From assembly GCF_022846255.1 (NCBI RefSeq), contig NZ_AP025682.1: DNA of 64,000 bases; one strand, written 5' to 3'. Below the pieces are notes generated by a model. The model did not search any database and had not been told where the DNA came from. It worked only from the letters and a program-made list of their open reading frames with translations. A program made the translations under genes and the position numbers. Below are positions 1 through 64,000 of the stretch, one piece after another (positions within the stretch are counted from its first letter, which is position 1; every line of letters starts with the position of its first letter). Origin of the DNA: Escherichia coli (GTDB lineage Bacteria > Pseudomonadota > Gammaproteobacteria > Enterobacterales > Enterobacteriaceae).

Positions 1-2262
<2,262 letters not shown>

Positions 2263-2445
2263 TCACAACCCGAAGATGTTTCTTGCGATTCATCATCGTG
2301 TTGCGAAAATTTGAGAGACTCACGAACAACTTTCGTTGTTCAGTGTTTCAATTTTCAGCTTGATCCAGATTTTTAAAGAGCAAAACTTCGCAGTGAACCT
2401 TTGCAGGTACACTCTGAAGTATTTTTTATTTAATCACTACAGAGA

Positions 2446-2521
2446 TGGTGGAGCTATGCGGGATCGAACCGCAGACCTCCTGCGTGCAAAGCAGGCGCTC
2501 TCCCAGCTGAGCTATAGCCCC
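2446..2521 (-). tRNA. alaT: tRNA-Ala (anticodon UGC), rRNA spacer tRNA
   Basis: Reverse complement reads GGGGCTATAGCTCAGCTGGGAGAGCGCCTGCTTTGCACGCAGGAGGTCTGCGGTTCGATCCCGCATAGCTCCACCA. Confidence 0.95.
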
Positions 2522-2563
2522 ATAACATGTAGTTAAAACCTCTTCAAATTTGCGGTGCAAATT

Positions 2564-2640
<77 letters not shown>

Positions 2641-2708
2641 GTAGAGGTTTTACTGCTCATTTTCATCAGACAATCTGTGTGAGCACTGCAAAGTACGCTT
2701 CTTTAAGG

Positions 2709-4250
<1,542 letters not shown>

Positions 4251-4424
4251 AAAAGTTTGATGCTCAAAGAATTAAACTTCGTAATGAATTACGTGTTCAC
4301 TCTTGAGACTTGGTATTCATTTTCGTCTTTCGACGTTAAGAATCCGTATCTTCGAGTGCCCACACAGATTGTCTGATAAATTGTTAAAGAGCAGTGCCGC
4401 TTCGCTTTTTCTCAGCGGCGCGGG

Positions 4425-4460
4425 GTGTGCATAATACGCTTTCCCGCTACAGAGTCAAGC
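4425..4460 (-). promoter_or_regulatory. rrn P2 promoter (-35 TTGACT at 4453-4458, -10 TATTAT at 4431-4436, minus strand)
   Basis: Reverse complement reads TTGACTctgtagcgggaaagcgTATTATgcacacc, the conserved rrn P2 arrangement with 16-bp spacing. Confidence 0.8.
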
Positions 4461-4544
4461 ATTTATTTTTGCTTTCTCTGCCGGAATTCTCAGGAGAACC
4501 CCGCTGACCCGGCGGCGTGTTTGCCGTTGTTCCGTGTCAGTGGT

Positions 4545-4600
4545 GGCGCATTATAGGGAGTTATTCCGGCCTGACAAGAGGAAATTTAAAATAATTTTCT
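4545..4600 (-). promoter_or_regulatory. rrn P1 promoter (-35 TTGTCA at 4572-4577, -10 TATAAT at 4550-4555) with AT-rich UP element upstream
   Basis: Reverse complement reads TTGTCAGGCCGGAATAACTCCCTATAATGCGCCACCACTG, preceded by an A/T tract (4578-4600) typical of UP elements. Confidence 0.85.
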
Positions 4601-4626
4601 GACCGCGCATTTTTTATTCTTTATGC

Positions 4627-5172
4627 TTATTTCAGCGTCGGTTTGTCGGTTAAATGGGCGATTTCTCGGGCGAAATTCGCCACCTGCTCCCAATCGGTAT
4701 AGACAACTTCTTTGCGCGTATCCGTTTCACCGCCTGACATCTTCATAATTAACTTGATCATAAAACGGTCGTACCAGCGATAACGTGGGTAACGCAGCGC
4801 CCCGGCAATGACCGCGCAGCGATCGGGACGCCATTGTGAACTCATCAGAAACTTCCGCGCGTAGCTGTTGGTCTGTGGAGTACGCTTCTCAGGTTTACGC
4901 GCCACCAGGTTTACGGAGTAAAAGGCGCTCGGCATCGAATTCAGCCGCGTCGCATGCTTTTTGACAAACTCCTGGAACGCAGAGTGGTAGTGACCATAGC
5001 GAATAGAAGCACCAATGACCACACGGTCGTAGTTTTCCCACTGTGGTTCTTCAATGCGGTGCACATTGGCGACATCCGCCTGGATCCCCAGTTCTTTCAG
5101 TTCCGAAGCCAGGTAGGAGGCAATCTCGCGCGTTTGTCCGTCCCTTGTTGAGAAAAGAATTAATGTTTTCAC
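4627..5172 (-). CDS. hemG: protoporphyrinogen IX dehydrogenase (menaquinone-dependent), flavodoxin-like
   Basis: 181-aa [32 protein letters not shown]... recognised as HemG; position directly upstream of the rrn promoters as in E. coli. Confidence 0.93.
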
Positions 5173-5183
5173 GTATTACTCCA

Positions 5184-6635
5184 TCATTCACGCCAGAAAG
5201 TCGGGGTAAAGAGCACCAGCAATGTAAAGACCTCGAGACGACCAAACAGCATGTTGGCAATCAGGATCCATTTAGCCACCGGGTTCATACTGGTAAAGTT
5301 ATCAGCAACCACGCCAAGCCCTGGCCCCAGGTTATTCAATGTCGCAACAACCGAGGCAAAAGCAGAAAAGTCATCCACGCCCGTGGCGATAATCGCCAGC
5401 ATACTGACAATAAACACCAATGCATAGGCGGAGAAAAATCCCCAAACGGCTTCGAGGATACGTTCCGGCAGTGCGCGATTCCCCAGCTTAATGCTATAGA
5501 CGGCGTTCGGATGCACCAGTCGTTTCAGCTCACGGTTCCCCTGCTTAAACAGCAGCAGGATGCGGATCACTTTCAGGCCACCGCCCGTTGACCCGGCACA
5601 ACCGCCGATAAAAGCTGAACATAAAAGCAGTACCGGCAAAAAGAGCGGCCAGCGGGCAATGCTGTCAGTCGTAAACCCGGCGGTTGTCGCCATCGACACC
5701 ACCTGGAAAAACGCCTGGTTAATTGTCATCAGCGCCGAACTGTAGACATTATGAAACCACAGTACGAGGGTACAAATAACCACCAGCGTAAACTGTACGC
5801 CGATAAACATGCGAAATTCCGGATCGCGCCAATAAACCTTCAGACTACGCCCACTTAACAGCGAAAAGTGCAGACCGTAGTTACAGCCGGAGATCAGCAG
5901 GAAGATAGCAATGATAGTGTTAATAGTCGGGCTATCGAAATAACCGATACTGGCATCATGTGTCGAGAAGCCGCCAATAGCGATAGTCGCAAAGCTATGG
6001 CCGATGGCATCAAAGGCATCCATTCCGGCAAACCACAACGCCAGCGCACAGGCGACGGTCAGCAAGACATAAATCAACCACAGGGTTTTCGCCGTTTCCG
6101 CAATTCGCGGGCGCATTTTGTTATCTTTCAGTGGGCCGGGCATTTCTGCGCGATAGAGCTGCATCCCACCCACGCCGAGGATAGGCAGTATCGCAACCGC
6201 CAACACGATGATCCCCATCCCGCCAAACCATTGCAGCATCTGGCGATAAAAGAGGATGGCGTGAGGGAGCGAATCCAGTCCCACCAGCGTAGTGGCCCCC
6301 GTGGTAGTCAGACCGGAGAAAGATTCAAAAAACGCATCGGTAATCGTGAGGTTTGGGCTTTCCGAAAAGATAAAAGGGAGCGCACCGACGCTACCCAACA
6401 CGGTCCAGAACAGCACCACTATCAGAAACCCTTCACGGGATTTCAGTTCGCCCTTTTCTTTACGGTTCGGCCACCACAGCATAGAACCAATGGCAAGAGC
6501 GACAAAAAAGGTCTGGGTAAAGGCGCGGCCCGCACCATCCCGGTAGATGAGTGCTACCAGTCCAGGGATAATCATGGTCCCTGAAAATAAGATGACCAGT
6601 AGTCCAACGATTCGGGTAATGGCGCGAAAATGCAT
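5184..6635 (-). CDS. trkH: Trk system potassium uptake protein TrkH
   Basis: 483-aa polytopic membrane ORF; 12-nt gap to hemG (operon). Confidence 0.93.
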   Translation of the reverse strand: MHFRAITRIVGLLVILFSGTMIIPGLVALIYRDGAGRAFTQTFFVALAIGSMLWWPNRKEKGELKSREGFLIVVLFWTVLGSVGALPFIFSESPNLTITDAFFESFSGLTTTGATTLVGLDSLPHAILFYRQMLQWFGGMGIIVLAVAILPILGVGGMQLYRAEMPGPLKDNKMRPRIAETAKTLWLIYVLLTVACALALWFAGMDAFDAIGHSFATIAIGGFSTHDASIGYFDSPTINTIIAIFLLISGCNYGLHFSLLSGRSLKVYWRDPEFRMFIGVQFTLVVICTLVLWFHNVYSSALMTINQAFFQVVSMATTAGFTTDSIARWPLFLPVLLLCSAFIGGCAGSTGGGLKVIRILLLFKQGNRELKRLVHPNAVYSIKLGNRALPERILEAVWGFFSAYALVFIVSMLAIIATGVDDFSAFASVVATLNNLGPGLGVVADNFTSMNPVAKWILIANMLFGRLEVFTLLVLFTPTFWRE

Positions 6636-6673
6636 CTCTGCCGCTTCCTTAGTTCTGCAAAACGAAGTGGGGA

Positions 6674-7291
6674 TTATTCTTCAATCGCTAACAATTGCAA
6701 TGAACCACGGCTAAAATCCGCCAGCTTTGCGGAAAATTCAGCCACTTTCGCCGCCGGAAGCGCCACCCGCAGCAGAACGAATGCCTGATAATCACTGTTG
6801 ATAATTTTGCCGTCACACTGCCCCAGCAACGCTTCAATGCCGGTTAACTGACTATATTCACATTGCAAAGTATATTCGGTTAATGGTGTCTTGCGTTGGG
6901 TCGTTAGCTGGCGCAGCGCCTGATTCACGCCGCCGCCATACGCTTTCACTAACCCACCGGTGCCCAGCAATATGCCGCCGTAGTAGCGCACCACCACAGC
7001 GGTAATTTCCCCGACGCCGCTGCCCATTAGCTGGGCGAGCATCGGTTTACCTGCCGTTCCCGCCGGCTCCCCGTCGTCAGAGAAACCCAGCTGTTGAGAA
7101 TCATCCGGCGCACCCGCCACCCACGCCACGCAATGGTGGCGGGCATCGGGGTGCTCTGCCCGCACCGATTCAACAAACGCTTTTGCCGCCTCAACGCCAT
7201 CGGTATGCGCCAACAGCGTAATGAAGCGGCTCTTTTTGATCTCTTCAACGACCGTGACCGGTGCCGCAGGAATTAACCAGCTTTCCATCAC
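6674..7291 (-). CDS. yigZ: IMPACT-family protein YigZ
   Basis: 205-aa ORF; 4-nt overlap with the pepQ stop (7288-7291). Confidence 0.9.
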
Positions 7292-8619
7292 GCCAGTTTC
7301 AGATCCCGGGTCATGTTTTCCACGTTGTTTTCGTGAATCACCACGTTGTCTTCGATACGAATGCCGCCGAACGGTTTCAGTGCTTCAATTTTCTGCCAGT
7401 TGAAGTGTTTGCTGAACTGCCCTTCACGCCACGGTGCCAGAAGCGATTCGATGAAGTAGATACCCGGTTCGATGGTTAACACCATGCCCGGCTGGAGAAT
7501 ACGGGTGCAGCGCAGGTACGGATATTTTGCCGGTGCCGCGAGGTGCGTACCGCTATCATCCTGCATAAAACCGGCTACGTCATGCACCTGCAGGCCCAGC
7601 GGATGGCCGATACCGTGCGGCATAAACGGTCCGGTGAGATCGTTTTCGACCATCGCTTCTTCACTCATATCGGTGATGATTTGATGTTTACGCAGCAGTT
7701 TGGCGATGCGCTGATGGAACTGGATGTGGTAATCCACATAGCTGACGCCTGCTTTCATGGTGGCGATCAGCGCAAGTTGCTCATCATTTACGTCTTTCAC
7801 CAGCTGTGCGTAGTCGTTGTCGCTTTTTGCCGACCAGGTACGGGTTAGATCAGCCGCATAGCCGTTATATTCGGCCCCGGCATCCAGCAGGAAGCTGCGC
7901 ATCTCTTCCGGTGCCTGGTGGTCCAGTTTGGTGTAATGCAACACCGCAGCGTGTTCGTTAAGCGCCACAATGTTGCTATAAGGTACGTCGGTATCACGAT
8001 GACCGGTCGCGGTCAGATAGGCAATGTTGATATCGAACTCGCTCATGCCAGAACGGAACGCTTCTTCTGCCGCACGATGACCGTTGACCGCCATTTTCTG
8101 CGCTTCACGCATACAGGCCAGTTCGTACTCGGTTTTGAAGGAGCGATAGTAATGCAGGTAGTCGATCACCCCTTTCGGGTTGATATTGCTGGCCTCAATA
8201 CCCAGTTGCAGCGCACGTTCTGGCACCGGACCGATATAACCGATATTGCCGCGCGCAGCAGGCAACAGACTACCAATGCCATCGGCTTTCGGCAGCGCGA
8301 TCACTTCTACATCTTCAGTCCAGAAGGAGTTCGGCAGCGGTTCGACGTTGTGCCAGTAATCAACCGGCAGATAGAACCACAGTTTCGGCTTATTCACGCC
8401 ATCCACCAGCAGCCAGCAGTTTGGCACCTGAGTTACTGGCACCCACGCTTTGAATTGCGGGTTCACTTTAAACGGATAGGGATGATCGTCGAGAAAAACG
8501 TTGAACAGTTCGCCGGAGTGAATAAGTAACGCATCCAGCCTGAAGCGCGCCAGCGCATCGCGAGTCCGTTCCTGTAAGGTAGCTATATGATTTTTATAGA
8601 GCGAGGCCAGTGATTCCAT
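7288..8619 (-). CDS. pepQ: Xaa-Pro dipeptidase (prolidase)
   Basis: 443-aa ORF with the M24 metallopeptidase HxxE...E pattern; divergent from fadB. Confidence 0.93.
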
Positions 8620-8766
8620 TTTTTACCCTTCTGTTTTTTTGACCTTAAGTCTCCGCATATTAGCACATCGTTCATCCAGAGCGTGATTTCTGCCGAGCGT
8701 GATCAGATCGGCATTTCCTTAATATTTTATTTGCATATTTTTAACACAAAATACACACTTCGATGC

Positions 8767-8783
8767 ATCTGGTACGACCAGAT
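8767..8783 (+). promoter_or_regulatory. FadR operator in the fadBA promoter
   Basis: ATCTGGTACGACCAGAT, a near-palindrome matching the FadR consensus, 26 bp upstream of the fadB ATG. Confidence 0.8.
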
Positions 8784-8808
8784 CACCTTGCGGATTCAGG
8801 AGACTGAC

Positions 8809-10998
8809 ATGCTTTACAAAGGCGACACCCTGTACCTTGACTGGCTGGAAGATGGCATTGCCGAACTGGTATTTGATGCCCCAGGTTCAGTTAATAAACT
8901 CGACACTGCGACCGTCGCCAGCCTCGGCGAGGCCATCGGCGTACTGGAACAGCAATCAGATCTAAAAGGGCTGCTGCTGCGTTCGAACAAAGCAGCCTTT
9001 ATCGTCGGTGCTGATATCACCGAATTTTTGTCCCTGTTCCTCGTTCCTGAAGAACAGTTAAGTCAGTGGCTGCACTTTGCCAATAGCGTGTTTAATCGCC
9101 TGGAAGATCTCCCGGTGCCGACCATTGCTGCCGTCAACGGCTATGCGCTGGGCGGTGGCTGCGAATGCGTGCTGGCGACCGATTATCGTCTGGCGACGCC
9201 GGATCTGCGCATCGGTCTGCCGGAAACCAAACTGGGCATCATGCCGGGCTTTGGCGGTTCTGTACGTATGCCACGTATGCTCGGTGCTGACAGTGCGCTG
9301 GAAATCATTGCCGCCGGTAAAGATGTCGGCGCGGATCAGGCGCTGAAAATCGGTCTGGTGGATGGTGTAGTCAAAGCAGAAAAACTGGTTGAAGGGGCGA
9401 TGGCGATTTTACGCCAGGCCATTAACGGCGACCTCGACTGGAAAGCAAAACGTCAGCCGAAGCTGGAACCGCTAAAACTGAGCAAGATTGAAGCCGCCAT
9501 GAGCTTCACCATCGCTAAAGGGATGGTCGCGCAAACGGCGGGGAAACATTATCCGGCCCCCATCACCGCAGTAAAAACCATTGAAGCGGCGGCCCGTTTT
9601 GGTCGTGAAGAAGCCTTAAACCTGGAAAACAAAAGTTTTGTCCCGCTGGCGCATACCAACGAAGCCCGCGCACTGGTCGGCATTTTCCTTAACGATCAAT
9701 ATGTAAAAGGTAAAGCGAAGAAACTCACCAAAGATGTTGAAACCCCGAAACAGGCCGCTGTGCTGGGCGCAGGCATTATGGGCGGCGGCATCGCCTACCA
9801 GTCTGCGTGGAAAGGCGTGCCGGTTGTCATGAAAGATATCAACGACAAGTCGTTAACCCTCGGCATGACCGAAGCCGCGAAACTGCTGAACAAGCAGCTT
9901 GAGCGCGGCAAGATCGATGGTCTGAAACTGGCTGGCGTGATCTCCACAATTCACCCAACGCTCGACTACGCCGGGTTTGACCGCGTGGATGTTGTGGTAG
10001 AAGCGGTTGTTGAAAACCCGAAAGTGAAAAAAGCCGTGCTGGCAGAAACCGAGCAGAAAGTACGCCCGGATACCGTACTGGCGTCTAACACTTCAACCAT
10101 TCCTATCAGCGAACTGGCCAACGCGCTGGAACGTCCGGAAAACTTCTGCGGGATGCACTTCTTTAACCCGGTCCACCGAATGCCGTTAGTAGAAATTATT
10201 CGCGGCGAGAAAAGCTCCGACGAAACCATCGCGAAAGTCGTCGCCTGGGCGAGCAAGATGGGCAAAACGCCGATTGTGGTTAACGACTGCCCCGGCTTCT
10301 TCGTCAACCGTGTACTGTTCCCCTATTTCGCCGGTTTCAGCCAGTTGCTGCGCGACGGCGCGGATTTCCGCAAGATCGACAAAGTGATGGAAAAACAGTT
10401 TGGCTGGCCGATGGGTCCGGCATATCTGCTGGATGTTGTGGGCATTGACACCGCGCATCACGCCCAGGCTGTCATGGCAGCAGGCTTCCCGCAGCGGATG
10501 CAGAAAGATTATCGCGATGCCATCGACGCGCTGTTTAATGCCAACCGCTTTGGTCAGAAGAACGGCCTCGGTTTCTGGCGTTATAAAGAAGACAGCAAAG
10601 GTAAGCCGAAGAAAGAAGAAGATGCCGTCGTTGACGACCTGCTGGCAGAGGTCAGCCACGCAAAGCGCGATTTCAGCGAAGAAGAGATTATCGCCCGCAT
10701 GATGATCCCGATGGTCAACGAAGTGGTCCGCTGTCTGGAAGAGGGCATTATCGCCACTCCGGCAGAAGCGGATATGGCGCTGGTCTACGGCCTGGGCTTC
10801 CCTCCGTTCCACGGCGGCGCGTTCCGCTGGCTGGACACCCTCGGCAGCGCAAAATACCTCGATATGGCACAGCAATATCAGCACCTCGGCCCGCTGTATG
10901 AAGTACCGGAAGGTCTGCGTAATAAAGCACGTCATAACGAACCGTACTATCCCCCGGTTGAGCCAGCCCGTCCGGTTGGCGACCTGAAAACGGCTTAA
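8809..10998 (+). CDS. fadB: fatty acid oxidation complex alpha subunit (enoyl-CoA hydratase / 3-hydroxyacyl-CoA dehydrogenase)
   Basis: The ORF track gives 771 aa from an upstream ATG; the 729-aa product starting [23 protein letters not shown] (ATG at 8809) is taken as the real start. Confidence 0.93.
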
Positions 10999-12171
<1,173 letters not shown>

Positions 12172-12300
12172 CCACTTGCCGGATGCGGCGTGAACGCCTT
12201 ATCCGGCCTACCGATCCTGCACCCATGTGGGTCTGATAAGAAGCGCCAGCGTCGCATCAGGCATCGTGCATCGATTGCCGGATGCGACATAGATCTAAAT
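12172..12300. repeat. cluster of REP (repetitive extragenic palindromic) elements
   Basis: GCCGGATGCGGCGTGAACGCCTTATCCGGCCTAC and a second inverted copy ...CATCAGGCATCG...GCCGGATGCGAC; classic REP consensus. Confidence 0.8.
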
Positions 12301-12330
12301 GCCACTGTATAAAGTTTTAGTTGCCGTTCT

Positions 12331-12358
12331 TCCCGCCTGTCAGGGGCGGGTTTTTTAT
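12331..12358 (+). terminator. rho-independent terminator downstream of fadBA
   Basis: Stem CCCGCC...GGCGGG followed by TTTTTT (12351-12356). Confidence 0.7.
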
Positions 12359-12361
12359 ATC

Positions 12362-13063
12362 TCAGATAAATGCAAACGCATCGCCAAACAGGCGATCTTC
12401 CCGCGCATTACGCTCGCTGCAAAACAGGTCACGGGCAATTTTCGCCATCTCAAAACGTCCGGCAATATAGATATCATGCTCTGCCAGCGTACCATGATCC
12501 TGCAATACCGCCGTTAACACGGTGCCAGTACGCCCACGCCAGCCCGCTTCCGGTTGTTCAACCACCGGCACCACTTGTAGACCAGGATGCTTCAACGAAA
12601 GCGCCTCAAGCTCGCAGAGATCATACAGATGCTGCTCTTCACGCCCGCCCCAGTAAATGGTGATATCACGGTTTGGGTTACGCGCCAACGCTGTCAGCAA
12701 AATCGAGCGGGCATAAGAGAACCCGGTGCCGCCCGCAATCAAAATCATCGGACGCTCTTCATCATCGCGCAGCCACGCTTCTCCGTGGGGAATATCGACC
12801 ACGATTTGATGATCTTTGAGGATGCGGTCCATGACTGCTTTCGCGTAAAGGTTGATTTCAGAAGCGCCAATATGCAGCTCGATAAACCCTTTTTCATCTG
12901 GCGTCGAAGCCATTGAGAACGGACGTTTGTCGCGCTCATCCATCACTACCATCAAATACTGACCAGCACGAAAAGAAAAGGCCGCGTCTGGCACGATGCG
13001 GACACGATATACGGTATCCGTGATAGCTTCTACCGAGGTCACTTTACAGCTTAAGGTTGTCAT
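12362..13063 (-). CDS. fre: NAD(P)H-flavin reductase
   Basis: ORF track starts 11 codons upstream; the 233-aa product [21 protein letters not shown]... is Fre. Confidence 0.92.
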
Positions 13064-13108
13064 GCGCTTTCTCTGTCGGATCGATAAATAGGGCAAAACA
13101 AACGCGCA

Positions 13109-14602
13109 TCAGGCGCTTTTACCGTTGTTAAAAATAGCCAGTTCATCCCAAATGGCGTCAATATGCGCGACAACATCTGGATCTTTTTTGATGGGACGTC
13201 CCCATTCACGCTGGGTTTCCCCCGGCCATTTATTCGTGGCATCCAGCCCCATTTTTGAACCCAGCCCGGAGACAGGGGAGGCAAAATCCAGATAATCAAT
13301 AGGCGTATTTTCTACCAGAACGGTATCCCGCGCCGGGTCCATACGGGTGGTAATCGCCCAAATCACATCGTTCCAGTCGCGGGCGTTGACGTCATCATCG
13401 CAAACGATCACAAATTTAGTGTACATAAACTGGCGTAAGAACGACCAGACGCCCATCATGACGCGCTTCGCGTGTCCGGCATACTGTTTTTTGATCGTCA
13501 CTACCGCCAGGCGATAAGAACAGCCTTCCGGCGGCAGATAAAAATCGACAATTTCCGGGAACTGTTTTTGCAGAATCGGCACGAACACTTCGTTCAGTGC
13601 TACGCCCAGTACCGCAGGTTCATCTGGCGGACGCCCGGTATAGGTGGAATGATAAATCGCATCTTCACGCTGGGTAATATGCGTCACGGTAAATACCGGG
13701 AAACTATCGACTTCGTTATAGTAACCGGTGTGGTCGCCATACGGCCCTTCCGGCGCAGTTTCGCCTTGTTCGATATACCCTTCCAGCACAATCTCCGCAC
13801 TGGCGGGCACTTCAAGGTCATTGGAGATACACTTCACCACTTCGGTCTTGGTGCCGCGCAGCAATCCGGCAAACGCATACTCTGAAAGCGTATCCGGAAC
13901 GGGGGTGACTGCACCGAGAATCGTGGCAGGATCGGCACCCAGCGCCACAGAAACCGGGAAACGTTCGCCCGGATGCGCCGCACACCACTCCTGATAATCC
14001 AACGCGCCGCCGCGATGCGACAGCCAGCGCATAATCAGTTTGTTTTTACCAATTAGCTGCTGGCGATAAATGCCCAGATTCTGCCGCTCTTTATGCGGGC
14101 CGCGCGTTACGGTGAGCCCCCAGGTAATCAGCGGCGCGGCATCTTCCGGCCAGCAGGTCATAATGGGAATACGATTGAGATCGACGTCATCGCCAGAGAC
14201 GATTTTTTGTTGGCAGGGCGCACCACGCAGTCGCTTTGTCGGCATGTTCAATACTTGCTTAAACTGCGGCAGTTTATCAAACAGGTCGCGGAAACCTTTT
14301 GGCGGCTCCGGCTCTTTCAGAAACGCCAATAATTTACCAACTTCACGCAGCGCCGAAACATCTTCCTGCCCCATGCCCATCGCCACGCGCTTTGGCGTAC
14401 CGAACAGGTTGCACAGCACCGGCATTGAGTAGCCTTTAGGGTTTTCGAACAACAGCGCAGGCCCACCGGCACGCAAAGTGCGGTCAGCAATTTCAGTGAT
14501 TTCCAGGTGCGGATCCACCGGGAGCGTGATACGTTTTAGCTCACCCTGCTGTTCAAGCAGCGTCAAGAAGTCGCGTAAATCGTTATATTTCATGGCGTCC
14601 AT
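13109..14602 (-). CDS. ubiD: 3-octaprenyl-4-hydroxybenzoate decarboxylase
   Basis: 497-aa [28 protein letters not shown]... Confidence 0.94.
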
Positions 14603-14723
14603 TGTAGCCTCTTAATCTGCGCCCATTATACGGCGTTCATCTTTGCGATGCTGTAAATTTGTTAAATTAGCGTGAACTCTGACGGTATAACGCAAACCGG
14701 GGAATATAATTAACTTAGCGTAA

Positions 14724-16036
<1,313 letters not shown>

Positions 16037-16077
16037 CCTGTACTCCATATGACAACCGCCCTGACGGGCGGTTGAAT

Positions 16078-16854
16078 TTATTCTTCAGTTTTTTCGCTTT
16101 CTGCTTCAGCGTCGTTTTCCTCTTCCCGGTTTCGCCCTTTACCAACGTAAAAGCGTGAGAAGAAGACACCGATTTCAAACAGGCAGTACATCGGGATCGC
16201 CAACAGCGTTTGCGAGAAGACATCCGGCGGCGTCAGCAACATCCCGACAACGAATGCACCAACCAGCACATACGGGCGTTTTTTGCGTAAGTCTTCTGGC
16301 GAGGTAATCCCCATCCAGCACAGCAGCACAATTGCCACCGGCACTTCAAAGGAGACACCAAACGCCATAAACAGCGCCATAACGAAGCTTAAATAGCTCG
16401 CAATGTCGGTGGATACCTGTACCCCTTCCGGCGCGGTATTGGCAAGGAAGCCAAATGCCAGCGGAAAGACCACAAAGTAGGCGAACGCCATGCCGATATA
16501 AAACAGCAGAGAGCTGGAAACCAGCAGCGGCACCACCAGGCGACGTTCATGCTTATACAGCGCTGGGGCGATAAACGCCCACACCTGATAGAGAATCACC
16601 GGCGCTGACAGAATCAGCGACACCATAAAGGTCAGCTTGATCGGCGTAAAGAACGGCGAGGCCACGTCGGTGGCGATCATCGTTGAACCTTGCGGCAACT
16701 GCTTGATCAATGGCGCGGATACCAGGTGATAGATGTCATTGGCGAAATAGACCAGACACAGGAATATCACGATCACCGAGATAATGCAGTTCAGCAGACG
16801 CTTACGCAGCTCAATCAGATGCGTGATAAGCGGTTGAGTATCTTCTACAGACAT
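16078..16854 (-). CDS. tatC: twin-arginine translocase subunit TatC
   Basis: 258-aa six-TM ORF. Confidence 0.95.
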
Positions 16855-16856
16855 GT

Positions 16857-17372
16857 TTACGGTTTATCACTCGACGAAGGGGAAGGTGCAGCGGTTTTCG
16901 GTTCAGCGTCCGCAGCAGGTTTTACCACCGGCTCTGGCGTAGTTTCTGGCTTCTGTTCCGGCGAACTGGCCTGCGTTTGTGCAGCAGCAGGCGTTACGCC
17001 TTCATGCGCAGTTTCATTGTCTTTCACCACCGGGTTATGGATGGTGTGCGCTTCATCGCTCGCCTTTTCAGGATCGTTTGCAACGTAGGAACGCTTCATC
17101 GACTCCGCAGCCTGGCGTAATTCATCCATCGACGCTTTCAGTTCGGGCGTCAGGTTAGTGAGGCTCGCCTTTTCAACCTTTTTCAGACTGTCCTGAAACT
17201 CCTGGAGTTTTAACTCCTGGGTCAGTTCGTTCTGCACCGTTGTCGCCAGTGAACGCAACGCGCGAATCCAGCCCGCTACCGTTTTTACCGCCACAGGCAG
17301 TCGTTGCGGCCCCAGAACGACGAGGCCGATGATGAACACCAATAGCAGTTCGCTAAAACCGATATCAAACAC
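16857..17372 (-). CDS. tatB: twin-arginine translocase subunit TatB
   Basis: 171-aa [29 protein letters not shown]... Confidence 0.95.
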
Positions 17373-17375
17373 AGA

Positions 17376-17645
17376 TTACACCTGCTCTTTATCGTGGCGC
17401 TTCGCGTCTTCTGTTTTAGCCTGTTCCTGATTCGTATCCGCCTGCTTATCGGCGATAGTTTTCGCAGTAAAATCAGCATCCTGGCTGGTTTTATCCTGCT
17501 TTGGTTCATCATCGCTCATTGCTTTTTTAAAGCCTTTGATCGACGCACCAAGATCGGAACCGATGGAGCCGAGCTTTTTGGTGCCAAAAAGCAGTACAAC
17601 GATGACGGCAATAATCAATAACTGCCAAATACTGATACCACCCAT
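17376..17645 (-). CDS. tatA: twin-arginine translocase subunit TatA
   Basis: 89-aa product from [26 protein letters not shown]; the ORF track extends 14 codons upstream. Confidence 0.93.
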
Positions 17646-17723
17646 ACATGTTCCTCTGTGGTAGATGATGATTAAACAAAGCCGCATTATACGTTACACG
17701 GCCCGCCTTGAGCGATGAAAAAA

Positions 17724-19966
<2,243 letters not shown>

Positions 19967-19979
19967 TTCCGGTCTCCTG

Positions 19980-20735
19980 TCAGAACTTATAACCACGATG
20001 CAGCGCCACAACCCCTGCCGTCAGATTGTAGTAGTCGACACTTTCGAATCCGGCATCCTGCATCATGGTTTTCAGGGTATCCTGATCGGGATGCATACGG
20101 ATGGATTCTGCCAGATAACGGTAGCTGTCGGCGTCGTTCGCGACCAGTGAGCCAATACGCGGCAGCACATGGAAGGAGTATGCATCATAGGCTTTGCTCA
20201 GCGGCTCGATAATTGGCTTCGAGAACTCAAGTACCAGCAGGCGGCCGCCGGGTTTCAGCACGCGATACATTGAACGCAGTGCTTTATCTTTGTCGGTGAC
20301 GTTACGCAGACCAAACGAAATGGTGATGCAATCAAAGGTGTTATCCGGGAACGGCAGCGCCTCAGCGTTCGCCTGAACATACTCAACGTTGCCAATCACA
20401 CCGATATTACGCAGCTTCTCGCGGCCCATTTTGAGCATGGATTCATTGATATCAGCAAGGACCACTTTGCCAGTTTCTCCGACCAGGCGAGAGAATTTCG
20501 CTGTCAGGTCGCCGGTGCCACCAGCCAGATCCAGCACGGTCTGCCCACGGCGTACGCCGCTGCAATCAATCGTGAATCGCTTCCACAAACGATGAATACC
20601 GAATGACATCAAATCATTCATGACATCGTATTTTGATGCCACGGAATGGAAAACGTGGGCGACCATATCCGCTTTTTGTTCCTTCGCGACGGTCTGAAAA
20701 CCAAAGTGCGTCGTTTCTTGTGACTTATCCACCAT
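19980..20735 (-). CDS. ubiE: ubiquinone/menaquinone C-methyltransferase
   Basis: 251-aa ORF with SAM-binding motif [10 protein letters not shown]. Confidence 0.95.
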
Positions 20736-20829
20736 CTCAATGCCTGCTCATCAAAAAATTGTTCCAGAAGTGTAACAGATTGGGCGTCGATGCCCTAGAT
20801 TTCTACCCGGCTTAACTACCCCCAATGGG

Positions 20830-22257
20830 CTAGCGCGACTGCTGATTATATTCATCATCGCGTTGATAAGCTTCATCATTCGGCTGCTCCGGAACCGACC
20901 GAAGTCGATACTCTTCATCCTGGCTCACCGCCTGTTCAGCCAAATCCGGATTAATCTCGCGTTTAATTTCTACCCCTAAACCGCGAAACGCTTCTGCCTG
21001 CGCCAGCACATTTCCGCGACCTGAAGAGAGTTTTTTCATTGCCTGGCGATAGTTATCCTGCGCTTTGTCGAGACTTTGACCAATCGCGGACATGTCATCG
21101 ACAAACAAACGCATCTTGTCGTACAGCTTGCTGGCACGATCGGCGATTTGCTGGGCGTTGCGGCTTTGATGCTCATAACGCCACAGGTTGGCGATAGTGC
21201 GCAGCGCCACCAGCAGCGTAGTCGGGCTAACCAGCATGATATTGTTTTTCAACGCTTCGGTGATCAGCTCCGGCTGACGGTCAAGCGCCAGTAAAAAAGC
21301 GGGTTCAACGGGAATAAACATCAGCACGTAATCCAGAGTTCGCAGCCCCGGCAGCTGTTGATAATCTTTGCGTCCCAGCAAACGGATATGGTTACGTACC
21401 GACGCGATATGTTCCTGTAGCGCGCTTTCACGGGAGTAGTCATCTTCGGCGTTGAAATAGCGTTCATAGGCGACCAGCGTCATTTTGGCGTCGATCACCA
21501 CATCTTTTCCCTGCGGCAACCGCACGATGACATCCGGCTGCATCCGCGAGCGGGCGTCATTTTCGATGCTGACCTGGGTTTCATATTCATACCCTTCACG
21601 CAGACCGGAAGCCTCCAGCACCCGCGTCAATACTACCTCGCCCCAGTTGCCCTGGGTTTTATTGTCGCCTTTCAGCGCACGCGTCAGGTTGATCGCTTCC
21701 TGGGCCATCTGGGCGTTGAGTTGCTGGAGGTTGCGGATTTCGTGAGTCAGGGTATGACGTTCTTGGGCTTCTTTACCAAAGCTGTCCTGGACCTGACGGC
21801 GGAAACCATCCAGTTGTTCACGCAACGGCGACAAAAGACTGTTCAGACTCTGGCGATTTTGCTCATCAACCCGACGATTACTGTGTTCAAAAATACGGTT
21901 GGCAAGGTTTTCAAATTGCTCACTGAGGCGCTGTTCGCTGTTGATCATCTGGCGAATTTTATCGTCAGCGTGTTGCTGTGCGGCTTCCATCCGCGTGGTC
22001 ACTTCACGCAGATCGGCCTCCAGCGAGGTGTTAATACTTTGCAGGCTGCGCACTTCGTTATTGAGCAATTCACACTCTGCGCGCCAGTGCTCGCTTTGGG
22101 TAATTTGTTGTTTTGCCGCGCTTAACTCCGCGACCATCTCTTCACGTTCAGCTAATTGCTCGGCTTTTTGCTGCGCATGTTGATAACTGGCAAACAGCCA
22201 GCCAATTGCCACACCCACCAATGCAATAACTGCGTAAACCATGATTGAGAAATCCAC
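20830..22257 (-). CDS. rmuC: DNA recombination protein RmuC
   Basis: 475-aa ORF with N-terminal TM segment and long coiled-coil region. Confidence 0.92.
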   Translation of the reverse strand: MDFSIMVYAVIALVGVAIGWLFASYQHAQQKAEQLAEREEMVAELSAAKQQITQSEHWRAECELLNNEVRSLQSINTSLEADLREVTTRMEAAQQHADDKIRQMINSEQRLSEQFENLANRIFEHSNRRVDEQNRQSLNSLLSPLREQLDGFRRQVQDSFGKEAQERHTLTHEIRNLQQLNAQMAQEAINLTRALKGDNKTQGNWGEVVLTRVLEASGLREGYEYETQVSIENDARSRMQPDVIVRLPQGKDVVIDAKMTLVAYERYFNAEDDYSRESALQEHIASVRNHIRLLGRKDYQQLPGLRTLDYVLMFIPVEPAFLLALDRQPELITEALKNNIMLVSPTTLLVALRTIANLWRYEHQSRNAQQIADRASKLYDKMRLFVDDMSAIGQSLDKAQDNYRQAMKKLSSGRGNVLAQAEAFRGLGVEIKREINPDLAEQAVSQDEEYRLRSVPEQPNDEAYQRDDEYNQQSR

Positions 22258-22377
22258 AACGCCTCCTGACGCAACAACTTACCCGCACAAAATAGAATTG
22301 TGCTGTACAAACGTCCAGTTTGAAAGAAGTTTCCTGCGAGGCGCTACGCAAAACGATCGTTAATTTTCATTATTTTA

Positions 22378-22411
22378 TCCCACAATATGAGATGGAGTTT
22401 ATATTGTGGGA
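22378..22411. promoter_or_regulatory. perfect 11-bp inverted repeat (TCCCACAATAT-N12-ATATTGTGGGA) in the rmuC / IclR divergent region
   Basis: Seen directly in sequence, 62 bp upstream of the IclR-family regulator ATG; candidate operator. Confidence 0.5.
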
Positions 22412-22473
22412 TATATCACCTTTTCCCCACGTCATTATGTGGAACACTTCAGCAATATCATCAGGAGAAACGT

Positions 22474-23241
22474 ATGGCAGAAACCTCTTCAACCACCGCA
22501 GGCGCACAAACGTTATTACGTGGACTGGCGGTTCTTAATGCTGTTTATAACGGCTGCCATGACCTAAAAAGTATCGGCGAGTTCACCGGCACGACCCGGA
22601 GCACAACCCATCGTTTAGTCACCGTTCTGGTGGAACAACGCTACCTGCGCCATGTCCCAACGCAGGGCTACCAACTGGGTGCCAAACTGATCGAATTTGG
22701 TGCCAGAGCACTGGAAAGCACCTCGCTGTACGAAATTGCCCAGCCCGTTTTGCAACGCCTTGCCCGTTACACCCTGGACACCGTGCATCTGGGGATCGTT
22801 GAAGGCGACGAAGTGCTGTATCTGGAGAAGATCAACAGTCAGCGCGGGCTGGAAATGCGCTCACGCCCAGGCCATCGCATGCCACTGGCAATCACCGGCA
22901 TCGGCAAGGCATTGATCCTCAACCGAACAGAAGAAGAGTGGCGCACGCTGTTTAAGACCTGTGGTGATGAAACAAAACTGGGCACATTTATTCAGAACAT
23001 GCGTCGTTATGCCGCCAGTGGTTTTGCTTTTGATCTGGAAGAGAACGAGCCGACTATCCGTTGCGTTGCAGCGCCGGTTTACAACGCCCGGGATGAAATT
23101 GTGGCGGCTATTTCTGTCGCCAGTACCACCACGTATATGTCGCTGGCGCGTCTGGAAGAACTGGCACCTTACGTCAAATCCTGTGCAGAAGAGATATCCG
23201 CTGAACTGGGCTGGGGTAAGCACGTCCGCAAAGATAAATAA
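22474..23241 (+). CDS. IclR-family transcriptional regulator
   Basis: ORF from 22387; start taken at MAETSSTTAGAQTLLRGLAVLNA (RBS AGGAGA). N-terminal wHTH and C-terminal effector-domain pattern of IclR family. Confidence 0.85.
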   Translation: MAETSSTTAGAQTLLRGLAVLNAVYNGCHDLKSIGEFTGTTRSTTHRLVTVLVEQRYLRHVPTQGYQLGAKLIEFGARALESTSLYEIAQPVLQRLARYTLDTVHLGIVEGDEVLYLEKINSQRGLEMRSRPGHRMPLAITGIGKALILNRTEEEWRTLFKTCGDETKLGTFIQNMRRYAASGFAFDLEENEPTIRCVAAPVYNARDEIVAAISVASTTTYMSLARLEELAPYVKSCAEEISAELGWGKHVRKDK

Positions 23242-23264
23242 ACCATGATTAAAGGAAACGACTA

Positions 23265-24269
23265 ATGCCGGGAGCACCCTCATTTATTGCCCTGGACTGG
23301 GGAACGTCATCGCTTCGGGCATGGCGTTTTGGCGAATCACCAAATCCACAAGAAAAACGTGAATTCCCCTGGGGGATCATGAAATTACCCTCCCAGGCAG
23401 CAACACGTGAGGACGCTTTCCACGATACGTTTTTACGTGTCTGCGGCGACTGGCTGGCACAAACCCCATGCCCGGTACTGGCTTGCGGCATGCTCGGCAG
23501 TGCGCAAGGGTGGCAATCAGCAGCTTATTTACCTTGCCCGGTCACTCTCGAGGGTCTGGCGAAGCAGTTGACGCCTGTTATCCACCAGCAGCAGACAATG
23601 CTGCATATCATTCCTGGCGTGATTAAAGAAGGTGAAATGCCCGAAGTGATGCGTGGCGAAGAAACACAAATCTTCGGTGCTATCTCGATGGAACCGGCCC
23701 TGCAAAACGCGATCCATCAGGGTATGCCAGTGCTGATAGGCTTACCCGGCACACATGCGAAATGGGCAGTAGTTGAAAACAACACCATTACCGATTTCCG
23801 AACCTTTATGACGGGCGAGTTATTTGATGTTTTATCCCGCCATTCGATTCTCGGTGCCACCATGCATCCTGGAGATGAACCGCACTGGGATGCCTTCACC
23901 CACGGGCTGACAGCAGCACAAGAGCATCATCAGACCGGATTATTATCGACGCTGTTTTCGACCCGTTCGCGCCTGCTGACCAGTAATCTTACGTCGTCCT
24001 CGCAGGGGGATTACCTTTCCGGATTACTGATAGGCCATGAATTATGTGGTCTGGCATCCAGTTTGCTACGTGATTTACCCGCCACAACACCGATCGCCTT
24101 AATCGGTAGCGCAAATCTGAACAGCCGCTATTCACAAGCATTCAGCCACGTTTTTCCCGACAGACAGATACACGCCATTCCTAATGCCACTGAACAGGGA
24201 TTATGGCGAATCGCCCACGCTGCCGGGTTACTGTCCACCAACGCCAGGGAATGTACCCATGCCATTTAA
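23265..24269 (+). CDS. 2-dehydro-3-deoxygalactonokinase-family sugar-acid kinase (DgoK-like)
   Basis: 334-aa ORF; motifs IALDWGTSSLRAW, MRGEETQIFGA, DFRTFMTGELF, LSGLLIGHEL parallel E. coli DgoK as I recall it. Confidence 0.82.
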   Translation: MPGAPSFIALDWGTSSLRAWRFGESPNPQEKREFPWGIMKLPSQAATREDAFHDTFLRVCGDWLAQTPCPVLACGMLGSAQGWQSAAYLPCPVTLEGLAKQLTPVIHQQQTMLHIIPGVIKEGEMPEVMRGEETQIFGAISMEPALQNAIHQGMPVLIGLPGTHAKWAVVENNTITDFRTFMTGELFDVLSRHSILGATMHPGDEPHWDAFTHGLTAAQEHHQTGLLSTLFSTRSRLLTSNLTSSSQGDYLSGLLIGHELCGLASSLLRDLPATTPIALIGSANLNSRYSQAFSHVFPDRQIHAIPNATEQGLWRIAHAAGLLSTNARECTHAI

Positions 24270-24888
24270 TACGCTTTTGCAAAAAACCGGGTTAGTCGCC
24301 ATTTTACGCGGCGTGAAACCGGATGAGATTGTCGCCATCGGTGAAAAACTGTACGCCGCCGGATTCCGCCTGATTGAGATTCCTATGAACTCGCCGGAGG
24401 CGTTGCAAAGTATCAGTATACTGCGCGACGCCCTGCCTAAGGACTGCCTGGTCGGAGCCGGAACTGTGCTTTCGGTAGAGCAGGTGGTTGCGGTTAAAGA
24501 GGCTGGGGGCCAGATTATCGTGATGCCGCATTGCGATACTGCGGTGATCCGTCGCGCCCGTGCGCTGGGTATGTATTGTGCGCCTGGCGTCGCCACGCCC
24601 ACCGAAGCCTTTGCTGCCATTGAACATGGTGCTAATGCCATCAAGCTGTTCCCGGCTGAACAAATTACGCCAGAAGTTACCAAAGCCTGGCGTGCGGTTA
24701 TTCCACAATCCGTTCCGATGTTACCGGTTGGCGGTATCACACCGGAAACCATGGCGCGTTATCTGAGCCACGGCGCAAACGGCTTTGGCCTCGGTTCTGC
24801 GCTATATCGCCCCGGCATGACGCCAGAGCAAGTCTATGAAAATGCAGTACTGTTTATGAACGCATGGAACAATTTAAATAGCAACTAA
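24259..24888 (+). CDS. 2-dehydro-3-deoxy-6-phosphogalactonate / KDPG-type aldolase (DgoA-like)
   Basis: Start taken at MPFNTLLQKTGLVAILRGVKPDE (209 aa); motifs ILRG, GAGTV, GxATPTEAF, PVGGIT as in DgoA/Eda aldolases; start overlaps the kinase stop by 11 nt. Confidence 0.82.
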   Translation: MPFNTLLQKTGLVAILRGVKPDEIVAIGEKLYAAGFRLIEIPMNSPEALQSISILRDALPKDCLVGAGTVLSVEQVVAVKEAGGQIIVMPHCDTAVIRRARALGMYCAPGVATPTEAFAAIEHGANAIKLFPAEQITPEVTKAWRAVIPQSVPMLPVGGITPETMARYLSHGANGFGLGSALYRPGMTPEQVYENAVLFMNAWNNLNSN

Positions 24889-24912
24889 CTGATAAATAAG
24901 GATATAAAAGCA

Positions 24913-25887
24913 ATGATAAAACATCTTACCTTACCGAAAAAAATGGCTGCAATGGTACTTCTTGCAGGCGCTGCCCTCAGCATTGCGCCTGTACAGGCAG
25001 CCTCCTGGCCAACCAAACAGATCGAGTTAGTCGTTCCCTACGCTGCCGGAGGCGGTACGGATCTGGTTGCCCGTGCCTTTGCTGATGCCGCCAAAAACCA
25101 TTTACCCGTCAGCATCGGGGTTATCAATAAACCTGGCGGAGGCGGTGCTATCGGCCTGAGTGAAATCGCCGCTGCCCGCCCTAACGGTTACAAAATTGGT
25201 TTAGGCACGGTTGAACTGACCACCCTTCCCAGCCTCGGAATGGTGCGTTTTAAAACCAGCGACTTTAAACCCATTGCCCGTCTGAATGCGGATCCGGCTG
25301 CTATCACAGTCCGTGCCGATGCGCCGTGGAATAGCTATGAAGAATTTATGGCTTACTCCAAAGCGAATCCCGGAAAAGTACGCATTGGTAACTCAGGCAC
25401 CGGAGCTATCTGGCATCTGGCGGCAGCTGCACTGGAAGACAAAACGGGCACAAAGTTTTCTCATGTCCCGTATGACGGCGCAGCCCCTGCCATTACAGGC
25501 CTGTTAGGCGGGCACATTGAAGCGGTTTCCGTAAGCCCAGGAGAAGTTATCAACCATGTGAATGGCGGCAAGCTGAAGACACTGGTAGTGATGGCGGATG
25601 AGCGAATGAAAACCATGCCTGACGTCCCGACGTTAAAAGAGAAAGGCGTTGATCTCTCCATCGGCACCTGGCGCGGCCTGATTGTGTCGCAAAAAACGCC
25701 GCAGGATGTGGTGGATGTTCTGGCAAAGGCAGCAAAAGAGACGGCTGAAGAGCCTGCATTCCAGGATGCACTGCAAAAGTTGAATCTCAACTATGCATGG
25801 CTTGACGCTGCCAGCTTCCAGACCCAAATCAGCGAACAGGAAAAGTACTTTGACGAGTTGCTGACTCGCCTGGGCCTGAAAAAATAA
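24913..25887 (+). CDS. tripartite tricarboxylate transporter substrate-binding protein (TctC/Bug family), periplasmic
   Basis: 324 aa with signal peptide (MIKHLTLPKKMAAMVLLAGAALSIAPVQA) and typical Bug-family length. Confidence 0.8.
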   Translation: MIKHLTLPKKMAAMVLLAGAALSIAPVQAASWPTKQIELVVPYAAGGGTDLVARAFADAAKNHLPVSIGVINKPGGGGAIGLSEIAAARPNGYKIGLGTVELTTLPSLGMVRFKTSDFKPIARLNADPAAITVRADAPWNSYEEFMAYSKANPGKVRIGNSGTGAIWHLAAAALEDKTGTKFSHVPYDGAAPAITGLLGGHIEAVSVSPGEVINHVNGGKLKTLVVMADERMKTMPDVPTLKEKGVDLSIGTWRGLIVSQKTPQDVVDVLAKAAKETAEEPAFQDALQKLNLNYAWLDAASFQTQISEQEKYFDELLTRLGLKK

Positions 25888-25900
25888 ACCTGAGGTACGG

Positions 25901-26410
25901 TTGATGAACACAAAACAGTCTGTTGCTCAACTCGCCGTACCGCACCGCAAGCGCCTTTCATCAACGATGGTGGTGGCGCTGTTACTTTGTGTGGTTGCTG
26001 GCGCGGTGATGATTAATGCCGCTGATTTTCCAGCAACTGCCATTGAAACGGATCCCGGTGCAAGTGCCTTCCCTACCTTCTATGCCTGTGCCCTGATTGT
26101 GCTCGCTGTCTTGCTGGTGATACGCGATCTTTTGCAGGCAAAACCAGCCTCTTGCGCCAACGCACAGGAAAAACCGGCATTCAGGAAAACAGCAACAGGA
26201 ATTGCGGCAACCGCGTTTTATATTGTGGCGATGAGCTACTGCGGTTATCTCATTACTACTCCTGTTTTCCTCATCGTCATTATGACGTTGATGGGCTACA
26301 GGCGATGGGTACTCACACCGGGTATTGCGCTGCTGTTAACGGCAATCCTCTGGTTGCTGTTTGTCGAAGCGTTACAGGTGCCATTGCCTGTCGGCACATT
26401 TTTCGAATAA
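25901..26410 (+). CDS. tripartite tricarboxylate transporter small membrane subunit (TctB-like)
   Basis: 169-aa four-TM protein between TctC-like and TctA-like genes. Confidence 0.75.
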   Translation: MMNTKQSVAQLAVPHRKRLSSTMVVALLLCVVAGAVMINAADFPATAIETDPGASAFPTFYACALIVLAVLLVIRDLLQAKPASCANAQEKPAFRKTATGIAATAFYIVAMSYCGYLITTPVFLIVIMTLMGYRRWVLTPGIALLLTAILWLLFVEALQVPLPVGTFFE

Positions 26411-26422
26411 CAGGGGCCAGCA

Positions 26423-27913
26423 ATGTTTGAAAGTGAACTTTTAACTCAGGGTTTTTCGACATTACTCAATAATCCTCAGGCGCTGCTGTTTGCCACTTTT
26501 GGGGTGATGCTGGGTATTGTGATTGGCGCTTTGCCTGGTCTGACAGCGACCATGGGTGTGGCGATTTTGCTGCCTTTCACCTACGGCATGGAGCCTGTTT
26601 CTGGATTGTTGATGATTTGCGGCGTCTTTTTTGGTGGCGTCTACGGTGGTTCTATCACCGCAATTTTGCTCAAAATTCCCGGAACGCCTGCCGCCGCAGC
26701 CACCGCTATTGATGGTTATGAGCTGACGAAACAGGGAAAAGCAGGGCTGGCATTGAGTGCCGCCACGTTCTCTTCCTTTAGTGGCGGAACGCTCAGCATT
26801 ATCGTGCTGATGTTTCTCTCTCCGGTACTTGCCAGTTGGGCGCTGAAATTTAGTGCCTCGGAGTCCTTCGCCCTGGCAACCTTCGGACTGAGCATTATTG
26901 CCAGTATTTCCGGTGAGTCGCTGATTAAGGGGCTGATTGCCGGGGTTGGCGGATTGCTGATCGCAACGATAGGCCTTGATCCAATGGGCGGTTTTCCACG
27001 GTTTACAGGTGGATTTGTGGAGCTGATGAATGTGCCATTTATCCCGGTGATGATTGGTTTATTTGCTGCTTCAGAAGCATTCCGCTCTATGGAGCAAAAC
27101 CAGCAAATTCGTCGGGGCGCGAAGGTGGCTATCGGCAGTCTGTTACTGCCCTGGCAAACACTACGCCGCATCGCATTAACCATTTTGCGCTCATCAGGAT
27201 TAGGGGTTTTTATCGGCATGATCCCCGGTGCGGGGGCGGATATTGCAGCTTTTGTTGCCTATAACGAAACTCGTCGTTTCAGTAAGACACCAGAAAACTT
27301 TGGTAAGGGTGAAATTAAAGCTGTGGCCTCCTGTGAGGCAGGCGCGAATGGCTGCACCGGTGGCGCATTGTTACCTATGCTGACGCTGGGGATCCCTGGC
27401 GATGCGGTAACCGCCATCATGCTGGGCGCGTTAACGTTACAGGGAATGCAACCAGGCCCGCTGATGTTTACCGACCACGGCGATATGGTTTATACACTGT
27501 TTGTCGGCATGATCTTTTGTTACTTCATGCTGCTAGTTCTTGGACTGCTCTCTTTGAAAGTCATCGGTAACGTGGTGAAGATCCCCGGCAATATTCTCAC
27601 ACCGATGATCCTCGCACTTTGTGTGGTCGGGACTTATGCGTTGAACAATAGCCTTTTTGATGTTGGCATTATGCTGATTGCAGGCGTGGTGGGCTATTTC
27701 ATGCAGAAAGGAGGATATCCGGCATCACCCGTAGTGCTGGCATTGATTATGGGGCCAATGGCGGAAAGTAATTTTCGCCGTGCGCTGTCGCTTTCTGGTG
27801 GGTCACTCGACTTTCTGTATACCCGACCGATCACTCTGGCATTGCTAACTCTGGCAGCCTTTACGCTACTGACGCCAATAATCCGCAAAATAATGCGTTT
27901 ACGGCGTCAGTAA
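26423..27913 (+). CDS. tripartite tricarboxylate transporter large permease (TctA-like)
   Basis: 496-aa polytopic membrane protein with Gly-rich TctA-type segments. Confidence 0.82.
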   Translation: MFESELLTQGFSTLLNNPQALLFATFGVMLGIVIGALPGLTATMGVAILLPFTYGMEPVSGLLMICGVFFGGVYGGSITAILLKIPGTPAAAATAIDGYELTKQGKAGLALSAATFSSFSGGTLSIIVLMFLSPVLASWALKFSASESFALATFGLSIIASISGESLIKGLIAGVGGLLIATIGLDPMGGFPRFTGGFVELMNVPFIPVMIGLFAASEAFRSMEQNQQIRRGAKVAIGSLLLPWQTLRRIALTILRSSGLGVFIGMIPGAGADIAAFVAYNETRRFSKTPENFGKGEIKAVASCEAGANGCTGGALLPMLTLGIPGDAVTAIMLGALTLQGMQPGPLMFTDHGDMVYTLFVGMIFCYFMLLVLGLLSLKVIGNVVKIPGNILTPMILALCVVGTYALNNSLFDVGIMLIAGVVGYFMQKGGYPASPVVLALIMGPMAESNFRRALSLSGGSLDFLYTRPITLALLTLAAFTLLTPIIRKIMRLRRQ

Positions 27914-27920
27914 CTGATAT

Positions 27921-27950
27921 CGCTCCCCGAAGTTGGGGAGCGTTTTTTTA
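27921..27950 (+). terminator. rho-independent terminator after the tctA-like gene (overlaps the udp stop on the opposite strand)
   Basis: CGCTCCCC-GAAGTT-GGGGAGCG stem-loop followed by TTTTTTT. Confidence 0.75.
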
Positions 27951-28712
27951 TTTCAGCAGACGACGCGCCGCTTCCACCACGATTTTCACCGCATGGCTTT
28001 CGGTTTGTTTCATCGTCTCAGCATTCGGGATCTCTTGCTGGGTGCGGTTAACGATAACCCCCGCTACCATACCGGCACGCAGGCCCTGACTTGCACACAT
28101 GGTCAGCAGGGTTGCAGATTCCATTTCATAGTTCATTACGCCCATCGCCTGCCACTCTTCCATAGAACCTTTAAAGTGACGAACTACGCGACCAGAGTAA
28201 GTATCGTAACGTTCCTGACCAGGGTAGAAGGTATCAGAAGAAGCTGTCACGCCAACGTGAGTCGTCGCGCCAATGGATTTCGCAGCTTCAACCAGCGCAG
28301 TCGTACATTCGAAATCAGCGACAGCCGGGAATTCCAGCGGTGCGAAGTGCAGGCTCGCACCATCCAGACGAACAGACGCCGTGGTAACCAGGACATCGCC
28401 AACATTAATATGCGGCTGAATAGCGCCCGTTGTGCCGATACGCAGGAAGGTGCGAATGCCCAGCTGTGCCAGCTCTTCAACAGCAATAGAGGTAGACGGG
28501 CCGCCGATACCGGTAGAGCAGACGATAACAGGTTTACCATCCAGCTCTGCACGCCAGGTGGTGAATTCGCGATGAGATGCCAGCTTAACCGGCTTATCCA
28601 TCAGCGCGGCGATCTTTTCCACACGATCCGGGTCGCCAGGGACGATGGCAAGCGTAGCCCCTTGTAAATCGTTTTTAGTGAGGCCGAGATGAAAAACATC
28701 AGACTTGGACAT
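27948..28712 (-). CDS. udp: uridine phosphorylase
   Basis: Product from [33 protein letters not shown]; the ORF track starts 2 codons upstream. Confidence 0.95.
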
Positions 28713-28789
28713 ATACAACTCCTCTGTGAATCGGTTTAGTCAGAAGAAGCAAAAAGACACTTTACCGAAGGGTTTAACATTTTTTCGTG

Positions 28790-28855
28790 ATACTCATCAC
28801 CATGACGAAAATGCGTTGCATAAATTTACCCGCCAAAAGTGATGCAAATCACATA
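28790..28855 (-). promoter_or_regulatory. udp promoter region with a CRP-type site (TGTGATTTGCATCACT, reverse strand at 28839-28854) and a second weaker upstream half-site pair
   Basis: TGTGA-N6-TCACT match; udp is a known CRP/CytR-regulated gene. Exact operator boundaries not verified. Confidence 0.55.
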
Positions 28856-28973
28856 AATCACTCTTCATTCTGCAGGACTGCATAAAAGATGAGCCGATTC
28901 AGGCAATGTGATTTGTTGCATGCTGACTATAGTTAACATTGCGCAACATTTTTATAAGGGTACGGAGAATACC

Positions 28974-29783
28974 ATGGCAACAACACAACAATCTGGATTT
29001 GCACCTGCTGCATCGCCTCTCGCTTCGACCATCGTTCAGACTCCGGACGACGCGATTGTGGCGGGCTTCACCTCTATCCCTTCACAAGGGGATAACATGC
29101 CTGCTTACCATGCCAGACCAAAGCAAAGCGATGGCCCACTGCCAGTGGTCATTGTAGTGCAGGAAATTTTTGGCGTGCATGAACATATCCGCGATATTTG
29201 TCGCCGTCTGGCGCTGGAGGGGTATCTGGCTATCGCACCTGAACTTTACTTCCGCGAAGGCGATCCGAATGATTTTGCCGATATCCCTACGCTGCTTAGC
29301 GGTCTGGTAGCAAAAGTGCCTGACTCGCAGGTGCTGGCCGATCTCGATCATGTCGCCAGTTGGGCTTCCCGCAACGGCGGCGATGTTCATCGTTTAATGA
29401 TCACCGGATTCTGCTGGGGTGGACGTATCACCTGGCTGTATGCCGCGCATAATCCACAGCTAAAAGCCGCAGTGGCGTGGTACGGCAAACTGACGGGCGA
29501 CAAGTCGCTGAATTCACCGAAACAACCTGTTGATATCGCAACCGATCTTAACGCGCCGGTTCTCGGCTTATATGGTGGTCAGGATAACAGCATTCCGCAA
29601 GAGAGTGTGGAAACGATGCGCCAGGCGTTGCGGGCAGCAAACGCGAAAGCAGAGATTATCGTGTACCCGGATGCAGGGCATGCGTTCAACGCCGATTATC
29701 GTCCGAGCTATCATGCCGAGTCTGCGAAAGACGGCTGGCAGCGAATGTTGGAATGGTTTACACAGTATGGTGTTAAAAAGTAA
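28974..29783 (+). CDS. dlhH: dienelactone hydrolase family protein (carboxymethylenebutenolidase)
   Basis: Start taken at MATTQQSGFAPAASPLAS (ORF track starts 22 codons upstream); alpha/beta hydrolase with GFCWGG nucleophile elbow. Confidence 0.88.
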   Translation: MATTQQSGFAPAASPLASTIVQTPDDAIVAGFTSIPSQGDNMPAYHARPKQSDGPLPVVIVVQEIFGVHEHIRDICRRLALEGYLAIAPELYFREGDPNDFADIPTLLSGLVAKVPDSQVLADLDHVASWASRNGGDVHRLMITGFCWGGRITWLYAAHNPQLKAAVAWYGKLTGDKSLNSPKQPVDIATDLNAPVLGLYGGQDNSIPQESVETMRQALRAANAKAEIIVYPDAGHAFNADYRPSYHAESAKDGWQRMLEWFTQYGVKK

Positions 29784-29848
29784 CGCCATAGTCGCTAAAT
29801 CTGATGATTAAGCTCACACAATTTCAACGATTTTTTTAATCTCAAAAC

Positions 29849-29945
29849 CATACAGCATCAAAAAATTTGTTGCTGTATGCCACTCTTTGACTCCCTTCAC
29901 ATTCGTCATCACACCACCTGCTGAATGCAAAAATTTCGTTGCTGT
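29849..29945. promoter_or_regulatory. candidate operator/promoter region for the downstream 8-gene module: 9-bp inverted repeat CATACAGCA-N13-TGCTGTATG (29849-29879) and a second copy of AAAAATTT(C)GTTGCTGT (29929-29945)
   Basis: Seen directly in sequence; the two AAAAATTTnGTTGCTGT copies lie about 68 bp apart upstream of the hydrolase ATG at 30040. Confidence 0.45.
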
Positions 29946-30039
29946 GCGGCAAACTTTTTTCCTGTTTTGTGCCGCTTTTCTCCTGAATACTCGTTCTCAG
30001 AACAACTGGATCGTTTAAACATCAGACAGGAGATTTACC

Positions 30040-30708
30040 ATGACGCAATCCATTTTTCAGGCTCAACCCTTTGAATTACCTTTTGATCCGCGCACAACTG
30101 CACTGGTCATGATCGACATGCAGCGTGACTTTGTCGAAGCAGGGGGCTTCGGTGAGGCACTGGGCAATGATGTTTCACTGGTACGCACGGCTATCGCACC
30201 ATGTACAGAGGTGCTGGCAGCCGCACGTCAAAAAGGAATTATGGTTATTCATACTCGTGAAGGCCATCGTGCAGACTTAAGCGACTGCCCGCCAGCCAAA
30301 CTGACGCGCGGCGGAAAAACCTTTATTGGTGAACCAGGACCGATGGGACGCATTCTGGTCAGAGGTGAAGCAGGTCATGACATCATTCCTGAACTGTACC
30401 CGGTGGCAGGCGAACCGGTGATTGATAAGCCTGGCAAAGGCGCGTTTTATCAAACCGACTTACATCTGATTTTGCAAAACCACGGTATCAAGACGCTGAT
30501 AGTTTGTGGTGTTACAACCGAAGTTTGCGTAACCACCACCGTGCGCGAAGCAAATGATCGTGGCTATGAATGCATTATCCCGGAAGATTGTGTCGGCTCC
30601 TATTTCCCGGAATTCCAGAAATACGCCCTCGAGATGATCAAAGCACAAGGTGCCATTTTCGGTTGGGTTACTGATTCCAAAGCCATTATTGCAGGCCTGG
30701 AAGGCTAA
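30040..30708 (+). CDS. isochorismatase-family cysteine hydrolase (RutB / N-carbamoylsarcosine amidase-like amidohydrolase)
   Basis: 222 aa; D-K-C triad context (VMIDMQRDF ... IVCGVTTEVCVTTT) typical of the isochorismatase-like hydrolase fold. Confidence 0.8.
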   Translation: MTQSIFQAQPFELPFDPRTTALVMIDMQRDFVEAGGFGEALGNDVSLVRTAIAPCTEVLAAARQKGIMVIHTREGHRADLSDCPPAKLTRGGKTFIGEPGPMGRILVRGEAGHDIIPELYPVAGEPVIDKPGKGAFYQTDLHLILQNHGIKTLIVCGVTTEVCVTTTVREANDRGYECIIPEDCVGSYFPEFQKYALEMIKAQGAIFGWVTDSKAIIAGLEG

Positions 30709-30713
30709 CACCG

Positions 30714-31574
30714 ATGGTACAGGTTACGCTTTGCGCATCGTCGTTGGGATATCTTTTCCCGCAGAATGAAACGCAAGATTTACGTCTACATAGCGCTTTT
30801 AAACATGCGGTAAATCTGTATTCAGACGCGGGAACATTCATCACTCTGTTGTGTGCGCAAACGTATCTGAATCTCCCTGATGCAGCCAGAGTCTGGCTAC
30901 CTGAATGTTGGGACTGGCGAAGAGAGATTGCCCATTCAGATCCCATTCAGTTAACCCCAGGCTTACTGCGGACACCTCGATTTTGTGTGGCGCTCGAAAA
31001 CGCAACGCTCTGGCAGTCGCCATTTGTGGGGGGAATGCTGACACTTGAGGCATTCCCTTTGGTTTTCCAGCACTACCCAACGATGGCATCGCAACGGCTT
31101 TTATTTTGTCTGGAACATAACGTTCAAAGCACATTGCACCTGCCGGATAGTCTCACGCACCAGGGATTAGCGATTATGGAGCATCCAGATGCGCTGGAAC
31201 GCCAGGTGCCACAACTGATCGGCTTTGGTAAAGGCTTAACGCCCGATGGAGATGACTATTTGTTGGGCTATCTGGCAGCACTCTGGTTATGGCAACTCCC
31301 TGCACCACTTGCCGATCATCAATACCGGTTGCAGCAGGTAATTGATCAACATGCGCACAACACCACGGATATCAGTCGTCATTATCTGGAGCGTGCGCTT
31401 CAGGGACATTTTTCAGAACCGATTTGCCAGTTACTCGCACAACTGGTTGGGAGTGCATCGGCAATGACAATCGCATCCTGTGCAGAACAGGTCATGCAAT
31501 TTGGCGCAACGTCAGGAGTAGATTGCCTTGCAGGAATGCTGCATGGCTTTCGAACCCTGAACACCATGAATTGA
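30714..31574 (+). CDS. hypothetical protein, possibly YlbF/DUF2877-like
   Basis: 286-aa ORF 6 nt after the hydrolase stop; family guess rests on synteny with FdrA-like and DUF1116-like genes, not on motif recognition. Confidence 0.55.
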   Translation: MVQVTLCASSLGYLFPQNETQDLRLHSAFKHAVNLYSDAGTFITLLCAQTYLNLPDAARVWLPECWDWRREIAHSDPIQLTPGLLRTPRFCVALENATLWQSPFVGGMLTLEAFPLVFQHYPTMASQRLLFCLEHNVQSTLHLPDSLTHQGLAIMEHPDALERQVPQLIGFGKGLTPDGDDYLLGYLAALWLWQLPAPLADHQYRLQQVIDQHAHNTTDISRHYLERALQGHFSEPICQLLAQLVGSASAMTIASCAEQVMQFGATSGVDCLAGMLHGFRTLNTMN

Positions 31575-31668
31575 TTTCAACCTTTTCTCCCGTAGCCCGT
31601 TTATGGGGCTACACGGGGATGCTTTGCCCGAATTTTGCTATCGGGCGGAATGAAACAGGCGTAACAGC

Positions 31669-33228
31669 ATGAAAGTTAAATATAAAGTTTTCAGTAATCT
31701 TTATCAGGACTCAGTTTCTCTGATGCAGATTTCCGCGCAAATCAGCAAGTTGCCCGGTATTCAACAGGCCTCGGTCGTCATGGGAACACCCAATAATCTC
31801 GAGCAATTGAGCGATGCGGGTCTGGGTAACGAAATCAACGCCAGTCCCAATGATTTAGTGATTGCAGTCATGGGTGAAGAAGATATTTGCAATGAAGCAC
31901 TGGTACTGGCCCAGCAACGTCTGACCAGCAAACCCGATGATGAAACGGATAGTGGCATTAAAACACCGGAAAAGGTCAGCCTGGAAATGGCACTGGAAGC
32001 CGAGCCCGAAGCCAACCTGGCACTCATTTCTGTACCGGGAGACTACGCCGCCGCCGAAGCAATTAAAGCGTTAAACCTCGGAATGAACGTGATGATGTTC
32101 AGCGATAACGTCAGTATCGTGCAGGAAAAATCCATCAAAACGCTTGCCCGAGAACGTCAGCGCATCGTAATGGGACCTGACTGTGGAACCGCCATTGTTA
32201 ACGGCATTCCGTTAGGCTTCGCTAATGTGGTGAAACGCGGAGCAATTGGTGTTATTGGCGCGTCAGGCACCGGGCTACAGGAAGTGACTTGCCGAATCGA
32301 CCAGCTCGGAGCGGGTATTTCTCAGGCGTTGGGAACAGGCGGACATGATCTCAGTGAAGAGATTGGTGGAATATCGATGCTCTTCGCTTTAGATGCGCTG
32401 GCGCAAGACGATGAAACTCGCGTGATTGTGCTTATTTCAAAACCGCCTTCACCGATCGTTGCCCGGACTATTCTGGAGCGTGCCGAGGCTTGTGGAAAAC
32501 CCGTGGTGGTGAATTTCCTCGGTGCGAATCCGCATGATCTGGCACGTCCCAATATCACCGCGGCCACCACACTTGCCAGCGCCGCAAATATCGCCGTGGC
32601 GTTACTGAATGATCAACCACTTCCGACTATCGAGACCGAAATTTCCTGCGACGATCTCACAATGTTACAAAACGCCTGCCAGCGCCTGCCAGCCCATCGC
32701 CAGGCGATACGCGGTGTTTTCGCCGGAGGAACCTTCTGCTACGAAGCGCAACTTATCTGCCAACAAAAGGGATTCATCGCAGCCTCCAATACGCCAGTTG
32801 CGGGTAATCGTGCTCTGGCAAATATCTGGCAAATCGAAGATCACACGTTGATCGATATGGGCGACGATGATTTCACCCGTGGCAAACCGCATCCAATGAT
32901 CGACCCGACTCTGCGCAATCAACGTCTGCTCAACGAACTCAACGACTCACACACTGCCGTCGTGTTATTCGACCTGGTACTTGGTTATGGCGCTTCCACG
33001 ACGCCTGCCAGCGAATTACTGGACCAACTTTCACACATCGACATGAATAACGCACCGTTGCTGATTGCGCACGTTTGCGGAACGGAAGCTGATCCGCAAA
33101 TACGCAGTCAGCAGATAAGCGCACTACAAAATGCAGGGGTCATCATCGCCAGCAGCAATGCACAGGCGGCGCTATGGGCCAGCACCGTTGCACAGACTCA
33201 GTTGCAGAAAAAGGGGCTAAACGCATGA
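31669..33228 (+). CDS. FdrA-like protein (acyl-CoA synthetase/succinyl-CoA synthetase alpha-like, NAD(P)-binding)
   Basis: 519 aa; shares FQDSVSLM, VMGTP, LALISVPG.YAA, NVMMFSDNV, MGPDCGT, GVIGASGTG, GKPHPMIDPTLRNQ with E. coli FdrA as I recall it. Confidence 0.82.
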   Translation: MKVKYKVFSNLYQDSVSLMQISAQISKLPGIQQASVVMGTPNNLEQLSDAGLGNEINASPNDLVIAVMGEEDICNEALVLAQQRLTSKPDDETDSGIKTPEKVSLEMALEAEPEANLALISVPGDYAAAEAIKALNLGMNVMMFSDNVSIVQEKSIKTLARERQRIVMGPDCGTAIVNGIPLGFANVVKRGAIGVIGASGTGLQEVTCRIDQLGAGISQALGTGGHDLSEEIGGISMLFALDALAQDDETRVIVLISKPPSPIVARTILERAEACGKPVVVNFLGANPHDLARPNITAATTLASAANIAVALLNDQPLPTIETEISCDDLTMLQNACQRLPAHRQAIRGVFAGGTFCYEAQLICQQKGFIAASNTPVAGNRALANIWQIEDHTLIDMGDDDFTRGKPHPMIDPTLRNQRLLNELNDSHTAVVLFDLVLGYGASTTPASELLDQLSHIDMNNAPLLIAHVCGTEADPQIRSQQISALQNAGVIIASSNAQAALWASTVAQTQLQKKGLNA

Positions 33229-34649
33229 ATACCTTATTTAATCAGCCTTTGAAGGTCGTGAACGCGGGACTACACAGTTTTGCTGACAATATTCAACATG
33301 CCGGGGGAAGCGCAATTGCACTCAACTGGCAGCCACCAGCACAAGGCGATATTGACGCTGGATTGGATCTGGCATCGTTGCTACGTCATCCCCTGGTAGA
33401 AAATGCCAACCAAATCGCCATGACACGTTATCTCGAAGCACAGCCCGTGCTGGTGGATGTCATGCTCGCTAAAGAGGCCATTCCAGCAATGGCTGAACAA
33501 AAACGTATTTTGCACTCTGGCCCGCCGATTGCCTGGGAAGAGATGTGTGGTCCGGTAAAAGGGGCGATTATTGGTGCCATGCTGTACGAAGGTTGGGCCA
33601 CCAGCCAGCAAGACGCTGAAAACCAAATAAACGCAGGCGAAATCGACCTTGCCCCTTGTCATCATTATCACGCGGTTGGCCCAATGGCAGGCATCATCAG
33701 CCCGTCGATGCCGTTATGGGTGGTAGAAAACAAAACCAACGGCCATCGTACTTTTAGCAATTTCAATGAAGGGCTGGGTAAGGTTCTCCGTTTTGGCGCC
33801 AATAACGATGAAGTTCTCAATCGTCTGGCCTGGATGCGCGATGAACTGGCGCCGGCAATGAAAGCAGCAATCGCACAACACGGCGAGCTGGAACTCAAGC
33901 CATTAATGGCGCAGGCGCTGCATATGGGGGATGAAGTTCATAACCGCAATGCTGCCGCTACCGGTTTGCTGATTAAGCGCCTGCTCCCGGCATTGCTGGC
34001 CTGCTCTCTTCCACAGGAACATATCCAGCGCGTCGTGGCATTTATCACCGGTAACGATCACTTCTTCCTCAATCTTTCGATGGCCGCCTGTAAAGCAATG
34101 ATGGATGCCGCCGCCAATGTACCGTTCAGTTCAATGGTTACGGTGATGGCGCGTAACGGGGTGAATTTTGGTATTCGGCTTTCCGGTACTGGCGATCGCT
34201 GGTTCCAGGCTCCTGCCAATGCCGTTGAAGGTCTGTTCTTCCCCGGATTTGGCGTCGACGATGCCGCTGCTGACCTGGGTGATAGCGCAATTACTGAAAC
34301 CGCAGGTGTGGGTGGCTTCGCGATGGCGTCATCTCCAGCGATCGTCAAATTTGTGGGAGGCACCCCTGCCGATGCCACCAATAACAGCCGTAGGATGCAA
34401 GCAATCACCCTCGGTGGTAACCCCGCATTTACACTTCCTGCCCTCAATTTTGCCCCCACCGCAGCAGGGATTGATGCGCGTAAAGTGACCGATCGCGGCA
34501 TTTTACCGGTCATCAATACGGGTATCGCCCACAAACAAGCGGGGGTCGGGCAAATTGGTGCCGGGATCACCACTGCGCCGATGGCCTGTTTTGTCGCCGC
34601 TGTACGTGCACTGGCGGAGATCGTCGCAAAGGAGAACCATCATGGTTAA
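33225..34649 (+). CDS. DUF1116-family protein (YlbE-like)
   Basis: Start taken at MNTLFNQPLKVVNAG, whose ATG overlaps the fdrA-like stop (ATGA); ORF track starts 17 codons upstream. Family call by synteny and length. Confidence 0.7.
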   Translation: MNTLFNQPLKVVNAGLHSFADNIQHAGGSAIALNWQPPAQGDIDAGLDLASLLRHPLVENANQIAMTRYLEAQPVLVDVMLAKEAIPAMAEQKRILHSGPPIAWEEMCGPVKGAIIGAMLYEGWATSQQDAENQINAGEIDLAPCHHYHAVGPMAGIISPSMPLWVVENKTNGHRTFSNFNEGLGKVLRFGANNDEVLNRLAWMRDELAPAMKAAIAQHGELELKPLMAQALHMGDEVHNRNAAATGLLIKRLLPALLACSLPQEHIQRVVAFITGNDHFFLNLSMAACKAMMDAAANVPFSSMVTVMARNGVNFGIRLSGTGDRWFQAPANAVEGLFFPGFGVDDAAADLGDSAITETAGVGGFAMASSPAIVKFVGGTPADATNNSRRMQAITLGGNPAFTLPALNFAPTAAGIDARKVTDRGILPVINTGIAHKQAGVGQIGAGITTAPMACFVAAVRALAEIVAKENHHG

Positions 34650-35598
34650 GCCACTGGCTGTCGTCGCGGTTGGCGGCAATGCGCTCATTCAGGACGAGCA
34701 ACGCAATAGTATTCCCGATCAATATGTTGCAGTGATGGAAAGCGTGCAACATATCGTTGATATGGTTGAAGCCGGATGGGACCTGGTACTAACCCACGGT
34801 AATGGCCCGCAGGTGGGCTTTATTCTGCGCCGCTCTGAACTCGCCAGTAACGAAGTTTCTCCGGTTCCACTTGATTACGCCGTGGGTGATACACAAGGTG
34901 CAATTGGCTACATGTTCCAGAAAGCGCTGCATAACGAATTGGCTCGCCGTGGCATAAACAAACCGGTAATTGCCCTGGTGACACAAACGCGAGTCAGCCC
35001 ACATGACGATGCTTTCGCCAGCCCCAGTAAACCAATTGGCGCGTTTCTCGATGAAGCAACGGCCCAACAACGCCAACAACAACTCGGCTGGACGCTGATG
35101 GAGGACGCCGGGCGTGGTTGGCGGCGTACAGTTCCCTCTCCTGCACCACTGGAAATTATTGAGCACGACACCATCGCTCACCTGGTGCGCCAGGGATATC
35201 TGGTTATTGCCTGCGGCGGCGGCGGTATTCCGGTGGTGCGAGACGGGCAACAACTGAAAGGTGTGGAAGCCGTGATCGATAAAGATCTGGCCTCCGCGCT
35301 GCTCGCCAGTCAGTTAGGCGCAGATCTGCTGGTGATCCCCACCGGTGTAGAAAAAGTAGCGATTAACTTTGGTACACCACAACAACAGTGGCTCGACGCT
35401 ATCAGCGTTGCCGAAGCGCAAACGCTGTTGCGGGAAGGTCAGTTTGGTGTCGGCAGTATGCAACCCAAAGTGGAAGCCATTGTTGATTTCATCAATGCCA
35501 GCCAGCAACAAGGCAAACAGGCCAGCGGCCTGATTACTTCACCGCAAACCATAAAAGCAGCCCTGGCGCATCAGAGCGGTACATGGATAACCCTTTAA
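34642..35598 (+). CDS. carbamate kinase-like (amino acid kinase family, YqeA/ArcC-like)
   Basis: Start MVKPLAVVAVGGNALIQDEQRNS with RBS AAGGAGAA; amino-acid-kinase fold motifs (VAVGGNAL, THGNGPQVG, VIACGGGGIPV); overlaps the upstream stop by 8 nt. Confidence 0.82.
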   Translation: MVKPLAVVAVGGNALIQDEQRNSIPDQYVAVMESVQHIVDMVEAGWDLVLTHGNGPQVGFILRRSELASNEVSPVPLDYAVGDTQGAIGYMFQKALHNELARRGINKPVIALVTQTRVSPHDDAFASPSKPIGAFLDEATAQQRQQQLGWTLMEDAGRGWRRTVPSPAPLEIIEHDTIAHLVRQGYLVIACGGGGIPVVRDGQQLKGVEAVIDKDLASALLASQLGADLLVIPTGVEKVAINFGTPQQQWLDAISVAEAQTLLREGQFGVGSMQPKVEAIVDFINASQQQGKQASGLITSPQTIKAALAHQSGTWITL

Positions 35599-35614
35599 TT
35601 CTCTGGAGAACACA

Positions 35615-36004
35615 ATGACTACAACGCTTTTAGCCGTTAACGGAACGCTGATGCGCGGCCTGGAACTCAACCCAAATATGCAAAAAGCGGGCGGTATTTT
35701 TGTCCGTGAAGACCGAACTGACGCCCATTACCGGTTGTGGAGTATTAATGATCGCCATCCGGGAATGATTCGCGTGAATGAAGGAGGAACACACGTCGAC
35801 GTAGAAATTTGGCAATTACCGCTGGCCAGTTTTGCCGCTCTGTTAATGAGCGAACCCGCTGGGCTGGCAATTGGCAAAATCAAACTTGCCGATGGTAGCG
35901 AAGTGCTGGGCGTACTGGCAGAAAACTGGCTGACCGAAGGCCAACGGGAAATTACAGAACTGGGTAGCTGGCGCAAATACACCGGGCATTTTCATACTGT
36001 GTAA
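35615..36004 (+). CDS. small protein, probably gamma-glutamylcyclotransferase-like (AIG2/GGCT fold)
   Basis: 129 aa; family call is tentative, based on size and general resemblance to GGCT-like domains. Confidence 0.5.
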   Translation: MTTTLLAVNGTLMRGLELNPNMQKAGGIFVREDRTDAHYRLWSINDRHPGMIRVNEGGTHVDVEIWQLPLASFAALLMSEPAGLAIGKIKLADGSEVLGVLAENWLTEGQREITELGSWRKYTGHFHTV

Positions 36005-36029
36005 CGCGCATTTATAAAGGGAACATACT

Positions 36030-37253
36030 ATGCGTAAAAAAGAAGAGAATCTGAATACGGCATCAGGATTGCGTATTGCCATGATTTTGCTGGGTATTGC
36101 CGTCACACCTGTGCTGTTGTCATCCTCAAGCCTCGGCAATCAACTTTCCAGCGGCAGTTTAATTAGCGTCGTATTGTTAGGCGGCGTCATTCTGACCTTA
36201 CTTTCAGCCATCACCATTAGCGTGGGAGAAAAAGCCCGCCTGCCAACGTATGGCATTGTGAAATATTCGTTTGGCGAAAAAGGGGCCATCGCCATTAACA
36301 TTTTGATGGCGATAAGTCTGTTCGGCTGGATTGCCGTTACCGCCAATATGTTTGGTCATTCGGTACATGACTTACTGGCTCAACATGGACTGGAAGTTCC
36401 ACTGGCACTGTTAGTGGCGGCTGGCTGTGTCATTTTTGTCGCCTCTACGGCATTTGGCTTTGCCGTTCTGGGAAAAATTGCCCAGGTTGCCGTGCCGGTT
36501 ATCGCGCTGGTGCTGTGTTACATCCTCTATGTGGCAACCCATACCGAAGTGGCAGTACCAGCGGCGATTGTGGAGATGAATACAGGTGTCGCCGTTTCCA
36601 CCGTTGTTGGCACCATTATTGTGCTGGTTGCCACACTGCCTGATTTCGGTAGTTTTGTGCATAACCGCAAACATGCGCTGATTGCCGCAGGCGTGACGTT
36701 TCTGGTTGCCTACCCTCTGCTCTACTGGGCGGGTGCAACGCCGAGCGCCATTAGTGGTCAGGGATCTTTACTGGGTGCGATGGCGGTATTCGGTGCGGTT
36801 CTGCCTGCGGCGCTGTTGTTGATTTTCGCCTGCGTCACCGGTAACGCGGGCAATATGTTCCAGGGCACGCTGGTGGTTTCCACACTGCTTACCCGCTTTC
36901 CCAAATGGCAGATTACCGTGGCGCTGGGTATCCTTTCCGCCATCGTAGGCAGTATGGATATTATGGCGTGGTTTATTCCGTTTCTGCTGTTCCTGGGTAT
37001 CGCCACGCCACCCGTTGCCGGAATTTATATCGCTGACTTTTTCCTTTATCGCCGTAATGGCTATCAAGAGTCAGTGTTAGCCCAGGAGTCACAGATTAAA
37101 GTGCTGACATTCGCAGCATGGATCATAGGCGCAGCGGTTGGCTTTATGACCGTAAAAGGCTTATTCACCCTGACGACGATCCCTTCGGTAGACTCGATTC
37201 TGGTGGCATGTATCGCGTATGCGATTCTCAGTCGGGCAAGTCAACACCGCTAA
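36030..37253 (+). CDS. NCS1-family nucleobase permease (cytosine/purine permease CodB-like)
   Basis: 407-aa, ~12-TM protein with CodB-like length and hydrophobicity pattern. Confidence 0.7.
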   Translation: MRKKEENLNTASGLRIAMILLGIAVTPVLLSSSSLGNQLSSGSLISVVLLGGVILTLLSAITISVGEKARLPTYGIVKYSFGEKGAIAINILMAISLFGWIAVTANMFGHSVHDLLAQHGLEVPLALLVAAGCVIFVASTAFGFAVLGKIAQVAVPVIALVLCYILYVATHTEVAVPAAIVEMNTGVAVSTVVGTIIVLVATLPDFGSFVHNRKHALIAAGVTFLVAYPLLYWAGATPSAISGQGSLLGAMAVFGAVLPAALLLIFACVTGNAGNMFQGTLVVSTLLTRFPKWQITVALGILSAIVGSMDIMAWFIPFLLFLGIATPPVAGIYIADFFLYRRNGYQESVLAQESQIKVLTFAAWIIGAAVGFMTVKGLFTLTTIPSVDSILVACIAYAILSRASQHR

Positions 37254-37330
37254 TTCCTGGGTATACTCAGGCAATGATTACGGCTGAATCTGGAGAGATT
37301 CAGCCACTTTACCACTGACCAGGGAGCCTT

Positions 37331-38227
37331 ATGTTCATCTCAGACGAAACGCTTCGTGTTATTCATCTGGTCGCCAGACACCAGAGCATTACCACCGCAG
37401 CCGAGCAGTTAAATAAAGTCCCTTCCGCCATCAGTTACACCATCAAGAAAGCGGAAGAGAGCCTGGGCGTTGAACTGTTCATTCGTAAGGGACGCTATAT
37501 TGAATTATCGCCAGCGGGAAGTTACTTCATCGAACATAGCAAAACTATTCTTGGCGACCTGGAAGCATTAAAGCGCAACACAGTGCTGATTCACGATGGT
37601 ATTGAGCGTGAACTGACAATAGCGGTAAACAATATTATTCCTGGTGATTTGCTGGTGGCATTTATTCGAGATTTTGAACGGCAATTCACATCAACAACAC
37701 TGACGGTAGATCTTGAGGTATACAACGGCTGCTGGGATGCGCTGTACAGTAAGCGTGCTGATCTGGTCTACGGTGCTCCTCATGCAGTACCAAGCAGTGA
37801 AGGCATCATTAGCGAACCGGTCGGACAAATGGAATGGGATTTTGTCGTCAGCCCACTCCACCCACTGGCAGCGAAGCGGCATCCATTAGAAAACAGTGAA
37901 TTGCGTCATTATCCAGCGGTTTGTATCCGCGATACCTCCGTTAACTTCCCCCCGATGCAAGCCTGGTTGTTGGAAGGACAAAAACCCATTTTTGTTCCTG
38001 ACTTCGCTACGGCAATCGCCTTAATAGAACAAAACGTCGGTATTGGTTATATTCCACATCATCTGGCATTGCCGTTATTGAACAGCGGTAAATTGCTTAA
38101 AAAGCCAATGCGCGAACATAAACACGCCACCAAGTTATTTCTTGCCGCTCGTTCCGATGGTATGGGCAAAGCCTGTCAGTGGTGCATAGAATATTTAAGA
38201 AATCCGCAATTAATTTTCTGTTCCTGA
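37331..38227 (+). CDS. LysR-family transcriptional regulator
   Basis: 298 aa; N-terminal HTH (LRVIHLVARHQSITTAAEQLNKVPSAISYTIKKAEESLGVELFIR). Confidence 0.88.
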   Translation: MFISDETLRVIHLVARHQSITTAAEQLNKVPSAISYTIKKAEESLGVELFIRKGRYIELSPAGSYFIEHSKTILGDLEALKRNTVLIHDGIERELTIAVNNIIPGDLLVAFIRDFERQFTSTTLTVDLEVYNGCWDALYSKRADLVYGAPHAVPSSEGIISEPVGQMEWDFVVSPLHPLAAKRHPLENSELRHYPAVCIRDTSVNFPPMQAWLLEGQKPIFVPDFATAIALIEQNVGIGYIPHHLALPLLNSGKLLKKPMREHKHATKLFLAARSDGMGKACQWCIEYLRNPQLIFCS

Positions 38228-38250
38228 AGATCCACATCATACCTGGCATA

Positions 38251-38284
38251 CATAGCAAAATGGCTTCCGGTGTTGGAAGCCATT
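38251..38284 (-). terminator. rho-independent terminator of metE (hairpin also closes the LysR gene on the other strand)
   Basis: AATGGCTTCC-GGTGTT-GGAAGCCATT 10-bp stem; on the minus strand it is followed by TTTTGCTATG. Confidence 0.7.
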
Positions 38285-38320
38285 ATTGTGCTGCAATTTA
38301 CAATGACTCGTTAATACTCA

Positions 38321-40582
38321 TCATCCCCGACGCAAATTCTGCGCCGCCTGCACCATGTTCGCCAGTGCCGCGCGGGTTTCTGGCCAGCCGCGCGTTTTCA
38401 GGCCACAGTCCGGGTTGACCCACAGACGCTCTGCCGGAATGCGTTTTGCCGCTTTCTTCAGCAAGGCTTCAATCCATTCCACGCTCGGTACGTTTGGCGA
38501 GTGAATGTCATAGACGCCAGGACCGATTTCATTTGGATAATCAAACTCTTCAAACGACTCCAGCAACTCCATGTCGGAACGCGAGGTTTCGATGGTGATG
38601 ACGTCTGCGTCCAGCGCCGCAATCGAATCCATGATGTCGTTGAACTCGCAGTAACACATGTGAGTGTGGATTTGTGTGTCATCTTTCGCCACGGCGGCGT
38701 TGATACGGAAAGCCTCCACGCCCCACTGGAGATAGGCATCCCAGTCGCTGCGACGCAGTGGTAAACCTTCGCGCAATGCCGGTTCGTCAATCTGAATGAT
38801 GCCAATTCCAGCGGCTTCCAGGTCCGCCACTTCATCACGCAGCGCCAGCGCAATTTGTTTGGCGATGGTTTCACGGCTGACATCTTCACGCGGGAACGAC
38901 CAGCAGAGAATAGTCACCGGGCCGGTCAACATCCCTTTCACCGGTTTATCAGTCAGGGATTGCGCATATTTTGCCCACTCCACGGTAATCGGTGCCGGGC
39001 GGCTAACGTCACCAATAACAATCGGTGGCTTCACGCAGCGGGAACCGTAGCTCTGTACCCAACCGTTTTGCGTAAAGACAAAGCCATCCAGATGCTCGCC
39101 AAAGTATTCCACCATGTCATTACGCTCGGCCTCGCCATGTACCAGCACATCCAGTCCCAAACGTTCCTGCTCAACAATGGCCTGCTTGATATGTTCCGCA
39201 ATGCCCGTGCGGTAGTTATTGGCGTCGAGATTACCCTTTTTGAAATCCAGACGCAGGGTACGAATCTCCGTGGTTTGCGGGAAGGAACCAATCGTGGTGG
39301 TCGGCCACGCGGGCAGTTTAAAACGCGCACGCTGGGCTTCAGCACGCACTTCATAGACATTCGCACGCTGACTGTCCTGAGCGGTGATCGCCGCCAGACG
39401 CTTTTCTACTGCCGGATTATGTACACGAGTAGAGTGACGACGCGCCTGAATCGGAGCGCTCCACTCTGCCAGAGCTGCCGTATCACCACTGTTCAGCGTA
39501 TCGCGCAGCAATGCCAGTTCATGACATTTTTGCAGGGCGAAGGCAAACCAGCTTTTCACTTCTGCATCAAGACGCGTTTCCACGCTCAGGTCGATGGGGC
39601 TGTGCAGCAACGAGCAGGAAGATGCCACCCACAAATCGCGTTTGCCGACAATGTCCTTAATTTGCGCATATTTCTCGGTAAGATCGGCGCGCCAGACGTT
39701 ACGACCATTGATAAGACCCGCAGACAGCAGCCAGTCAGAAGGCAGACGCTTGTGCAGTTCAGCAACGTCATCTTTACCATGTACGAGATCGACATGCAGA
39801 CCCTGAACAGGCAGCGCAGTAATCGTGTCGAGGTTTGGCGTTACGCCTTCAAAATAGGTAGTCAGCAGCAGTTTCACCTGCCCCTGCAGAGCATCGTAAG
39901 CGGGTTTGTACGCATCCAGCCACGCCTGCGGCAGTTCCAGAACCAGCGCGGGTTCATCAATCTGTACCCACTCGATGCCGCGTTTTGCCAGTTCTGCCAG
40001 CACTTGCTGATAAACCGGCAGAATGTCGTTCAGCAGGCTCAGGCGATCAAACTGTTCACCTTTCACTTTACCCAGCCACAGGTAGGTAACCGGCCCCAGC
40101 AGCACAGGTTTCACCTTGTGGCCCAGCGCCAGCGCCTCGTCCACTTCCTCCAGCAGCTGCGTCCAGGTCAGTTTGAACTGTTGGCCTTTAACGAACTCCG
40201 GCACCATGTAGTGATAGTTGGTGTTAAACCATTTGGTCATTTCCGCTGCCGCCGCAGGTTCGCCAGTCGGTGCACGTCCACGACCAATACGGAACAGGGT
40301 GTCGATATCTACCGAACCATCTTTGTTCTGGTGACGCGCCGGAACGTTACCCAGCAGCAGGCTGGTGGTCAGGACATGATCGTACCAGGCAAAATCACCC
40401 ACCGGCAGCAGGTCGATACCTGCTTGCTTTTGTTGATCCCAGTGACGAGCACGCAGTTCACGCCCTACCGCCAGCAGTTCTTCACGCGTGGAGTTCCCCG
40501 CCCAATAACTCTCTTGCGCTTTTTTCAGCTCGCGACGCAGGCCAACGCGAGGGAAACCGAGGGTGTGATTAAGAATTGTCAT
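38321..40582 (-). CDS. metE: cobalamin-independent methionine synthase
   Basis: 753-aa [32 protein letters not shown]... Confidence 0.96.
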
Positions 40583-40687
40583 TATATGCCCCTTATGGAA
40601 TTTTTAGTATTTAGCCGTCCAGATGTTTACACATCCATAATTGGCGGTTACTGTATATTCCTCAAGCGCAAATTATTCATGCCGAAG

Positions 40688-40700
40688 TGAAGGACTTTCA
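40688..40700. promoter_or_regulatory. MetR-consensus-like palindrome TGAAGGACTTTCA (TGAA-N5-TTCA) at the metR start
   Basis: Seen in sequence within the metE-metR divergent region; real operator positions not verified. Confidence 0.4.
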
Positions 40701-41653
40701 TGATCGAAGTAAAACACCTGAAAACGCTACAAGCGTTGCGGAACTGCGGCTCACTCGCAGCCGCTGCGGCGACGTTGCATCAAACGCAATCCGCCCTGTC
40801 TCACCAGTTTAGCGATCTGGAACAACGCCTTGGCTTCCGGCTATTTGTGCGTAAGAGCCAGCCGCTACGCTTTACACCGCAGGGAGAAATCCTGTTGCAA
40901 CTGGCAAACCAGGTACTGCCGCAAATTAGCCAGGCACTGCAAGCCTGCAATGAACCGCAGCAGACGCGTCTGCGCATTGCCATAGAGTGCCATAGCTGTA
41001 TTCAGTGGCTGACGCCCGCATTAGAAAGTTTCCATAAGAACTGGCCGCAGGTGGAGATGGATTTTAAATCGGGCGTAACGTTTGATCCGCAGCCTGCGTT
41101 GCAACAGGGCGAGCTGGATCTGGTGATGACGTCCGATATTCTGCCGCGCAGTGGCCTGCATTATTCGCCGATGTTCGACTATGAAGTGCGTCTGGTGTTA
41201 GCACCTGACCATCCACTGGCGGCAAAAACGCGTATTACACCGGAAGATCTCGCCAGCGAAACGCTGTTGATTTATCCGGTGCAGCGTAGCCGACTGGATG
41301 TCTGGAGGCATTTTCTTCAGCCAGCAGGCGTCAGCCCGTCACTGAAAAGCGTCGATAACACCTTATTGTTGATTCAGATGGTTGCCGCACGGATGGGTAT
41401 TGCCGCACTACCGCATTGGGTGGTGGAGAGTTTTGAACGCCAGGGTCTGGTGGTCACCAAAACCCTGGGCGAAGGCTTGTGGAGCCGACTGTACGCCGCC
41501 GTGCGCGATGGCGAGCAGCGTCAGCCGATTACAGAAGCGTTTATTCGTTCAGCGCGCAATCACGCCTGCGATCATCTGCCGTTTGTGAAGAGCGCGGAGC
41601 GACCCACTTACGATGCACCCACAGTGAGGCCAGGATCACCAGCGCGCCTGTAA
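40700..41653 (+). CDS. metR: LysR-family regulator MetR
   Basis: 317-aa [44 protein letters not shown]... Confidence 0.95.
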
Positions 41654-42440
41654 TAAACGTTGGCCAGTGCGGCTGTTGGTGCCAGATAGCCAGGTTTACC
41701 AGCAGCCCTGCCGGAACGTGCATATTATTCATAATGCCCAGCGTTCCGGCGTCCACCTGCGTCGCGCCGTAGTTCCACATAAAGTAGCCAATCCCGGAAG
41801 CCACCACGCCAAGAAACACCAGAATGCCCCATTGCAACGTGGTTTGCGGCATTTTCTGCGCATTTCCCAGCAAGAACCATGCAATCACTGCCACCAGGAA
41901 CGCGCCAAGATAGAACCACGCAAAGGCGTTATGCTGCGGCATCGGGCGAGTTTCCATCAGACGTTTGTAACCCACCATGCCGATGGCAAAAGTGATATTG
42001 GAGAGTTGCACCAGCAATAAGCCAGTCCAGAAATGGTCGGTGACCTGATCATAGCGAATAATCCCGGCACCAATCACCGCCAACAAGGCGCTAAAAGCAT
42101 AGCCCCAGCGCAGACGGCGCTTACTCATGATGTCATAAATCAGCGTGATGTAGAGCGGCGTCAGTACGGTGAACAGCAACAGTTCGGAGACCGTCAGGTA
42201 GAGATAGGCGCGGAAACTCAGCATATACATCACACCGAGCTGCATCGCGCCCACCAGCATACACAGGCCAACCGTTTTCAGGCTATTGCCACGGGTGCGC
42301 AGAAACGGCAGAAAAACGAGTGCCGCCAGACCAACGCGCACCAGCACCGCAAAATAGCTATCGACGTGCCCCGCAAGGTACTCGCCATAAAAGCTAAAGG
42401 AGAAGGCCCACAGAATCGTGGTGATGATAAGTAGCGCCAC
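41541..42440 (-). CDS. yigM: DMT-family inner membrane transporter YigM (biotin transporter BioP)
   Basis: ORF track gives 324 aa from an upstream ATG; 299-aa product assumed from an internal GTG ([17 protein letters not shown]). Start uncertain. Confidence 0.8.
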
Positions 42441-42515
42441 AATGGAAAACTCTTTGATTAACGAGTATCCATTGTAGCGAAGTATCAGGTTGACAACTGA
42501 CCAAATAAAGAACAA

Positions 42516-43316
42516 TTACGATAAATAGAGCTTACGCAGATAATGCGGCACTGCGTCTTCGGCGTTAGTACCAATCACTTCCAGCTCTGGATGCAGATCT
42601 TTCAGCCGTTGATGCGCGCTGCCCATAATGCAGCCTTTCCCCGCCATCGACAGCATTTCGGCATCGTTCATTCCATCGCCAAAGGCAATACAATCTTGCA
42701 GGCTGTAGCCCAGTTTCTTCGCCACCGCTTCCAGCGCATGGCCTTTTGAAACGCCGCCCGCCATCACTTCCAGGCAGGTTAAGGTAGAGAAACTGACATT
42801 GACGCGATCTCCCCAGCGAGCGTTAATCGCCTGCTCCAGTGGCAGAAGTTTTTCATGGGAATCGCAGGTGAAGAACACTTTGCTGACGCCTTCCGGCTCC
42901 AGCAATCCCGGCTCATACAGCGCATATTTGAACACCGCTTCTTTAAAAAAGCGCATCTCTTCCGGGCGATGGCGATTCATAAACCATTCGTCGTCGCGAT
43001 AAACGTTAGTAATGATGTCCGGATTGTCGTTGACTACGCCAAACAGGTCACTGGCAATGTCGCGATCCAGGTTATGAGCAAAAATCAGGTTGCCATCGAG
43101 GTCGTGAACGCGCGCGCCATTGGAGGTAATCATGTAAGACTTAATCTCCAGATTATCGCGAATTTGCCCCACATCAACGTGGTGACGACCGGTCGCAAAC
43201 ACAAAGTTGATGCCGCGCGCGGTGAGCAGCTTCAGAGTTTCTTTGGCGTAAGGGGATAACGTATGGTCGGGAGAAAGTAACGTGCCATCTAAATCAGACG
43301 CAACAACCTGGTACAT
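42516..43316 (-). CDS. yigL: HAD-family sugar/pyridoxal phosphate phosphatase YigL
   Basis: 266-aa product from MYQVVASDLDGTLL (HAD motif I); ORF track starts 42 codons upstream. Confidence 0.9.
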   Translation of the reverse strand: MYQVVASDLDGTLLSPDHTLSPYAKETLKLLTARGINFVFATGRHHVDVGQIRDNLEIKSYMITSNGARVHDLDGNLIFAHNLDRDIASDLFGVVNDNPDIITNVYRDDEWFMNRHRPEEMRFFKEAVFKYALYEPGLLEPEGVSKVFFTCDSHEKLLPLEQAINARWGDRVNVSFSTLTCLEVMAGGVSKGHALEAVAKKLGYSLQDCIAFGDGMNDAEMLSMAGKGCIMGSAHQRLKDLHPELEVIGTNAEDAVPHYLRKLYLS

Positions 43317-43323
43317 AAGAAAT

Positions 43324-44346
43324 TTAAACCTCTGTAGAGCGGTTTCCGCTGGGTGAGTTATGCCTGTTGAAAAAATCAACGATAGCGTGGAGCGCGACTG
43401 AGCGCATTGCGTCCTTTTCAAAAAGGATCTCATGGTACGCACCTTTAATTACCAACGGCCGTCCTCCTTCGACAGGATGGCCCGCAGCGGTGCGTAGTTC
43501 ACAAAAACGGTCGTGCATGCGGTTATCCACCACGCGTTCCTCTTCAGCTTGTAAGAGAAGCGTTGGCGTGGCGTCATCACCCGCACCGGCTAACACCTGT
43601 TCGCCAGCCAGAATACTTTCGCGTACCCAATGGTAGGTCGGCCCACCGACGCGAATCGTTGGGTCATCAGCATAGAAACGTAAGTTACGTCGATATCGCT
43701 GTCTGCTGTGGGTCAGTACGTTGATAGCAAACGGCAACGCGCGCCAGCGCCCGGTGCCTATCGCATAGCCATCACGGAAACGTGGATGCGCTTCGGCCCA
43801 GTTAAGGATCTGCCGTGCCATAAATGACGGCATACGAATCACAATCCCAAACATTGGCGCAGTTAGCGCAATGGCGTCACATACACCTGGATGGCGTTGC
43901 AGAAATAATGTGGAGATCGCACCGCCCATCGAATGTGCCAGTATATAGCGTTTACGCCACGGACCGGGCTGAACCTCCTGTTGCCAGAATGCCGCCAGAT
44001 CATCAACATAATCATTAAAGCGATTAACATGCCCGAGATGTGGATCGGCTAACAGGCGACCGGAACGTCCCTGCCCGCGATGGTCGATGATTAAAACATC
44101 AAACCCCAAATGGAACAGGTCGTAGGCCAGTTCCGCATATTTTACGTAGCTCTCAATACGCCCCGGACAGATGACTACCACCCGGTCATGGTGCTGTGCG
44201 CGAAAACGGACAAAGCGAACCGGAATGTCATCCACACCAGTAAATTCTGCTTCATCACGCTGACGCCAGAAATCAGTCAGCGGTCCCATGGTAAAAGCAG
44301 CAAACGCGTTTTCTCTTGTTTCCCAGTCTTTTTGCTGCTGAAACAT
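43324..44346 (-). CDS. pldB: lysophospholipase L2
   Basis: 340-aa alpha/beta hydrolase with GHSMGG nucleophile motif. Confidence 0.93.
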   Translation of the reverse strand: MFQQQKDWETRENAFAAFTMGPLTDFWRQRDEAEFTGVDDIPVRFVRFRAQHHDRVVVICPGRIESYVKYAELAYDLFHLGFDVLIIDHRGQGRSGRLLADPHLGHVNRFNDYVDDLAAFWQQEVQPGPWRKRYILAHSMGGAISTLFLQRHPGVCDAIALTAPMFGIVIRMPSFMARQILNWAEAHPRFRDGYAIGTGRWRALPFAINVLTHSRQRYRRNLRFYADDPTIRVGGPTYHWVRESILAGEQVLAGAGDDATPTLLLQAEEERVVDNRMHDRFCELRTAAGHPVEGGRPLVIKGAYHEILFEKDAMRSVALHAIVDFFNRHNSPSGNRSTEV

Positions 44347-44456
44347 CGGGTAATCTGCCTCTTAAACCACGTAAAATCGTTTTTTTAAGCGTGCCTGACA
44401 CAACGCTGCGACAGTAGCGTATTGTGGCACAAAAATAGACACACCGGGAGTTCATC

Positions 44457-45077
44457 ATGACCTTAGAATGGTGGTTTGCCTACCTGCTGACATCGATCAT
44501 TTTAAGCCTGTCGCCAGGCTCTGGCGCAATCAACACCATGACCACCTCGCTCAACCACGGTTATCGCGGCGCGGTGGCGTCTATTGCTGGGCTTCAGACC
44601 GGACTGGCGATTCATATTGTGCTGGTTGGCGTGGGGTTGGGGACGCTATTTTCCCGCTCAGTGATTGCGTTTGAAGTGTTGAAGTGGGCAGGCGCAGCTT
44701 ACTTGATTTGGCTGGGAATACAGCAATGGCGCGCCGCTGGCGCAATTGATCTTAAATCGCTGGCCTCTACTCAATCGCGCCGACATTTGTTCCAGCGCGC
44801 AGTTTTTGTGAATCTCACCAATCCCAAAAGTATTGTGTTTCTGGCGGCGCTATTTCCGCAATTCATCATGCCGCAACAGCCGCAGCTGATGCAGTATATC
44901 GTGCTCGGCGTCACCACTATTGTGGTCGATATTATTGTGATGATCGGTTACGCCACCCTTGCTCAACGGATTGCTCTATGGATTAAAGGACCAAAGCAGA
45001 TGAAGGCGCTGAATAAGATTTTCGGCTCGTTATTTATGCTGGTGGGAGCGCTGTTAGCATCGGCGAGGCATGCTTAA
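44457..45077 (+). CDS. rhtB: homoserine/homoserine lactone efflux protein (LysE/RhtB family)
   Basis: 206-aa membrane [30 protein letters not shown]... Confidence 0.93.
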
Positions 45078-45235
45078 AACTGGAATAAAGCTCACGTAAA
45101 TTAATGTGCCTCGAGAGATTGTTACATCCGCGCTCGAGGCATCTCGTAATAAGCGTAATCTGTTAATTTATTTACTATTTACTTCTCTTTGTTAGTGCCA
45201 GAATGCCGCCATATTTCACCCACGGATGATGAAAA

Positions 45236-46096
45236 ATGACGGAAGCAACGACACCACATGACGCAATCTTTAAGGCTTTTTTATCCCGACCAGAAACGGC
45301 CCGTGACTTTATTGAAATTCATCTGCCGCCTTCTTTAGTTAAACTCTGCAATCTTGATACGCTCCATCTCGAGTCCAGCAGTTTTGTAGAGGAAAACCTA
45401 CGCCAGTATTACAACGACGTACTTTATTCAGTAGAGACGACGAAAGGGTGCGGATATATCTATGTGTTGATTGAGCATCAAAGTTCACCTGATGAAAATA
45501 TGGCGTTCCGTATGCTTCGCTATGCTATTGCCACCATGCAGCGGCATCTTGAAGCGGGACATGATTATCTGCCTCTGGTGATCCCCATTCTTTTTTACCA
45601 GGGAAAGCGTAGCCCATATCCATGGTCAACAAACTGGCTCGATGGTTTTCCGGATCCGGACATTGCACGCGATCTCTATTTCCATGCTTTTCCGCTGGTT
45701 GATATTACGCTAATTCCTGATGACGAAATCATGCAACACCGCAGCATGGCCGCCTTTACGCTGGTACAGAAGCATATCCGTCAACGGGATATGACAACGC
45801 TGTTAGATAAGTTATCCCGCTTAATGATTCTGGGGCAGATGAGCGGACAGCAAATACGCATGTTGATAAACTACATGGCGCTGGTAGGTGAAGCACAGGA
45901 TGTACGAACATTAGTACATGGTCTGGCACAACGAGTGCCTCAACAAGGAGAGGAACTGATGACTTTAGCGGAAGAACTTCGGCGCGATGCCCTTCTCAAT
46001 GTCGCAAAAGCAATGCTACAGCGTGGCTTTGATTTGCAGTTGATTATGGAAATGACCGGGCTTTCTCAGGAAGACCTTTATCAATTGCAATCCTGA
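45236..46096 (+). CDS. Rpn/YhgA-like recombination-promoting nuclease (PD-(D/E)XK, transposase_31 family)
   Basis: 286 aa; N-terminal HDAIFKAFLS...ARDFIEIHLP and D/E-rich core (YNDVLYSVET...YVLIEHQSSPDENMAFRMLRY) typical of Rpn/YhgA proteins; lies between rhtB and rhtC, where K-12 has none as I recall. Confidence 0.8.
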   Translation: MTEATTPHDAIFKAFLSRPETARDFIEIHLPPSLVKLCNLDTLHLESSSFVEENLRQYYNDVLYSVETTKGCGYIYVLIEHQSSPDENMAFRMLRYAIATMQRHLEAGHDYLPLVIPILFYQGKRSPYPWSTNWLDGFPDPDIARDLYFHAFPLVDITLIPDDEIMQHRSMAAFTLVQKHIRQRDMTTLLDKLSRLMILGQMSGQQIRMLINYMALVGEAQDVRTLVHGLAQRVPQQGEELMTLAEELRRDALLNVAKAMLQRGFDLQLIMEMTGLSQEDLYQLQS

Positions 46097-46132
46097 TGTT
46101 ATTCCCCCTGATAGCGTATCAGGGGGAAGTGC

Positions 46133-46753
46133 TTAACGCGAAATAATCAAATGAATGCCAAATCCGGCAAATAACGCCCCGGCAAAACCATCAATCCACT
46201 TCGCCAGACGCTGATAACCACGGCGCATTTGCGGCAGGGCAAACAGGCTGGCAACGACGGTAAACCACGCCAGTGTTTCGACAATAATCAACGCGAAAAT
46301 GCCCCAGCGTTCGGTGGTGCCAACGTTATCGCCGACAAACAGCGAGAATACCGAACCAAAGTAGATAATCGCTTTCGGATTGGCGAGATTGGTCAGTAAG
46401 CCTTTCAGGAAACTGCGCCCGCTTTTTGCCAGCTCAACCTGTGGTGCAGGCGCAGAAACCGCCTCTTTTTTCAGTGCACCGCGTAGCATCTGGTAACCCA
46501 TCCAGCAGAGATACAGGCCACCGCCCACCATAATCAGCGTATGCAGCCAGGCCATTTTTTCGATAATCAAATGCAGGCCAAGCAACGCAATCCCAGCCCA
46601 AACCATTACGCCGCAGGTAATGCCCAGCACGCCCATCATCGCTTCTTTACGGGAACGACTGACAGCGGTCTGAGAGACAAAAAAGAAATCGGGACCGGGG
46701 CTCATAAGCGCCACAATGTGCACCATGGCGACGGTGAGGAATAACATCAACAT
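46133..46753 (-). CDS. rhtC: threonine efflux protein (LysE/RhtB family)
   Basis: 206-aa membrane ORF MLMLFLTVAMVHIVALMSPGPDFFFV... Confidence 0.93.
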   Translation of the reverse strand: MLMLFLTVAMVHIVALMSPGPDFFFVSQTAVSRSRKEAMMGVLGITCGVMVWAGIALLGLHLIIEKMAWLHTLIMVGGGLYLCWMGYQMLRGALKKEAVSAPAPQVELAKSGRSFLKGLLTNLANPKAIIYFGSVFSLFVGDNVGTTERWGIFALIIVETLAWFTVVASLFALPQMRRGYQRLAKWIDGFAGALFAGFGIHLIISR

Positions 46754-46816
46754 ACATTAGACTCGCGGGGGAAACGTTTACGGAGTCTTCATCCTGGCAC
46801 TTTTTTATCCTGCTGA

Positions 46817-48646
46817 CTACTCTTCGTCATCGCCATCGACATGCGCACGAATCAGCGCCATAAACGGTTTGCCAAAGCGTTCCAGCTTGCGCATCCCAAC
46901 GCCGTTAACGCTGAGCATTTCGCTGGCAGTGATCGGCATCTGTTCCGCCATCTCAATCAAGGTTGCGTCGTTAAATACCACGTACGGCGGGACATTGCTT
47001 TCATCGGCAATCGATTTACGCAGTTTGCGTAATTTGGCGAACAGTTTGCGATCATAGTTGCCGCCGAACGATTTCTGCATCGCTTTCGGTTTGAGCGCCA
47101 CGATACGCGGCACGGCAAGTTGCAAAGAGGATTCGCCGCGCAGCACCGGACGCGCAGCCTCTGTCAGTTGTAGGGCAGAATGCTGGGCAATATTTTGCGT
47201 CACCAGGCCGAGGTGAATCAGCTGGCGGATCACGCTCACCCAATGTTCATGGCTTTTATCACGGCCCATGCCATAGACTTTCAGTTTGTCATGACCATAG
47301 TCGCGGATACGCTGGTTATTAGCGCCACGAATCACTTCCACCACATAACCCATCCCAAACCGCTGATTCACCCGACCAATGGTGGAAAGGGCAATCTGAG
47401 CATCGGTTGAACCATCGTATTGTTTCGGCGGATCGAGGCAGATATCGCAGTTCCCGCACGGCTCCTGCCGCCCTTCGCCAAAGTAGTTCAGCAGCACCAG
47501 ACGACGGCAAGTTTGCGCTTCGGCAAACGCGCCCATCGCATTGAGTTTATGGCGCTCGATATCCTGCAATTGCCCCTGCGGCTTCTCTTCCAGACAACGG
47601 CGTAGCCACGCCATATCGGCCGGATCGTAAAACAGCATCGCTTCCGCGGGCAGGCCATCACGCCCGGCGCGTCCAGTTTCCTGATAATAGGATTCGATAT
47701 TGCGCGGAATATCAAAGTGGACCACGAAGCGGACGTTAGGCTTGTTGATGCCCATGCCAAACGCCACGGTCGCCACCACAATTTGCAGGTCATCGCGCTG
47801 GAATTTTTCCTGCACATCGGCGCGAACATTATTTTCCAGCCCGGCATGATAGGCCGCCGCGCTAATTCCCTTGCTTTGCAGGCGCGCAGCGGTGTCTTCT
47901 ACTTTCGCGCGGCTGTTGCAGTAGATAATGCCTGACTTACCGCGCTGTTCCTGCACGTAGCGCATCAACTGATCGAGCGGTTTGAATTTCTCCATCAGCA
48001 TGTAGCGAATGTTCGGACGGTCAAAACTGCTAATTTGAATCAGCGGATCGTTCAGCCCCAGCAGGCGCACGATATCCTGCCGCGTGGTGTCGTCGGCGGT
48101 GGCAGTCAGCGCCATAAACGGCAGCGTCGGAAAACGCTGACGCAGCTGACCGAGGGCAGCGTATTCCGGGCGGAAATCGTGCCCCCATTGGGAGATACAG
48201 TGCGCTTCATCAACGGCTAATAACACCGGATTCCAGTGCGCCAGATGCTCAAGGAAGTTATCCAGCATCAGGCGTTCCGGCGCGATATACAGCAGGCGGA
48301 TTTGCCCGGTGCGACAGCCTGTCATCACGTCAAGTTGCTGCTCGCGGGTTTGCGTCGAGTTAAGGCACGCCGCCGCCACGCCGTTGGCTTGCAGTTGATC
48401 CACCTGATCTTTCATCAACGAAATCAGCGGTGAGACAACCACGGTAAGGCCGTTTAGCAATAAGGCAGGGATTTGATAGCAAAGGGATTTTCCGCCACCA
48501 GTGGGCATGACGACCAGGCAATCGCGACCGGAAAGTACGGTGTCGATAATCTCTTCCTGGCCGGGGCGAAACTGTTGGTAGCCAAAGGTTTCTTGTAAAA
48601 CCTGTTTAGCCCCGGACTCCAGATTCAACACTTCCGCCTGCGCCAC
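46817..48646 (-). CDS. recQ: ATP-dependent DNA helicase RecQ
   Basis: ORF track gives 611 aa; 609-aa product assumed from a GTG start ([30 protein letters not shown]...). Confidence 0.94.
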
Positions 48647-48662
48647 ATTCACCCCGATTGCC

Positions 48663-48695
48663 TGAAATAAAAACAGGCGCTATTTTCAGCGCCTG
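48663..48695 (-). terminator. rho-independent terminator of pldA
   Basis: CAGGCGCT-GAAAAT-AGCGCCTG stem (minus-strand reading) followed by TTTTTATTT. Confidence 0.75.
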
Positions 48696-48770
48696 CGCGA
48701 GAAACTGCAATGCTTTTAGTCTCTGAGAGGGTAATCCTGGATGCTGGATTCCAGATTTGCCAACCATTCA

Positions 48771-49640
48771 TCAAAACAGGTCGTTTAGCATAACTCCCAC
48801 ACCAACGCGGGTCTGGTTGAAGTTATAGTCGATGAGCGATTCGCCGTAACCACTGTAAACCTGAGTATAAAGGCGCACATGTTTGGTGATCGGGTAACTT
48901 AAGCCTAACTCCGCACCACCGTAACCGGTGTTCCAGTTGTACTGCCCTTTCGCGCTCAGTACCGCATCACCGAGGTGATAGCCGATTTTAAGCTGGTAAT
49001 AGCCCATATATTTGGTGATATCCGGGTTATCGTCAGTATTACCCACCACATACCACGGCTTCACCTCTACCAGCCAGTTACCGTTTTCTGCCATCAGGCG
49101 GGTATAAAGGCGGTTCCAGCTGCGGGAAGTCGGGTCAGAACGCCCGTTTGAGTCGTGGTTGTAGCCCATTTCCACATCGCGCAGCGTCCAGCCAGCAAAG
49201 TTGTAATCCGTGGCAAAACCGAGGAACAATTGCGGTTCGTAGTTGGTTTCACGAAACGGTGAAGACTCTTCGCTATTGGACAGTTGCCACCAGGATTTTT
49301 GCGTGTAAGACGCACCCAATACCGAGTTCGGGCCTAAAATCCCACGCCACAGCGGAAATGCCAGGCTCAACTGAAACTTTACTTCATCCTTACGCGCATT
49401 TTCCGCCCAGTCGTAACTGGCAATCGCTTCTTTATTCAGATCGCTGGTTTGGGTGTAGATGATGTAGTTGGTGTCATAAGGATAAAGGGTGAACGGATTG
49501 TCATGCTCCTGCAGCATATTCGCAATAATACTGCCACGCACCGCAGGCGCGTCATGCACCTCTTTTACCGTTGCCTCTTGCGCATACACTGCCATTGGCA
49601 ACATAAACACCGGCAACAACCAGCCCTGCAGAGTCCGCAT
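48771..49640 (-). CDS. pldA: outer membrane phospholipase A (OMPLA)
   Basis: 289-aa ORF with signal peptide and C-terminal F of a beta-barrel. Confidence 0.94.
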   Translation of the reverse strand: MRTLQGWLLPVFMLPMAVYAQEATVKEVHDAPAVRGSIIANMLQEHDNPFTLYPYDTNYIIYTQTSDLNKEAIASYDWAENARKDEVKFQLSLAFPLWRGILGPNSVLGASYTQKSWWQLSNSEESSPFRETNYEPQLFLGFATDYNFAGWTLRDVEMGYNHDSNGRSDPTSRSWNRLYTRLMAENGNWLVEVKPWYVVGNTDDNPDITKYMGYYQLKIGYHLGDAVLSAKGQYNWNTGYGGAELGLSYPITKHVRLYTQVYSGYGESLIDYNFNQTRVGVGVMLNDLF

Positions 49641-49786
49641 CGGTCGTGTTCTCCGTAACGAATTATTGATTAGATGAATATTTTTCTGCGGGCTATTTTA
49701 CATACTTAACTCCTTTGCCGTTAGTTATCCCTTCCTAAAGTAGAAAACCACAATTAAGAAGCATAAAATCAACATTTCATTAACCA

Positions 49787-50272
49787 ATGAGGTGTAAGGA
49801 TGATATGTCTGCCGTACTGACCGCTGAACAAGCCCTGAAATTAGTGGGTGAGATGTTTGTTTATCACATGCCATTTAACCGCGCATTGGGGATGGAACTG
49901 GAGCGTTACGAAAAAGAGTTCGCACAGCTGGCCTTTAAAAATCAGCCAATGATGGTGGGTAACTGGGCGCAAAGCATTTTGCACGGCGGGGTCATTGCGT
50001 CGGCGCTGGATGTCGCCGCAGGTCTGGTGTGCGTGGGAAGTACCTTAACCCGCCACGAAACCATCAGTGAAGATGAACTACGCCAGCGGCTATCGCGGAT
50101 GGGGACCATTGATCTTCGCGTCGATTATCTGCGCCCAGGCAGGGGCGAGCGTTTTACTGCTACCAGTAGCCTGTTGCGGGCAGGCAATAAAGTCGCCGTC
50201 GCCCGCGTTGAATTACACAATGAAGAACAGCTTTATATTGCCAGCGCTACCGCCACCTATATGGTAGGTTGA
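49787..50272 (+). CDS. yigI: hotdog-fold acyl-CoA thioesterase YigI
   Basis: 161-aa ORF; start may lie a few codons downstream. Confidence 0.85.
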
Positions 50273-50323
50273 TAACGTAAAAGCAGGTAAACTGCTGTTA
50301 CCAATTAAAAATGAGTATTCCCG

Positions 50324-51211
50324 ATGGATGCAAAACAAACGCGGCAAGGCGTATTACTCGCTCTTGCCGCTTATTTTATTTGGGGTATTGCGCCAGCGTA
50401 CTTCAAGCTGATTTACTACGTGCCCGCCGATGAGATCCTGACGCATCGCGTGATCTGGTCGTTTTTCTTTATGGTGGTGCTGATGAGCATCTGCCGCCAG
50501 TGGTCCTATTTAAAAACGCTGATTCAGACGCCACAGAAAATTTTTATGCTGGCAGTCTCTGCCGTGCTGATTGGTGGCAACTGGCTACTGTTTATCTGGG
50601 CGGTGAACAATCACCATATGCTGGAAGCGAGTCTTGGTTACTTTATTAACCCGCTGGTGAACATTGTGCTGGGGATGATTTTCCTCGGCGAGCGATTCCG
50701 CCGGATGCAATGGCTGGCGGTGATTCTGGCGATATGTGGAGTGCTGGTTCAGTTGTGGACTTTTGGTTCACTGCCGATCATCGCGCTGGGGCTGGCGTTT
50801 AGTTTTGCTTTCTATGGCCTGGTGCGCAAGAAGATTGCTGTTGAAGCGCAAACCGGCATGTTAATCGAAACTATGTGGTTGCTGCCCGTGGCGGCGATTT
50901 ACCTGTTTGCTATTGCCGACAGCTCAACCAGTCATATGGGGCAAAACCCGATGTCGCTGAATTTACTGCTGATCGCCGCCGGTATTGTCACTACCGTACC
51001 GCTGTTGTGTTTTACTGCGGCTGCGACACGCCTGCGTCTCTCAACGTTAGGCTTTTTTCAGTACATTGGCCCGACGCTGATGTTCCTGCTGGCTGTGACG
51101 TTTTATGGTGAAAAACCGGGTGCCGATAAGATGGTGACCTTCGCCTTTATTTGGGTGGCGCTGGCAATTTTTGTGATGGATGCGATTTATACGCAGCGTA
51201 GAAAAAGTTAA
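50324..51211 (+). CDS. rarD: DMT-superfamily transporter RarD
   Basis: 295-aa 10-TM ORF. Confidence 0.92.
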   Translation: MDAKQTRQGVLLALAAYFIWGIAPAYFKLIYYVPADEILTHRVIWSFFFMVVLMSICRQWSYLKTLIQTPQKIFMLAVSAVLIGGNWLLFIWAVNNHHMLEASLGYFINPLVNIVLGMIFLGERFRRMQWLAVILAICGVLVQLWTFGSLPIIALGLAFSFAFYGLVRKKIAVEAQTGMLIETMWLLPVAAIYLFAIADSSTSHMGQNPMSLNLLLIAAGIVTTVPLLCFTAAATRLRLSTLGFFQYIGPTLMFLLAVTFYGEKPGADKMVTFAFIWVALAIFVMDAIYTQRRKS

Positions 51212-51257
51212 GCATTAACATGGGTAGGCCGTTTAAAGAGCCTACCCACTGACTTAT

Positions 51258-51575
51258 TTATCTTTTTTTGAAAAAAATTAAGATAAGAAAAAGAACAATA
51301 TTTGTTACAGGAAATACCCCCAAAGCTCCCCAGTACTTACTCCATCCTAGAGACATCGTATATCTACCAAGGATTTGACAAAATCCAAAACTTAACCCTA
51401 TACCTATACTTCTTAAATTTAATGTCGTAGTCAGGCTTAAAATAAATAGAACAAGGATGGTAATAGCCCACCACAATAACCACGCCTTAACAAAATCAGA
51501 TTTTTTGCTGTAAGGTTCTTTACCCAAGAACAACTGCCAAAAGTTACTATTTTCCATATAGAATACATTCACCAA
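51258..51575 (-). CDS. hypothetical small hydrophobic protein in AT-rich DNA (possibly spurious)
   Basis: 105-aa ORF; composition K/N/I/F/L-rich as expected from the AT-rich sequence; no recognisable family. Confidence 0.3.
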   Translation of the reverse strand: MVNVFYMENSNFWQLFLGKEPYSKKSDFVKAWLLWWAITILVLFILSLTTTLNLRSIGIGLSFGFCQILGRYTMSLGWSKYWGALGVFPVTNIVLFLILIFFKKR

Positions 51576-51772
51576 AAATATTATTCATAGAAACAAATAT
51601 TATTTAATTATATTTAATTAAATATAGTTCCCCTCAATAAAAACTTATACACTCTAAATTACTACTGTATAGTTATCAATACAAAGGCTGTCATATTGCA
51701 TGGATATAACAAGCTATATGTTCTAAATAATGTATATACACTTAAACCAATCATATACAAAACAATATAAAA

Positions 51773-52159
51773 ATGTTTAAATCATCTATTAGAAATATAT
51801 TATACCCATCCAGGCTTAAGCATTTATCACGTTTGCAGTTTATAATCTACACATTAACATCATGGACAATATTAATAACTTTGAATGATATCAACCTGGC
51901 TTTGAGTTTCATTCTGGTCATCACTAATACGTATGTGAATATCAATATCGGAGCTAAAAGAATAAGAGATACTGGATGTAAGGCAATCTATTTTGTATTG
52001 ATTTCATTGGGTTTGACACTTTTTTCTATTATCTCGGCAGTAATTGAAGGGGTGAGATGTGATTCATTAAGCGTCCAACTCAACGTAGCATGGATATTAT
52101 TCACAACAATTATGTTATCTGCGATTCCCTCGGCTAAAATGTCGCTGTCAGCACACTAA
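51773..52159 (+). CDS. small inner membrane protein, YigF-like by position
   Basis: 128-aa ORF with two or three hydrophobic segments, convergent with corA as yigF is in K-12; sequence identity not verified. Confidence 0.55.
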   Translation: MFKSSIRNILYPSRLKHLSRLQFIIYTLTSWTILITLNDINLALSFILVITNTYVNINIGAKRIRDTGCKAIYFVLISLGLTLFSIISAVIEGVRCDSLSVQLNVAWILFTTIMLSAIPSAKMSLSAH

Positions 52160-52183
52160 CTTACTCACAGCGACATCGTAAAG

Positions 52184-53134
52184 TTACAACCAGTTCTTCC
52201 GCTTAAAGTAGAGATACGGTGCCAGGCCCGCGAGGATCATAAAGATAATCGCGCCTGGGTAGCCGAAGCTCCACTTCAGTTCTGGCATAAACTCAAAGTT
52301 CATCCCGTAGCTGGAAGCAACCAGCGTCGGCGGCAGGAACACGACGGATACCACCGAGAAGATTTTGATGATGCGGTTCTGCTCGATATTGATAAAGCCC
52401 ATCGCCGCCTGCATCAGGAAGTTCACCTTCTGGAACAGGGATTCGTTATGCGGCAGCAGGGATTCGATATCTCGCAGGATTTCACGCGCCTGCTCCAGTT
52501 GCCCACCCGGTAAACGCGCCTTGCGTACCAGGAAGTTGAGCGCACGCTGGGTATCCATCAGACACAGGCGAACTTTCCAGCCGATATCTTCCAGTTCCGC
52601 CAGCGTAGAGAGCGCTTCGTCATACTCATCGCCCTGATGCCCTTCCATAATCACCCGGCTCAACTGCTCCAGGTCGCTATAGATATTTTCAATTTCATCT
52701 GCCAGCTGTTCGATTTTGGTTTCGAACAGATCCAACAGCAGCTCGTAGGCGTTACCGTCTACCATCGACTGGCTACGGGCACGCATACGATACAGACGAA
52801 AAGCGGGCAGTTCACGCTCACGCAAAGTAAACAGACGACCATCACGGATGGTAAATGCCACAGTGGAGTTACCGGCGTGATCTTCCGCATCTTCAAAGAA
52901 GAAGAAGGAGTGAATATGCAGGCCGTCATCGTCTTCAAAGAAACGTGCCGATGCTTCGATGTCTTCCAGTTCCGGGCGGGTTGCCAGGCTCTGGCCAAGT
53001 TCAGATTGTACGCGCAGTCGCTCGTCGTCGTCCGGTTCGACAAGATCAATCCATACTGCATTTACAAGGGGTTGTGACTCTTCGACTTCCAGCCGGGTCA
53101 GTCGGTTATTTTCCAGTTGAAATGCGCTCAGCAT
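52184..53134 (-). CDS. corA: magnesium/cobalt transport protein CorA
   Basis: 316-aa product from [16 protein letters not shown]; C-terminal YGMNF motif present. Confidence 0.95.
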
Positions 53135-53503
53135 GACCGGGACTCCCAATGCTTAAAATATCGGACAGTTCGGTGGGCACACAGAAACAAATTGGGTTTC
53201 AGACCATTAAACAGCCTGACTCAGCGCGACGGGAAAAATTGAGGTCGCTGACAACCGCTAAGGCTATCAGCAAAAAGGGATAGCCTTAGGAGTTGATCCT
53301 GGATGACAGGATAGTGAGCCAGTATCTACTGGGTGTGTCCAAGGCGAATGTCCTCTTAGAGTGATCGTGCGCGCATGTTACGCCAGCAAAATTTTGCCGT
53401 CAACACGCAACAGAACACCACAGAACAATAGTTGAACTTCGCGCTTTTTGGTACTCGTCAAGGTCGCTAACAGGATAAAAAAATCCCACATCCAGGACCT
53501 ATA

Positions 53504-54268
53504 ATGGCGCATCGGCTACTCATTGGTAAAGGAATGATCACCTTGAATCTCAAACGGATTTTTCTCGCCCTCACCTTACTTCCCTTGTTTGCTGTTGCCG
53601 CTGATGATTGCGCACTCTCAGATCCGACGCTGACCGTACAGGCGTATACCGTTAATACTCAAACAGAGCGGGTGAAAATGTACTGGCAAAAAGCCAATGG
53701 CGAAGCGTGGGGAACGTTACATGCGCTGCTGGCGGATATGAATAGTCAGGGTCAGGTGCAGATGGCGATGAACGGCGGCATCTATGATGAAAGCTATGCG
53801 CCGCTCGGTTTGTACATCGAAAACGGTCAGCAGAAGGTGGCGTTAAATCTCGCTTCAGGTGAAGGGAATTTCTTTATTCGTCCTGGCGGCGTGTTTTATG
53901 TCGCGGGAGATAAAGTCGGCATCGTTCGTCTGGATGCCTTTAAAACCAGTAAAGAGATTCAGTTTGCGGTGCAGTCAGGGCCATTGTTGATGGAAAACGG
54001 TGTAATTAATCCGCGTATTCATCCCAACGTCGCCTCACGTAAAATTCGTAACGGTGTTGGGATTAATAAACATGGGAACGCCGTGTTTTTGTTGAGCCAG
54101 CAGGCGACAAATTTTTATGATTTTGCCTGTTATGCCAAAGCAAAACTGAACGTTGAGCAGCTGCTTTATCTTGATGGCACAATTTCACATATGTATATGA
54201 AAGGCGAGGCAATCCCGTGGCAACGCTATCCTTTTGTCACCATGATTTCCGTCGAGCAGAAAGGTTAA
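53504..54268 (+). CDS. yigE: DUF2233-domain periplasmic protein YigE
   Basis: 254-aa ORF with signal peptide. Confidence 0.85.
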   Translation: MAHRLLIGKGMITLNLKRIFLALTLLPLFAVAADDCALSDPTLTVQAYTVNTQTERVKMYWQKANGEAWGTLHALLADMNSQGQVQMAMNGGIYDESYAPLGLYIENGQQKVALNLASGEGNFFIRPGGVFYVAGDKVGIVRLDAFKTSKEIQFAVQSGPLLMENGVINPRIHPNVASRKIRNGVGINKHGNAVFLLSQQATNFYDFACYAKAKLNVEQLLYLDGTISHMYMKGEAIPWQRYPFVTMISVEQKG

Positions 54269-54350
54269 ACATTGTACACTCGAGGAGGCCAGACAAACTG
54301 GGGCTGGCTACACAGCTGGAAAATCATCAGATAAATGAAGGGAAACAAAA

Positions 54351-55253
54351 ATGAAAAAAACGCTCGCAACATTATTTTTATTAACCTGTCTGGGGTCATC
54401 ATCCGCTTATGCGGATAACGCTTTGATTTTACAAACGGATTTTAGCCTGAAAGATGGTGCCGTCTCGGCGATGAAAGGGGTCGCTTTCGGCGTTGACCAT
54501 AATCTTAAAATATTTGATTTAACACACGAAATTCCACCGTATAACATCTGGGAAGGCGCTTACCGCCTGTATCAGACTGCCAATTACTGGCCGCAAGGTT
54601 CGGTGTTTGTTAGCGTGGTCGATCCTGGTGTTGGTACAGAGCGTAAATCGGTAGTGCTGAAAACCAAAAATGGTCAGTACTTCGTTTCACCAGATAACGG
54701 TACGCTCACGTTGGTGGCGGAATCGCTGGGTATTGAGAGCGTCCGGCAAATCGATGAAAAAACCAACCGTCTGAAAGGTTCCGAAAAGTCATATACCTTC
54801 CACGGTCGTGACGTGTATGCCTACACCGGTGCACGTCTGGCTTCCGGGGCGATCACGTTCGAGCAGGTGGGGCCAGAGCTTCCTGCAAAAGTTGTCGAAC
54901 TTTCTTATCAGAAAGCCAAAGCAACAAAAGGTGAAGTGAAGGGCAATATCCCGATTCTCGATATTCAGTACGGCAACGTCTGGAGCAATATCAGCGACGA
55001 GTTGCTGAATCAGGCAGGAATCAAACTCAACGACACGTTGTGTGTGACCATTTCCGAAGGTTCCCAGCAAAAATACGCAGGGAAAATGCCGTATGTCGCA
55101 AGCTTCGGCGATGTGCCGGAAGGCCAGCCGATGGTGTATCTGAACAGCTTATTGAATGTTTCCGTGGCGCTGAATATGGATAATTTCGCGCAGAAACATC
55201 AGGTTGCGTCTGGTGCTGACTGGAATATTGATGTGAAGAAGTGCGCTAAGTAA
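54351..55253 (+). CDS. DUF62-family SAM hydroxide adenosyltransferase-like protein with N-terminal signal peptide
   Basis: 300 aa; motifs TDFS, VVDPGVGTER, SPDNG, TFHGRDVY, QYGNV parallel the archaeal/bacterial SAM hydrolase (fluorinase/chlorinase) fold; N-terminus MKKTLATLFLLTCLGSSSAYA is a Sec signal peptide. Confidence 0.8.
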   Translation: MKKTLATLFLLTCLGSSSAYADNALILQTDFSLKDGAVSAMKGVAFGVDHNLKIFDLTHEIPPYNIWEGAYRLYQTANYWPQGSVFVSVVDPGVGTERKSVVLKTKNGQYFVSPDNGTLTLVAESLGIESVRQIDEKTNRLKGSEKSYTFHGRDVYAYTGARLASGAITFEQVGPELPAKVVELSYQKAKATKGEVKGNIPILDIQYGNVWSNISDELLNQAGIKLNDTLCVTISEGSQQKYAGKMPYVASFGDVPEGQPMVYLNSLLNVSVALNMDNFAQKHQVASGADWNIDVKKCAK

Positions 55254-55260
55254 GTTACTG

Positions 55261-55300
55261 ATGCCGGATGCGGTGTGGCGCACCGCATCCGGCAACGGAA
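55261..55300. repeat. REP-type palindrome
   Basis: GCCGGATGCGGTG-TGGCG-CACCGCATCCGGC, a perfect 13-bp inverted repeat with REP consensus. Confidence 0.75.
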
Positions 55301-55307
55301 TCGTAAA

Positions 55308-57470
55308 TTATACCGTCTCCAGTCGGGCGTAAGCCGCCACCAGCCATTTAATACCCTGGCCCTGGAACGCCACCTGCAAACGGCTATGCTCACCGCTGCC
55401 TTCCATATTGACGATGGTGCCTTCACCAAACTTAGCGTGGCGTACGCGCTGGCCGAGCTTGTAGCCGCTGTCGTTCTCGACCATCGGCGTACCCATCCGT
55501 TGATGGCTGACCGGGCGGCTTACCGTGGCGCGCAGGCGCACCTCTTCCACACACTCTTCCGGCAACTCACCGATAAAGCGCGACGGGCGATGGTAAACCT
55601 CTTTGCCATATAGACGGCGGGTTTCCGCGTAGGTCAGCGTCAGTTTCTGCATCGCGCGGGTTACGCCAACGTAGGCCAGACGGCGTTCTTCTTCCAGACG
55701 CCCGCCTTCATCCAGCGACATCTGGCTTGGGAACATGCCCTCTTCCATACCAACGATAAACACCTGCGGGAATTCCAGACCTTTCGCCGAGTGTAGCGTC
55801 ATCAACTGCACAGCATCCTGCCAGGTATCCGCCTGCCCCTCGCCCGCTTCCAGCGCCGCATGGGAGAGGAATGCCTGCAGCGGCATTAAATCTTCGTCTT
55901 CTTCGTTGTAGCTGAACTGGCGCGTTGCCGTCACCAGTTCCTCTAAGTTTTCGATACGCGTCTGACCTTTTTCGCCCTTCTCCTGCTCGTACATGGTGCG
56001 CAGGCCGGAGTCTTTAATTACCCGGTCAGTCTGTACATGCAGCGGCATATCGGCAGTTTCCTGCGCTAAGGCGTCGATTAATTCCATAAATCGCTGTAAG
56101 GCGCTGGCAGCACGTCCGGCGAGGGCTTTTTCCTGCAACAGTTCACGGCACGCTTGCCACAGCGTTAACTGTCGATCGCGCGATGCCTGACGTACCACGT
56201 CCAGCGTCCGGTCACCAATACCCCGCGTTGGCGTATTCACCACACGCTCAAAGGCCGCGTCGTCGTTACGGTTGGCAATCAGGCGTAAATACGAGAGCGC
56301 ATCTTTGATTTCCTGGCGTTCGAAGAAGCGCATCCCGCCGTAAATACGGTACGGCATACTCGCCTGCAACAGTGCTTCTTCCAGCACGCGCGACTGGGCG
56401 TTGCTGCGGTAGAGAATGGCGCACTCGGCAAGCGCCCCACCATTGTCCTGCCAGGTTTTGATGCGGTTAACGACAAAACGCGCTTCGTCGAGTTCGTTAA
56501 AAGCGCAATAGAGGGAAATCGGCTCACCGTCCGCGCCATCGGTCCACAACTTTTTACCCAAACGCCCGTTGTTGTTTTCAATCAGGGCGTTAGCGGCGCT
56601 CAGAATGTTGCTAGTGGAGCGGTAGTTTTGCTCCAGACGAATGGTTTCGGCACCGGGGAAATCATTGAGGAAACGCTGAATATTCTCTACCTGCGCCCCA
56701 CGCCAGCCGTAGATTGACTGGTCGTCATCGCCAACGATCATCACTTTGCCAGTATCGCCCGCCAGCAGGCGGATCCACGCGTACTGAATGTTGTTGGTAT
56801 CCTGGAATTCGTCCACCAGGATGTTAGTAAAACGTTCGCGGTAGTGTTGCAGGATATGCGGCTTGTTAAGCCACAGTTCGTGGGCGCGTAGCAGTAGTTC
56901 AGCGAAGTCTACCAGGCCCGCGCGGTCGCACGCTTCCTGATACGCCTGGTACACCTTCTGCCAGGTCTGCTCCACCGGATTACCGTAGCTTTGAATATGA
57001 TGCGGACGCAGCCCTTCATCTTTCTGGCTGTTGATGTACCACATTGCCTGGCGCGGCGGCCACTGCTTCTCGTCGAGGTTCATGGCTTTGATCAGACGCT
57101 TAAGCAGGCGCAACTGGTCTTCGCTGTCGAGGATCTGGAAATCCTGCGGCAGGTTGGCGTCCATATGGTGCGCACGCAGCAGACGGTGTGCCAGCCCGTG
57201 GAAAGTGCCGACCCACATACCGCCCTGGCTGGTACCCATCAGTTGCCCGATACGATGGCGCATTTCCGCCGCCGCTTTGTTGGTAAATGTCACCGCCATA
57301 ATCGAGTACGGCGAGCAGTTTTCCACGCTCATCAGCCAGGCGATACGATGCACCAGTACGCGCGTCTTACCACTGCCCGCGCCCGCCAGCACCAAAAGGT
57401 TGCTGCGTGGCGCGGCCACCGCTTCGCGCTGTTTGTCATTAAGGCTGTCGAGCAGGTAAGAAACGTCCAT
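55308..57470 (-). CDS. uvrD: DNA helicase II
   Basis: 720-aa product from MDVSYLLDSLNDKQREAVAAPRSNLLVLAGAGSGKTRVL; the ORF track extends 62 codons upstream over the LexA box. Confidence 0.95.
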   Translation of the reverse strand: MDVSYLLDSLNDKQREAVAAPRSNLLVLAGAGSGKTRVLVHRIAWLMSVENCSPYSIMAVTFTNKAAAEMRHRIGQLMGTSQGGMWVGTFHGLAHRLLRAHHMDANLPQDFQILDSEDQLRLLKRLIKAMNLDEKQWPPRQAMWYINSQKDEGLRPHHIQSYGNPVEQTWQKVYQAYQEACDRAGLVDFAELLLRAHELWLNKPHILQHYRERFTNILVDEFQDTNNIQYAWIRLLAGDTGKVMIVGDDDQSIYGWRGAQVENIQRFLNDFPGAETIRLEQNYRSTSNILSAANALIENNNGRLGKKLWTDGADGEPISLYCAFNELDEARFVVNRIKTWQDNGGALAECAILYRSNAQSRVLEEALLQASMPYRIYGGMRFFERQEIKDALSYLRLIANRNDDAAFERVVNTPTRGIGDRTLDVVRQASRDRQLTLWQACRELLQEKALAGRAASALQRFMELIDALAQETADMPLHVQTDRVIKDSGLRTMYEQEKGEKGQTRIENLEELVTATRQFSYNEEDEDLMPLQAFLSHAALEAGEGQADTWQDAVQLMTLHSAKGLEFPQVFIVGMEEGMFPSQMSLDEGGRLEEERRLAYVGVTRAMQKLTLTYAETRRLYGKEVYHRPSRFIGELPEECVEEVRLRATVSRPVSHQRMGTPMVENDSGYKLGQRVRHAKFGEGTIVNMEGSGEHSRLQVAFQGQGIKWLVAAYARLETV

Positions 57471-57518
57471 TGGCACCGCCGCGTAAAAATAGGTTGGGCG
57501 GAGAAGCGCAACGCCCTC

Positions 57519-57534
57519 CGCCAAAAAGCTGGGT
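57519..57534 (-). promoter_or_regulatory. LexA (SOS) box in the uvrD promoter
   Basis: Reverse complement CTGTATATATACCCAG matches the CTGT-N8-ACAG LexA consensus. Confidence 0.85.
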
Positions 57535-57553
57535 ATATATACAGATTTGCTGA

Positions 57554-58270
57554 TTATATCAGCGAGGTCAGAGATGCCAACCGGGAAATTTCCAGATGCG
57601 GGAGTAAACGGCTGTCCCAGGTTTGCATCAGATCGCCATTTTCCGGTCTGATCCAACAGGCCTGCATTCCGCTTCGAATTGCCCCACCCACGTCAGTGGT
57701 GAGATCGTCCCCAACATGTAAGATCTTGCCGATCGGCACGTTGAGTTTTTCCGCCGCCAGGAAGTACATATCGCTGAACGGTTTTGAGCGCCCGTGCGGG
57801 CCAGCACGCAGCACAAACTCAAAATAATCCCCCAAACCAAACAGCTCCGGCTGGGCGTTACCGTTGGTGATCGCCACCAGCGGCCATTTCTTCGCCAGCT
57901 GTTTTAAGGTGTCGTGCGTTTGCTGCGGAACGTCGATCCGGCTACGCCATTTGGCAAAGTTGATCATTGCCGCGTGTGCGCCTGCACTGGCTTCTTCTGC
58001 GCTCAGCCCGGCGTCGAGCATCGCTTGTTCTATTGAGCGAAAACGCCAGCGCGTCACATCATGATAAATCTCGGGTTCCGCTTCCCGTACCGCCTGACGC
58101 AGACGTTGCAGATCTTCATTCTGGAAGCTGCGCAGCGCCGGATGGTAATTTTGCACAAAGGTAAGCGCCTCCTGCTCAGTGCGCAAAATCACCGGACGGT
58201 TATCGTAAAGGGTATCATCCAGGTCAAAGGTGAGCGCCGAGATGCGCCCCAAAGGCCGGTAAAAACGCAT
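57554..58270 (-). CDS. yigB: HAD-family phosphatase YigB
   Basis: 238-aa ORF with HAD motif I ([13 protein letters not shown]). Confidence 0.9.
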
Positions 58271-59166
58271 TATTTCCCCCGTTTGGCGCGTGGATGCGCC
58301 GCATCGTACACCGAGGCAAGGTGTTGAAAATCAAGATGAGTATAGATTTGCGTGGTAGAAAGGTTGGCATGACCCAGCAGCTCCTGTACACCACGAAGAT
58401 CACCGCTCGACTCCAGCATATGCGTAGCGAACGAGTGACGTAATTTATGCGGGTGAACGTGATTATTCAGCCCTTGTTTGATGCCCCATTCGGCAAAGCG
58501 TTTCTGCACATTACGCGCGGAGATACGCTTGCCCAGTTTCGACAGAAAAAGCGCGTCGTCTTCGCTACCAAACAGGTCGCGCAAATCAAGCCAGTGCTCA
58601 ATCCACGCCACAGCGTTGCGACCAATCGGCAGGCGGCGCTCTTTGCTGCCTTTCCCCATCACCCACACTTCGCCGGACTCCAGGTCGAGGTGTTTGATAT
58701 CGAGCCCCACCAGTTCGGAAAGACGCAGACCCGCACCGTACATTACTTCCAGCATTGCCCGATCGCGCACGGCGAGGGGATCGTTGATATCAATATCCAG
58801 CAGCCGATTTATATCATCGACGTCGATATTTTTCGGCAGATGACGCGGCGCTTTCGGTGCCGAAACACCTTTCGCCGGGTTAGCTTTGAGTTCGTTCTGG
58901 CTGACCAGCCAGTCAAAAAAGCTACGTAGCGCAGAAAGCCGTAACGCCAGACTTGCTGCTCCCAGCCCTTTACGGCGACTGCGTACAGCAAAATTGCGTA
59001 CCATCGTCACATCACATTGCTGCCAGCTTTGCAGGCCGTTTTCGCTGGCAAAATGGATGATCGCCTCAAGCTGTCGCTGGTAGTTAAGCAGGGTTATCGG
59101 GCTAAGCTGGCGCTCCACACTCAGATAACGTAGGTAGCGTTCTACATCGGTGTGTAAATCGGTCAT
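58270..59166 (-). CDS. xerC: tyrosine site-specific recombinase XerC
   Basis: 298-aa ORF with R..HxxR..Y catalytic pattern ([13 protein letters not shown]...TQIYTH). Confidence 0.95.
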
Positions 59167-59870
59167 ACGCGTTCAATCCAACGCGCCAGAAGCTCCGGCA
59201 ACATCAGTGCAATTTCATGAAGTAACTGCGTTCCCTGCCCTTGTTGATAGTGACTGGCATCGCGACTGGTAAACAGCACAACACCCAAATCAGCATCGCT
59301 TCCCAGCATCGACATCGCCACCGATCCCACCGCTTTCGCTTCCGGTAGCACCACCAGAAGCTCCGGTCCGTTAAGCGGCCCCAGATAGTGCTGTTCCTGC
59401 CCCAGACGCTGAATACGCAGCGGTTCGAAAGACTGACGGCTTAATGCCAGATGAGTGTAGTTCGACGGCGCACCTAAGCGCCAGCGATCCGGAAACAGGC
59501 GCAGACTCGCACCTGCCAGGCCGAGATCGCGCGCCCAGCGGTGAAAGCGCATCAGCATATCATCGAGACTGCTGGCGGCGGTGAGACTGCGCTGCAGGTA
59601 GAGTAGACGATAAAACAGGCCTTCGTTGGCGATTGCCTGTTCCATCAACAGCGCCATGTTCTCTTCCAGAACATGAATATGATTACGTGCGCGGGCCATG
59701 TGCCACTCGACCAACGAAACGGTGCCGCGTACCGGATGCGGCACACGTATCGCTTCTACTGCGCGCGCATTGCGGATAAAAAACTCAGGATTTTTAATCA
59801 GATAATCGACAACCGCCCGGTCATCAAGCTCCGTGAGTGTTTCCTGCAGTTCTTCCCCTGGTTGCTTCAT
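59163..59870 (-). CDS. yigA: DUF484-family protein YigA
   Basis: 235-aa ORF; 4-nt overlaps with both xerC and dapF. Confidence 0.88.
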
Positions 59871-60691
59871 AGATGAATAAATCCGTCGTAGACATGTACC
59901 GCCGGGCCAGTCATATATAACGGGTGACCCGGACCTTTCCAGGCGATATCAAGACGACCGCCGGGGAGTTCCACGCGTACTTCTTCGGCCAGCAAACCTT
60001 GCTGAATCCCTACCGCCACCGCCGCACATGCGCCGCTGCCGCAGGCCTGGGTTTCTCCTGCCCCACGCTCATAAACGCGTAAACGAATATGCTCGCGCTT
60101 AACCACTTGCATAAAACCGATATTGGCGCGCTCCGGGAAACGTTCGTGGCTTTCCAGAACAGGACCAAGCGTTTCTACCGCCGCGGTATCGACATCATCG
60201 ACCTGAATCACGCAATGCGGATTTCCCATCGACACCACGCCGCATAAGATTGTCTGCTCGGCGGCGCGCATAATATAGGTCTTTTCCGCTTTGTTAGCGC
60301 GAAACGGCACGGCAGAAGGTTCGAAGTTGGGTTCGCCCATATTTACGCGGACCAGATCATCATCGGTGACGGTAAGAACCATCCGCCCGTTGGCGGTGCT
60401 GACGCGGATATCGCGCTTATTGGTCAGCCCTTTCAGACGCACAAAACGGGCAAAGCAGCGTGCTCCGTTGCCACACTGCGCCACTTCACTGCCATCAGCA
60501 TTGAAAATGCGATAGTGAAAATCCAGTTCAGGATCATACGGCGGCTCAACCACCAGCAGTTGGTCAAACCCTACCCCCAGGTGCCGATCAGCCAGGCGAC
60601 GAATCAGCTCCGGTGAAAAAAAGACATTCTGCGTTACCGCGTCGACGACCATAAAATCGTTGCCAAGGCCATGCATTTTCGAGAACTGCAT
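59867..60691 (-). CDS. dapF: diaminopimelate epimerase
   Basis: 274-aa product from [17 protein letters not shown]; catalytic Cys motifs present. Confidence 0.95.
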
Positions 60692-60727
60692 CATTTACTC
60701 CAATCACGCGGGTACAGAAACTGACTT

Positions 60728-60931
60728 TTAGTAATTCACCTGGGATGGACCATCGCCAGTGGCGCGGTCGTTTTTATCCGGCACCGTGGATTGCGTTTGC
60801 GTCTCTACCGGTTTGGTCGGCGGCGGTGCGTTTTTATCTGCAGGCGGGAAATAGAGCGGACCTTTCAGACCGCAGCCCGTCAGGCTGAAGAGAGTAAGTA
60901 ATACAGTGAGTGCCTTAAACACGTTTTTCAT
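60728..60931 (-). CDS. yifL: small lipoprotein YifL
   Basis: 67 aa with lipobox LTGC. Confidence 0.88.
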   Translation of the reverse strand: MKNVFKALTVLLTLFSLTGCGLKGPLYFPPADKNAPPPTKPVETQTQSTVPDKNDRATGDGPSQVNY

Positions 60932-61089
60932 TATGGATTGCCTGTAAAGTTCATCGCTTTCTGCTTTCTATCATCGCAGGAGAAGGCGTAAAAGCAAGCG
61001 TTTAGCGACTCTTTATGAAGTCTGAAAAGTGAGGAAATGCTGCGAGTATAACGCTTACTCGTGGCGATTTATGTTTTGCTGGTAGTTTC

Positions 61090-63147
61090 GTGATCGGCAC
61101 CTCGCGCCAGGATGGCTTTATGCACTATCGCAATGTGGTTTGTTTGTTGGCTTGTTCGTTGTTTTTATCGTCGGCATGGGGATGTCGGCTTTCCGCGCCT
61201 GAACATAATATTTACCAGAAACAGGGAAAAGGCGTGGTGTACCTGCGCCCTTATCAGAAAACAAATCTTTCTCTACCTGACGTGAAATACAAGAGATTGC
61301 GTCGTTTACCCAATTTATTAATAGACCCAACAACACTAGACGAATGGGATAAAGAACCTCCTCTGACCGATCTGACAACCGACTACCTCTATGAAGGCGC
61401 ACAAGCCTGGTATCCTCATTATTCCTGGCATAGCGATGGTCGCTATATCCTCTACGCAGGTGAAGTTGTGCAAAACCCTCCCGGCACTCCTCCCGTCGAT
61501 GTCGCCTCGTTCAAGGCATGGGGTGATTTTGCCGCAGATAAACACAGTCTCTATTTCGAAGGCAAGCGCACCGATGACAATGGCGGGGGAAATAGCTTAG
61601 ATATCAAAACACTGCATCAGGTGAAATTCCGTTTCCCCTGGAAACCTGACGTTCTGGGGCTGATATTACGTGACGCTAATTTCTTATATGTTGATGGACA
61701 TCGCCTCGCTGACCCCGAGAGTTTTCGCGTGCTGGCGCAAAAATCCTGGGATCAGCGAGGAAAGTTTTCCACCACGTTTAACCCCTGCGTTGCCGTACCA
61801 TTTGGCCCCTGGGATACATTAGCCCGTACACACACGGAAATGATGATCAACGGCGAACAGCTTGATGCCGACCCGGAGACATTTACTGTCGTACGCTGGA
61901 TGCCCGGTTCGTTATTAACCTGGCGAGATAAAAGCGGCCTGCACCGGAAGGTGCTGAATCAGGGAAATCTGGACAAAGATAGGGCAAATAGCTGCGCGGC
62001 GTTCAATTTGCAGGAACACTCTGTTTCATGGCGCAAAGGGCCTGAATGCCAGCAAGAAGTCCTACCCGGCCTCGATCCAGAACAATTTCACCCTCTTAGT
62101 AATACCGTCGCGCAGTATCAGGACAAACTGTACACCATCAAAAAAACAGAATTTGGCGAAAACAGGCTGGATATCGTCACGCTGGATAATCCTGCTTTGG
62201 TGATTAATAAACGCTTTAACGCGGGAAGAACTCACGGCTATTTACTGACCAAATTACAAGTTCGTGGTGAAGAAGAAGATGGTCTCCAGGTATTCGAGTC
62301 TTCCGGGCCGCTTATCCTGATGGATTATCGTGTTCCTGACGAGCGTGAGGCTCACCTTAGCGATAGCTCCCATTACAAGAAATGGTATGCACACGACGAT
62401 CGTTATGTTTACGCATTCGATGGCTCACAGCTTTGGCGCTACCCAACACCCAATACCAGGGCCGTGCGGGTGAACTGGAAAACCGGACATTCAGGATATG
62501 GCTATTGGGCAGACTACCGTAGTGGAGAGTTAGACGGCAGACTTCTTGAGGATGGTGCGTTTATTCCAACGGGAATCCCCTATAACTCATCCGTTAACAT
62601 TGCTCAATATTCTGCTGGCGAGAGCGCTTTTCTCGTCGGCGAAACCGATGTTAGCTGGCGTAAGCTTCGCTCTACAGACCAGCAATGGAGTCAATGGGGG
62701 AAACTCCGCGATATTGACCCAAAAGCATTTCACCCCATCACCGATCGTATCGCGCAGTACAAAAATACTCTGTACATTGCGAAATTGTCTCCTTTTGGTG
62801 AAGACATCCTGGAAACCCTAACGCTCGACTCTTCTGCACCTTTCCTGAACCAACGCATTAACGCAGGGAAAGACCATGGCTACTTTATGCGCTCTTCCCG
62901 ATTACGCGACGATATTCAAATTTTTGCCATTGATGGACCATTGAAGACCACCGAACGCTTCGCTTATGACAATCGCTATGTTTATACCTGGATCGGTAGC
63001 CAACTTTATCGAACCGCGTCGCCCTGTCCGGCAAAGACACGTAATCTGGATCAGAACATGTTTTCATCCAATGATGACATCATCATCCTGAAGACGGATG
63101 AAGAGTGCCGCAAAGCACCAGACATTGAGCAAACTTTGAAGCCCTGA
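61090..63147 (+). CDS. secreted protein with internal ~110-aa tandem duplication, DKNYY-repeat-like
   Basis: 685-aa ORF; probable start at the second Met (61120, MHYRNVVCLLACSLFLSSAWG signal peptide); duplicated segments FHPLSNTVAQYQDKLYTIKK...DDRYVYAFDGSQLWRYPTP and FHPITDRIAQYKNTLYIAKL...DNRYVYTWIGSQLYRTASP. Confidence 0.7.
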   Translation: MIGTSRQDGFMHYRNVVCLLACSLFLSSAWGCRLSAPEHNIYQKQGKGVVYLRPYQKTNLSLPDVKYKRLRRLPNLLIDPTTLDEWDKEPPLTDLTTDYLYEGAQAWYPHYSWHSDGRYILYAGEVVQNPPGTPPVDVASFKAWGDFAADKHSLYFEGKRTDDNGGGNSLDIKTLHQVKFRFPWKPDVLGLILRDANFLYVDGHRLADPESFRVLAQKSWDQRGKFSTTFNPCVAVPFGPWDTLARTHTEMMINGEQLDADPETFTVVRWMPGSLLTWRDKSGLHRKVLNQGNLDKDRANSCAAFNLQEHSVSWRKGPECQQEVLPGLDPEQFHPLSNTVAQYQDKLYTIKKTEFGENRLDIVTLDNPALVINKRFNAGRTHGYLLTKLQVRGEEEDGLQVFESSGPLILMDYRVPDEREAHLSDSSHYKKWYAHDDRYVYAFDGSQLWRYPTPNTRAVRVNWKTGHSGYGYWADYRSGELDGRLLEDGAFIPTGIPYNSSVNIAQYSAGESAFLVGETDVSWRKLRSTDQQWSQWGKLRDIDPKAFHPITDRIAQYKNTLYIAKLSPFGEDILETLTLDSSAPFLNQRINAGKDHGYFMRSSRLRDDIQIFAIDGPLKTTERFAYDNRYVYTWIGSQLYRTASPCPAKTRNLDQNMFSSNDDIIILKTDEECRKAPDIEQTLKP

Positions 63148-63194
63148 CACCATGCCGCTATACTGCCGCCATCACTTAAAAACAGGATACAACA

Positions 63195-63515
63195 ATGAAC
63201 GACAGTGAATTTCATCGCCTGGCTGATCAACTGTGGCTGACCATTGAAGAACATCTGGACGACTGGGATGGCGACAGCGATATCGACTGTGAAATCAACG
63301 GCGGTGTACTAACCATTACCTTTGAGAACGGCAGCAAAATCATTATCAACCGCCAGGAACCACTGCACCAGGTGTGGCTGGCAACCAAACAGGGTGGCTA
63401 CCATTTTGATCTGAAAGGCGACGAGTGGATTTGCGATCGTAGCGGTGAAACCTTCTGGGATTTGCTGGAACAGGCGGCGACGCAGCAGGCGGGTGAAACA
63501 GTTAGTTTCCGCTAA
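63195..63515 (+). CDS. cyaY: iron-sulfur cluster assembly protein CyaY (frataxin homolog)
   Basis: 106-aa [36 protein letters not shown]... Confidence 0.95.
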
Positions 63516-63554
63516 GATTGCATGCCGGATAAGCCTCGCTTTCCGGCACGTTCA
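63516..63554. terminator. bidirectional hairpin between convergent cyaY and cyaA
   Basis: GCCGGATAAGC-CTCGCTTTCCGGC imperfect stem-loop in the 39-bp gap. Confidence 0.45.
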
Positions 63555-64000
63555 TCACGAAAAATACTGCTGCAACAGCGGCGCGTCATGCTCCTGATTG
63601 GCAGGTGGCATGTTACCGATAGATTTGGTGCGAAACGGAATCACCTGTTCACGACCATCAACCTTCACAATCTGATAGAACTGCGGCAGGTTGAAGTTGA
63701 TGAAGCTTGAGCCGTAGGTGAAACGGTCGTGCGAAGACGAGTAGAAGCGACTGACGTCACGCACCAGTTCCTCTTTGCTGCCTTCGCAGTGGTGATACAC
63801 CTCAACCCGGTTGCTTTCGTCGAGAATGTAGATATTAAAGCCATTCTCGTCTTGCGTTTCTTCGAAGAAAAACTGGATGATCCCTTCGCTGGCAAAGCCG
63901 TCCACCACCGCCGGTAATTTGACGTGATTGGTTTCAACCTGCACTGACAGGCCGTGCAGTTTGTTATGCGAAATAGCGCCATAAAACTCGATGGCGTTTT
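63555..64000 (-). CDS. cyaA: adenylate cyclase, 3' end (gene continues beyond the window end)
   Basis: Minus-strand frame ending at 63555, convergent with cyaY as in E. coli; the ORF track shows only the part from an internal Met. Confidence 0.8.

What the first reader, a model, noticed from the sequence alone, without database searches (positions are those of the whole stretch)
35615..36004. Small GGCT-like protein as an unexpected partner inside the carbamoyl-transfer module
A 129-aa protein with a tentative gamma-glutamylcyclotransferase/AIG2-like fold sits between the carbamate kinase and the permease. GGCT-like domains also occur as C-terminal domains of allophanate hydrolases, so it may act on a ureido-carboxylate intermediate; this would add a step not present in the allantoin-locus paralog set.
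Basis: inference. Interest (0 to 1): 0.35.

Follow-up and report, generated by a model that had tools for sequence, protein, structure and literature searches.

The report
Known GGCT-fold protein in triuret-type operon
The 129-residue protein is real and is already known (E. coli c4763, crystal structure 5C5Z, same fold as the C-terminal domain of allophanate hydrolase), but its gene neighbours indicate an untested role in breaking down triuret, a urate-oxidation product found in urine, rather than urea.

Summary
The ORF at 35615-36004 (+) is a real gene. It matches Pfam AH_C (allophanate hydrolase C-terminal domain) over its full length (E 1.6e-41). It is 100% identical to PDB 5C5Z, "c4763, a uropathogenic E. 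coli-specific protein" (2015). An AF2 model superposes on 5C5Z (TM 0.97), on the K. lactis AH C domain (TM 0.91) and on GGCT/GGACT/YtfP (TM 0.55-0.72).

New here:
- The first gene of the 8-gene island is a TrtA-type triuret hydrolase: 59% identity to Herbaspirillum TrtA, with all catalytic and all six TrtA-versus-BiuH specificity residues.
- c4763 belongs to a distinct "AVNGTLMRG" AH_C subfamily. It lacks the conserved His of true AH C domains and has an invariant Glu80 instead.
- In 80 species loci this subfamily sits next to a TrtA-type hydrolase in 67, either with AllFGH-like genes plus carbamate kinase, or with BiuH and no AllFGH.
- It also occurs fused to BiuH-type domains.

Best reading (about 0.35): it decarboxylates or handles 1-carboxybiuret, the labile TrtA product, as a non-homologous analogue of TrtB. 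Function is untested. The protein is known; the pathway reading is new.

The parts
35615..36004 (+). The finding: stand-alone AH_C / GGCT-fold protein, 129 aa (= c4763, PDB 5C5Z), 'AVNGTLMRG' subfamily
   Evidence: Pfam AH_C E 1.6e-41. 100% identical to 5C5Z. AF2 pLDDT 94.7. Foldseek TM 0.97 to 5C5Z and 0.91 to the KlAH C domain. Subfamily motifs.
30040..30708 (+). TrtA-type isochorismatase-like cysteine hydrolase (predicted triuret hydrolase), first gene of the island
   Evidence: Pfam Isochorismatase; NCBIfam BiuH 279.8 bits, below the 370 cut-off. Best PDB match is TrtA 6XIX, E 8.7e-80. 59% identity with all 15 TrtA active-site and specificity residues conserved, residue roles taken from PMC7948467.
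30714..31574 (+). AllH-like (DUF2877) subunit of an AllFGH-type carbamoyltransferase
   Evidence: Pfam AllH PF11392 E 4.3e-27; RefSeq CDS.
31669..33228 (+). AllF/FdrA-like subunit
   Evidence: NCBIfam FdrA 495.7 bits, above the 433 cut-off; Pfam CoA_binding and Ligase_CoA.
33225..34649 (+). AllG-like (DUF1116) subunit; start overlaps the allF-like stop by 4 nt
   Evidence: Pfam AllG PF06545 E 8.6e-99; RefSeq CDS.
34642..35598 (+). Carbamate kinase
   Evidence: NCBIfam arcC TIGR00746 366.2 bits, above the 358.25 cut-off; RefSeq CDS coordinates transferred from L001.
36030..37253 (+). NCS1-family (CodB-like) permease, presumed substrate importer
   Evidence: Pfam Transp_cyt_pur; NCBIfam cytosine permease below cut-off.
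37331..38227 (+). LysR-type regulator (PunR/AllS-like), last gene of the island before metE
   Evidence: Pfam HTH_1 and LysR_substrate; NCBIfam PunR 286.7 bits and AllS 214.3 bits, both below cut-off.

Best explanation
The 129-aa protein is c4763, a stand-alone member of the allophanate-hydrolase C-terminal-domain (AH_C) family with a GGCT-like fold. It is a fixed component of an 8-gene, horizontally mobile catabolic island whose entry enzyme is a TrtA-type triuret hydrolase.

Proposed pathway (all steps inferred):
1. The NCS1 permease imports triuret.
2. The TrtA-type cysteine hydrolase converts triuret to NH3 plus 1-carboxybiuret, an N-acyl-carbamate with a spontaneous half-life of about 20 min.
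3. c4763 binds the N-carboxyl group and catalyses its controlled decarboxylation to biuret plus CO2. This would make it a non-homologous analogue of TrtB. The chemistry (protonating the carbamate nitrogen) is related to the decarboxylation proposed for the AH C domain, but would use a different acid, probably the subfamily-invariant Glu80 rather than the AH histidine.
4. The AllFGH-like complex phosphorolyses the remaining N-carbamoyl compound to carbamoyl phosphate.
5. Carbamate kinase turns carbamoyl phosphate into ATP, NH3 and CO2.

Shown here: the identity, fold and subfamily of the protein, the TrtA-type residues of the hydrolase, and the conserved co-location and fusions. Inferred: the substrate, the decarboxylase activity, and the substrate of the AllFGH-like enzyme.
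For: Identity and fold.

The hydrolase is TrtA-type. Its best PDB hit is Herbaspirillum TrtA 6XIX. All catalytic, binding and six specificity residues are TrtA-type (F37 N43 A135 E161 Y188 I206), judged against the determinants reported in PMC7948467.

Context across 80 species loci:
- A TrtA/BiuH-family gene lies within 9 kb of the AH_C gene in 68 of 80 loci, and 67 of these carry the TrtA signature FNAEYI.
- The identical operon order is found in Dyella, Psychrobacter and Silvimonas.
- In 7 Verrucomicrobia-type loci the AH_C gene sits with a TrtA-type plus a BiuH-type hydrolase and no AllFGH or carbamate kinase. AH_C therefore follows TrtA, not the carbamoyl-transfer module.

Fusions: AH_C is fused to BiuH-type domains in both orders, and in one case in a triple fusion. 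1-Carboxybiuret-to-biuret is the only step adjacent to both TrtA and BiuH.

Chemistry and constraint:
- Carboxybiuret is labile, and in other bacteria its fate is enzyme-controlled by TrtB or AtzEG.
- TrtB belongs to the AtzH/HpxZ family, so it is not a homologue.
- AH_C is as conserved as AllG and carbamate kinase between E. coli and distant hosts (69-76% identity).
- The subfamily has its own invariant polar residues (N9, N19, N21, H48, E80, K88, Q110, W105).
Against: - No biochemical data exist for this protein or for any member of its subfamily in the literature I could search.
- The conserved His of true AH C domains (KlAH His492, which I recall from Fan et al. 2013 as important for C-domain activity; paper not held) is Leu12 here. 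The decarboxylase chemistry therefore cannot simply be transferred.
- The equivalence of Glu80 to the GGACT catalytic Glu82 is unresolved. An ungapped extension of the local hhalign alignment places them together, but the global alignment shifts them by two residues.
- Even for AtzF, the C domain is dispensable for activity in vitro and may instead organise oligomers.
- If biuret is the product, the AllFGH-like enzyme would have to phosphorolyse biuret to urea. That is a dead end in urease-negative E. coli and wastes half the nitrogen.
- In comammox and AOA genomes, allFGHK co-occurs with biuH. That fits allophanate or carboxybiuret as the AllFGH substrate equally well.
Confidence: 0.35

Rival explanations
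1. Allophanate-directed enzyme. The AllFGH-like complex phosphorolyses 1-carboxybiuret (an oxalurate look-alike) to carbamoyl phosphate plus allophanate. In the TrtA+BiuH clusters, BiuH makes the allophanate instead. c4763 then decarboxylates or removes the allophanate (to urea plus CO2), pulling the unfavourable phosphorolysis forward.
For: AH_C is the last enzyme gene in both cluster types, THFGK-C and TT-C. It is fused to BiuH-type domains, whose product is allophanate. The family name-giver acts in allophanate breakdown. One variant operon carries a urea-transporter-family gene (L006).
Against: This does not explain why the subfamily tracks TrtA-type rather than BiuH-type hydrolases in 67 of 80 loci. 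Making urea gives urease-negative E. coli no nitrogen. Allophanate decarboxylates spontaneously to urea in any case.
Confidence: 0.2
2. Same job as the AH C domain: decarboxylation of N-carboxycarbamate (dicarboxyammonia) to carbamate. The amide hydrolysis of allophanate would be supplied by the cysteine hydrolase instead of an amidase-signature domain, making a 'split, fold-swapped allophanate hydrolase'.
For: Full-length AH_C match and TM 0.91 to the KlAH C domain. In other genomes, stand-alone AH_C genes lie next to amidase-signature genes (L007). The pairing of hydrolase with AH_C parallels the pairing of AH N and C domains (PMC5770610).
Against: The c4763 subfamily replaces the AH-specific 'GAH' motif with 'GTL', and differs at other AH-conserved positions (C102 to A, F100 to V, P83 to G) in 100% of close members. 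The partner hydrolase has the ultraspecific TrtA residue set, and TrtA shows 10^4-fold discrimination even against biuret.
Confidence: 0.1
3. Non-catalytic subunit: an oligomerisation, scaffolding or channelling partner. It would hold the labile N-carboxy intermediate, or dock the TrtA-type hydrolase to the AllFGH-like and carbamate kinase machinery.
For: The AtzF C domain is dispensable for activity and affects oligomeric state. The AH catalytic His is lost. Fusions occur with several different partners: carbamate kinase, BiuH-type domains, Cupin_7, DUF3810 and a flavodoxin-like domain. Conservation is high, comparable to that of complex subunits.
Against: Glu64, Glu80, Glu103, Tyr39, Arg40 and Arg120 are invariant, and there is a GGCT-like 'GTLxRG' loop; both look like an active site. 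The protein also occurs in clusters without AllFGH or carbamate kinase.
Confidence: 0.15
4. Published suggestions: (a) c4763 takes part in urea utilisation as an allophanate hydrolase homologue; (b) the island (GR29 of BEN2908) is a pyrimidine (Rut-like) degradation module.
For: (a) Structural similarity to the AH C domain, and the claim repeated in PMC7558591. (b) RutB-like and CodB-like annotations in PMC12928451.
Against: (a) The island encodes neither a urea carboxylase nor an amidase-signature domain. (b) The hydrolase scores 270.6 bits to TrtA against 104.8 bits to RutB, and carries the TrtA specificity residues. No RutA or RutC-G homologues are in the island.
Confidence: 0.05

Closest known systems
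c4763 of uropathogenic E. coli CFT073 (PDB 5C5Z; Kim et al. 2015, Acta Cryst F 71:1042)
   Same: The same protein: 129 of 129 residues identical, and the model superposes at 0.5 A rmsd.
   Different: Nothing in sequence. The published label 'UPEC-specific' does not hold: the island is in 1554 of 5426 complete E. coli genomes, including bovine, chicken and wastewater isolates, and on conjugative plasmids. The published functional suggestion (urea utilisation) does not fit the gene content.
C-terminal domain of allophanate hydrolase (K. lactis AH 4ISS, G. bethesdensis AH 4GYR, AtzF; Pfam PF21986)
   Same: Same Pfam family and fold (TM 0.91). Shared invariant core: G10, G15, L18, T35, Y39, R40, P49, G58, E64, W66, P81, L84, G87, G99, E103, W119, R120, Y122. 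Both are paired with an amide hydrolase that makes an N-carboxy product.
   Different: c4763 is stand-alone, not fused to an amidase-signature domain. It has motif 'AVNGTLMRG' instead of 'AVVGAHLxG' (KlAH His492 corresponds to Leu12), Glu80 instead of Ile/Val, and further subfamily-specific residues. Its partner is a cysteine hydrolase of the isochorismatase fold.
GGCT-fold enzymes (GGACT 3JUB, GGCT 2RBH, YtfP, ChaC)
   Same: Same fold (TM 0.52-0.72). The N-terminal loop 'NGTLMRG' aligns with the GGACT 'YGTLKRG'. A conserved Glu (E80) lies at or within two residues of the GGACT catalytic Glu82 position.
   Different: Sequence similarity is below the Pfam GGACT cut-off. No gamma-glutamyl substrate is suggested by the context. 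The first residue of the motif is Asn, not Tyr.
TrtB carboxybiuret decarboxylase (Herbaspirillum) and AtzH (AtzH/HpxZ family; NTF2-like fold as solved for AtzH)
   Same: Proposed same metabolic slot: removing the N-carboxyl group from the labile product of ring-opening or terminal hydrolysis.
   Different: Unrelated family and fold. No NCBIfam or Pfam hit connects them. Activity is demonstrated for TrtB but not for c4763.
allFGH-allK oxalurate branch of E. coli K-12 allantoin catabolism (PMC11326118, PMC9843812)
   Same: The same three-subunit carbamoyltransferase families plus a catabolic carbamate kinase.
   Different: This is a paralogous set: about 40% identity to FdrA and about 46% to YahG according to PMC12928451. 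It is preceded by a TrtA-type hydrolase and includes AH_C and an NCS1 permease. The K-12 operon as described has no AH_C gene.

Membership tests
Pfam AH_C (PF21986), allophanate hydrolase C-terminal domain | Profile match above the gathering threshold over the whole domain | tested here: met
   141.6 bits against a cut-off of 27; residues 5-123 match profile positions 2-122 of 123.
Pfam AH_C (PF21986), allophanate hydrolase C-terminal domain | Same 3-D fold as a solved AH C domain | tested here: met
   Foldseek against 4ISS, 4IST and 5I8I: TM 0.89-0.91, E 1e-12 to 1e-13.
Allophanate hydrolase (EC 3.5.1.54) proper | N-terminal amidase-signature domain fused to the C domain | tested here: not met
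   The protein has 129 aa and a single domain. NCBIfam AH models are matched only at their C-terminal 120 positions and far below cut-off (99-105 bits against 487-511). No amidase-signature gene is in the island.
Allophanate hydrolase (EC 3.5.1.54) proper | Conserved His in the 'VVGAHL' motif (KlAH His492; its functional importance is recalled from Fan et al. 2013, paper not held) | tested here: not met
   This position is Leu12 in c4763 and Leu in 111 of 111 close stand-alone homologues; His is present in 12 of 13 full-length AHs.
GGCT / AIG2-like (Pfam GGACT PF06094) | Profile match above the gathering threshold | tested here: not met
   20.0 bits against a cut-off of 22.8, E 0.0011.
GGCT / AIG2-like (Pfam GGACT PF06094) | GGCT fold | tested here: met
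   Foldseek probability 1.00 to 3JUB, 3JUD, 1VKB, 2RBH, 3CRY, 1XHS and 6KY1; TM 0.52-0.72.
GGCT / AIG2-like (Pfam GGACT PF06094) | Y-G-(S/T)-L loop and catalytic Glu (GGACT Glu82) | tested here: inconclusive
   The loop is N-G-T-L and aligns with the GGACT YGTL. Glu80 coincides with Glu82 only in the ungapped extension; the global hhalign alignment offsets it by 2 residues.
TrtB/AtzH/HpxZ decarboxylases | Homology to the AtzH/TrtB family | tested here: not met
   TrtB groups with AtzH and HpxZ. c4763 hits only AH_C and GGACT and has a GGCT fold. At most it is a functional analogue.
TrtA triuret hydrolase (the partner gene at 30040-30708) | Catalytic triad D/K/C, binding residues, and the six TrtA-versus-BiuH consensus positions | tested here: met
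   D26, K130, C163, F31, E74, K133 and Q203, plus F37, N43, A135, E161, Y188 and I206, are all TrtA-type, judged against the determinants in PMC7948467.
TrtA triuret hydrolase (the partner gene at 30040-30708) | Triuret hydrolase activity with discrimination against biuret | not testable with these tools
   Needs an enzyme assay.
AllFGH oxamic transcarbamylase (neighbouring genes) | Three subunits of the FdrA, DUF1116 and DUF2877 families with an adjacent carbamate kinase | tested here: met
   Pfam AllH and AllG; NCBIfam FdrA and arcC above cut-off.
AllFGH oxamic transcarbamylase (neighbouring genes) | Oxalurate as substrate | not testable with these tools
   This is a paralogous set in a different context; the substrate is unknown.

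The most novel reading that the evidence does not exclude
About 29% of complete E. coli genomes, and a set of conjugative plasmids, carry a complete and so far unrecognised triuret catabolic operon. In it, a TrtA-type hydrolase, a GGCT-fold N-carboxy-ureide decarboxylase (c4763, a new catalytic subfamily of AH_C that uses Glu instead of His) and an AllFGH-type phosphorolytic carbamoyltransferase with carbamate kinase would convert a urate-oxidation product present in urine into ammonia and ATP. This would be a third fate for 1-carboxybiuret or biuret (phosphorolysis), besides the known decarboxylase/BiuH and AtzEG routes.
Probability: 0.3. Interest if true: 0.7.

Novelty: new variant of a known kind. 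Interest (0 to 1): 0.45.

Why it matters
The protein itself is not new. Its structure was solved in 2015 and databases already call it allophanate hydrolase-related. What remains open is what it and its island do.

If the reading proposed here holds, it would do four things:
- Assign a function to a widespread accessory island of extra-intestinal and commensal E. coli that has been listed as 'uropathogen-specific' for years.
- Link that island to triuret, a peroxynitrite oxidation product of urate detected in human urine.
- Define a catalytic AH_C subfamily distinct from the allophanate hydrolase C domain.
- Give the recently discovered AllFGH carbamoyltransferase family a second substrate class. 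This would explain why biuH/trtA and allFGHK genes are repeatedly found together in nitrifier genomes.

All of this can be tested directly with purified proteins and growth assays.

Tried and rejected
- A single-sequence AF2 model was useless (pLDDT 43). It was replaced by an alignment-based model.
- The papers that would settle the AH C-domain mechanism and the c4763 structural details are not held: Fan et al. 2013 JBC, Balotra et al. 2015, Kim et al. 2015 and Aukema et al. 2020. The role of His492 therefore rests on my memory. Only its position was verified, via native numbering of 5I8I.
- Literature searches for c4763, neighbouring locus tags, triuret with E. coli, and DUF1116/DUF2877 with biuret found no functional study of this island.
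- fdrA and ylbE in the UTI transcriptome paper refer to the K-12 all locus, not to this island.
- The idea that TrtB might be an AH_C homologue was rejected: it belongs to the AtzH/HpxZ family.
- Two fusion proteins (P0132, P0136) could not be traced to contigs, so they could not be checked against gene-calling artefacts.
- The carbamate kinase-AH_C fusion rests on one metagenomic contig.
- Promoter and terminator scans of 29700-38400 gave fewer or no more hits than shuffled sequence, and are uninformative.
- A greedy ORF caller produced some wrong-frame ORFs in GC-rich loci. Positions from tblastn were used instead.
- A global profile alignment to GGACT did not settle whether Glu80 equals the GGACT Glu82.

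Full report
**1. Observation.**

The window is an E. coli chromosome segment (udp, ysgA, metE, metR, yigL, pldB). Between ysgA and metE lies an 8-gene, same-strand island (30040-38227).

The finding's ORF (35615-36004, +, ATG, 129 codons, GGAG 8 nt upstream) is the sixth gene. It lies 16 nt after a carbamate kinase gene and 25 nt before an NCS1 permease gene. RefSeq annotates it as 'allophanate hydrolase-related protein'.

**2. What the protein is.**

- Pfam AH_C (PF21986, allophanate hydrolase C-terminal domain) matches residues 5-123 at E 1.6e-41. The GGACT/AIG2 model scores just below its cut-off.
- NCBIfam allophanate hydrolase models match only with their last ~120 positions.
- The sequence is 100% identical to PDB 5C5Z. 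The PDB title of that entry is 'Crystal structure analysis of c4763, a uropathogenic E. coli-specific protein', released 2015. The paper is cited in PMC7558591, but the paper itself is not held.
- An alignment-based AF2 model (pLDDT 94.7) superposes on 5C5Z (TM 0.97, 0.5 A). It also superposes on the C domain of K. lactis allophanate hydrolase/urea amidolyase (TM ~0.9), and on GGACT, GGCT, AIG2-like, YtfP and ChaC2 (TM 0.52-0.72).

**3. It is not just a detached AH C domain.**

I aligned 199 full-coverage domains. A core is shared by all groups: G10, G15, L18, T35, Y39, R40, P49, G58, E64, W66, P81, L84, G87, G99, E103, W119, R120, Y122.

Beyond that core there are two subfamilies:

| Feature | True AH C domains | c4763 subfamily |
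|---|---|---|
| N-terminal motif | 'AVVGAHLxG' (His in 12/13) | 'AVNGTLMRG' (122 of 132 stand-alone proteins; all non-AH fusions examined carry it or a close variant) |
| Position 80 | Ile/Val | Glu (99%) |
| Other subfamily-invariant residues | — | N9, N19, N21, W42, H48, K88, W105, Q110 |

The AH histidine is KlAH His492. I confirmed the numbering through the native-numbered 5I8I alignment. Its functional importance I recall from Fan et al. 2013, which is not held. The equivalent residue in c4763 is Leu12.

The 'NGTLMRG' loop aligns with the 'YGTLKRG' substrate-binding loop of GGACT (hhalign; GGACT sequence verified). Continuing that alignment without gaps puts Glu80 ('LLMSE') on the GGACT catalytic Glu82 ('LDDFE'; the E82Q mutant is 3JUD). 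A forced global alignment shifts this by two residues, so the equivalence is probable but unresolved.

**4. The neighbours.**

The first gene (30040-30708) is an isochorismatase-like cysteine hydrolase.

- Its best solved relative is Herbaspirillum TrtA (6XIX, E 8.7e-80), ahead of BiuH (6AZO, 6XJM) and far ahead of RutB.
- Using the determinants reported for TrtA (PMC7948467), every one is conserved. This covers the catalytic triad, the binding residues and the cis-peptide pair.
- All six positions where TrtA and BiuH consensus differ are also TrtA-type (F37, N43, A135, E161, Y188, I206; 59% identity overall).
- TrtA hydrolyses triuret to NH3 plus 1-carboxybiuret, which decays to biuret with a half-life of about 20 min. 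In other bacteria carboxybiuret is taken by the decarboxylase TrtB or the deaminase AtzEG.

Genes 2-4 are AllH-, AllF- and AllG-like, and gene 5 is a carbamate kinase. They are paralogues of the E. coli K-12 oxamic transcarbamylase AllFGH and AllK. Those enzymes cleave oxalurate with phosphate to carbamoyl phosphate and then make ATP (PMC11326118).

Genes 7-8 are an NCS1 permease and a PunR/AllS-like LysR regulator.

**5. Conservation of the association.**

Close homologues (66-90% identity) occur in Enterobacterales, Caballeronia/Paraburkholderia, Silvimonas, Photobacterium, Psychrobacter and Dyella. The identical gene order is found in Dyella, Psychrobacter and Silvimonas. Between E. coli and these hosts AH_C is 69-76% identical, which is similar to AllG (74-80%) and carbamate kinase (61-73%).

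A scan of one genome per species found 452 relatives. I analysed the best 80 loci.

| Neighbour within 9 kb of AH_C | Loci (of 80) |
|---|---|
| TrtA/BiuH-family gene | 68 |
| AllG | 64 |
| Carbamate kinase | 64 |
| AllF | 62 |

In 67 loci the hydrolase has the TrtA signature FNAEYI.

Seven Verrucomicrobia-type loci have a TrtA-type hydrolase, a BiuH-type hydrolase (signature YYSDTV) and AH_C. They also carry a conserved, unannotated ~530-aa membrane protein or an ABC transporter, but no AllFGH or carbamate kinase. AH_C therefore follows the TrtA-type hydrolase, not the carbamoyl-transfer module.

A search of 1.84 billion representatives found Rosetta-stone fusions:
- AH_C+BiuH-type (P0136);
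- BiuH-type+AH_C (P0132);
- AH_C+BiuH-type+degenerate TrtA-like (P0202);
- carbamate kinase+AH_C (P0125).

P0125 lies on a contig with hydrolase-AllF-AllG-[CK+AH_C]-urea-transporter-family genes.

More distant stand-alone members sit next to an amidase-signature gene (a split AH) or are translationally coupled to an ADI/DDAH-like enzyme. The family is therefore generally paired with C-N hydrolases.

**6. Mechanism.**

The one reaction adjacent to both TrtA (universal neighbour) and BiuH (fusion partner) is 1-carboxybiuret to biuret plus CO2.

I propose that c4763 binds the N-carboxyl group and catalyses this decarboxylation. The binding site would be the GGCT-type loop plus Y39/R40/R120, with Glu80 (or Glu64) as general acid to protonate the carbamate nitrogen. 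That would make it a non-homologous analogue of TrtB, which belongs to the AtzH/HpxZ family. The AllFGH-like enzyme would then phosphorolyse the remaining N-carbamoyl compound, and carbamate kinase would harvest ATP.

Confidence is about 0.35. The rivals are:
- action on allophanate after an AllFGH-catalysed cleavage of carboxybiuret (0.2);
- the canonical AH C-domain reaction on N-carboxycarbamate (0.1);
- a non-catalytic scaffold or channelling role, as suggested for the AtzF C domain, which is dispensable for activity (0.15);
- the published urea or pyrimidine suggestions (0.05), which the gene content contradicts.

Everything about substrates is inference. No assay data exist in the searchable literature.

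**7. Comparison and novelty.**

The protein, its fold and its resemblance to the AH C domain are already known. Four things are not in the literature I could search:
- the TrtA-type identity of the partner hydrolase in E. coli;
- the split of AH_C into an AH-type (His) subfamily and a c4763-type (Glu80, NGTL) subfamily;
- the cross-phylum TrtA/AH_C association and the BiuH fusions;
- the reading of the island as a single triuret pathway with a phosphorolytic, ATP-yielding end.

A 2025 study of nitrifier genomes noticed biuH/trtA next to allFGHK and codB but interpreted them as two adjacent pathways.

The island is not UPEC-specific. It is in 1554 of 5426 complete E. coli genomes from humans, cattle, chickens and wastewater, and on 82 conjugative plasmids at ~95% identity.

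**8. Verdict.**

The residual interest lies in the unexplored function. I rate interest at 0.45. The system is a new variant of known kinds (triuret/biuret catabolism, the AllFGH carbamoyl-transfer module, and the AH_C/GGCT fold).

Noticed in passing
window 30040-37253; plasmid hits H13-H22: The whole operon also occurs at ~95% identity on 82 conjugative plasmids (78 Escherichia, 4 Klebsiella; 140-207 kb among the ten listed), separate from the >=99% chromosomal copies. Some genomes have up to 3 copies.
   Followed up: partly
L066:7225-8814 and L076:7984-9612: In the TrtA+BiuH+AH_C clusters of Verrucomicrobia MAGs there is a conserved ~530-aa polytopic membrane protein (79% identical between two MAGs). 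It has no Pfam or NCBIfam hit, and is presumably a new transporter family for triuret- or biuret-like compounds.
   Followed up: partly
P0202 (644 aa, metagenomic protein): Triple fusion of AH_C, a BiuH-type domain and a TrtA-like domain. In the TrtA-like domain the catalytic Asp is Asn and the catalytic Cys position is Gly (with a Cys one residue later), so it may be a degenerate or pseudo-enzyme domain.
   Followed up: partly
L006 (metagenome contig, 9662 bp): A variant operon with a carbamate kinase-AH_C fusion protein (458 aa), no detectable AllH gene, and a urea-transporter-family (PF03253) gene in place of the NCS1 permease.
   Followed up: no
L008:4530-6114 and L009:2843-4427: A distant stand-alone AH_C (38% identity) overlaps by 17 nt with a 401-aa ADI/DDAH-like (PF02274) enzyme gene. 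This suggests AH_C also partners with guanidino-group-modifying hydrolases.
   Followed up: no
L007:9001-10880: A stand-alone AH_C (motif AVNGGLMRG) lies immediately upstream of a 484-aa amidase-signature gene. This looks like a split allophanate-hydrolase-like pair in reversed domain order.
   Followed up: no
L088 and L089: MAGs labelled Gemmatimonadota and Trueperaceae share the same gene spacing and ORF lengths around AH_C (ORF layout). In L088, where Pfam was run, these are E1 dehydrogenase subunits, an SDR, an M20 peptidase and a gamma-glutamyltranspeptidase, followed by AH_C. The shared layout suggests either recent transfer or a binning error.
   Followed up: no
L079:1270-2202 and P0128: Cupin_7 (ChrR-like)+AH_C fusion proteins, found in a Verrucomicrobia MAG next to a BiuH-type hydrolase.
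   Followed up: no
Literature (PMC7558591, PMC12928451): [quoted passage not shown] As far as I recall (the paper is not held), the original structure paper only suggested this. A 2026 genome paper reads the island as pyrimidine degradation. Neither fits the TrtA-type residues.
   Followed up: partly
window 38855-40690 (+) and 33174-34649 (+): The mechanical ORF list contains a 611-aa ORF antisense to metE, which is almost certainly spurious. It also gives a 491-aa version of the AllG-like ORF that starts 51 nt upstream of the annotated start at 33225.
   Followed up: no

Follow-up and report, generated by a model that had tools for sequence, protein, structure and literature searches.

The genes metR and bioP (yigM) of Escherichia coli converge and share their last 113 nt of coding sequence, and this overlap is genuine and ancient, more than a chance coincidence of open reading frames. 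Purifying selection acts in both reading frames and is partitioned between them, one part of the shared sequence being held by MetR, the rest by BioP, and a short stretch at the boundary by both. Each stop codon is read from conserved codons of the partner. We consider it likely that the overlap is a frozen by-product of tight convergent packing and not a dedicated regulatory device. The window analyzed here is a stretch of 64,000 nt (RefSeq assembly GCF_022846255.1, contig NZ_AP025682.1), and positions are numbered along it unless K-12 coordinates are named.

The metR-bioP locus

The gene order in the window is metE, metR, bioP, yigL, and pldB, with metR on the plus strand and the others on the minus strand. 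The features of the overlap are as follows.

38321-40582, minus strand: metE
40700-41653, plus strand: metR coding sequence, LysR-type regulator, 317 amino acids, ATG start (open reading frame list and annotation)
41541-42440, minus strand: bioP (yigM) coding sequence, EamA/DMT-family biotin transporter, 299 amino acids, GTG start
41541-41653, both strands: dual-coding overlap of 113 nt, MetR residues 281 to 317 and BioP residues 263 to 299
41651-41653, plus strand: metR stop codon TAA, read from the sequence
41541-41543, minus strand: bioP stop codon TAA (TTA on the plus strand), read from the sequence

The sequence-only reading had placed the end of metR at 41653 and that of yigM at 41541, with a tail-to-tail overlap of 113 nt, and both the open reading frames and the sequence bear this out. 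The stop positions also match the K-12 annotation. In MG1655 RefSeq, bioP (4011076 to 4011975, plus strand) and metR (4011863 to 4012816, minus strand) overlap by the same 113 nt. The PGAP annotation of the two genes in the nearest E. coli genome is the same as in the window, and the locus was found in 5425 of 5426 complete E. coli genomes. Few of these genomes have a best match that covers less than 80% of the query. One is strain Z135-6 (NZ_CP159632.1, H12), where the best match covers 45% of the query in two joined pieces and the features are labelled "hypothetical protein" and "LysR family transcriptional regulator" and not metR, an indication that its metR carries an insertion or has been rearranged.

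Both partners are genuine genes. MetR matches the Pfam domains HTH_1 (residues 5 to 63) and LysR_substrate (residues 86 to 288), with PDB entry 5fo5, the E. coli MetR DNA-binding domain, as a structure match, and BioP matches EamA. Biotin transport by BioP has been assigned experimentally (PMC5120140 and PMC4049904). The two frames are arranged such that first codon positions face each other, metR second positions face bioP third positions, and metR third positions face bioP second positions. The metR frame ends in a tandem in-frame TAA TAA (41651-41656), the second TAA lying inside the BioP Phe262 and Ile263 codons. The open reading frame list gives the minus-strand frame as 41541 to 42515, whereas bioP is annotated from the GTG at 42440. 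Upstream of this GTG the frame stays open to a TTG at 42515 (minus strand), for 324 amino acids with 25 extra residues; the TTG adjoins the yigL stop at 42516, and the 25-residue extension lies outside the K-12 and PGAP annotations. A frame of 611 amino acids with a TTG start (38855-40690, plus strand) runs antisense over nearly all of metE and is a mechanical antiparallel open reading frame without coding evidence.

Conservation and age of the overlap

We compared one genome per species and considered the best 80 loci, all of them from Enterobacteriaceae and with MetR identity of at least 89%. metR is followed by a convergent bioP in all of these 80 loci, and in 77 of the 80 the two stops keep their positions and the overlap measures exactly 113 nt. 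The metR-bioP block of 1741 nt aligns without gaps at 77 to 100% identity among the 77 loci that span it entirely. Because the overlap has exactly the same length and the same stops in 77 of the best 80 loci, without a single indel, it cannot be put down to chance coincidence of open reading frames. There are three exceptions. MetR has 312 amino acids in the first (L025), and the overlap is 98 nt. In the second (L036), a BioP Val replaces Thr/Ile, which turns the metR TAA into CAA and extends MetR to 318 amino acids. A premature bioP stop in the third (L062) leaves BioP with 284 amino acids and an overlap of 68 nt.

The arrangement extends beyond Enterobacteriaceae. Proteus mirabilis (Morganellaceae) has metE, metR (317 amino acids), and bioP (290 amino acids), with an overlap of 86 nt, and in another relative (L083) the overlap is 98 nt and MetR has 312 amino acids. 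Our first search for BioP homologues gave only relatives of at least 82% identity, and the more distant context comes from a representative search and from contigs. None of the BioP homologues of 51% identity or less (L084 to L090; 282 to 296 amino acids) adjoins metR. No adjacent but non-overlapping metR-bioP pair was present in the loci reached, a set without known members of Yersiniaceae, Erwiniaceae, or similar families. Persistence across at least two families of Enterobacterales is explained equally well by a selected regulatory coupling and by lock-in through double coding constraint.

Two observations concern the sequence records themselves. In L083 (556-1455, a Logan assembly), about 40 internal residues of the BioP homologue fail to align and resemble a translation of E. 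coli bioP in another frame (compare the open reading frame at 41725-41919, minus strand, in the window). This points to two mutually compensating frameshifts or to a misassembly, and either would explain the low identity of 57%. Furthermore, the records of P. mirabilis (NZ_OL790811.1, L091; 4.08 Mb), Aeromonas caviae (NZ_AP026896.1, L092; 4.94 Mb), and Neisseria gonorrhoeae (NZ_CP119142.1, L093; 2.17 Mb), which served here as outgroups, are chromosomes filed as plasmids in PLSDB, a labelling error.

Partitioned selection inside the overlap

Nucleotide diversity (pi) was calculated by codon position across 77 species, and the statistics given below ignore phylogenetic non-independence. Outside the overlap, pi at codon positions 1, 2, and 3 is 0.074, 0.029, and 0.366 in metR and 0.122, 0.051, and 0.410 in bioP. 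Inside the overlap, it is 0.066 where the two first positions coincide, 0.184 at metR second (bioP third) positions, and 0.172 at metR third (bioP second) positions. Viewed codon by codon, the variable position switches sharply at 41605/41606, and the overlap falls into the following parts.

41541-41605, both strands: MetR-dominated half, MetR F281 to P302 conserved and BioP tail 285 to 299 variable
41606-41653, both strands: BioP-dominated half, last BioP transmembrane helix conserved and MetR tail T303 to L317 drifting
41589-41605, both strands: doubly constrained core, MetR S298 to P302 and BioP V280 to S284

In the MetR-dominated half, variable sites number 6 of 21, 4 of 22, and 17 of 22 at metR positions 1, 2, and 3, and variation is nearly confined to metR third (bioP second) positions. 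The pattern is reversed in the BioP-dominated half (5 of 16, 14 of 16, and 4 of 16; Fisher P = 3.6e-4), where nearly all of the variation is at bioP third (metR second) positions. The stretch of about 17 nt that belongs to both conserved cores is nearly invariant at all three codon positions. At the protein level, mean conservation is 0.98 for MetR 281 to 302 and 0.66 for MetR 303 to 317, while it is 0.89 for BioP 259 to 284 and 0.79 for BioP 285 to 299.

Synonymous positions tell how much each tail is constrained. Diversity at the bioP third positions that face the MetR tail does not differ from that of bioP third positions elsewhere (pi of 0.393 versus 0.410; P = 0.37), and the MetR tail is thus without detectable constraint. 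The metR third positions that face the BioP tail are mildly less diverse (pi of 0.266 versus 0.366; P = 0.02), and those that face BioP 280 to 284 strongly so (pi of 0.080). Purifying selection in both frames, the match with K-12, and the conservation of the stop positions across Enterobacteriaceae agree with the assumption in the sequence-only reading that both stops are real, and they appear to be so, to the extent that annotation and comparison allow a judgment.

The C termini of MetR and BioP

The structure of the Neisseria meningitidis MetR regulatory domain (PDB 4ab5) can be aligned only up to E. coli residue 296. The full-length MetR of N. gonorrhoeae stops where the E. coli protein has residue 302, that of A. 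caviae near residue 291, and bioP is not downstream of metR in either species. In the AlphaFold2 (AF2) model of E. coli MetR, which is of moderate quality (mean pLDDT of 76, from a shallow alignment of 27 sequences), the last helix spans residues 276 to 292, a strand follows at residues 296 to 298, and pLDDT is below 50 at residues 301 to 317. The MetR tail from residue 303 to residue 317 is therefore predicted to be disordered, and its sequence is unrelated between Escherichia and Proteus. The same model has a second segment with pLDDT below 50, residues 193 to 218 (about 41276 to 41353 in the window), within the effector-binding domain; this probably reflects the shallow alignment and not real disorder.

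The BioP tail is different. The EamA domain ends at residue 275 (Pfam), and in the AF2 model (mean pLDDT of 94.7) the last helix starts at residue 259, with pLDDT declining from about 95 to about 78 after residue 280. The tail is modelled as a helical continuation at this lower value and is not predicted to be disordered. The terminal Glu299 is invariant, and the end motif ALSE/ALNE is conserved. Outgroup BioP homologues have tails of 5 to 22 amino acids with unrelated sequences. There are also natural BioP variants that end at residues 284 to 285, right after the conserved WVAP(R/H)S, in clusters of 42 and 66 sequences; these short variants (P0075 and P0077) come from Salmonella serovar Gaminara and from a gut Enterobacteriaceae species. 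Because it is not predicted to be disordered and shows mild constraint, the BioP tail is best described as loosely constrained and not as neutral.

Origin of the overlap

The length of the overlap is tied to where the two stops are embedded. The metR TAA is complementary to the end of the BioP Ile263 codon and the base that opens Thr264, within the last membrane helix, and the bioP TAA is complementary to parts of the invariant MetR Phe281-Ile282 codons, two residues shared by at least 90% of the 27 aligned MetR sequences, outgroups included. Since the stops are built from conserved codons of the partner and any indel shifts the frame of both genes, the length is locked at 113 nt. The computed density of stops in the antisense phase is about 0.03 to 0.04 per codon, and run-ons of about 15 codons therefore need no special explanation.

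The reading that we prefer is that of a by-product of convergent packing. The functional core of MetR would end at about residue 302 (41605) and the conserved core of BioP at about residue 284 (41589), and each frame would run about 15 codons past its own core, through the core of the partner, to the first stop encountered. Where the cytoplasmic tail of BioP is only loosely constrained, the sequence would be set by the last helix and strand of MetR, and where the MetR tail is presumably disordered and effectively neutral, by the last transmembrane helix of BioP. Reciprocal embedding of the stops, together with the double frameshift that an indel would cause, would then freeze the overlap at 113 nt in the whole family. 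Transcription would end in a factor-dependent way, by Rho on the bioP-sense strand, as no intrinsic terminator fits the region. From this we infer that the tails are probably dispensable and that the overlap as such would have no regulatory function. Two results speak against a pure by-product. The lower synonymous diversity opposite BioP 285 to 299 and the invariant Glu299 indicate that this tail is not wholly free, and AF2 models it as a helix with pLDDT of about 78.

Transcription across the junction

Each stop lies inside the partner gene, within its last 37 codons, and as a result the two mRNAs are complementary over at least 113 nt. The earlier statement that each transcript must run through the 3' coding region of its partner follows directly from this, and the antisense interference for which it saw scope would be a possible consequence. 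Overlap of transcript 3' ends is the rule, being found in 276 of 370 convergent operons of E. coli with a mean of 286 nt (PMC4161252), and head-on collision of RNA polymerases is a reported route of termination at convergent pairs. Some expression of the two genes may be lost to the antisense overlap.

A consensus scan and folding of both strands gave no intrinsic or bidirectional terminator near 41541-41653. The only match of the scan lies within metR, at 41254 (plus strand), and the total number of matches is lower than expected from shuffled sequence. A bidirectional intrinsic terminator at the junction was rejected, as the scan was negative and the folded stems are GC rich without U-tracts. 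The elements that can be placed near the two ends are the following.

41812, minus strand (bioP sense): peak of a published Rho-termination region, mapped to the window from K-12 position 4011704 (plus strand)
41485-41528, minus strand: candidate stem-loop without U-tract, 13 nt past the bioP stop, from folding
41671-41707, plus strand: candidate stem without U-tract, 18 nt past the metR stop, from folding

Adams et al. (2021) give a Rho score of 5.07 (P = 1.3e-12) at K-12 position 4011704 on the plus strand (PMC7815308, Supplementary file 2), a position that is coarse since the score uses 800-nt windows. Reads upstream and downstream number 98 and 21 without the Rho inhibitor bicyclomycin (BCM) and 300 and 326 with it (PMC7815308). 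Supplementary file 2 has one entry for the locus, in the bioP sense, and none for the metR-sense strand. Termination on the bioP-sense strand is thus factor dependent, by Rho in the published data.

Both candidate stems look conserved when viewed on their own. By strand-specific G-U tolerance, the stem at 41485-41528 is 96.7% paired on its sense strand versus 82.1%, and the stem at 41671-41707 is 96.3% paired versus 85.3%; the covariation score was reached in 0 of 500 shuffles. Set against 313 background helices from the same alignment, the first stem ranks about 22nd of the 311 with enough variant cells and the second falls outside the top 25. We had considered conserved 3' stem-loops as the key element of the junction and demoted them, as about 20 background helices are equally or better conserved. 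The stem at 41485-41528 might possibly serve as a hairpin that protects the bioP 3' end, and, like the stem at 41671-41707, it is a weak candidate.

Complementary 3' ends could make expression of metR and bioP mutually exclusive, by interference or by RNase III, and in this way couple methionine synthesis to biotin uptake. Biotin synthesis consumes S-adenosylmethionine (SAM), a conceivable metabolic link. Using ExcludonFinder, a study in NAR (2025) lists bioP-metR among 165 core convergent excludons of MG1655, those found in at least 50% of 58 RNA-seq samples (PMC12288877), but such a listing is automatic for any expressed pair with overlapping coding regions. No intrinsic terminator insulates the two genes, and colliding RNA polymerases reportedly bring about termination at convergent pairs; however, the transcripts of 75% of convergent operons overlap in any case, and Rho limits bioP-sense read-through into metR, which favors insulation over use. 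The arrangement has been kept from Escherichia to Proteus, but double coding constraint fully explains this conservation. The coupling would also run in a direction without obvious physiological sense, and neither a regulatory role nor reciprocal expression of bioP and metR is demonstrated in the literature searched. metR, yigM, and bioP are absent from the supplementary tables consulted for a p19 dsRNA-capture study, which may be incomplete and in which their expression was possibly low, and the supplementary tables of a SMRT-Cappable-seq study have no entry for metR-bioP. We therefore consider a functional excludon of this kind unlikely. A hard-wired version would have metR transcription, which goes up on MetJ/SAM derepression, throttle bioP by collision or RNase III and vice versa, such that methionine and SAM are linked to biotin uptake, with the stems positioning the collisions or protecting the 3' ends; we find this version quite unlikely.

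Selected tails and misannotation as alternatives

The by-product reading treats the tails as run-ons. They could instead have been selected, if MetR 303 to 317, BioP 285 to 299, or both carried a localization, degradation, or interaction signal and both extensions were needed. The fixation of both stops in 77 of the best 80 loci would fit such a requirement, but the conserved codons of the partner account for the stop positions. MetR is 317 amino acids long in Escherichia and Proteus alike, yet its tail is unrelated in sequence between the two, is shorter in L025 and L083 (both 312 amino acids), is lacking in Neisseria and Aeromonas, is predicted to be disordered, and evolves at its second positions at the synonymous rate (0.393 versus 0.410). 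For BioP, the conserved ALSE/ALNE end and Glu299, the reduced synonymous diversity opposite the tail (0.266 versus 0.366; P = 0.02), and the helix modelled by AF2 speak in favor of selection. Against this, BioP has 290 amino acids in Proteus, and the variants of 284 to 285 amino acids form clusters of 42 and 66 sequences. Taken together, it is very doubtful that either or both tails were kept for a function of their own.

That one product ends earlier or is read in another frame, such that there would be no true coding overlap, is highly improbable and was rejected: errors account for most annotated overlaps of more than 60 bp and for 124 of the 178 convergent ones (Pallejà et al. 2008, PMC2478687), but convergence is the only orientation with true overlaps of this length (PMC2478687), neither the metR nor the bioP frame has an earlier in-frame stop, the conserved cores (MetR to residue 302 and BioP to residue 284) already overlap by 17 nt, the stops are kept in 77 of the best 80 species loci, and deletion of metR phenocopies the loss of yigM (PMC5120140).

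Earlier reports and practical consequences

The overlap of metR and bioP has been annotated and reported before. Côté et al. (2016) commented on it (PMC5120140) and found that a metR deletion is synthetic lethal with bioA and sensitive to a BioA inhibitor, like a yigM deletion, which they ascribed to disruption of yigM. As a metR deletion phenocopies yigM loss, the part of bioP that lies inside metR must be needed. As far as our searches show, the way in which constraint is divided and each stop is embedded in the partner adds new descriptive detail but not a new kind of thing, and no description of a clean division of constraint into two parts with embedded stops was found in the literature searched. 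A ΔbioH ΔyigM::Km strain has been described as growing on mineral-salts medium with biotin (PMC4049904). We set this growth aside as evidence on MetR 288 to 317, since the text consulted gives neither the composition of the medium nor the deletion end-points.

The significance of the overlap is mainly practical and didactic. The Keio metR deletion phenocopies loss of the biotin transporter (PMC5120140), and by the geometry of the locus a standard bioP deletion would remove the last 30 or so codons of metR, so the phenotypes of either knockout need care. The locus is also a worked example, valid for a whole family, of how constraint is yielded where the partner has its folded core and of how conserved codons of one gene supply the stop of the other. 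A real antisense coupling would tie biotin uptake to methionine regulation, but nothing yet indicates one.

Comparison with known systems

The closest parallel is the class of long conserved convergent overlaps described by Rogozin et al. (2002), as cited in PMC2478687. According to that citation, these are, like metR-bioP, tail-to-tail overlaps of more than 60 bp between well-characterized genes, conserved in relatives, which arise by 3'-end extension of a frame and in which purifying selection is visible. Pallejà et al. (2008) retained 54 candidate real convergent overlaps of more than 60 bp, most of them conserved only in very close species (PMC2478687). In contrast to the overlaps cited from Rogozin et al., metR-bioP is conserved beyond very close species, with a length fixed throughout the family and with a counterpart in Morganellaceae. 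The pair holD-rimI (Pallejà et al. 2008) is likewise a real coding overlap across Enterobacteria with genus-specific variation in length, but it is co-directional and covers 32 to 56 bp, whereas metR-bioP is convergent and covers 86 to 116 nt.

Convergent excludons (PMC12288877; the concept is reviewed in PMC7154746) resemble metR-bioP in being neighbors on opposite strands with overlapping transcripts. Classical excludons, however, overlap in untranslated regions and show reciprocal expression, whereas the metR-bioP overlap is coding and thus unavoidable. Transcripts that end in a Rho-dependent manner and carry protective 3' stem-loops (Dar and Sorek 2018, PMC6061677) share with metR-bioP the lack of a U-tract terminator, the BCM-sensitive read-through, seen here in the bioP sense, and GC-rich stems, here 13 to 18 nt past the stops. 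They differ from metR-bioP in that its candidate stems are unexceptional when compared with background helices.

Follow-up and report, generated by a model that had tools for sequence, protein, structure and literature searches.

The DNA analysed here is a window of 64,000 nucleotides from Escherichia coli. Its ORF list places an open reading frame of 286 amino acids (45236-46096, plus strand) between rhtB and rhtC, and the same CDS is present in the RefSeq annotation of an identical genome. The 1055-bp stretch that holds this rpn gene will be referred to as the cassette, and its features are collected in Table 1. The initial annotation of this DNA had described an insert of about 1 kb carrying a Rpn-family gene of this length, which is what we find, but it had taken rhtB and rhtC to be divergent; in the window, as in K-12, the two genes are convergent and meet tail to tail. 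Alignment with K-12 MG1655 shows that this strain lacks positions 45078-46132 and that its rhtB-rhtC spacer is 61 bp long, including a REP repeat. The annotation would have fallen had K-12 carried the gene at this position, and the REP spacer is found there instead. When the window is aligned with LF82, the difference spans 45074-46132. The rhtB-rhtC spacer has two alternative occupants, the rpn gene or a REP element. The surrounding genes, pldB, rhtB, rhtC and recQ, are housekeeping genes, with no defence island.

Table 1. Features of the rhtB-rpn-rhtC locus, in coordinates of the window.
Feature	Position	Strand	Remarks
rhtB (homoserine/homoserine-lactone exporter)	44457-45077	+	left flank; ORF, RefSeq annotation of identical genome, K-12 counterpart
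Direct repeat TGCTTAA, left copy, 7 bp	45071-45077	.	overlaps rhtB stop codon
Cassette, 1055 bp, in place of the 61-bp REP spacer of K-12	45078-46132	+	alignment with K-12 and LF82
Conserved non-coding box TGGAAT-N3-GCTC(A/G)CGTAAA	45081-45100	+	directly 3' of rhtB stop; conserved among 13 orthologous loci
Upstream palindrome TGCCTCGAG-N17-CTCGAGGCA	45107-45141	+	arms 45107-45115 and 45133-45141, 17-nt loop
TGCCAGAATGCCGCCA block, conserved; candidate promoter for full-length rpn	45196-45211	+	extended -10: TG, CAGAAT (45199-45204), then G+C-rich discriminator
Shine-Dalgarno-like GGATGA, full-length protein	45224-45229	+	CACGGATGATGAA block conserved in all orthologs
rpn gene; encodes full-length RpnL (286 aa), a DNA endonuclease predicted to be Mg-dependent and toxic	45236-46096	+	
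Raised silent-site conservation, codons 199-242	45830-45961	+	all top third-position conservation windows fall within
Candidate internal promoter, short transcript	45844-45872	+	-35 CGGACA 45844-45849, 17-nt spacer, TGa + TAAACT 45864-45872
Internal ribosome-binding site AAGGAGAGG	45945-45953	+	5 nt upstream of internal ATG at 45959
Predicted internal ORF RpnS, putative antitoxin, Met242 to stop, 45 aa	45959-46096	+	three-helix HTH-like domain without four-residue repeats
Downstream hairpin, 12-bp stem TTCCCCCTGATA / TATCAGGGGGAA, G+C-rich	46102-46128	.	arms 46102-46113 and 46117-46128, 3-nt loop; between convergent rpn and rhtC stops
Direct repeat TGCTTAA, right copy, 7 bp	46130-46136	.	overlaps rhtC stop codon
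rhtC (threonine exporter)	46133-46753	-	right flank; ORF, RefSeq annotation

The identification of the gene as one for a Rpn/YhgA-like PD-(D/E)XK nuclease was confirmed by profile search. Pfam PF04754 (Transposase_31) matches protein residues 6-206 with an E value of 4.3e-82, covering model positions 1-201 of 203, and NCBIfam TIGR01784 matches with 180.5 bits, compared with a cutoff of 52.1. The RefSeq name for the protein, WP_000133649.1, is [quoted passage not shown]. The cassette gene belongs to this known nuclease family and is no new kind of system. Alignment gives 51-56% identity to K-12 RpnA, RpnB, RpnC and RpnE (RpnD, a pseudogene in MG1655, was left out). The NCBIfam RpnA equivalog model yields 345.8 bits, under its cutoff of 583, and the rhtB-rhtC locus differs from all five K-12 rpn loci. 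Because the protein falls below this cutoff, has only this degree of identity and is encoded at a different locus, it is to be regarded as a separate paralog, and as none of RpnA-RpnE.

Residues His8-Asp9, Asp61, Glu80, Gln82, Arg92 and Pro161-Asp162-Asp163-Glu164 are invariant in the alignment with the four K-12 proteins, so that counterparts of RpnA D11, D63, E82, Q84, R94 and D165 and of the PDDE motif are all found in the cassette protein. The importance of the active-site residues of RpnA is known from mutation, and the family signature is D...E.Q (Kingston 2017, PMC5350276). The initial annotation had expected a catalytic D...E.K, the absence of which was to speak against the gene. Taken literally, this test would wrongly reject it, because the signature of the family ends in Gln; all of the key residues are in place. 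The protein has the restriction-endonuclease-like PD-(D/E)XK fold, and a Foldseek search with it against the PDB returned no significant match. When the gene is compared with orthologs from other genera, dN/dS is 0.07-0.08, a sign of purifying selection.

The annotation had noted that some Rpn proteins are described as toxins with an internally translated antitoxin, and had proposed a search for an in-frame internal start that would yield a C-terminal fragment. Such a start is present. An in-frame ATG at 45959 forms codon 242 and is preceded by a ribosome-binding site, the whole signal, AAGGAGAGG-N5-ATG, spanning 45945-45961. Met242 is retained by all of 4 paralogs and 18 orthologs, and is matched to residue 1 in the alignment with the crystal structure of the RpnA antitoxin, PDB 7TH0 (E 0.003, residues 242-282). 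In RpnA itself the internal start has been verified as Met244, and its ribosome-binding site consists of codons 240-241 (PMC10400941). A precomputed match to Pfam PF27070 (HTH_Rpn_C) exists for the cassette protein, and the AF2 model places C-terminal helices at residues 235-262, 267-274 and 278-285, with pLDDT values of 81-90. The sequence GGAG is kept 8-10 nt 5' of the internal ATG in 7 of the 7 loci examined, and the K-12 paralogs have AAGGAGA at the equivalent position. Protein constraint accounts for part of this conservation, because GGAG also encodes a conserved Gly-Glu. At the Klebsiella locus, the encoded Glu has been replaced by Gly, yet the DNA remains GGAGGA.

Inspection of silent sites across genera shows that their conservation is elevated only in the approximately 130 nt 5' of the internal ATG. 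When codons for invariant amino acids are considered, the third-position identity is 0.77 in codons 199-242 and 0.49 elsewhere (Mann-Whitney p = 3.5e-5). Such a peak is the signature of coding sequence that also contains signals at the nucleic-acid level. A hallmark of the family, according to Zhong et al. 2023 (PMC10400941), is a series of four-residue repeats located 8-20 residues past the internal Met. The orthologs of the cassette protein have lengths of 286, 290, 294 and so on up to 334 aa, in 4-residue steps, and their repeats begin about 10 residues past Met242. The E. coli allele contains zero repeats, and no length variation was seen among the genomes sampled. The internal start and the silent-site peak appear to fit the published layout of Rpn toxins with internal antitoxins; together with the alignment to 7TH0, they lend the suggestion of an internally translated antitoxin good support at the level of sequence.

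Conservation is the basis on which we infer two promoters, one for the full-length gene and one for a shorter, internal transcript. The TGCCAGAATGCCGCCA block, the candidate for the former, is near-invariant across 7 genera, and the remaining spacer does not align. It lines up with TAGAGT, TAAAGT, TATTGT or TAATGT plus CGCG-CAT located 5' of the K-12 paralogs. All orthologs retain GGACA and GTA/ATA-AAC-T in the candidate internal promoter, the E. coli gene using the rare ATA codon, and the site coincides with the peak of silent-site conservation. It scores 8/12, which is below the threshold of the consensus scan. All K-12 rpn genes have internal transcription starts (Zhong 2023, PMC10400941). 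A consensus promoter scan of 44900-46300 reported no promoter-like site and called neither of the proposed promoters. A terminator scan of the same interval gave four weak terminator-like sites, all within coding sequence, and called neither palindrome, and Rfam at a permissive threshold reported no RNA family there. Boxes resembling the one that follows the rhtB stop, CTCGCAAAG, are found 5' of K-12 rpnA, rpnB, rpnD and rpnE.

Two palindromes had been proposed to bound the insert. The upstream one was placed correctly in the annotation. It folds with -16.2 kcal/mol (z = -2.7 compared with shuffles). At 7 other loci, the corresponding stretch shows no advantage over shuffled sequence in folding, so that an RNA structure conserved throughout the family can be ruled out; the palindrome is specific to the allele of E. 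coli and E. fergusonii. The downstream hairpin is real as well, with its true 12-bp stem lying about 5 nt to the right of where it had been put. Its folding energy is -21.8 kcal/mol (z = -4.0 to -4.4); of 200 shuffles, 0-1 reach this stability. A strong hairpin precedes rhtC in 13 of 13 orthologous loci, with differing sequences, energies of -12 to -23 kcal/mol and z values of -2.7 to -6.8. RNAalifold recovers only a 5-bp core in the downstream spacer because the loops do not align, and the folding of each locus separately is more informative. The hairpin has no U-tract. It is terminator-like, or may stabilise the 3' end of either transcript, rpn or rhtC, and it is conserved in structure. The palindromes form an unrelated pair, one allele-specific and the other a conserved hairpin, and are not the boundaries of a mobile element.

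The question of mobility arises because Pfam gives the family the name "putative transposase", presence of the cassette varies among strains, and TGCTTAA stands at both junctions. These observations might suggest that an IS-like element of the Transposase_31 type has transposed into the rhtB-rhtC spacer, with the palindromes or the heptamers as its ends or target-site duplication. Both copies of TGCTTAA, however, consist largely of the stop codons of the two genes, and the loci of other genera have no equivalent repeat, so that the repeat is probably coincidental and not a target-site duplication. No E. coli allele of the "empty site" form ...GGCATGCTTAACGCG... was seen, and a search of the cassette ends found neither terminal inverted repeats nor further meaningful direct repeats. 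Whereas insertion sequences and autonomous transposons are recognised by inverted repeats, a target-site duplication and multiple copies or sites, the cassette displays none of these; it is present in exactly one copy in each of the genomes that carry it. In 7 other genera a diverged ortholog sits between the same two genes, the Citrobacter gene has diverged in step with its flanks, and Zhong et al. 2023 (PMC10400941) found no evidence for autonomous transposition of the Rpn family. Transposition of such an element is highly improbable as an account of this locus.

The cassette is found in 645 of 5,426 complete E. coli genomes (about 12%, or one in eight), always with at least 99% identity, and the carriers include the pandemic ST131 lineage. 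In roughly 11 further complete genomes, neither the cassette nor the REP junction was seen. The gene is strain-variable, as had been anticipated. Syntenic rhtB-rpn-rhtC orthologs occur in Pseudocitrobacter, Pseudescherichia vulneris, Klebsiella, Citrobacter, Enterobacter, Kluyvera and in some E. fergusonii. When the representative genomes of Salmonella diarizonae, E. albertii, E. whittamii and two more species of Escherichia were searched, all matches were at the level of paralogs (at most 55%). The word "inserted", which had been applied to the gene, is apt in that K-12 lacks it, but does not hold for a recent arrival at an arbitrary site, because occupation of the same site in seven other genera implies a shared, exchangeable locus and not a fresh random insertion. 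The proportionate divergence of gene and flanks in Citrobacter indicates vertical descent there. A plasmid or phage vector was also considered and can be ruled out, because the best plasmid relative of the protein has 65.6% identity, in records that look chromosomal, and phage relatives have 53% or less; neither source contains a close copy. The divergent rhtC allele of the window was considered as a foreign flank left behind when the cassette arrived, and is probably not one, since rhtC is highly polymorphic across E. coli and the ST131 cassette adjoins an ordinary B2 allele.

Between E. coli and one E. fergusonii genome, the cassette is 99% identical (dS 0.025), compared with 92-94% for the flanks, and the high identity begins at the rhtB stop codon and stops about 80 bp into rhtC. 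Within E. coli the cassette adjoins at least 2 different rhtC haplotypes. In our interpretation, the cassette is not self-mobile, and recombination has carried it between strains of E. coli and of E. fergusonii. A more elaborate explanation would have the nuclease assist its own transfer in a homing-like manner, by stimulating RecA-independent recombination at the conserved 3' ends of rhtB and rhtC and so swapping cassettes between species. This would account for cassettes that are about 1% apart amid flanks that differ by 6-8%, and for the fact that the E. coli gene is 80% identical to that of Pseudocitrobacter and about 70% to the others despite flanks that are equally distant (77-82%). The 3' ends of rhtB and rhtC do contain exact matches of 14-20 nt across genera. 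Overexpression of Rpn proteins raises RecA-independent recombination, and repeated entry of rpnC at panC-panD has been proposed (Kingston 2017, PMC5350276). But ordinary homologous recombination followed by reshuffling of the flanks would leave an identical picture, E. coli has an unusually polymorphic rhtC in any case, RpnA has no site specificity in vitro (PMC5350276), and the comparison with E. fergusonii draws on a single genome. We consider this homing-like transfer unlikely. That the rhtB-rhtC spacer is a cross-genus "docking site", at which rpn cassettes are exchanged through the invariant 3' ends with the aid of their own nuclease, seems to us quite doubtful. If homing-like spread did take place, it would represent a toxin-antitoxin gene that moves without a transposase, an integrase or inverted repeats.

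As to function, we think it probable that the cassette is an intact Rpn (YhgA-like) paralog whose mode of action matches that of the published gene-within-a-gene toxin-antitoxin systems of the RpnL/RpnS type. By analogy with the family literature, from which its nuclease activity, toxicity, antitoxin action and role in phage defence are inferred, the 286-aa RpnL would be a Mg-dependent PD-(D/E)XK DNA endonuclease of little sequence specificity, harmful to the cell unless restrained. A promoter within the gene, near 45844-45872, would give rise to a second and shorter transcript, and translation from AAGGAGAGG-ATG would then produce a 45-aa RpnS with the sequence of the RpnL C-terminal domain. 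By pairing with that same domain in RpnL, RpnS would keep the nuclease from acting. RpnL might be released on phage infection or under stress, for example at high pH, and the resulting cleavage of DNA would limit the spread of phage. The E. coli allele, which has no repeats and is near-invariant in 645 genomes, fits poorly with a "hypervariable, phage-driven" picture. PADLOC v2.0.0 (2023), which may hold no Rpn model, gave no family-level match and one stray match of 14 bits; the cassette has neither a curated-model match nor a location in a defence island, two of the marks by which anti-phage defence is recognised.

Alternatively, the cassette could be a remnant, either decaying or domesticated, that serves neither as a toxin-antitoxin system nor in defence; it would have resided in the spacer since ancestral times, been lost by most Escherichia and been kept by the rest through inertia. 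The sharing of the site by several genera suggests antiquity, the representatives of other Escherichia species and of Salmonella diarizonae have only paralog-level matches, and the E. coli allele has lost every C-terminal repeat. Among the K-12 paralogs, moreover, rpnD is a pseudogene, and RpnE has been given an annotation as inactive. A remnant would not be expected, however, to retain an intact ORF of such uniformity in all its carriers, a full set of catalytic residues, the low dN/dS noted above, or the internal start with its ribosome-binding site and embedded silent-site constraint, nor to have recently crossed the boundary between E. coli and E. fergusonii. We regard this explanation as very unlikely, and an intact toxin-antitoxin gene remains our preferred interpretation.

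Comparison with individual Rpn systems is instructive. Like the cassette protein, RpnA (YhgA) consists of a Transposase_31 nuclease domain and a small helical C-terminal domain, with the catalytic D, D, E.Q and R and the PDDE motif. Both have an in-frame internal Met, at 242 in the cassette and 244 in RpnA, with AAGGAG before each, and the C-terminal 45 residues of the cassette protein align end to end with the crystallised RpnA antitoxin. The two are nevertheless only 52% identical, and the cassette protein scores below the RpnA equivalog cutoff; rpnA adjoins bioH, whereas the cassette gene, absent from K-12, lies between rhtB and rhtC; and the C-terminal helix of the cassette protein is shorter by one four-residue unit. 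RpnB (YfcI) is the closest K-12 paralog, with 56% identity and a shared architecture and internal start. Its toxicity is counteracted by the short protein from the same gene (Zhong 2023, PMC10400941). It differs in its locus, which is beside hisP, and in its short product of 53 aa, compared with 45 aa in the cassette. The rpnC gene (yadD) resembles the cassette in being lodged between two core genes, panC and panD. Two independent introductions of rpnC have been inferred at that site (Kingston 2017, PMC5350276), and a comparable mismatch between the relationships of the cassette and those of its flanks exists at rhtB-rhtC. In contrast, the flanking genes are others, rpnC is present in K-12, and the cassette alternates with a REP element.

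The plasmid-borne RpnP2 of E. coli ECOR13 is the only Rpn protein with demonstrated anti-phage activity in the literature. It has the family and the gene-within-a-gene layout in common with the cassette and differs in being encoded on a plasmid; the nearest relatives of the cassette protein in the plasmid records searched reach at most 66%, and these records are probably chromosomal. The syntenic orthologs share the order rhtB-rpn-rhtC, with spacers of about 155-165 nt and 35-44 nt, as well as the promoter-proximal motif, the internal start and the hairpin before rhtC. They differ in having 63-80% protein identity and 1-12 of the four-residue repeats that are missing from the E. coli allele, and in lacking the upstream palindrome.

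Rpn proteins are widespread, and those studied so far are the K-12 paralogs, five in number, and one encoded on a plasmid. The rhtB-rhtC gene is a sixth chromosomal E. coli paralog, absent from laboratory strains; it extends the current picture of the family and does not alter it. With the same flanks in many genera, alternation with REP and recent sharing between E. coli and E. fergusonii, the locus provides a clean natural comparison for the movement of non-autonomous defence-type genes. In the E. coli allele, with its predicted short product of 45 aa and no repeats, the proposed antitoxin domain has its smallest natural form, and the allele would therefore lend itself to testing how the pairing of toxin and antitoxin is set by the repeat helix.

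The initial annotation described a 286-aa Rpn-family gene lying between rhtB and rhtC, and its main point holds: the finding is real and the gene was correctly identified. The ORF is present in the 1055-bp cassette (45078-46132) that separates the two stop codons, and in a genome that matches at 100% RefSeq lists the identical CDS as WP_000133649.1, 'Rpn family recombination-promoting nuclease/putative transposase'. Residues 6-206 match Pfam Transposase_31 (PF04754; E 4e-82), and the protein scores 180 bits on the NCBIfam Rpn family model, above its cutoff of 52; the NCBIfam RpnA equivalog model is not reached (346 bits, cutoff 583). Direct alignment with K-12 RpnA, RpnB, RpnC and RpnE, leaving out RpnD (a pseudogene in MG1655), gives identities of 52, 56, 51 and 52%, respectively, and the protein is therefore a further paralog, distinct from these four. 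RpnA requires D11, D63, E82 and the family-specific Q84, with Q84K inactivating, and R94 and the PDDE motif matter too (Kingston et al., PMC5350276). In alignment the window protein has all of these residues, as His8-Asp9, Asp61, Glu80, Gln82, Arg92 and Pro161-Asp-Asp-Glu164. The D...E.K signature expected initially is thus wrong for this family, in which the position is a Gln. Membership in the Rpn family with an intact active site is in our judgment nearly certain. Against orthologs in other genera, dN/dS is 0.07-0.08 over the N-terminal 241 codons, which places the gene under purifying selection; at the protein level, the last 33 codons evolve about twice as fast.

Automatic annotation as an Rpn family member was already available, and the gene fits the published mechanism. 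To this the analysis makes a useful, modest addition: a sixth chromosomal E. coli rpn paralog, outside the K-12 set; a site shared across genera, with a REP element as its alternative occupant; a predicted minimal antitoxin domain devoid of repeats; silent-site evidence for embedded expression signals; and recent passage of the cassette between E. coli and E. fergusonii.

Features of the cassette, its flanks and the K-12 loci used for comparison (window coordinates unless an extracted K-12 locus, L-number, is given)
Feature	Coordinates	Strand	Remark
rhtB	44457..45077	+	exporter gene
Box TGGAAT-N3-GCTCGCAAA	45081-45100		directly after rhtB stop; conserved in orthologous loci
Upstream palindrome TGCCTCGAG-N17-CTCGAGGCA	45107-45141		
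Block TGCCAGAATGCCGCCA	45196-45211		conserved in orthologous loci
Block CACGGATGATGAA			ahead of start codon; conserved in orthologous loci
rpn ORF	45236..46096	+	286 aa; sole long ORF in the 1055 bp
Candidate internal promoter cgGACA-N17-TGaTAAACT	45844-45872	+	conserved, inside codons 199-242
Internal ribosome-binding site AAGGAGAGG	45945-45953	+	precedes internal ATG
Internal ATG, codon 242	45959-45961	+	in frame
Downstream palindrome, 12-bp stem TTCCCCCTGATA / TATCAGGGGGAA	46102-46128		
rhtC	46133..46753	-	exporter gene
K-12 rhtC-rhtB spacer	L001 2879-2939		REP-type repeat inside
Conserved region upstream of K-12 rpnA	L003 3018-3170		
Conserved region upstream of K-12 rpnB	L004 7538-7690	-	
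Conserved region upstream of K-12 rpnD	L006 6849-7001		
Conserved region upstream of K-12 rpnE	L007 4755-4907		

Every K-12 rpn gene also yields, from an internal start, a small protein (RpnS) that is identical to the C-terminal part of the long product (RpnL) and blocks its toxicity; in RpnA this start is Met244, with a ribosome-binding site at codons 240-241, and purified RpnA-S inhibits RpnA nuclease activity in vitro (Zhong et al., PMC10400941). This gene-within-gene layout is recognisable in the sequence of the window gene. An in-frame ATG, the kind of candidate internal start that the initial annotation had thought worth seeking, was found at codon 242 behind AAGGAGAGG. Met242 is invariant in the 4 K-12 paralogs and 18 orthologs, and GGAG precedes the internal ATG by 8-10 nt in all seven loci examined; in Klebsiella Gly is encoded there instead of Glu, yet the DNA still reads GGAGGA. 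The sole meaningful match in a PDB sequence search was the crystal structure of the RpnA antitoxin (7TH0, E 0.003), whose residue 1 aligns with Met242 and whose alignment extends through the tail to residue 282. We regard a functional internal start as likely.

Among ten orthologs, third-codon-position conservation peaks solely at codons 199-242 (45830-45961). All 25 of the top five-codon conservation windows fall in codons 165-242, and all those with z > 1.5 within 199-242. For codons whose amino acid is invariant, third-position identity is 0.77 in codons 199-242 vs 0.49 elsewhere (Mann-Whitney p = 3.5e-5). Such an excess is expected from embedded nucleic-acid signals. We propose cgGACA-N17-TGaTAAACT as the internal promoter, which would agree with the finding of internal transcription starts in every K-12 rpn gene (Zhong et al., PMC10400941). 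The candidate scores only 8/12 and a consensus scan made no call. Ile211 (45866-45868), within the candidate -10, is encoded by the rare codon ATA, and the orthologs all have GTA or ATA.

In the most probable mechanism, the free full-length protein would be a DNA endonuclease that harms the cell, the 45-aa internal product would hold it inactive by binding the domain of identical sequence in the long protein, and the nuclease would be released by a signal linked to infection or stress. A phage-defence role for this paralog is a possibility against which we lean slightly. This estimate is tempered by the literature, in which phage protection has been demonstrated solely for the plasmid-encoded RpnP2, by the housekeeping nature of the flanking genes, by PADLOC, which has no matching model for the protein, and by the cassette allele, which is almost invariant rather than hypervariable.

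In the window, which is E. coli chromosome, the gene order is yigL, pldB, rhtB, cassette, rhtC, recQ. Their strands make the two exporter genes convergent, not divergent as initially stated. The gene is missing from this position in K-12 MG1655, as had been anticipated; there the spacer is only 61 bp. A 36-bp part of it is repeated elsewhere in E. coli genomes (median 4 places per genome, up to 11) and matches the consensus of a REP element. The K-12 spacer also has a perfect 10-bp palindrome, AGACGCGTCT. Comparison of complete E. coli genomes bears out the suspected strain variability: 645 of 5,426, ST131 isolates included, carry the cassette, each as a single copy at >=99% identity, and the REP junction of K-12 type is present in 4,770. 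One convergent spacer thus appears to be occupied alternatively by a REP element or by the rpn cassette. Both states are found in phylogroup-B2-type backgrounds. LF82 lacks the cassette, yet its RhtB and RhtC proteins are identical to those of carriers, and the difference between it and the window spans 45074-46132 only. About 11 complete genomes showed no cassette and no full REP-type junction, and one of the 645 matches is on a record labelled plasmid.

The initial annotation described the gene as inserted. Each of the closest relatives of its protein sits between rhtB and rhtC in the same wider context (pldB, yigL and recQ, pldA), at identities of 80% in Pseudocitrobacter, 69% in Pseudescherichia vulneris, 67-68% in Citrobacter, 65-66% in Kluyvera, 65% in Klebsiella, 63% in Enterobacter and 99% in one E. 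fergusonii genome. In Citrobacter the gene and rhtB diverge in parallel (96, 89, 91% vs 95, 87, 89%), which argues for vertical descent there. The gene has therefore not landed recently at an arbitrary position. The evidence speaks against a transposon: the cassette is single-copy in each genome and no terminal inverted repeats were found; the two palindromes said to flank the gene exist, but not as element boundaries. The 7-bp TGCTTAA at both junctions consists largely of the two stop codons, and other genera have no equivalent repeat. Searches of plasmid and phage sequences gave no close copy of the cassette, and Zhong et al. (PMC10400941) also concluded that rpn genes are not autonomous transposons.

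Several observations point to cassette exchange by recombination at this conserved site. The cassette of the E. fergusonii genome is 99% identical to that of E. coli (dS 0.025), with rhtB at 91.6% and rhtC at 94.2%, and the high identity runs from the rhtB stop to ~80 bp inside rhtC; this is a recent transfer between the two species. At the nucleotide level the E. coli gene is 80% identical to that of Pseudocitrobacter and ~70% to those of other genera, with flanks equidistant at 77-82%. The near-invariant E. coli cassette adjoins at least two rhtC haplotypes ~4% apart. Finally, the distribution in Escherichia is patchy: the genomes representing E. albertii, E. whittamii and two further Escherichia species yielded just paralogs of <=55%. 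The single Salmonella match, in S. enterica subsp. diarizonae, is a 48% paralog. The rhtC region (46200-46800) is unusually polymorphic in E. coli: the window allele reaches >=99% identity in just 27 of 5,425 genomes and 95-99% in 5,362. The differences are mainly silent, the LF82 protein being the same despite ~4% DNA divergence. The E. fergusonii genome (AP027926.1; L008 7481-7963) has an additional 160-aa gene, Pfam PF24716 (WapI), between recQ and pldA, absent from the window, where its counterpart is an unalignable stretch near 48736-48835.

Among 13 orthologous loci the left spacer is mostly unalignable, apart from three conserved blocks. TGCCAGAATGCCGCCA aligns with TAGAGT/TAAAGT/TATTGT/TAATGT plus CGCG-CAT ahead of rpnA, D, B and E in K-12, and is probably a promoter of the extended -10 type (TG-n-CAGAAT) whose discriminator is G+C-rich. 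The upstream palindrome, between the first and second blocks, folds moderately well relative to shuffles (z = -2.7); no structural counterpart was found in the equivalent regions of other genera, and the palindrome is confined to the allele of E. coli and E. fergusonii. The downstream palindrome folds far better than shuffles on either strand (-21.8 kcal/mol, z ~ -4), and all 13 loci have a strong G+C-rich stem-loop of differing sequence between the rpn and rhtC stops (-12 to -23 kcal/mol, z -2.7 to -6.8). Neither strand has a U-tract here, and the hairpin, common to both convergent genes, is most aptly called terminator-like or 3'-end-protecting rather than a canonical intrinsic terminator. 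Upstream of K-12 rpnA, B, D and E, ~150 nt of non-coding DNA is conserved and contains an inverted pair, TTGCGAGC ... CTCGCAAAG, ~65 nt apart. Window 45078-45235 has the promoter-proximal block and several CTCG-containing boxes in common with this DNA; these could be operators for an HTH-like short protein.

The RpnS domain varies among strains by four-residue repeats starting 8-20 residues past the internal Met (Zhong et al., PMC10400941). In our alignment, ortholog lengths (286, 290, 294, 298, 302, 306, 310, 314, 322 and 334 aa) differ by runs of such units (EGIQ, QGIQ etc.) from ~10 residues past Met242. Such units are missing altogether from the E. coli allele, which gives a predicted short product of 45 aa, one unit shorter than that of RpnA; the predicted structure has three helices in this region (pLDDT 81-90). 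Pseudocitrobacter faecalis (L022) and a near-identical metagenomic contig (L011), 99% identical in gene and flanks, differ by exactly one repeat (298 vs 302 aa; one KEGR unit fewer, GRREGRKEGKQ vs GRREGRKEGRKEGKQ), and are a within-species case of repeat-number change at the rhtB-rhtC locus.

Follow-up and report, generated by a model that had tools for sequence, protein, structure and literature searches.

Introduction

The question raised by this locus is what occupies the AT-rich stretch of about 1 kb between rarD and corA in an Escherichia coli chromosome window of 64 kb (the whole stretch of DNA analysed, hereafter the window). An earlier note, made from the letters of the DNA, had described the stretch as AT-rich, with two small hydrophobic open reading frames in an arrangement different from that of strain K-12, and had considered horizontal acquisition or a decayed gene as its origin. 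Here we present a set of features for the stretch, together with its distribution in complete genomes and its relation to known systems. It is very probably an allelic cassette of about 980 bp in a variable rarD-corA slot, swapped as a unit and carrying two genes for small inner-membrane proteins, designated orf99 and orf128. The cassette is an ordinary accessory islet and not a decayed gene.

Locus organization and composition

The gene order in the window is recQ-pldA-yigI-rarD-cassette-corA-ysgD-yigE, with a full-length corA and without a duplicated corA fragment. The coordinates of the features are summarized in Table 1. The nearest complete genome over positions 51000-52400 is that of strain AR_0077, with 99.1% identity.

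Table 1. Features of the rarD-corA slot in the window
Feature	Position	Strand	Basis
rarD, core gene, left anchor for the proposed homologous exchange	50324..51211	+	ORF list, AR_0077 annotation
Whole replaceable cassette	51204..52183	.	Flank comparison, K-12-type alignments, GC 0.317
GC-rich hairpin between convergent rarD and orf99	51219..51251	.	Folding energy, inverted repeat I1
orf99, 99 aa, short N-terminal helix and three predicted transmembrane helices	51258..51557	-	ORF list, AR_0077 annotation
Shared 5' region of divergent orf99 and orf128	51558..51772	.	21.4% GC; 215 bp
Short direct repeat TATTTAATTA, two copies, overlapping palindrome	51601..51620	.	TRF: period 10, 2 copies, 100% match
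Conserved block in the divergent intergenic region	51636..51688	.	Two overlapping opposed sigma-70-like matches
Sigma-70-like match TATACA-16-TATAGT, towards orf128	51646->51673	+	Promoter scan
Sigma-70-like match TTGATA-17-TAGAGT, towards orf99	51679->51651	-	Promoter scan
orf128, 128 aa, about four predicted helices	51773..52159	+	ORF list, BLASTP, HMM
Hairpin between convergent orf128 and corA	52139..52176	.	orf128 stop codon in loop; inverted repeat I4
corA, core gene, right anchor for the proposed homologous exchange	52184..53134	-	ORF list, AR_0077 annotation

The GC content of positions 51212-52183 is 31.7%, compared with 51.9% for the whole window (z = -5.9 against all 972-nt tiles; mean 0.519, sd 0.034), and tiles below 0.42 GC are confined to this stretch, the sole such trough in the 64 kb. 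The GC tiling proposed in the earlier note bears out its account of the composition, and the two small hydrophobic reading frames that it listed (105 aa on the minus strand, 128 aa on the plus strand) are both present as described. The minus-strand frame spans 51258-51575 and encodes 105 aa from a TTG, or 99 aa from the ATG at 51557, which is the start used by PGAP. With a GC content far under the background and a presence that varies between strains, the stretch shows two features of a xenogeneic islet.

A second strain-variable insertion lies about 2 kb from the cassette in the window. It is a 300-aa gene (54351-55253, plus strand) between yigE and uvrD; the AR_0077 and Nissle annotations assign its product to the SAM hydrolase/SAM-dependent halogenase (S-adenosyl-L-methionine hydroxide adenosyltransferase) family. 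K-12 is devoid of this gene, and yigE is followed directly by uvrD.

Breakpoints and cassette replacement

Side-by-side comparison of the flanks in the window, K-12, Nissle, O157, Salmonella and Pseudocitrobacter places the left breakpoint within the final rarD codons (RRKS and stop in the window, RRTSK and stop in K-12) and the right one immediately before the corA stop codon, at which homology to K-12 resumes exactly. With 51000-52400 as the query, K-12-type genomes match positions 1-~212 and 1185-1401 only; the alignment to the K-12 yigG-yigF region thus takes in only the flanking rarD and corA, at about 30% query coverage. The K-12 genes yigG and yigF are encoded on the same strand as rarD, and the mismatch with the K-12 arrangement that had been suspected is real. 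Strains differ at this locus by replacement of the whole cassette, with breakpoints at the ends of rarD and corA.

The RarD C-terminus (window 51200-51211) co-varies with the cassette type: it reads ...QRRKS in the window and O157, ...QRRTSK in K-12 and Nissle, ...QRRKR in Pseudocitrobacter and ...QRRKH in Salmonella, which points to a recombination breakpoint inside rarD.

The cassettes of the window and of AR_0077 are 99% identical, whereas 26 of 948 sites differ between the corA genes of the two. Because of the breakpoints, this mosaic divergence and the corA scar described below, we infer that the cassettes are exchanged whole, with rarD and corA as the probable sites of homologous recombination.

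A remnant of a mobile element between rarD and corA, such as an insertion sequence, an integrative element or a prophage fragment, would likewise be AT-rich and strain-variable, and IS1 is found inside the cassette in a few genomes. The stretch carries, however, no integrase or transposase, no flanking direct or inverted repeats beyond chance 10-11-mers and no PHROGs match at E < 0.01. Its boundaries are the ends of core genes and not a target-site duplication, and the cassette was never found elsewhere in the chromosome or on plasmids. A mobile-element origin is very unlikely, and the allelic cassette exchanged through its core neighbours is preferred. From the horizontal acquisition considered in the earlier note there remains an accessory, strain-variable segment of atypical composition, which fits lateral exchange. 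A scan of GTDB species representatives delivered four loci only, three of them in E. coli-like contigs in Clostridium, Alistipes and Collinsella MAGs, and therefore indicated neither a wider taxonomic range nor a candidate for a low-GC donor.

The loci in the Clostridium, Alistipes and Collinsella MAGs (L017, L018 and L020) carry orf128 at 92-93% identity and are most likely mis-binned E. coli contigs.

Distribution in complete E. coli genomes

Among 5,426 complete E. coli genomes, the slot holds yigG-yigF in about 2,962 (~55%) and the orf99-orf128 cassette in about 1,429 (~26%), the latter always chromosomal and in single copy. A further module consisting of DUF3289 and DUF943 genes is present in about 2,627 of the genomes (~48%). 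This module can accompany either type of first-slot cassette, on the side towards corA, and is preceded by a duplicate of ~141-147 nt of the corA 3' end; it follows orf99-orf128 in O157 and yigG-yigF in strain D2, while in Nissle it is alone in the slot, with a short piece of the yigG 5' end left beside it. Directly downstream of the orf99-orf128 cassette it was found in about 1,406 of the about 1,429 carriers (~98%), with the corA 3' scar in between. The arrangement of the window, in which the cassette directly abuts a full-length corA, is limited to 23 genomes, 11 with a window-like allele (95.6-99.1% identity) and 12 with an O157-like one (93.3-93.4%).

The corA 3'-end duplicate (L002 3685-3831; L023 4625-4771) is identical to the resident corA at 134 of 141 positions. 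The diverged duplicate in about 1,400 E. coli genomes is the scar of module joining; the window is free of it. The DUF3289 (YPO3983 family) and DUF943 genes (L002 4018-5354; L004 4623-5965) have a GC content of 0.33 and are AT-rich like the cassette. IS1 copies were observed inside both cassette types in several genomes (L021 994-1691; H35, H40, H91-H95), in isolate AF14 within the orf99-orf128 intergenic region. A literature search on rarD, corA and a hotspot delivered only unrelated papers.

According to a published study, the DUF3289/DUF943 module encodes a colicin-M-like effector of type VI secretion (T6SS) together with the cognate immunity protein (PMC11148199). The products of orf99 and orf128 might belong functionally to this module, for example as immunity proteins, orphan or accessory, that counter effectors acting in the periplasm or on the membrane, in which case the slot would be a hotspot of immunity genes kept polymorphic by competition between strains. 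The close association of about 1,406 of about 1,429 carriers is in line with such a role, and so is the form of the proteins, small polytopic membrane proteins being a common form of immunity protein. Alternative alleles also persist in Escherichia and Salmonella (PMC3579871). On the other hand, the window, Salmonella and Pseudocitrobacter have the cassette without DUF3289/DUF943, and the yigG-yigF pair combines with the same module in the same way, so that the linkage of cassette and module looks positional. Neither orf99 nor orf128 shows similarity to DUF943, PADLOC found no matches on the cassette, and both DUF805 and DUF2628, the Pfam families discussed below, are absent from the supplementary tables of the T6SS effector-immunity paper (PMC11148199). 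We regard this assignment as unlikely. Equally doubtful is the broader proposal that the slot represents a long-lived balanced polymorphism common to Escherichia and Salmonella, with yigG-yigF and orf99-orf128 as interchangeable envelope-protection or immunity determinants tied to the colicin-M-like T6SS effector module; if true, it would provide the first function for the DUF805/YigG group. The preferred reading is still that of an exchangeable cassette which shares its slot with the module.

The genes orf99 and orf128

By its sequence, orf128 is a remote homologue of YigG, a relation overlooked in the earlier note. The BLASTP alignment with K-12 YigG covers 84 aa at 31% identity (E = 2e-5) and has its centre at the invariant NINIGAKRIRDTG of orf128 and INMNCQRLRDSG of YigG, and the Pseudocitrobacter orthologue of orf128 also matches YigG (E = 1e-4). 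On the NCBIfam YigG equivalog NF008474, orf128 scores 28.5 bits (E = 1.4e-6) and K-12 YigG 255.6 bits, with a cut-off of 217 bits. The invariant motif of orf128 is NTY(I/V)(N/H)INIGAKRIRD(T/S)GC. Like yigG it shares the strand of rarD and lies between rarD and corA, but it is the gene next to corA, a place held by yigF in K-12. The AF2 model of orf128 is of low confidence (pLDDT 56).

PGAP annotation of orf128 is inconsistent, the gene being in most cases omitted or shortened: PGAP does not call it in AR_0077 and O157 7386WT, and in SMN013SH2 it predicts an N-terminally truncated protein of 92 aa (L022 1181-1459; L001; L002); despite this 92-aa call, the first 36 residues of orf128 are conserved across genera. 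In many draft assemblies a contig ends inside the cassette, which gives rise to 'partial' proteins.

The product of orf99 is labelled by PGAP as a hypothetical protein (WP_001330510.1). Its AF2 model (pLDDT 73) contains helices at residues 6-11, 19-43, 49-69 and 74-96, and a Foldseek search of the model against PDB found nothing at E <= 0.001. No Pfam or NCBIfam family match was obtained for orf99. BLASTP against YigF gave E = 4.4 and no similarity to YigG was detected either; whereas YigF matches DUF2628 at E = 3.7e-10, orf99 does not. As orf99 is without similarity to YigF and YigG, the cassette is not simply a diverged yigG-yigF pair. An exhaustive profile search recovered distant relatives of orf99 with 30-33% identity (P0056, P0058 and P0059); distant relatives from metagenomes are located on short contigs with uninformative neighbours.

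An apparent orf99 homologue with 48% identity (P0040, L006) was discarded, as it came from an E. coli assembly full of frameshifts. In this assembly (GCA_002230675.1) corA, rarD, yigI and pldA are all broken into small ORFs, an artefact of assembly quality.

Conservation and selection

Neither reading frame is interrupted in the window, AR_0077, O157, three Escherichia-type contigs of greater divergence (L007, L008 and L009), Salmonella and Pseudocitrobacter, and alleles with intact frames differ by up to 16% in DNA. The cassette genes have dN/dS values of 0.14-0.25 with a significant synonymous excess, compared with 0.01-0.07 for the flanking rarD and corA. Pairwise comparison of orf128 alleles gave dN/dS of 0.14-0.17 (Fisher p 2e-6 to 1e-10); between the window and L007 there are 35 synonymous changes at 89 sites and 25 non-synonymous changes at 295 sites (Fisher p = 1e-10). 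For orf99 the value against the L007 allele is ~0.21 (Fisher p = 0.004). Judged from these substitution patterns, orf99 and orf128 are real genes under purifying selection.

Pseudocitrobacter corydidari has two divergent genes, of 98 aa and 127 aa, in its own corA-rarD interval, which is likewise AT-rich, and their products share 61% and 46% identity with orf99 and orf128, respectively. Salmonella has the same divergent pair at rarD-corA, with a 98-aa counterpart of orf99 and orf128 homologues of 48% identity. According to its authors, a study of Salmonella found yigG in strain LT2 and not in serovar Enteritidis (PMC3579871). One of the orf128 homologues comes from Salmonella Enteritidis, and together with yigG in LT2 this indicates that both cassette types co-exist in both genera.

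The stretch could alternatively be a decayed or rearranged remnant of yigG-yigF, with the reading frames arising by chance in AT-rich DNA. It does occupy the same slot, its proteins find no Pfam or NCBIfam match above threshold, and orf128 is often skipped by PGAP. Against a remnant, the stretch has no nucleotide similarity to K-12 yigG-yigF, keeps its reading frames open across such divergent alleles, shows a strong synonymous excess and encodes proteins conserved in two other genera. The decayed gene considered in the earlier note is therefore contradicted by intact frames in every allele examined, by the selection on them and by conservation of the pair across genera; decay is hardly credible, and the stretch is best read as an intact two-gene cassette.

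Hairpins, control region and silencing

A hairpin is present at either end of the gene pair. The one between rarD and orf99 has a predicted energy of -17.3 kcal/mol (z = -4.1) on the plus strand and of -19.5 kcal/mol (z = -4.6) on the minus strand. On the plus strand it is followed by a 10-nt spacer (ACTGACTTAT) and then by a T-rich stretch, which makes it terminator-like for rarD; it is absent from the output of a simple terminator scan. Salmonella and Pseudocitrobacter have a hairpin at the equivalent position with different stem sequences. The hairpin between orf128 and corA (-22.6 kcal/mol, z = -5.0, minus strand) is terminator-like for corA, as it is followed by UUUU on the minus strand, and K-12 and Nissle have other hairpins at this position. 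The differences among K-12, Nissle, Salmonella and Pseudocitrobacter suggest that each cassette supplies the 3' ends of its core neighbours, and the hairpins of the present cassette would end the convergent rarD and corA transcripts.

The region between the two genes is the most divergent part in the allele alignments. From this shared control region of 215 bp and 21% GC, orf99 and orf128 would be expressed divergently. Within its conserved block, TACTGTA and GTTATCAA are conserved across four alleles, and the two opposed sigma-70-like matches located there may be the promoters; sigma-70-like sites show no enrichment in the region against shuffled sequence (7 found, 5.4 +/- 2.6 expected).

The direct repeat noticed earlier at about 51600-51630 is present as two copies of TATTTAATTA, in a palindromic arrangement TATTTAATTA/TAATTAAATA (inverted repeats I3 and I6). 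The allele alignments show no conservation of its first copy in O157 or L007. A two-copy 10-mer in DNA of 21% GC whose first copy is unconserved is probably a by-product of composition, and the repeat was rejected as a functional element.

The K-12 yigF-yigG region figures among the published promoter islands (PMC3661553), is silent and lies under a small extended protein occupancy domain (EPOD; 10.1101/2020.01.29.924811), and contains an H-NS-repressed intragenic promoter (PMC7229825). These properties of the K-12 counterpart make silencing of the present cassette by H-NS plausible, and by analogy nucleoid proteins of the H-NS type are likely to keep it largely silent in laboratory culture. 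A result that speaks against this is that the 10-nt high-affinity H-NS motif TCGATAAATT had no match within 2 mismatches in 51204-52183.

The sole functional lead for the YigG-like protein group is the report of attachment and chlorine phenotypes for Salmonella yigG mutants (PMC3579871). By analogy with this reported role of yigG, orf99 and orf128 may have an accessory function in the envelope or at the cell surface.

Significance

The results correct the annotation of a common E. coli locus, as orf128 is missing or truncated in RefSeq for more than 1,000 genomes, including O157:H7. They also show that yigG-yigF is just one among several modules that can stand in for each other at a small recombination hotspot, where a T6SS effector-immunity pair is found as well. 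Pangenome and GWAS work would be helped by this modular view of the rarD-corA slot, and the cassettes offer a natural series of alleles for asking what YigG/DUF805-like membrane proteins do.

Comparison with known systems

The DUF3289/DUF943 module shares with the cassette the rarD-corA hotspot and a low GC content (0.33), and adjoins it in ~98% of the E. coli carriers. It differs in that it is absent from the window, where orf128 is followed by the full-length corA, and in that its proteins show no similarity to orf99 or orf128. Rfam delivered only chance-level matches on 51000-53600.

H-NS-silenced promoter islands and EPODs resemble the cassette in their extreme AT content, their accessory nature and their many promoter-like hexamers; as a point of difference, the promoter-like matches of the cassette do not exceed the shuffled expectation.

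Proteins of the Pfam family DUF805 (PF05656), such as YhaH and YhaI, are of similar size (~100-130 aa), with a basic N-terminus followed by transmembrane helices and an R-(R/I/Y)-x-(D/S)-x-G loop before the last helix, and they also occur as adjacent paralogous pairs. In the cassette proteins a basic segment at the N-terminus is followed by two helices, an R-x-x-D/S-x-G loop and one more helix. Where DUF805 has its RRLHD signature, orf128 has KRIRDTG and orf99 has GRYTMSLG, and the scores remain under the Pfam gathering cut-off of 25.7: 13.9 bits (E = 0.078) for orf128, 17.3 bits (E = 0.0069) for K-12 YigG and, among the distant orf99 relatives, 15.2 bits for P0056 and 22.8 bits (E = 1.3e-4) over nearly the full length for P0059. 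Alignment with hhalign places RY..SLGWSKYWGALGVFP of orf99 on RRLHDTDRSAWWALLFLIP of YhaH/YhaI; the E-values, obtained from very shallow profiles, are 0.022 (orf99 family) and 0.28 (orf128 family), and the profile-profile E-values of the cassette proteins against DUF805 are weak overall (0.02-0.3). As far as these comparisons go, orf99 and orf128 resemble DUF805 in layout, below the family thresholds.

The closest counterpart is the yigG-yigF pair (b3818-b3817) of K-12 and Salmonella LT2. It lies in the same rarD-corA slot with similar length (911 bp versus 972 bp for the cassette) and GC content (0.35 versus 0.32), and consists of two genes of ~100-130 aa for small inner-membrane proteins, with the YigG homologue on the same strand. 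The two cassettes have no DNA similarity, and the genes are in tandem in K-12 and divergent here; the YigG-like gene adjoins corA, where K-12 has yigF, orf99 is unrelated by sequence to YigF with its DUF2628 domain, and orf128 is with 28.5 bits far from the equivalog cut-off of 217. The cassette represents no new kind of system; it extends the YigG-like group of small membrane proteins by a new member that is poorly annotated.

Follow-up and report, generated by a model that had tools for sequence, protein, structure and literature searches.

The long corA-yigE intergenic region of Escherichia coli and the corA leader: promoter, upstream reading frame and two alternative folds kept across Enterobacterales

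Genes and features at the locus

The window analysed here is a stretch of 64,000 nucleotides of Escherichia coli DNA (RefSeq contig NZ_AP025682.1), in which corA and yigE are divergent genes separated by an intergenic gap:

52184..53134, minus strand: corA, with its ATG at 53134 (RefSeq start; aligned in 80 of 80 orthologous loci)
53135..53503: the divergent corA/yigE gap, 369 bp
53504, plus strand: ATG annotated as the start of yigE (RefSeq)

A TTG at 53149 is merely where mechanical extension of the open reading frame ends; RefSeq and the alignment of all 80 loci place the start at the ATG at 53134. A sequence-only reading of the window had placed about 370 bp between the two starts, which agrees with the measured 369 bp, and had guessed that a gap of this size may encode a structured corA leader or a small RNA. 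Among the nine divergent gaps in a 50-kb stretch of a matching, annotated E. coli genome, this one is the largest, with the other eight measuring 110-261 bp; it is locally the longest, yet not extreme. When a 651-bp query over the gap was used, 5,443 E. coli records matched, identity was at least 99% in 5,430 of these, and the RefSeq features under the query are yigE, corA, and a small gene, ysgD (“YsgD/CorL family protein”). Over all 369 bp the sequence is that of E. coli K-12 MG1655, so that published experiments on K-12 apply directly to the window, and the functional claims made here for the corA leader rest on this sequence identity.

The neighbouring genes were also inspected. yigE (53504-54268) belongs to Pfam NAGPA, phosphodiester glycosidase. 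Between yigE and uvrD, at 54351-55253 on the plus strand, lies a gene for a 300-aa protein of the SAM hydroxide adenosyltransferase/SAM hydrolase family (Pfam SAM_HAT_N, SAM_HAT_C); since K-12 has a 146-bp gap between yigE and uvrD, this SAM hydrolase gene is strain-variable accessory DNA. On the other side, the best-matching genome, E. coli O157:H7 TR01, has genes for DUF943 and DUF3289 proteins after corA, together with a fragment, from the 3′ end, of a second CorA-family gene, unlike the window, where different ORFs and rarD lie downstream of corA, and this difference makes the corA 3′ flank a variable spot.

Conservation of the region across Enterobacterales

We compared 80 corA loci, one genome per species, spanning Escherichia, Citrobacter, Enterobacter, Klebsiella, Kosakonia, Cedecea, Serratia, Rahnella, Yersinia, Hafnia, Edwardsiella, Pectobacterium, Dickeya, Brenneria, Lonsdalea, Erwinia, Pantoea, and Mixta; counts given at the level of the leader use 74 distinct leaders. 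Across the 80 loci, identity to the window is 0.2-0.5 upstream of ~53410, 0.83 in the bin 53410-53401 where the -35 region begins, 0.99 in the bin 53380-53371 that holds the -10 region, and 0.57-0.99 through the leader as far as the corA ATG. Conservation across enterobacteria, which the sequence-only reading had named as a check, is thus present from ~53410 to the corA ATG in the 80 Enterobacterales loci, and the 276-bp block 53135-53410 is conserved order-wide whatever the upstream neighbour gene.

The upstream neighbour is seldom yigE, which adjoins corA in three of the 80 species, all of them Escherichia. The distance from the end of uvrD to the corA ATG downstream is 290-370 bp in most genera, and the uvrD-corA gap is shorter than 500 bp in 55 of the 74 loci with a placeable uvrD end. 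This spacing, together with the conservation of the block, indicates that the long upstream region is ancestral and belongs to corA, and yigE looks like an insertion in the Escherichia lineage, later than the ancestral corA upstream region. The segment next to yigE is as follows:

53411..53503, no strand assigned: yigE-proximal segment of ~93 bp (identity 0.2-0.5 in 80 loci)

Judged by this comparison, the ~93 bp beside yigE are Escherichia-specific, and 53411-53503 presumably carries the yigE promoter. A perfect TATAAT is present at 53500-53505 on the plus strand, after an A-tract, and overlaps the annotated yigE ATG at 53504, which is without a Shine-Dalgarno sequence. An in-frame ATG at 53534 follows AAAGGA and opens a typical signal peptide (MITLNLKRIFLALTLLPLFAVA); the true start of yigE may therefore be 53534, 30 bp downstream of the annotation, and the gap would then measure 399 bp. 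The yigE start region is 98% identical among Escherichia species, so divergence there is small, and the literature on yigE together with corA yielded no yigE transcription start.

These data bear on the simplest account of the gap, in which it would be a mere spacer with two ordinary promoters and regulator-binding sites. While the 93 unconserved bp beside yigE could be just that, a 276-bp block conserved across the order, next to any upstream neighbour, refutes this account for 53135-53410, and for the gap as a whole we give it practically no credence.

The corA promoter and leader RNA

The conserved block begins with the corA promoter, and the leader RNA follows from it:

53403-53398, minus strand: -35 hexamer TTGACG of the corA promoter (consensus scan; conservation onset)
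53380-53375, minus strand: -10 hexamer TAACAT of the corA promoter (consensus scan; 80-species identity)
about 53368-53135, minus strand: corA 5′ leader RNA, ~232-234 nt (predicted from the -10 position; published oligos)

In a scan for sigma-70-like consensus, the corA promoter has 9 of 12 consensus matches and a 17-nt spacer, and this corA-strand site (53403-53375) is the sole sigma-70-like promoter match within 52900-53800. From the -10 hexamer, the corA transcription start is predicted at ~53366-53368. According to the names and sequences of the supplementary oligos of Vezina Bedard et al. 2024 (PMC11552253), the first leader base is the G of GATCACTCT, which is G53366. The +1 position used here is a prediction and the published numbering is uncertain by 1-2 nt; leader numbering in this text takes A53368 as nt 1. 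The length of the gap comes from the corA promoter, which sits ~234 nt upstream of the corA start codon, so that some two thirds of the gap (~234 of 369 bp) is corA mRNA 5′ leader.

The minimum free energy (MFE) of the corA leader is -79.4 kcal/mol, below all 200 dinucleotide shuffles (z = -3.45). The earlier guess of a structured corA leader was right, as the leader is folded, conserved across Enterobacterales, and already characterised in Salmonella and K-12 (PMC5314796, PMC11552253). We are confident, to a degree that leaves little room for doubt, that the element in the gap is the already known corA leader/corL Rho-dependent attenuator, annotated in RefSeq.

An Rfam cmscan of 52800-53900 at E <= 10 matched no family, its best matches being implausible miRNA and snoRNA models; the hits to mir-76, an Aggregatibacter sRNA, and snoRNAs were set aside as chance-level at this permissive threshold. 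In the same scan, neither the Mg sensor (mgtA leader) model nor the M-box model matched. Rfam thus has no model by which a covariance-model scan, one of the checks suggested in the sequence-only reading, could independently confirm membership.

The same results bear on whether a separate small-RNA gene, equipped with a promoter and terminator of its own, lies on one or the other strand of the gap. In vitro, premature termination yields the leader as a discrete RNA of ~210-220 nt (PMC11552253), and one hairpin with a U-run looks terminator-like in a consensus scan. However, no Rfam family was found at E <= 10, the single promoter-like site is the corA promoter, the conserved block runs unbroken into the corA start codon, and the part of the gap outside the leader is unconserved beyond Escherichia. 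We regard such a gene as highly improbable, and the small-RNA alternative of the sequence-only reading found no support.

The upstream reading frame corL

Within the leader lies a short reading frame, annotated in RefSeq and missed in the sequence-only reading:

53342-53286, minus strand: corL/ysgD upstream ORF (uORF) with TTG start, 18 codons (MDTPSRYWLTILSSRINS), and TAA stop (RefSeq; b4799 in K-12)
53357-53351, minus strand: corL Shine-Dalgarno sequence AAGAGGA, 8 nt upstream of the TTG start

Across the 74 leaders, the GAGGA core of the Shine-Dalgarno sequence is invariant, the start is TTG in every case, and the length is 18 codons in 70, with 17, 19, or 25 codons in the others. The nine N-terminal residues MDTPSR(Y/C)WL are nearly invariant. 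The synonymous third positions of codons 2-9 likewise show little or no variation, which points to a constraint on the RNA sequence. The C-terminal half of corL varies freely in sequence and keeps its length, a pattern to be expected where the peptide counts for less than the path of the ribosome and the point at which it stops. Translation of corL has been detected by Ribo-RET and tagging (bioRxiv 10.1101/511675) and also by PIRT-seq (PMC12350097).

On one hand, a tagged protein that can be detected (bioRxiv 10.1101/511675) and a conserved N-terminal MDTPSR(Y/C)WL would suit a CorL/YsgD that acts in trans as a small protein, with the leader structure being secondary. On the other hand, the (nearly) invariant third positions of codons 2-9 speak for an RNA constraint, and the C-terminal half is free in sequence and fixed in length, so that we find an action in trans improbable.

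Other reading frames in the region were examined and rejected. PIRT-seq has shown translation in a frame overlapping ysgD, named “CDS177”, with an AUC start (PMC12350097). Two candidate frames of this type (53221-53368, minus strand) are open for 27-32 codons in E. coli and are not conserved in other genera; from species to species the start codon changes and the length ranges over 1-63 aa. An antisense 44-aa ORF (53149-53283, plus strand), which has an ATG in 43 of 74 leaders and lengths of 0-67 aa, and another 44-aa ORF (53378-53512, minus strand), which spans the promoter and the unconserved segment, were treated as spurious.

Two mutually exclusive folds of the leader

The RNAalifold consensus of the 74 leaders gave stems A, B, and E, and the single-sequence MFE fold gave stems C and D:

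53344-53284, minus strand: stem-loop A (OFF), CCUUGG nt 25-30 (53344-53339) with CUAAGG nt 80-85 (53289-53284)
53271-53247, minus strand: stem-loop B (OFF; rut left exposed), GCUGAUAGCC nt 98-107 with GGUUGUCAGC nt 113-122
53289-53258, minus strand: stem-loop C (ON), perfect 11-bp stem nt 80-90/101-111 with an extension nt 74-78/113-117 (MFE fold)
53248-53226, minus strand: stem-loop D (ON), GCGAC nt 121-125 with GUCGC nt 139-143, enclosing the pyrimidine-rich CCUCAAUUUUUCCC
53218-53200, minus strand: stem-loop E, CAGGCU nt 151-156 with GGUCUG nt 164-169

Pairing in these stems is kept across the 74 leaders. Inside stem A lie corL and a pair of small hairpins (nt 37-41/46-50 and nt 58-62/68-72). 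Pairing reaches 99.8% in the closing stem of A, and 100% and 92% in the two inner hairpins, the second of which shows a compensatory exchange of UA and AU (UA in 29 sequences, AU in 28). Stem B is paired in 100% of cells, with one of nine pairs compensatory and four of nine changed on one side. Stem C is 96.8% paired. Stem D is 100% paired with compensatory changes in three of its five pairs, and stem E is 94% paired with two pairs changed on both sides. Taken together, stems A, B, and E are 97.8% paired, and in a control where the 3′ partners were slid by 1-3 columns, pairing was 19-43%. Compensatory changes were found at 9 pairs in the OFF fold and at 21 pairs in the full MFE fold; most stem pairs are invariant and covariation is confined to a minority of them, which is expected because one sequence serves two folds and a reading frame.

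The assignments also agree with published mutations. The positions of stem A agree with the Salmonella mutations M1*/M1, the stem assignments as a whole match M1*, M1, and M2, and stem E corresponds to the Salmonella hairpin 152-172 (PMC5314796). In addition, the published ON-state mutant oligos strengthen exactly the extension of stem C, nt 74-78/113-117 (PMC11552253, supplement).

Because stems A and C share CUAAGG and stems B and C share GAUAGCC, the A+B and C+D folds cannot coexist; the segments common to the two folds are CUAAGGCUAUC and GAUAGCC. The substitution A104G (53265), present in about 25 leaders, keeps pairing in both stem B (AU to GU) and stem C (UA to UG). As read from the aligned leaders, it is the one tolerated change at a position whose base has a U as partner in stem B as well as in stem C, a signature of dual structural constraint. 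Leader nt 31-100 (53338-53269, minus strand) are C-rich, G-poor, and rut-like, with the excess of C over G in 30-nt windows peaking at +9 for nt 51-80, where there are 9 YC dinucleotides, and this composition fits a rut site.

The sequence-only reading had seen no strong terminator-like hairpin in the gap. This holds in so far as there is no canonical intrinsic terminator, but strong hairpins are present, including a perfect 11-bp stem (53289-53279/53268-53258). Termination that depends on Rho, which the sequence-only reading had not considered, explains why no intrinsic terminator is visible in the corA leader. A trp-type attenuator, with an intrinsic terminator made of stem B and the U-run 53240-53234, is the alternative here, and we give it a very slim chance. 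The terminator consensus scan flagged the hairpin 53273-53245 with its U-run, calling stem B followed by CCUCAAUUUU terminator-like, in a search that found 2 sites where 0.7 were expected, and ~24% of transcripts terminate in vitro without Rho (PMC11552253). However, the U-run is interrupted and several bases off the stem, its region is the least conserved in the leader (0.57 identity, with indels), and the mapped ends lie ~80-90 nt further downstream and reach 55% with Rho/NusG (PMC11552253).

A candidate long-range helix

The MFE fold of the full-length leader contains one further helix:

53353-53345 with 53172-53163, minus strand: candidate long-range helix, GGACAUUCG nt 16-24 with CGAACUGUCC nt 197-206 (MFE fold)

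The 5′ arm is the ribosome-binding region of corL, and the 3′ arm lies ~30 nt upstream of the corA ATG. When folds were computed independently by partition function, the helix formed with a probability of ~1 in the window and with high probability in most of the 74 leaders, those of Pantoea, Erwinia, Dickeya, and Lonsdalea among them. The GGA of the corL region has another partner in Serratia and Pectobacterium, a UCC directly behind the corL stop. Genera differ in the sequences that make up the inner helix (UUCG:CGAA, CUCG:CGAG, ACGC:GCGU, AAUGC:GCGUU). Column-wise, 88% of cells are paired and covariation is modest, and at the level of pairs the covariation of the helix across the 74 leaders is not above that of shuffles. 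The MFE fold also pairs leader nt 28-54 with nt 146-195, which together with the helix makes a long interrupted duplex; a pairing of C47-A54 with U148-G155, noted by Kriner & Groisman, overlaps the inner part of the nt 28-54/146-195 pairing.

These folds raise the tentative possibility that the full-length leader closes on itself through a conserved long-range helix between the corL ribosome-binding site and the segment near corA. With moderate evidence behind it, the helix is a candidate rather than a finding. No description of it was found in the text of the corA-leader papers compared here, though it may already be drawn in a published figure.

Mechanism of attenuation

In Salmonella, stem B exposes rut and stems C and D sequester it, efficient corL translation favours stem B, and stem E sets where Rho terminates (PMC5314796). 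Corresponding data exist for K-12, where rut elements flank stem B, corA-lacZ and corA mRNA drop as Mg2+ goes from 20 to 50 μM, and this effect requires the 5′ region and not the promoter (PMC11552253). RNA polymerase occupancy falls from the leader to the ORF, a fall relieved in rho R66S (ChIP score 3.3), and Rho/NusG lift in vitro termination from 24% to 55% at U211 and G216-U220 (PMC11552253). Converted to the window, these ends are as follows:

53158-53147, minus strand: Rho/NusG-dependent transcript ends U211 and G216-U220 (PMC11552253, converted; +1 uncertain by 1-2 nt)

Locking the leader in the OFF state silences corA, and locking it in the ON state weakens regulation; corA rises when the corL start UUG is replaced by AGG and falls when it is replaced by AUG, and corL-lacZ is up 1.7-fold at higher Mg2+ (PMC11552253). 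Regulation by Mg2+ is partly relieved in rho R66S, from 3.3-fold to 2.4-fold, and the corL-AGG mutant retains 1.3-fold regulation (PMC11552253); the partial relief and this residual regulation indicate that other factors contribute. For the window, three points come from this literature on the identical K-12 sequence: that termination depends on Rho, that the leader responds to Mg2+, and that corL and corA are inversely coupled. A 2025 review lists corA among conditional Rho-dependent attenuators/terminators (PMC12360218).

In this published mechanism, higher intracellular Mg2+ favours efficient corL translation. By the logic of the ribosome footprint, which we propose here, an efficiently translating ribosome would then block stems A and C: the corL stop codon falls within the 5′ arm of stem C as well as the 3′ arm of stem A, so that a ribosome there would cover both and leave B free. 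Stem B forms, C-rich rut sequences remain single-stranded, and Rho loads and terminates around leader nt 211-220, just ahead of corA. With poor corL translation, stems C and D form, rut is sequestered, and RNA polymerase reads into corA, while stem E tunes the position of Rho action.

A different way to select the fold would be a direct metal-sensing riboswitch, in which binding of Mg2+ (or Mn2+), rather than corL translation, makes the choice. The 1.3-fold Mg2+ regulation kept by corL-AGG would be consistent with this, direct sensing is left open by the authors, and for mgtA RNA folding alone suffices in vitro (PMC11552253). However, the Rfam Mg sensor and M-box models are without a match, corL start-codon mutations shift corA expression strongly (PMC11552253), and the start and length of the uORF are kept in the 74 leaders, which argues that translation belongs to the mechanism. 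We therefore consider direct sensing unlikely.

Comparison with known systems

The corA leader/corL of Salmonella enterica and K-12 (Kriner & Groisman 2015, 2017; Vezina Bedard et al. 2024) is the same element. The leader in the window is identical in sequence to that of K-12 and has the uORF, stems A-E, and the location upstream of corA in common with it. Nothing detectable sets the element apart; the difference is confined to the genomic context, as this strain has an extra SAM-hydrolase-family gene beyond yigE.

The mgtA leader with mgtL is similar in several respects: it also precedes a Mg2+ transporter gene, has a uORF in a three-way junction and two exclusive folds, and in Salmonella undergoes Rho-dependent termination (PMC11552253). 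However, the mgtA leader (Rfam Mg sensor) has no sequence or model similarity to the corA leader, mgtL is rich in proline and acidic codons whereas corL has one proline, and the mgtA promoter is PhoP-controlled whereas the corA promoter is unregulated. In addition, Rho involvement was not detected for E. coli mgtA (PMC11552253).

Other leaders share the use of a short ORF. In tnaC-tnaA, speFL, and mgtCBR, as with corL, a ribosome that translates or stalls on a short leader ORF decides the access of Rho to rut (PMC12360218). In tnaC the stalled ribosome itself shields rut, whereas in the corA leader the ribosome acts indirectly by choosing folds. The trp and his attenuators resemble the corA leader in that translation of a leader peptide picks between alternative hairpins, but they use an intrinsic terminator and codon-specific stalling, while the corA leader relies on Rho and lacks any run of regulatory codons.

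Implications

As a discovery, the element carries little weight, since the corA leader is in RefSeq, its biochemistry has been worked out in Salmonella and E. coli, and it appears in recent reviews of Rho attenuation. Our analysis directly observed the anatomy of the leader, its conservation, its uORF, and the maintenance of both folds. What this adds is that the promoter, the uORF, and both folds are kept across 74-80 Enterobacterales species, and that the yigE side appears to be a recent Escherichia insertion. Because the corA leader is absent from Rfam, covariance-model scans will go on missing it.

The analysis also adds a testable candidate, the long-range helix that would join corL initiation to the 3′ end of the leader. 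If the helix is real, its 3′ arm would emerge only at the termination/pause window, so that it could silence corL on transcripts that have escaped, and such silencing would lock in the termination decision. Lim et al. 2012 is said to concern RNase III control of corA mRNA; if the helix is real, it, or the duplex it forms part of, could be the substrate of this control.

Follow-up and report, generated by a model that had tools for sequence, protein, structure and literature searches.

An exported DUF62 protein encoded between yigE and uvrD in Escherichia coli, with a near-identical orthologue in Helicobacter pylori

The window analysed here is a stretch of 64,000 nucleotides of Escherichia coli chromosome, in which the genes run in the order corA-yigE-DUF62-uvrD-yigB-xerC. 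The DUF62 gene occupies positions 54351..55253 on the plus strand. It begins with ATG, encodes 300 amino acids followed by a stop codon, and is preceded, 7 nt 5' of the ATG, by a Shine-Dalgarno-like GAAGGGA (54337..54343, plus strand). Its product is identical to RefSeq WP_000751610.1, named there "SAM hydrolase/SAM-dependent halogenase family protein." The gene is real and intact and, since a family-level name already exists in RefSeq, it does not represent a new family. The gene is 100% identical to its copy in EPEC E2348/69, and positions 53400-55700 are 100% identical to strain FEX669.

Upstream, on the same strand and across an 82-nt gap, lies yigE (53504..54268), whose product belongs to an exported phosphodiester glycosidase family and is mentioned for context only. 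Downstream, on the minus strand and convergent, is uvrD (55308-57470). The spacer between yigE and the DUF62 gene holds no clear promoter, so that co-transcription of the two is possible; a promoter and terminator scan gave nothing beyond shuffle expectation. Rfam, run over 53000-56000, found no RNA element. Between the DUF62 gene and uvrD stands a REP-type hairpin (55263..55293) with a perfect 13-bp stem (GCCGGATGCGGTG/CACCGCATCCGGC) and a 5-nt loop, which may serve as a bidirectional transcript-end or stabiliser element; its right arm also occurs in the K-12 spacer. The first-pass annotation had placed the gene between yigE and uvrD, next to a REP element, and had put the K-12 gap at only about 0.1 kb. 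All of this holds; K-12-like genomes have a REP-containing yigE-uvrD spacer of 146 bp, against 1039 bp here.

Assignment to the DUF62, or SAM hydrolase-halogenase, fold is secure. Pfam SAM_HAT_N (PF01887) matches residues 26-174 over model positions 2-145 of 145 (E=3.8e-53), and SAM_HAT_C (PF20257), the C-terminal beta domain, matches residues 198-291 (E=3.9e-18). Every PDB entry found by sequence search is a DUF62 hydrolase, a SalL-type chlorinase or a fluorinase (E=1e-43 to 1e-20), with 2zbu the best match (E=1e-43) and the DUF62 hydrolases and SalL falling within 1e-43 to 1e-34. For the mature part, AlphaFold gave a monomer model from an 82-sequence alignment, with pLDDT 95.9 and pTM 0.90. 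Solved structures matched by this model in Foldseek include 2zbu, 6ryz and 2wr8 at TM 0.86-0.92, with E=1e-32 and TM 0.86/0.91 for 2zbu (DUF62 of T. maritima), TM 0.87/0.91 for SalL, and TM 0.81/0.88 for PH0463. Thus, Pfam model, PDB matches and modelled fold agree on the family that had been read from the motifs. The homotrimer that is usual for DUF62 proteins, which places its active sites at the subunit interfaces, is probably formed here too.

Membership in a family is not, of course, the same as sharing a substrate. The NCBIfam equivalog models for (R)-SAM hydrolases are missed (NF058624, 132.2 against 350 bits; NF053629, 115.8 against 470 bits), and because these scores lie so far under the cut-offs, substrate identity is not automatically transferable from those enzymes.

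What sets the protein apart is its N-terminus. Codons 1-21 (MKKTLATLFLLTCLGSSSAYA; 54351..54413, plus strand) are predicted to encode a Sec signal peptide, followed directly by DNALILQTDF. The n-region carries K2 and K3, the h-region has a 12-residue hydrophobic core (residues 4-15; maximum 9-residue Kyte-Doolittle mean 2.3), and the segment A19-Y20-A21/D22 offers a site for signal peptidase I. The leader lies wholly N-terminal to the Pfam domain, which begins at residue 26. We infer that signal peptidase I cuts after A21, giving a mature enzyme of residues 22-300 (54414..55250, plus strand) with D22 at its N-terminus. A lipoprotein reading, prompted by the lipobox-like L-L-T-C13, was rejected. 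Thr is an unusual residue for position -1, C13 is missing from H. pylori SA213A and from most Aeromonas, and conservation extends to the A-x-A site, so that cleavage by signal peptidase I is preferred.

A leader of this kind could be an artefact of start-codon choice, and the first-pass annotation, which had called a Sec-type signal peptide, had named such an artefact as the way in which its call might fail. It does not fail in this way. The next in-frame ATG is M41, which lies past D30 of the TDF motif (54438..54440, plus strand), the family-invariant ribose-binding Asp that corresponds to D16 of FDAS (PMC4859513); a start at M41 would therefore give no complete enzyme. TTG at codon 25 is not preceded by a Shine-Dalgarno sequence. 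The decisive evidence, however, is comparative. A homologue scan using one genome per species (GTDB r220) gave 80 loci whose proteins are 55-96% identical, from more than 10 phyla (Proteobacteria, Bacteroidota, Verrucomicrobiota, Synergistota, Fusobacteriota, Thermotogota, Planctomycetota, Bacillota and others). A Sec or lipoprotein leader stands directly ahead of the domain in all 84 loci (of 85) that have a readable N-terminus. The sequences of these leaders diverge while their architecture is preserved ahead of the domain start, ..ALVxQTDFG; in the roughly 80 closest homologues the equivalent form is A/V-x-A immediately ahead of [DN][NE]ALxxQTDF, with lipoboxes replacing A-x-A in several. 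Conservation of the leader across these relatives argues that the tripartite signal peptide is genuine, and the enzyme should therefore act outside of the cytoplasm, in a place that does not normally contain SAM as a metabolite.

The branch to which the protein belongs is a very large one, and not a peculiarity of the yigE-uvrD locus. Among the best 150 representatives of clusters formed at 50% identity, 72 have a hydrophobic leader, 49 have none, 7 have a non-hydrophobic extension, and 22 are truncated, which amounts to hydrophobic leaders in 72 of the 128 that could be scored. The leaderless relatives (Listeria- and Enterococcus-type proteins of 280-285 amino acids) form a separate group and are at most 52% identical. 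Members of the exported subfamily come mostly from free-living bacteria of soil and water (Chitinophaga, Verrucomicrobia, Aeromonas). A literature search on an exported DUF62 subfamily found no description of one, although absence there is, of course, not proof of novelty.

Cysteines point to the same compartment. The mature proteins of the exported clade average 0.9 Cys each, against 3.3 in leaderless relatives. Further, C231 (55041..55043, plus strand) and C298 (55242..55244, plus strand) occur in one identical set of 35 sequences, all of the proteobacterial ones, and neither is ever found without the other. As such perfect co-occurrence is the pattern expected of a structural disulfide, it suggests a periplasmic C231-C298 disulfide. 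Cysteine depletion and the co-varying pair are two independent signatures of an oxidising compartment.

These observations bear on the view that the protein is simply a cytoplasmic repair hydrolase for (R)-SAM, with a leader that is uncleaved or non-functional or with a downstream start. All characterised DUF62 hydrolases are indeed cytoplasmic (bioRxiv 10.1101/2025.08.29.672840), and the codon-25 TTG could in principle yield a leaderless product. But that codon has no ribosome-binding sequence before it, the leaderless relatives group apart, and n/h/c leaders of divergent sequence, some with lipoboxes, are present in all of the roughly 80 closest homologues. The clade-wide leaders and the cysteine pattern led us to reject this view, which we regard as very improbable.

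The catalytic residues speak to the chemistry. In SAM hydroxide adenosyltransferases, an Asp-Arg-His set (D68, R75 and H127 of PH0463) is the signature of water activation, and its counterparts in halogenases are T80/S158 of FDAS and Y70/G131 of SalL (PMC4859513). The E. coli protein has the hydrolytic set. D91 and R98 lie in VVDPGVGTER (D91-PGVGTE-R98, 54621..54644, plus strand), aligned with D68 and R75 of PH0463 and with the same D-to-R spacing of 7, and H151, the counterpart of H127, lies in FHGRD (54801..54803, plus strand). When 80 exported members are aligned with 22 that are leaderless or solved, D91 and R98 are each conserved in 100% of the exported clade, and H151 in 94%. Conservation is 94-100% across the 80 exported homologues for the set D30, D91, R98, H151, N116 (PDNG), N209 (YGN) and N275, and 95-100% for D30 and the segments P114-D-N-G-T and L203-D-I-Q-Y-G-N209. 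The literature gives the family motifs as PxNG(L/T), (I/L)DxxFGN and the ribose-binding Asp (equivalents of FDAS D16/N215) (PMC4859513). Alignment to the characterised enzymes, which had been proposed as a check on whether SAM-binding residues survive, thus finds the triad and the ribose- and adenine-binding motifs kept. No active-site residue hints at another chemistry, and the different adenosyl substrate that had been suggested, while possible, is not indicated.

Since the triad is present and the halide residues of the halogenases are replaced, the protein is of hydrolase type and not of halogenase type. An extracellular SAM-dependent chlorinase or fluorinase might be imagined from the fold shared with SalL (about 30% identity), from the mention of halogenase in the RefSeq name, and from the label "adenosyl-chloride synthase," derived from UniProt, that one study gives to HP0709, the H. 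pylori orthologue discussed below (PMC6090961). However, D91 stands opposite SalL Y70, and F150 and H151 stand opposite SalL W129 and Y130; pairwise alignment puts Y, T and Y of SalL at D91, R98 and H151 of the E. coli protein. In addition, the fluorinase model TIGR04507 scores 84.7 bits against a cut-off of 400. The triad and this score led to rejection of the halogenase interpretation, the least probable of all that were considered.

Within E. coli the gene is accessory. It is found in 2413 of 5426 complete genomes (about 44%), one copy in each, at 95-100% nucleotide identity. Carriers include E2348/69, ST131, 83972, APEC O2:K1, O157/O145 and BL21, and the gene is present in Shigella as well. 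K-12-like genomes keep no remnant of it, and a plasmid collection yielded no copy of the E. coli-type gene on a mobile element, its matches at 75% identity or more being 4.9-Mb, chromosome-sized records. Two other species-level representatives of Escherichia have the collinear order corA-yigE-DUF62-uvrD-yigB, at 93-94% nucleotide identity. The copy of Edwardsiella piscicida, 72% identical, adjoins recQ about 5 kb from corA, which is the same chromosomal neighbourhood. The gene had been described as inserted between yigE and uvrD; this is probably the wrong polarity. Because the gene occupies the same site in other Escherichia lineages and in 44% of E. coli, parsimony makes it more likely that it is old in this region of the Enterobacterales chromosome and that the lineage to which K-12 belongs has lost it.

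The nearest relative outside Escherichia and Shigella is HP0709 of H. pylori (UniProt O25413; jhp0648). It is 88.7% identical to the E. coli gene in amino acids and 83% in nucleotides (64% at third codon positions), has the same length, and shows no indels. After Escherichia and Shigella, the next-best matches number in the thousands and come from H. pylori and H. acinonychis; these proteins have 300 amino acids and are 88-89% identical. The gene appears widespread in both species, judging from 90% clusters with thousands of members and from whole-chromosome contigs. Homology in DNA covers the gene and about 26 nt upstream only (window 54325-55254, plus strand; positions 5981-6904 of the H. 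pylori locus L003). The flanks are unrelated, HP0709 lying in the context uvrA-hopE-rsmH-HP0708-[HP0709]-homA/B. The first-pass annotation had missed this near-identical orthologue, which is the most unusual fact of the case. HP0709 is elsewhere mis-annotated as an acetolactate synthase.

In a neighbour-joining tree the Escherichia and H. pylori proteins group in 100 of 100 bootstraps, and the pair is nested among Edwardsiella, Pasteurellaceae and Aeromonas. GC content is 47.8% for the E. coli gene (window 51.9%) and 42.9% for the H. pylori gene (locus 38%). The tree, the GC content and the gene-only homology, together with synteny in Escherichia, point to transfer of a single gene from an Escherichia-related enterobacterium to an ancestor that H. 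pylori shares with H. acinonychis. In the E. coli-H. pylori comparison dS is about 1.0, and dN/dS is 0.05-0.06 both there and within Escherichia; the gene is under strong purifying selection. Literature searched on HP0709, jhp0648 and O25413, and on DUF62 in Helicobacter, does not describe the relationship with E. coli.

Neighbouring genes give no clue to function. When ORFs of at least 100 amino acids within 5 kb on each side of about 80 exported-DUF62 loci were clustered all against all, no conserved informative neighbour emerged. What recurs are generic LysR regulators, MacB-type ABC transporters, RecQ and GGDEF proteins, or lineage-specific synteny. In none of the lineages was a transporter or salvage gene a conserved neighbour, and the linkage of yigE to DUF62 was not found outside Escherichia. 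Some exported DUF62 proteins have a Y_phosphatase3 domain, an alpha/beta hydrolase or a VanX-type dipeptidase as fusion partner; these fusions fit an extracytoplasmic hydrolase role and indicate no single pathway.

The interpretation that we favour, with belief and doubt about evenly matched, is that of a periplasmic hydrolase that cleaves extracellular adenosyl sulfonium compounds of the SAM type to adenosine and methionine, for salvage. The Sec signal peptide would direct the protein out of the cytoplasm and be removed by signal peptidase I, after which the enzyme would fold as a soluble periplasmic protein, probably a trimer and probably stabilised by the C231-C298 disulfide. Water activated by the Asp91-Arg98-His151 triad would displace the leaving group at C5' of the adenosyl sulfonium in an SN2 reaction. 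The most likely substrate would be S-adenosylmethionine of external origin that has reached the periplasm, its (R)-sulfonium epimer, which accumulates in extracellular SAM, included. SAM is preferred because it is the only known substrate class of the family and because the chemistry requires a good leaving group. The (R)-epimer should be enriched in SAM outside of cells, and it is the form that characterised DUF62 enzymes prefer (bioRxiv 10.1101/2025.08.29.672840).

Such an enzyme would be a nutrient-salvage ectoenzyme, following the same logic as UshA and CpdB or the exported MTA nucleosidases of Borrelia. E. coli is not known to import SAM, whereas adenosine and methionine, the proposed products, are imported. 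H. pylori usually requires methionine. It also lacks de novo purine synthesis (PMC8502122, PMC6136348), and exported enzymes that salvage SAM metabolites have a precedent in Bgp and MtnN of Borrelia (PMC7557402). Gene context, of course, lends no support to a salvage role, as no salvage or transporter gene is a conserved neighbour. Further, known DUF62 hydrolases are very slow, which would be odd in a scavenger.

It may instead be that the enzyme is exported and performs the same SN2 chemistry on a natural substrate other than SAM, serving detoxification or processing rather than nutrition. Candidates in the envelope or the environment would be decarboxylated SAM, 5'-halo-5'-deoxyadenosines, natural products derived from SAM, or some toxic analogue. 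The periplasm is not known to contain SAM as a metabolite, the NCBIfam scores lie under the equivalog cut-offs, and the fusion partners are heterogeneous. Eight residues, W67, Y71, R72, Q75, Y186, N265, L267 and W291, are conserved only in the exported clade and could tune substrate choice or reflect an altered pocket; some of them lie near the segment of the C-terminal domain that contacts methionine in SalL (YLNSRGR vs YLNSLLN). On the other hand, all residues with known roles in adenosine binding and water activation are kept, the alternatives are limited by the need for a good leaving group, of which a sulfonium is an example, and none of about 80 loci places the gene within a biosynthetic or resistance cluster. 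We consider a substrate other than SAM rather unlikely, though the strongest of the competitors to salvage of SAM.

A role directed at the host is less probable again. Here, the enzyme would make extracellular adenosine, which is immunosuppressive, or would deplete mucosal SAM, and so assist colonisation or virulence by H. pylori and pathogenic E. coli, with an outcome analogous to that of AdsA of Staphylococcus aureus. Both H. pylori and H. acinonychis seem to carry the gene widely, and it is present in B2 and E-type pathogens (E2348/69, ST131, 83972, O157). HP0709 is listed in proteomes of H. pylori outer membrane vesicles, although ribosomal proteins are listed there as well, making this weak evidence for localisation (PMC8756444). 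A GWAS links the HP0709 SNP D49N to gastric cancer (PMC6090961), but D49 is not a conserved residue. BL21 is not a pathogen and has the gene, and in a subfamily found mostly in free-living bacteria a host-specific role cannot be ancestral.

A large exported branch would have implications beyond this locus. DUF62 proteins have so far been understood only as cytoplasmic hydrolases that repair epimerised SAM, or as rare halogenases. An exported branch, present in pathogenic E. coli and BL21 and apparently widespread in H. pylori, would imply a pool of substrate outside of the cytoplasm, either extracellular SAM or something related to it, to which microbiology has given no thought. A tentative proposal, to which we give less credence than to the salvage role itself, is that exported DUF62 proteins are widespread and unrecognised ectoenzymes that harvest extracellular SAM, especially its dead (R)-epimer, and that one of their genes passed from the Escherichia lineage to the forebear of both H. 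pylori and H. acinonychis. If true, H. pylori would have kept the gene because it lacks purine synthesis and usually needs methionine, and HP0709 would be a nutritional, and possibly host-modulating, factor of enterobacterial origin. The exported branch gives HP0709, a poorly annotated gene from a gastric-cancer GWAS, a testable function, and the E. coli-H. pylori pair offers a clean case of single-gene transfer between phyla among bacteria of gut and stomach. What marks the protein out within a known family are the exported branch, its likely periplasmic disulfide, its occurrence in BL21 and in pathogens, and an H. pylori orthologue that seems to be of enterobacterial origin.

Comparison with known systems places the protein most clearly. 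With PH0463, MJ1651, 2zbu, StDUF62 (Salinispora) and SaciSAMH it shares a two-domain fold (TM 0.81-0.92) and both Pfam domains, and with the SAM hydroxide adenosyltransferases it shares the D-R-H triad, PxNG, FGN/YGN and the invariant ribose-binding Asp. Unlike the (R)-SAM hydrolases, it has a predicted cleavable Sec leader, sits in a distinct exported clade at most 52% identical to leaderless members, falls under the NCBIfam equivalog cut-offs, and is cysteine-poor with a co-varying Cys pair; their cytoplasmic repair role cannot apply to a protein of the periplasm. With SalL (chlorinase) and FlA/FDAS (fluorinase) it has in common the fold, the adenosine-binding motifs and, probably, a trimer-type architecture. 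These halogenases, however, have halide-binding residues of their own where this protein has the hydrolase triad, and they are cytoplasmic and encoded in biosynthetic clusters, whereas the DUF62 gene of the window is solitary.

Bgp and MtnN of Borrelia burgdorferi are signal-peptide versions of a SAM-metabolite enzyme that is normally cytoplasmic, and they serve purine and methionine salvage outside of the cell (PMC7557402). They are functional analogues only, of unrelated fold, and cleave the N-glycosidic bond of MTA and SAH rather than displacing at C5'. The closest comparison is with HP0709, the sister of the E. coli protein in every bootstrap replicate, with the same leader architecture and the same Cys pair. 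It differs in its unrelated genomic context, in its lower GC, and in that it appears widespread in its species, while the E. coli gene is accessory.

The exported DUF62 protein of the window has an orthologue in Helicobacter pylori, HP0709, that matches it with 88.7% amino acid identity and 83% nucleotide identity, with no indels. Here, DNA homology runs from 54325 to 55254 of the window and from 5981 to 6904 of the H. pylori locus L003 (CP079344.1), and the likeness ends at the borders of the DUF62 gene. Because the homology is confined in this way, it indicates that a single gene would have been transferred between phyla. As to its direction, both tree and synteny speak for a move from Enterobacterales to Helicobacter. 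The copy in Edwardsiella piscicida (locus L066, 5947-6846; 72% amino acid identity) lies in the corA-recQ neighbourhood, where recQ occupies 6853-8682 and corA about 11895-12839, a hint that the gene may have resided for a long time in that chromosomal region of the Enterobacterales.

HP0709 carries a SNP, D49N, from a gastric-cancer GWAS (PMC6090961). Residue 49, whose codon is equivalent to window 54495-54497, is not conserved across the exported clade (the roughly 80 closest homologues with Sec or lipobox leaders), and the site lies outside every catalytic motif.

The two cysteines of the mature protein, C231 (55041-55043) and C298 (55242-55244), are found together in 35 of the 80 exported homologues, and neither occurs alone in any. 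This perfect co-occurrence suggests a putative periplasmic disulfide, one that would anchor the C-terminal tail on the beta domain. Exported DUF62 proteins are also found fused to other domains, in a Fervidobacterium MAG (locus L067, 5971-7887) and in the proteins P0159 and P0205. One fusion adds a second SAM_HAT_C and a Y_phosphatase3 domain, another an alpha/beta hydrolase (S33/esterase) domain, and the third a VanX-type D-Ala-D-Ala dipeptidase domain.

The surrounding DNA varies among strains. Upstream of corA, the window has a 128-aa ORF (51773-52159, + strand), where the strain FEX669 has annotated YPO3983-family and DUF943 genes; this makes the region beyond corA a further variable spot among otherwise near-identical strains. 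In one strain (H5, NZ_AP045169.1), an IS4 element lies within yigE, directly upstream of the DUF62 gene.

The K-12-type counterpart of window 54269-55307 is a 146-bp spacer (locus L001, 2370-2515), in which no remnant of the DUF62 gene survives. Its REP/BIME arrangement differs from that of the window, and the two have in common only the right arm of a hairpin (55281-55293). The gene is present in E2348/69 (H36) and is intact in BL21 (H64, NZ_CP053601.1; 95% nucleotide identity), and K-12 lacks it. Thus, standard expression hosts differ in whether they have this periplasmic DUF62 protein.
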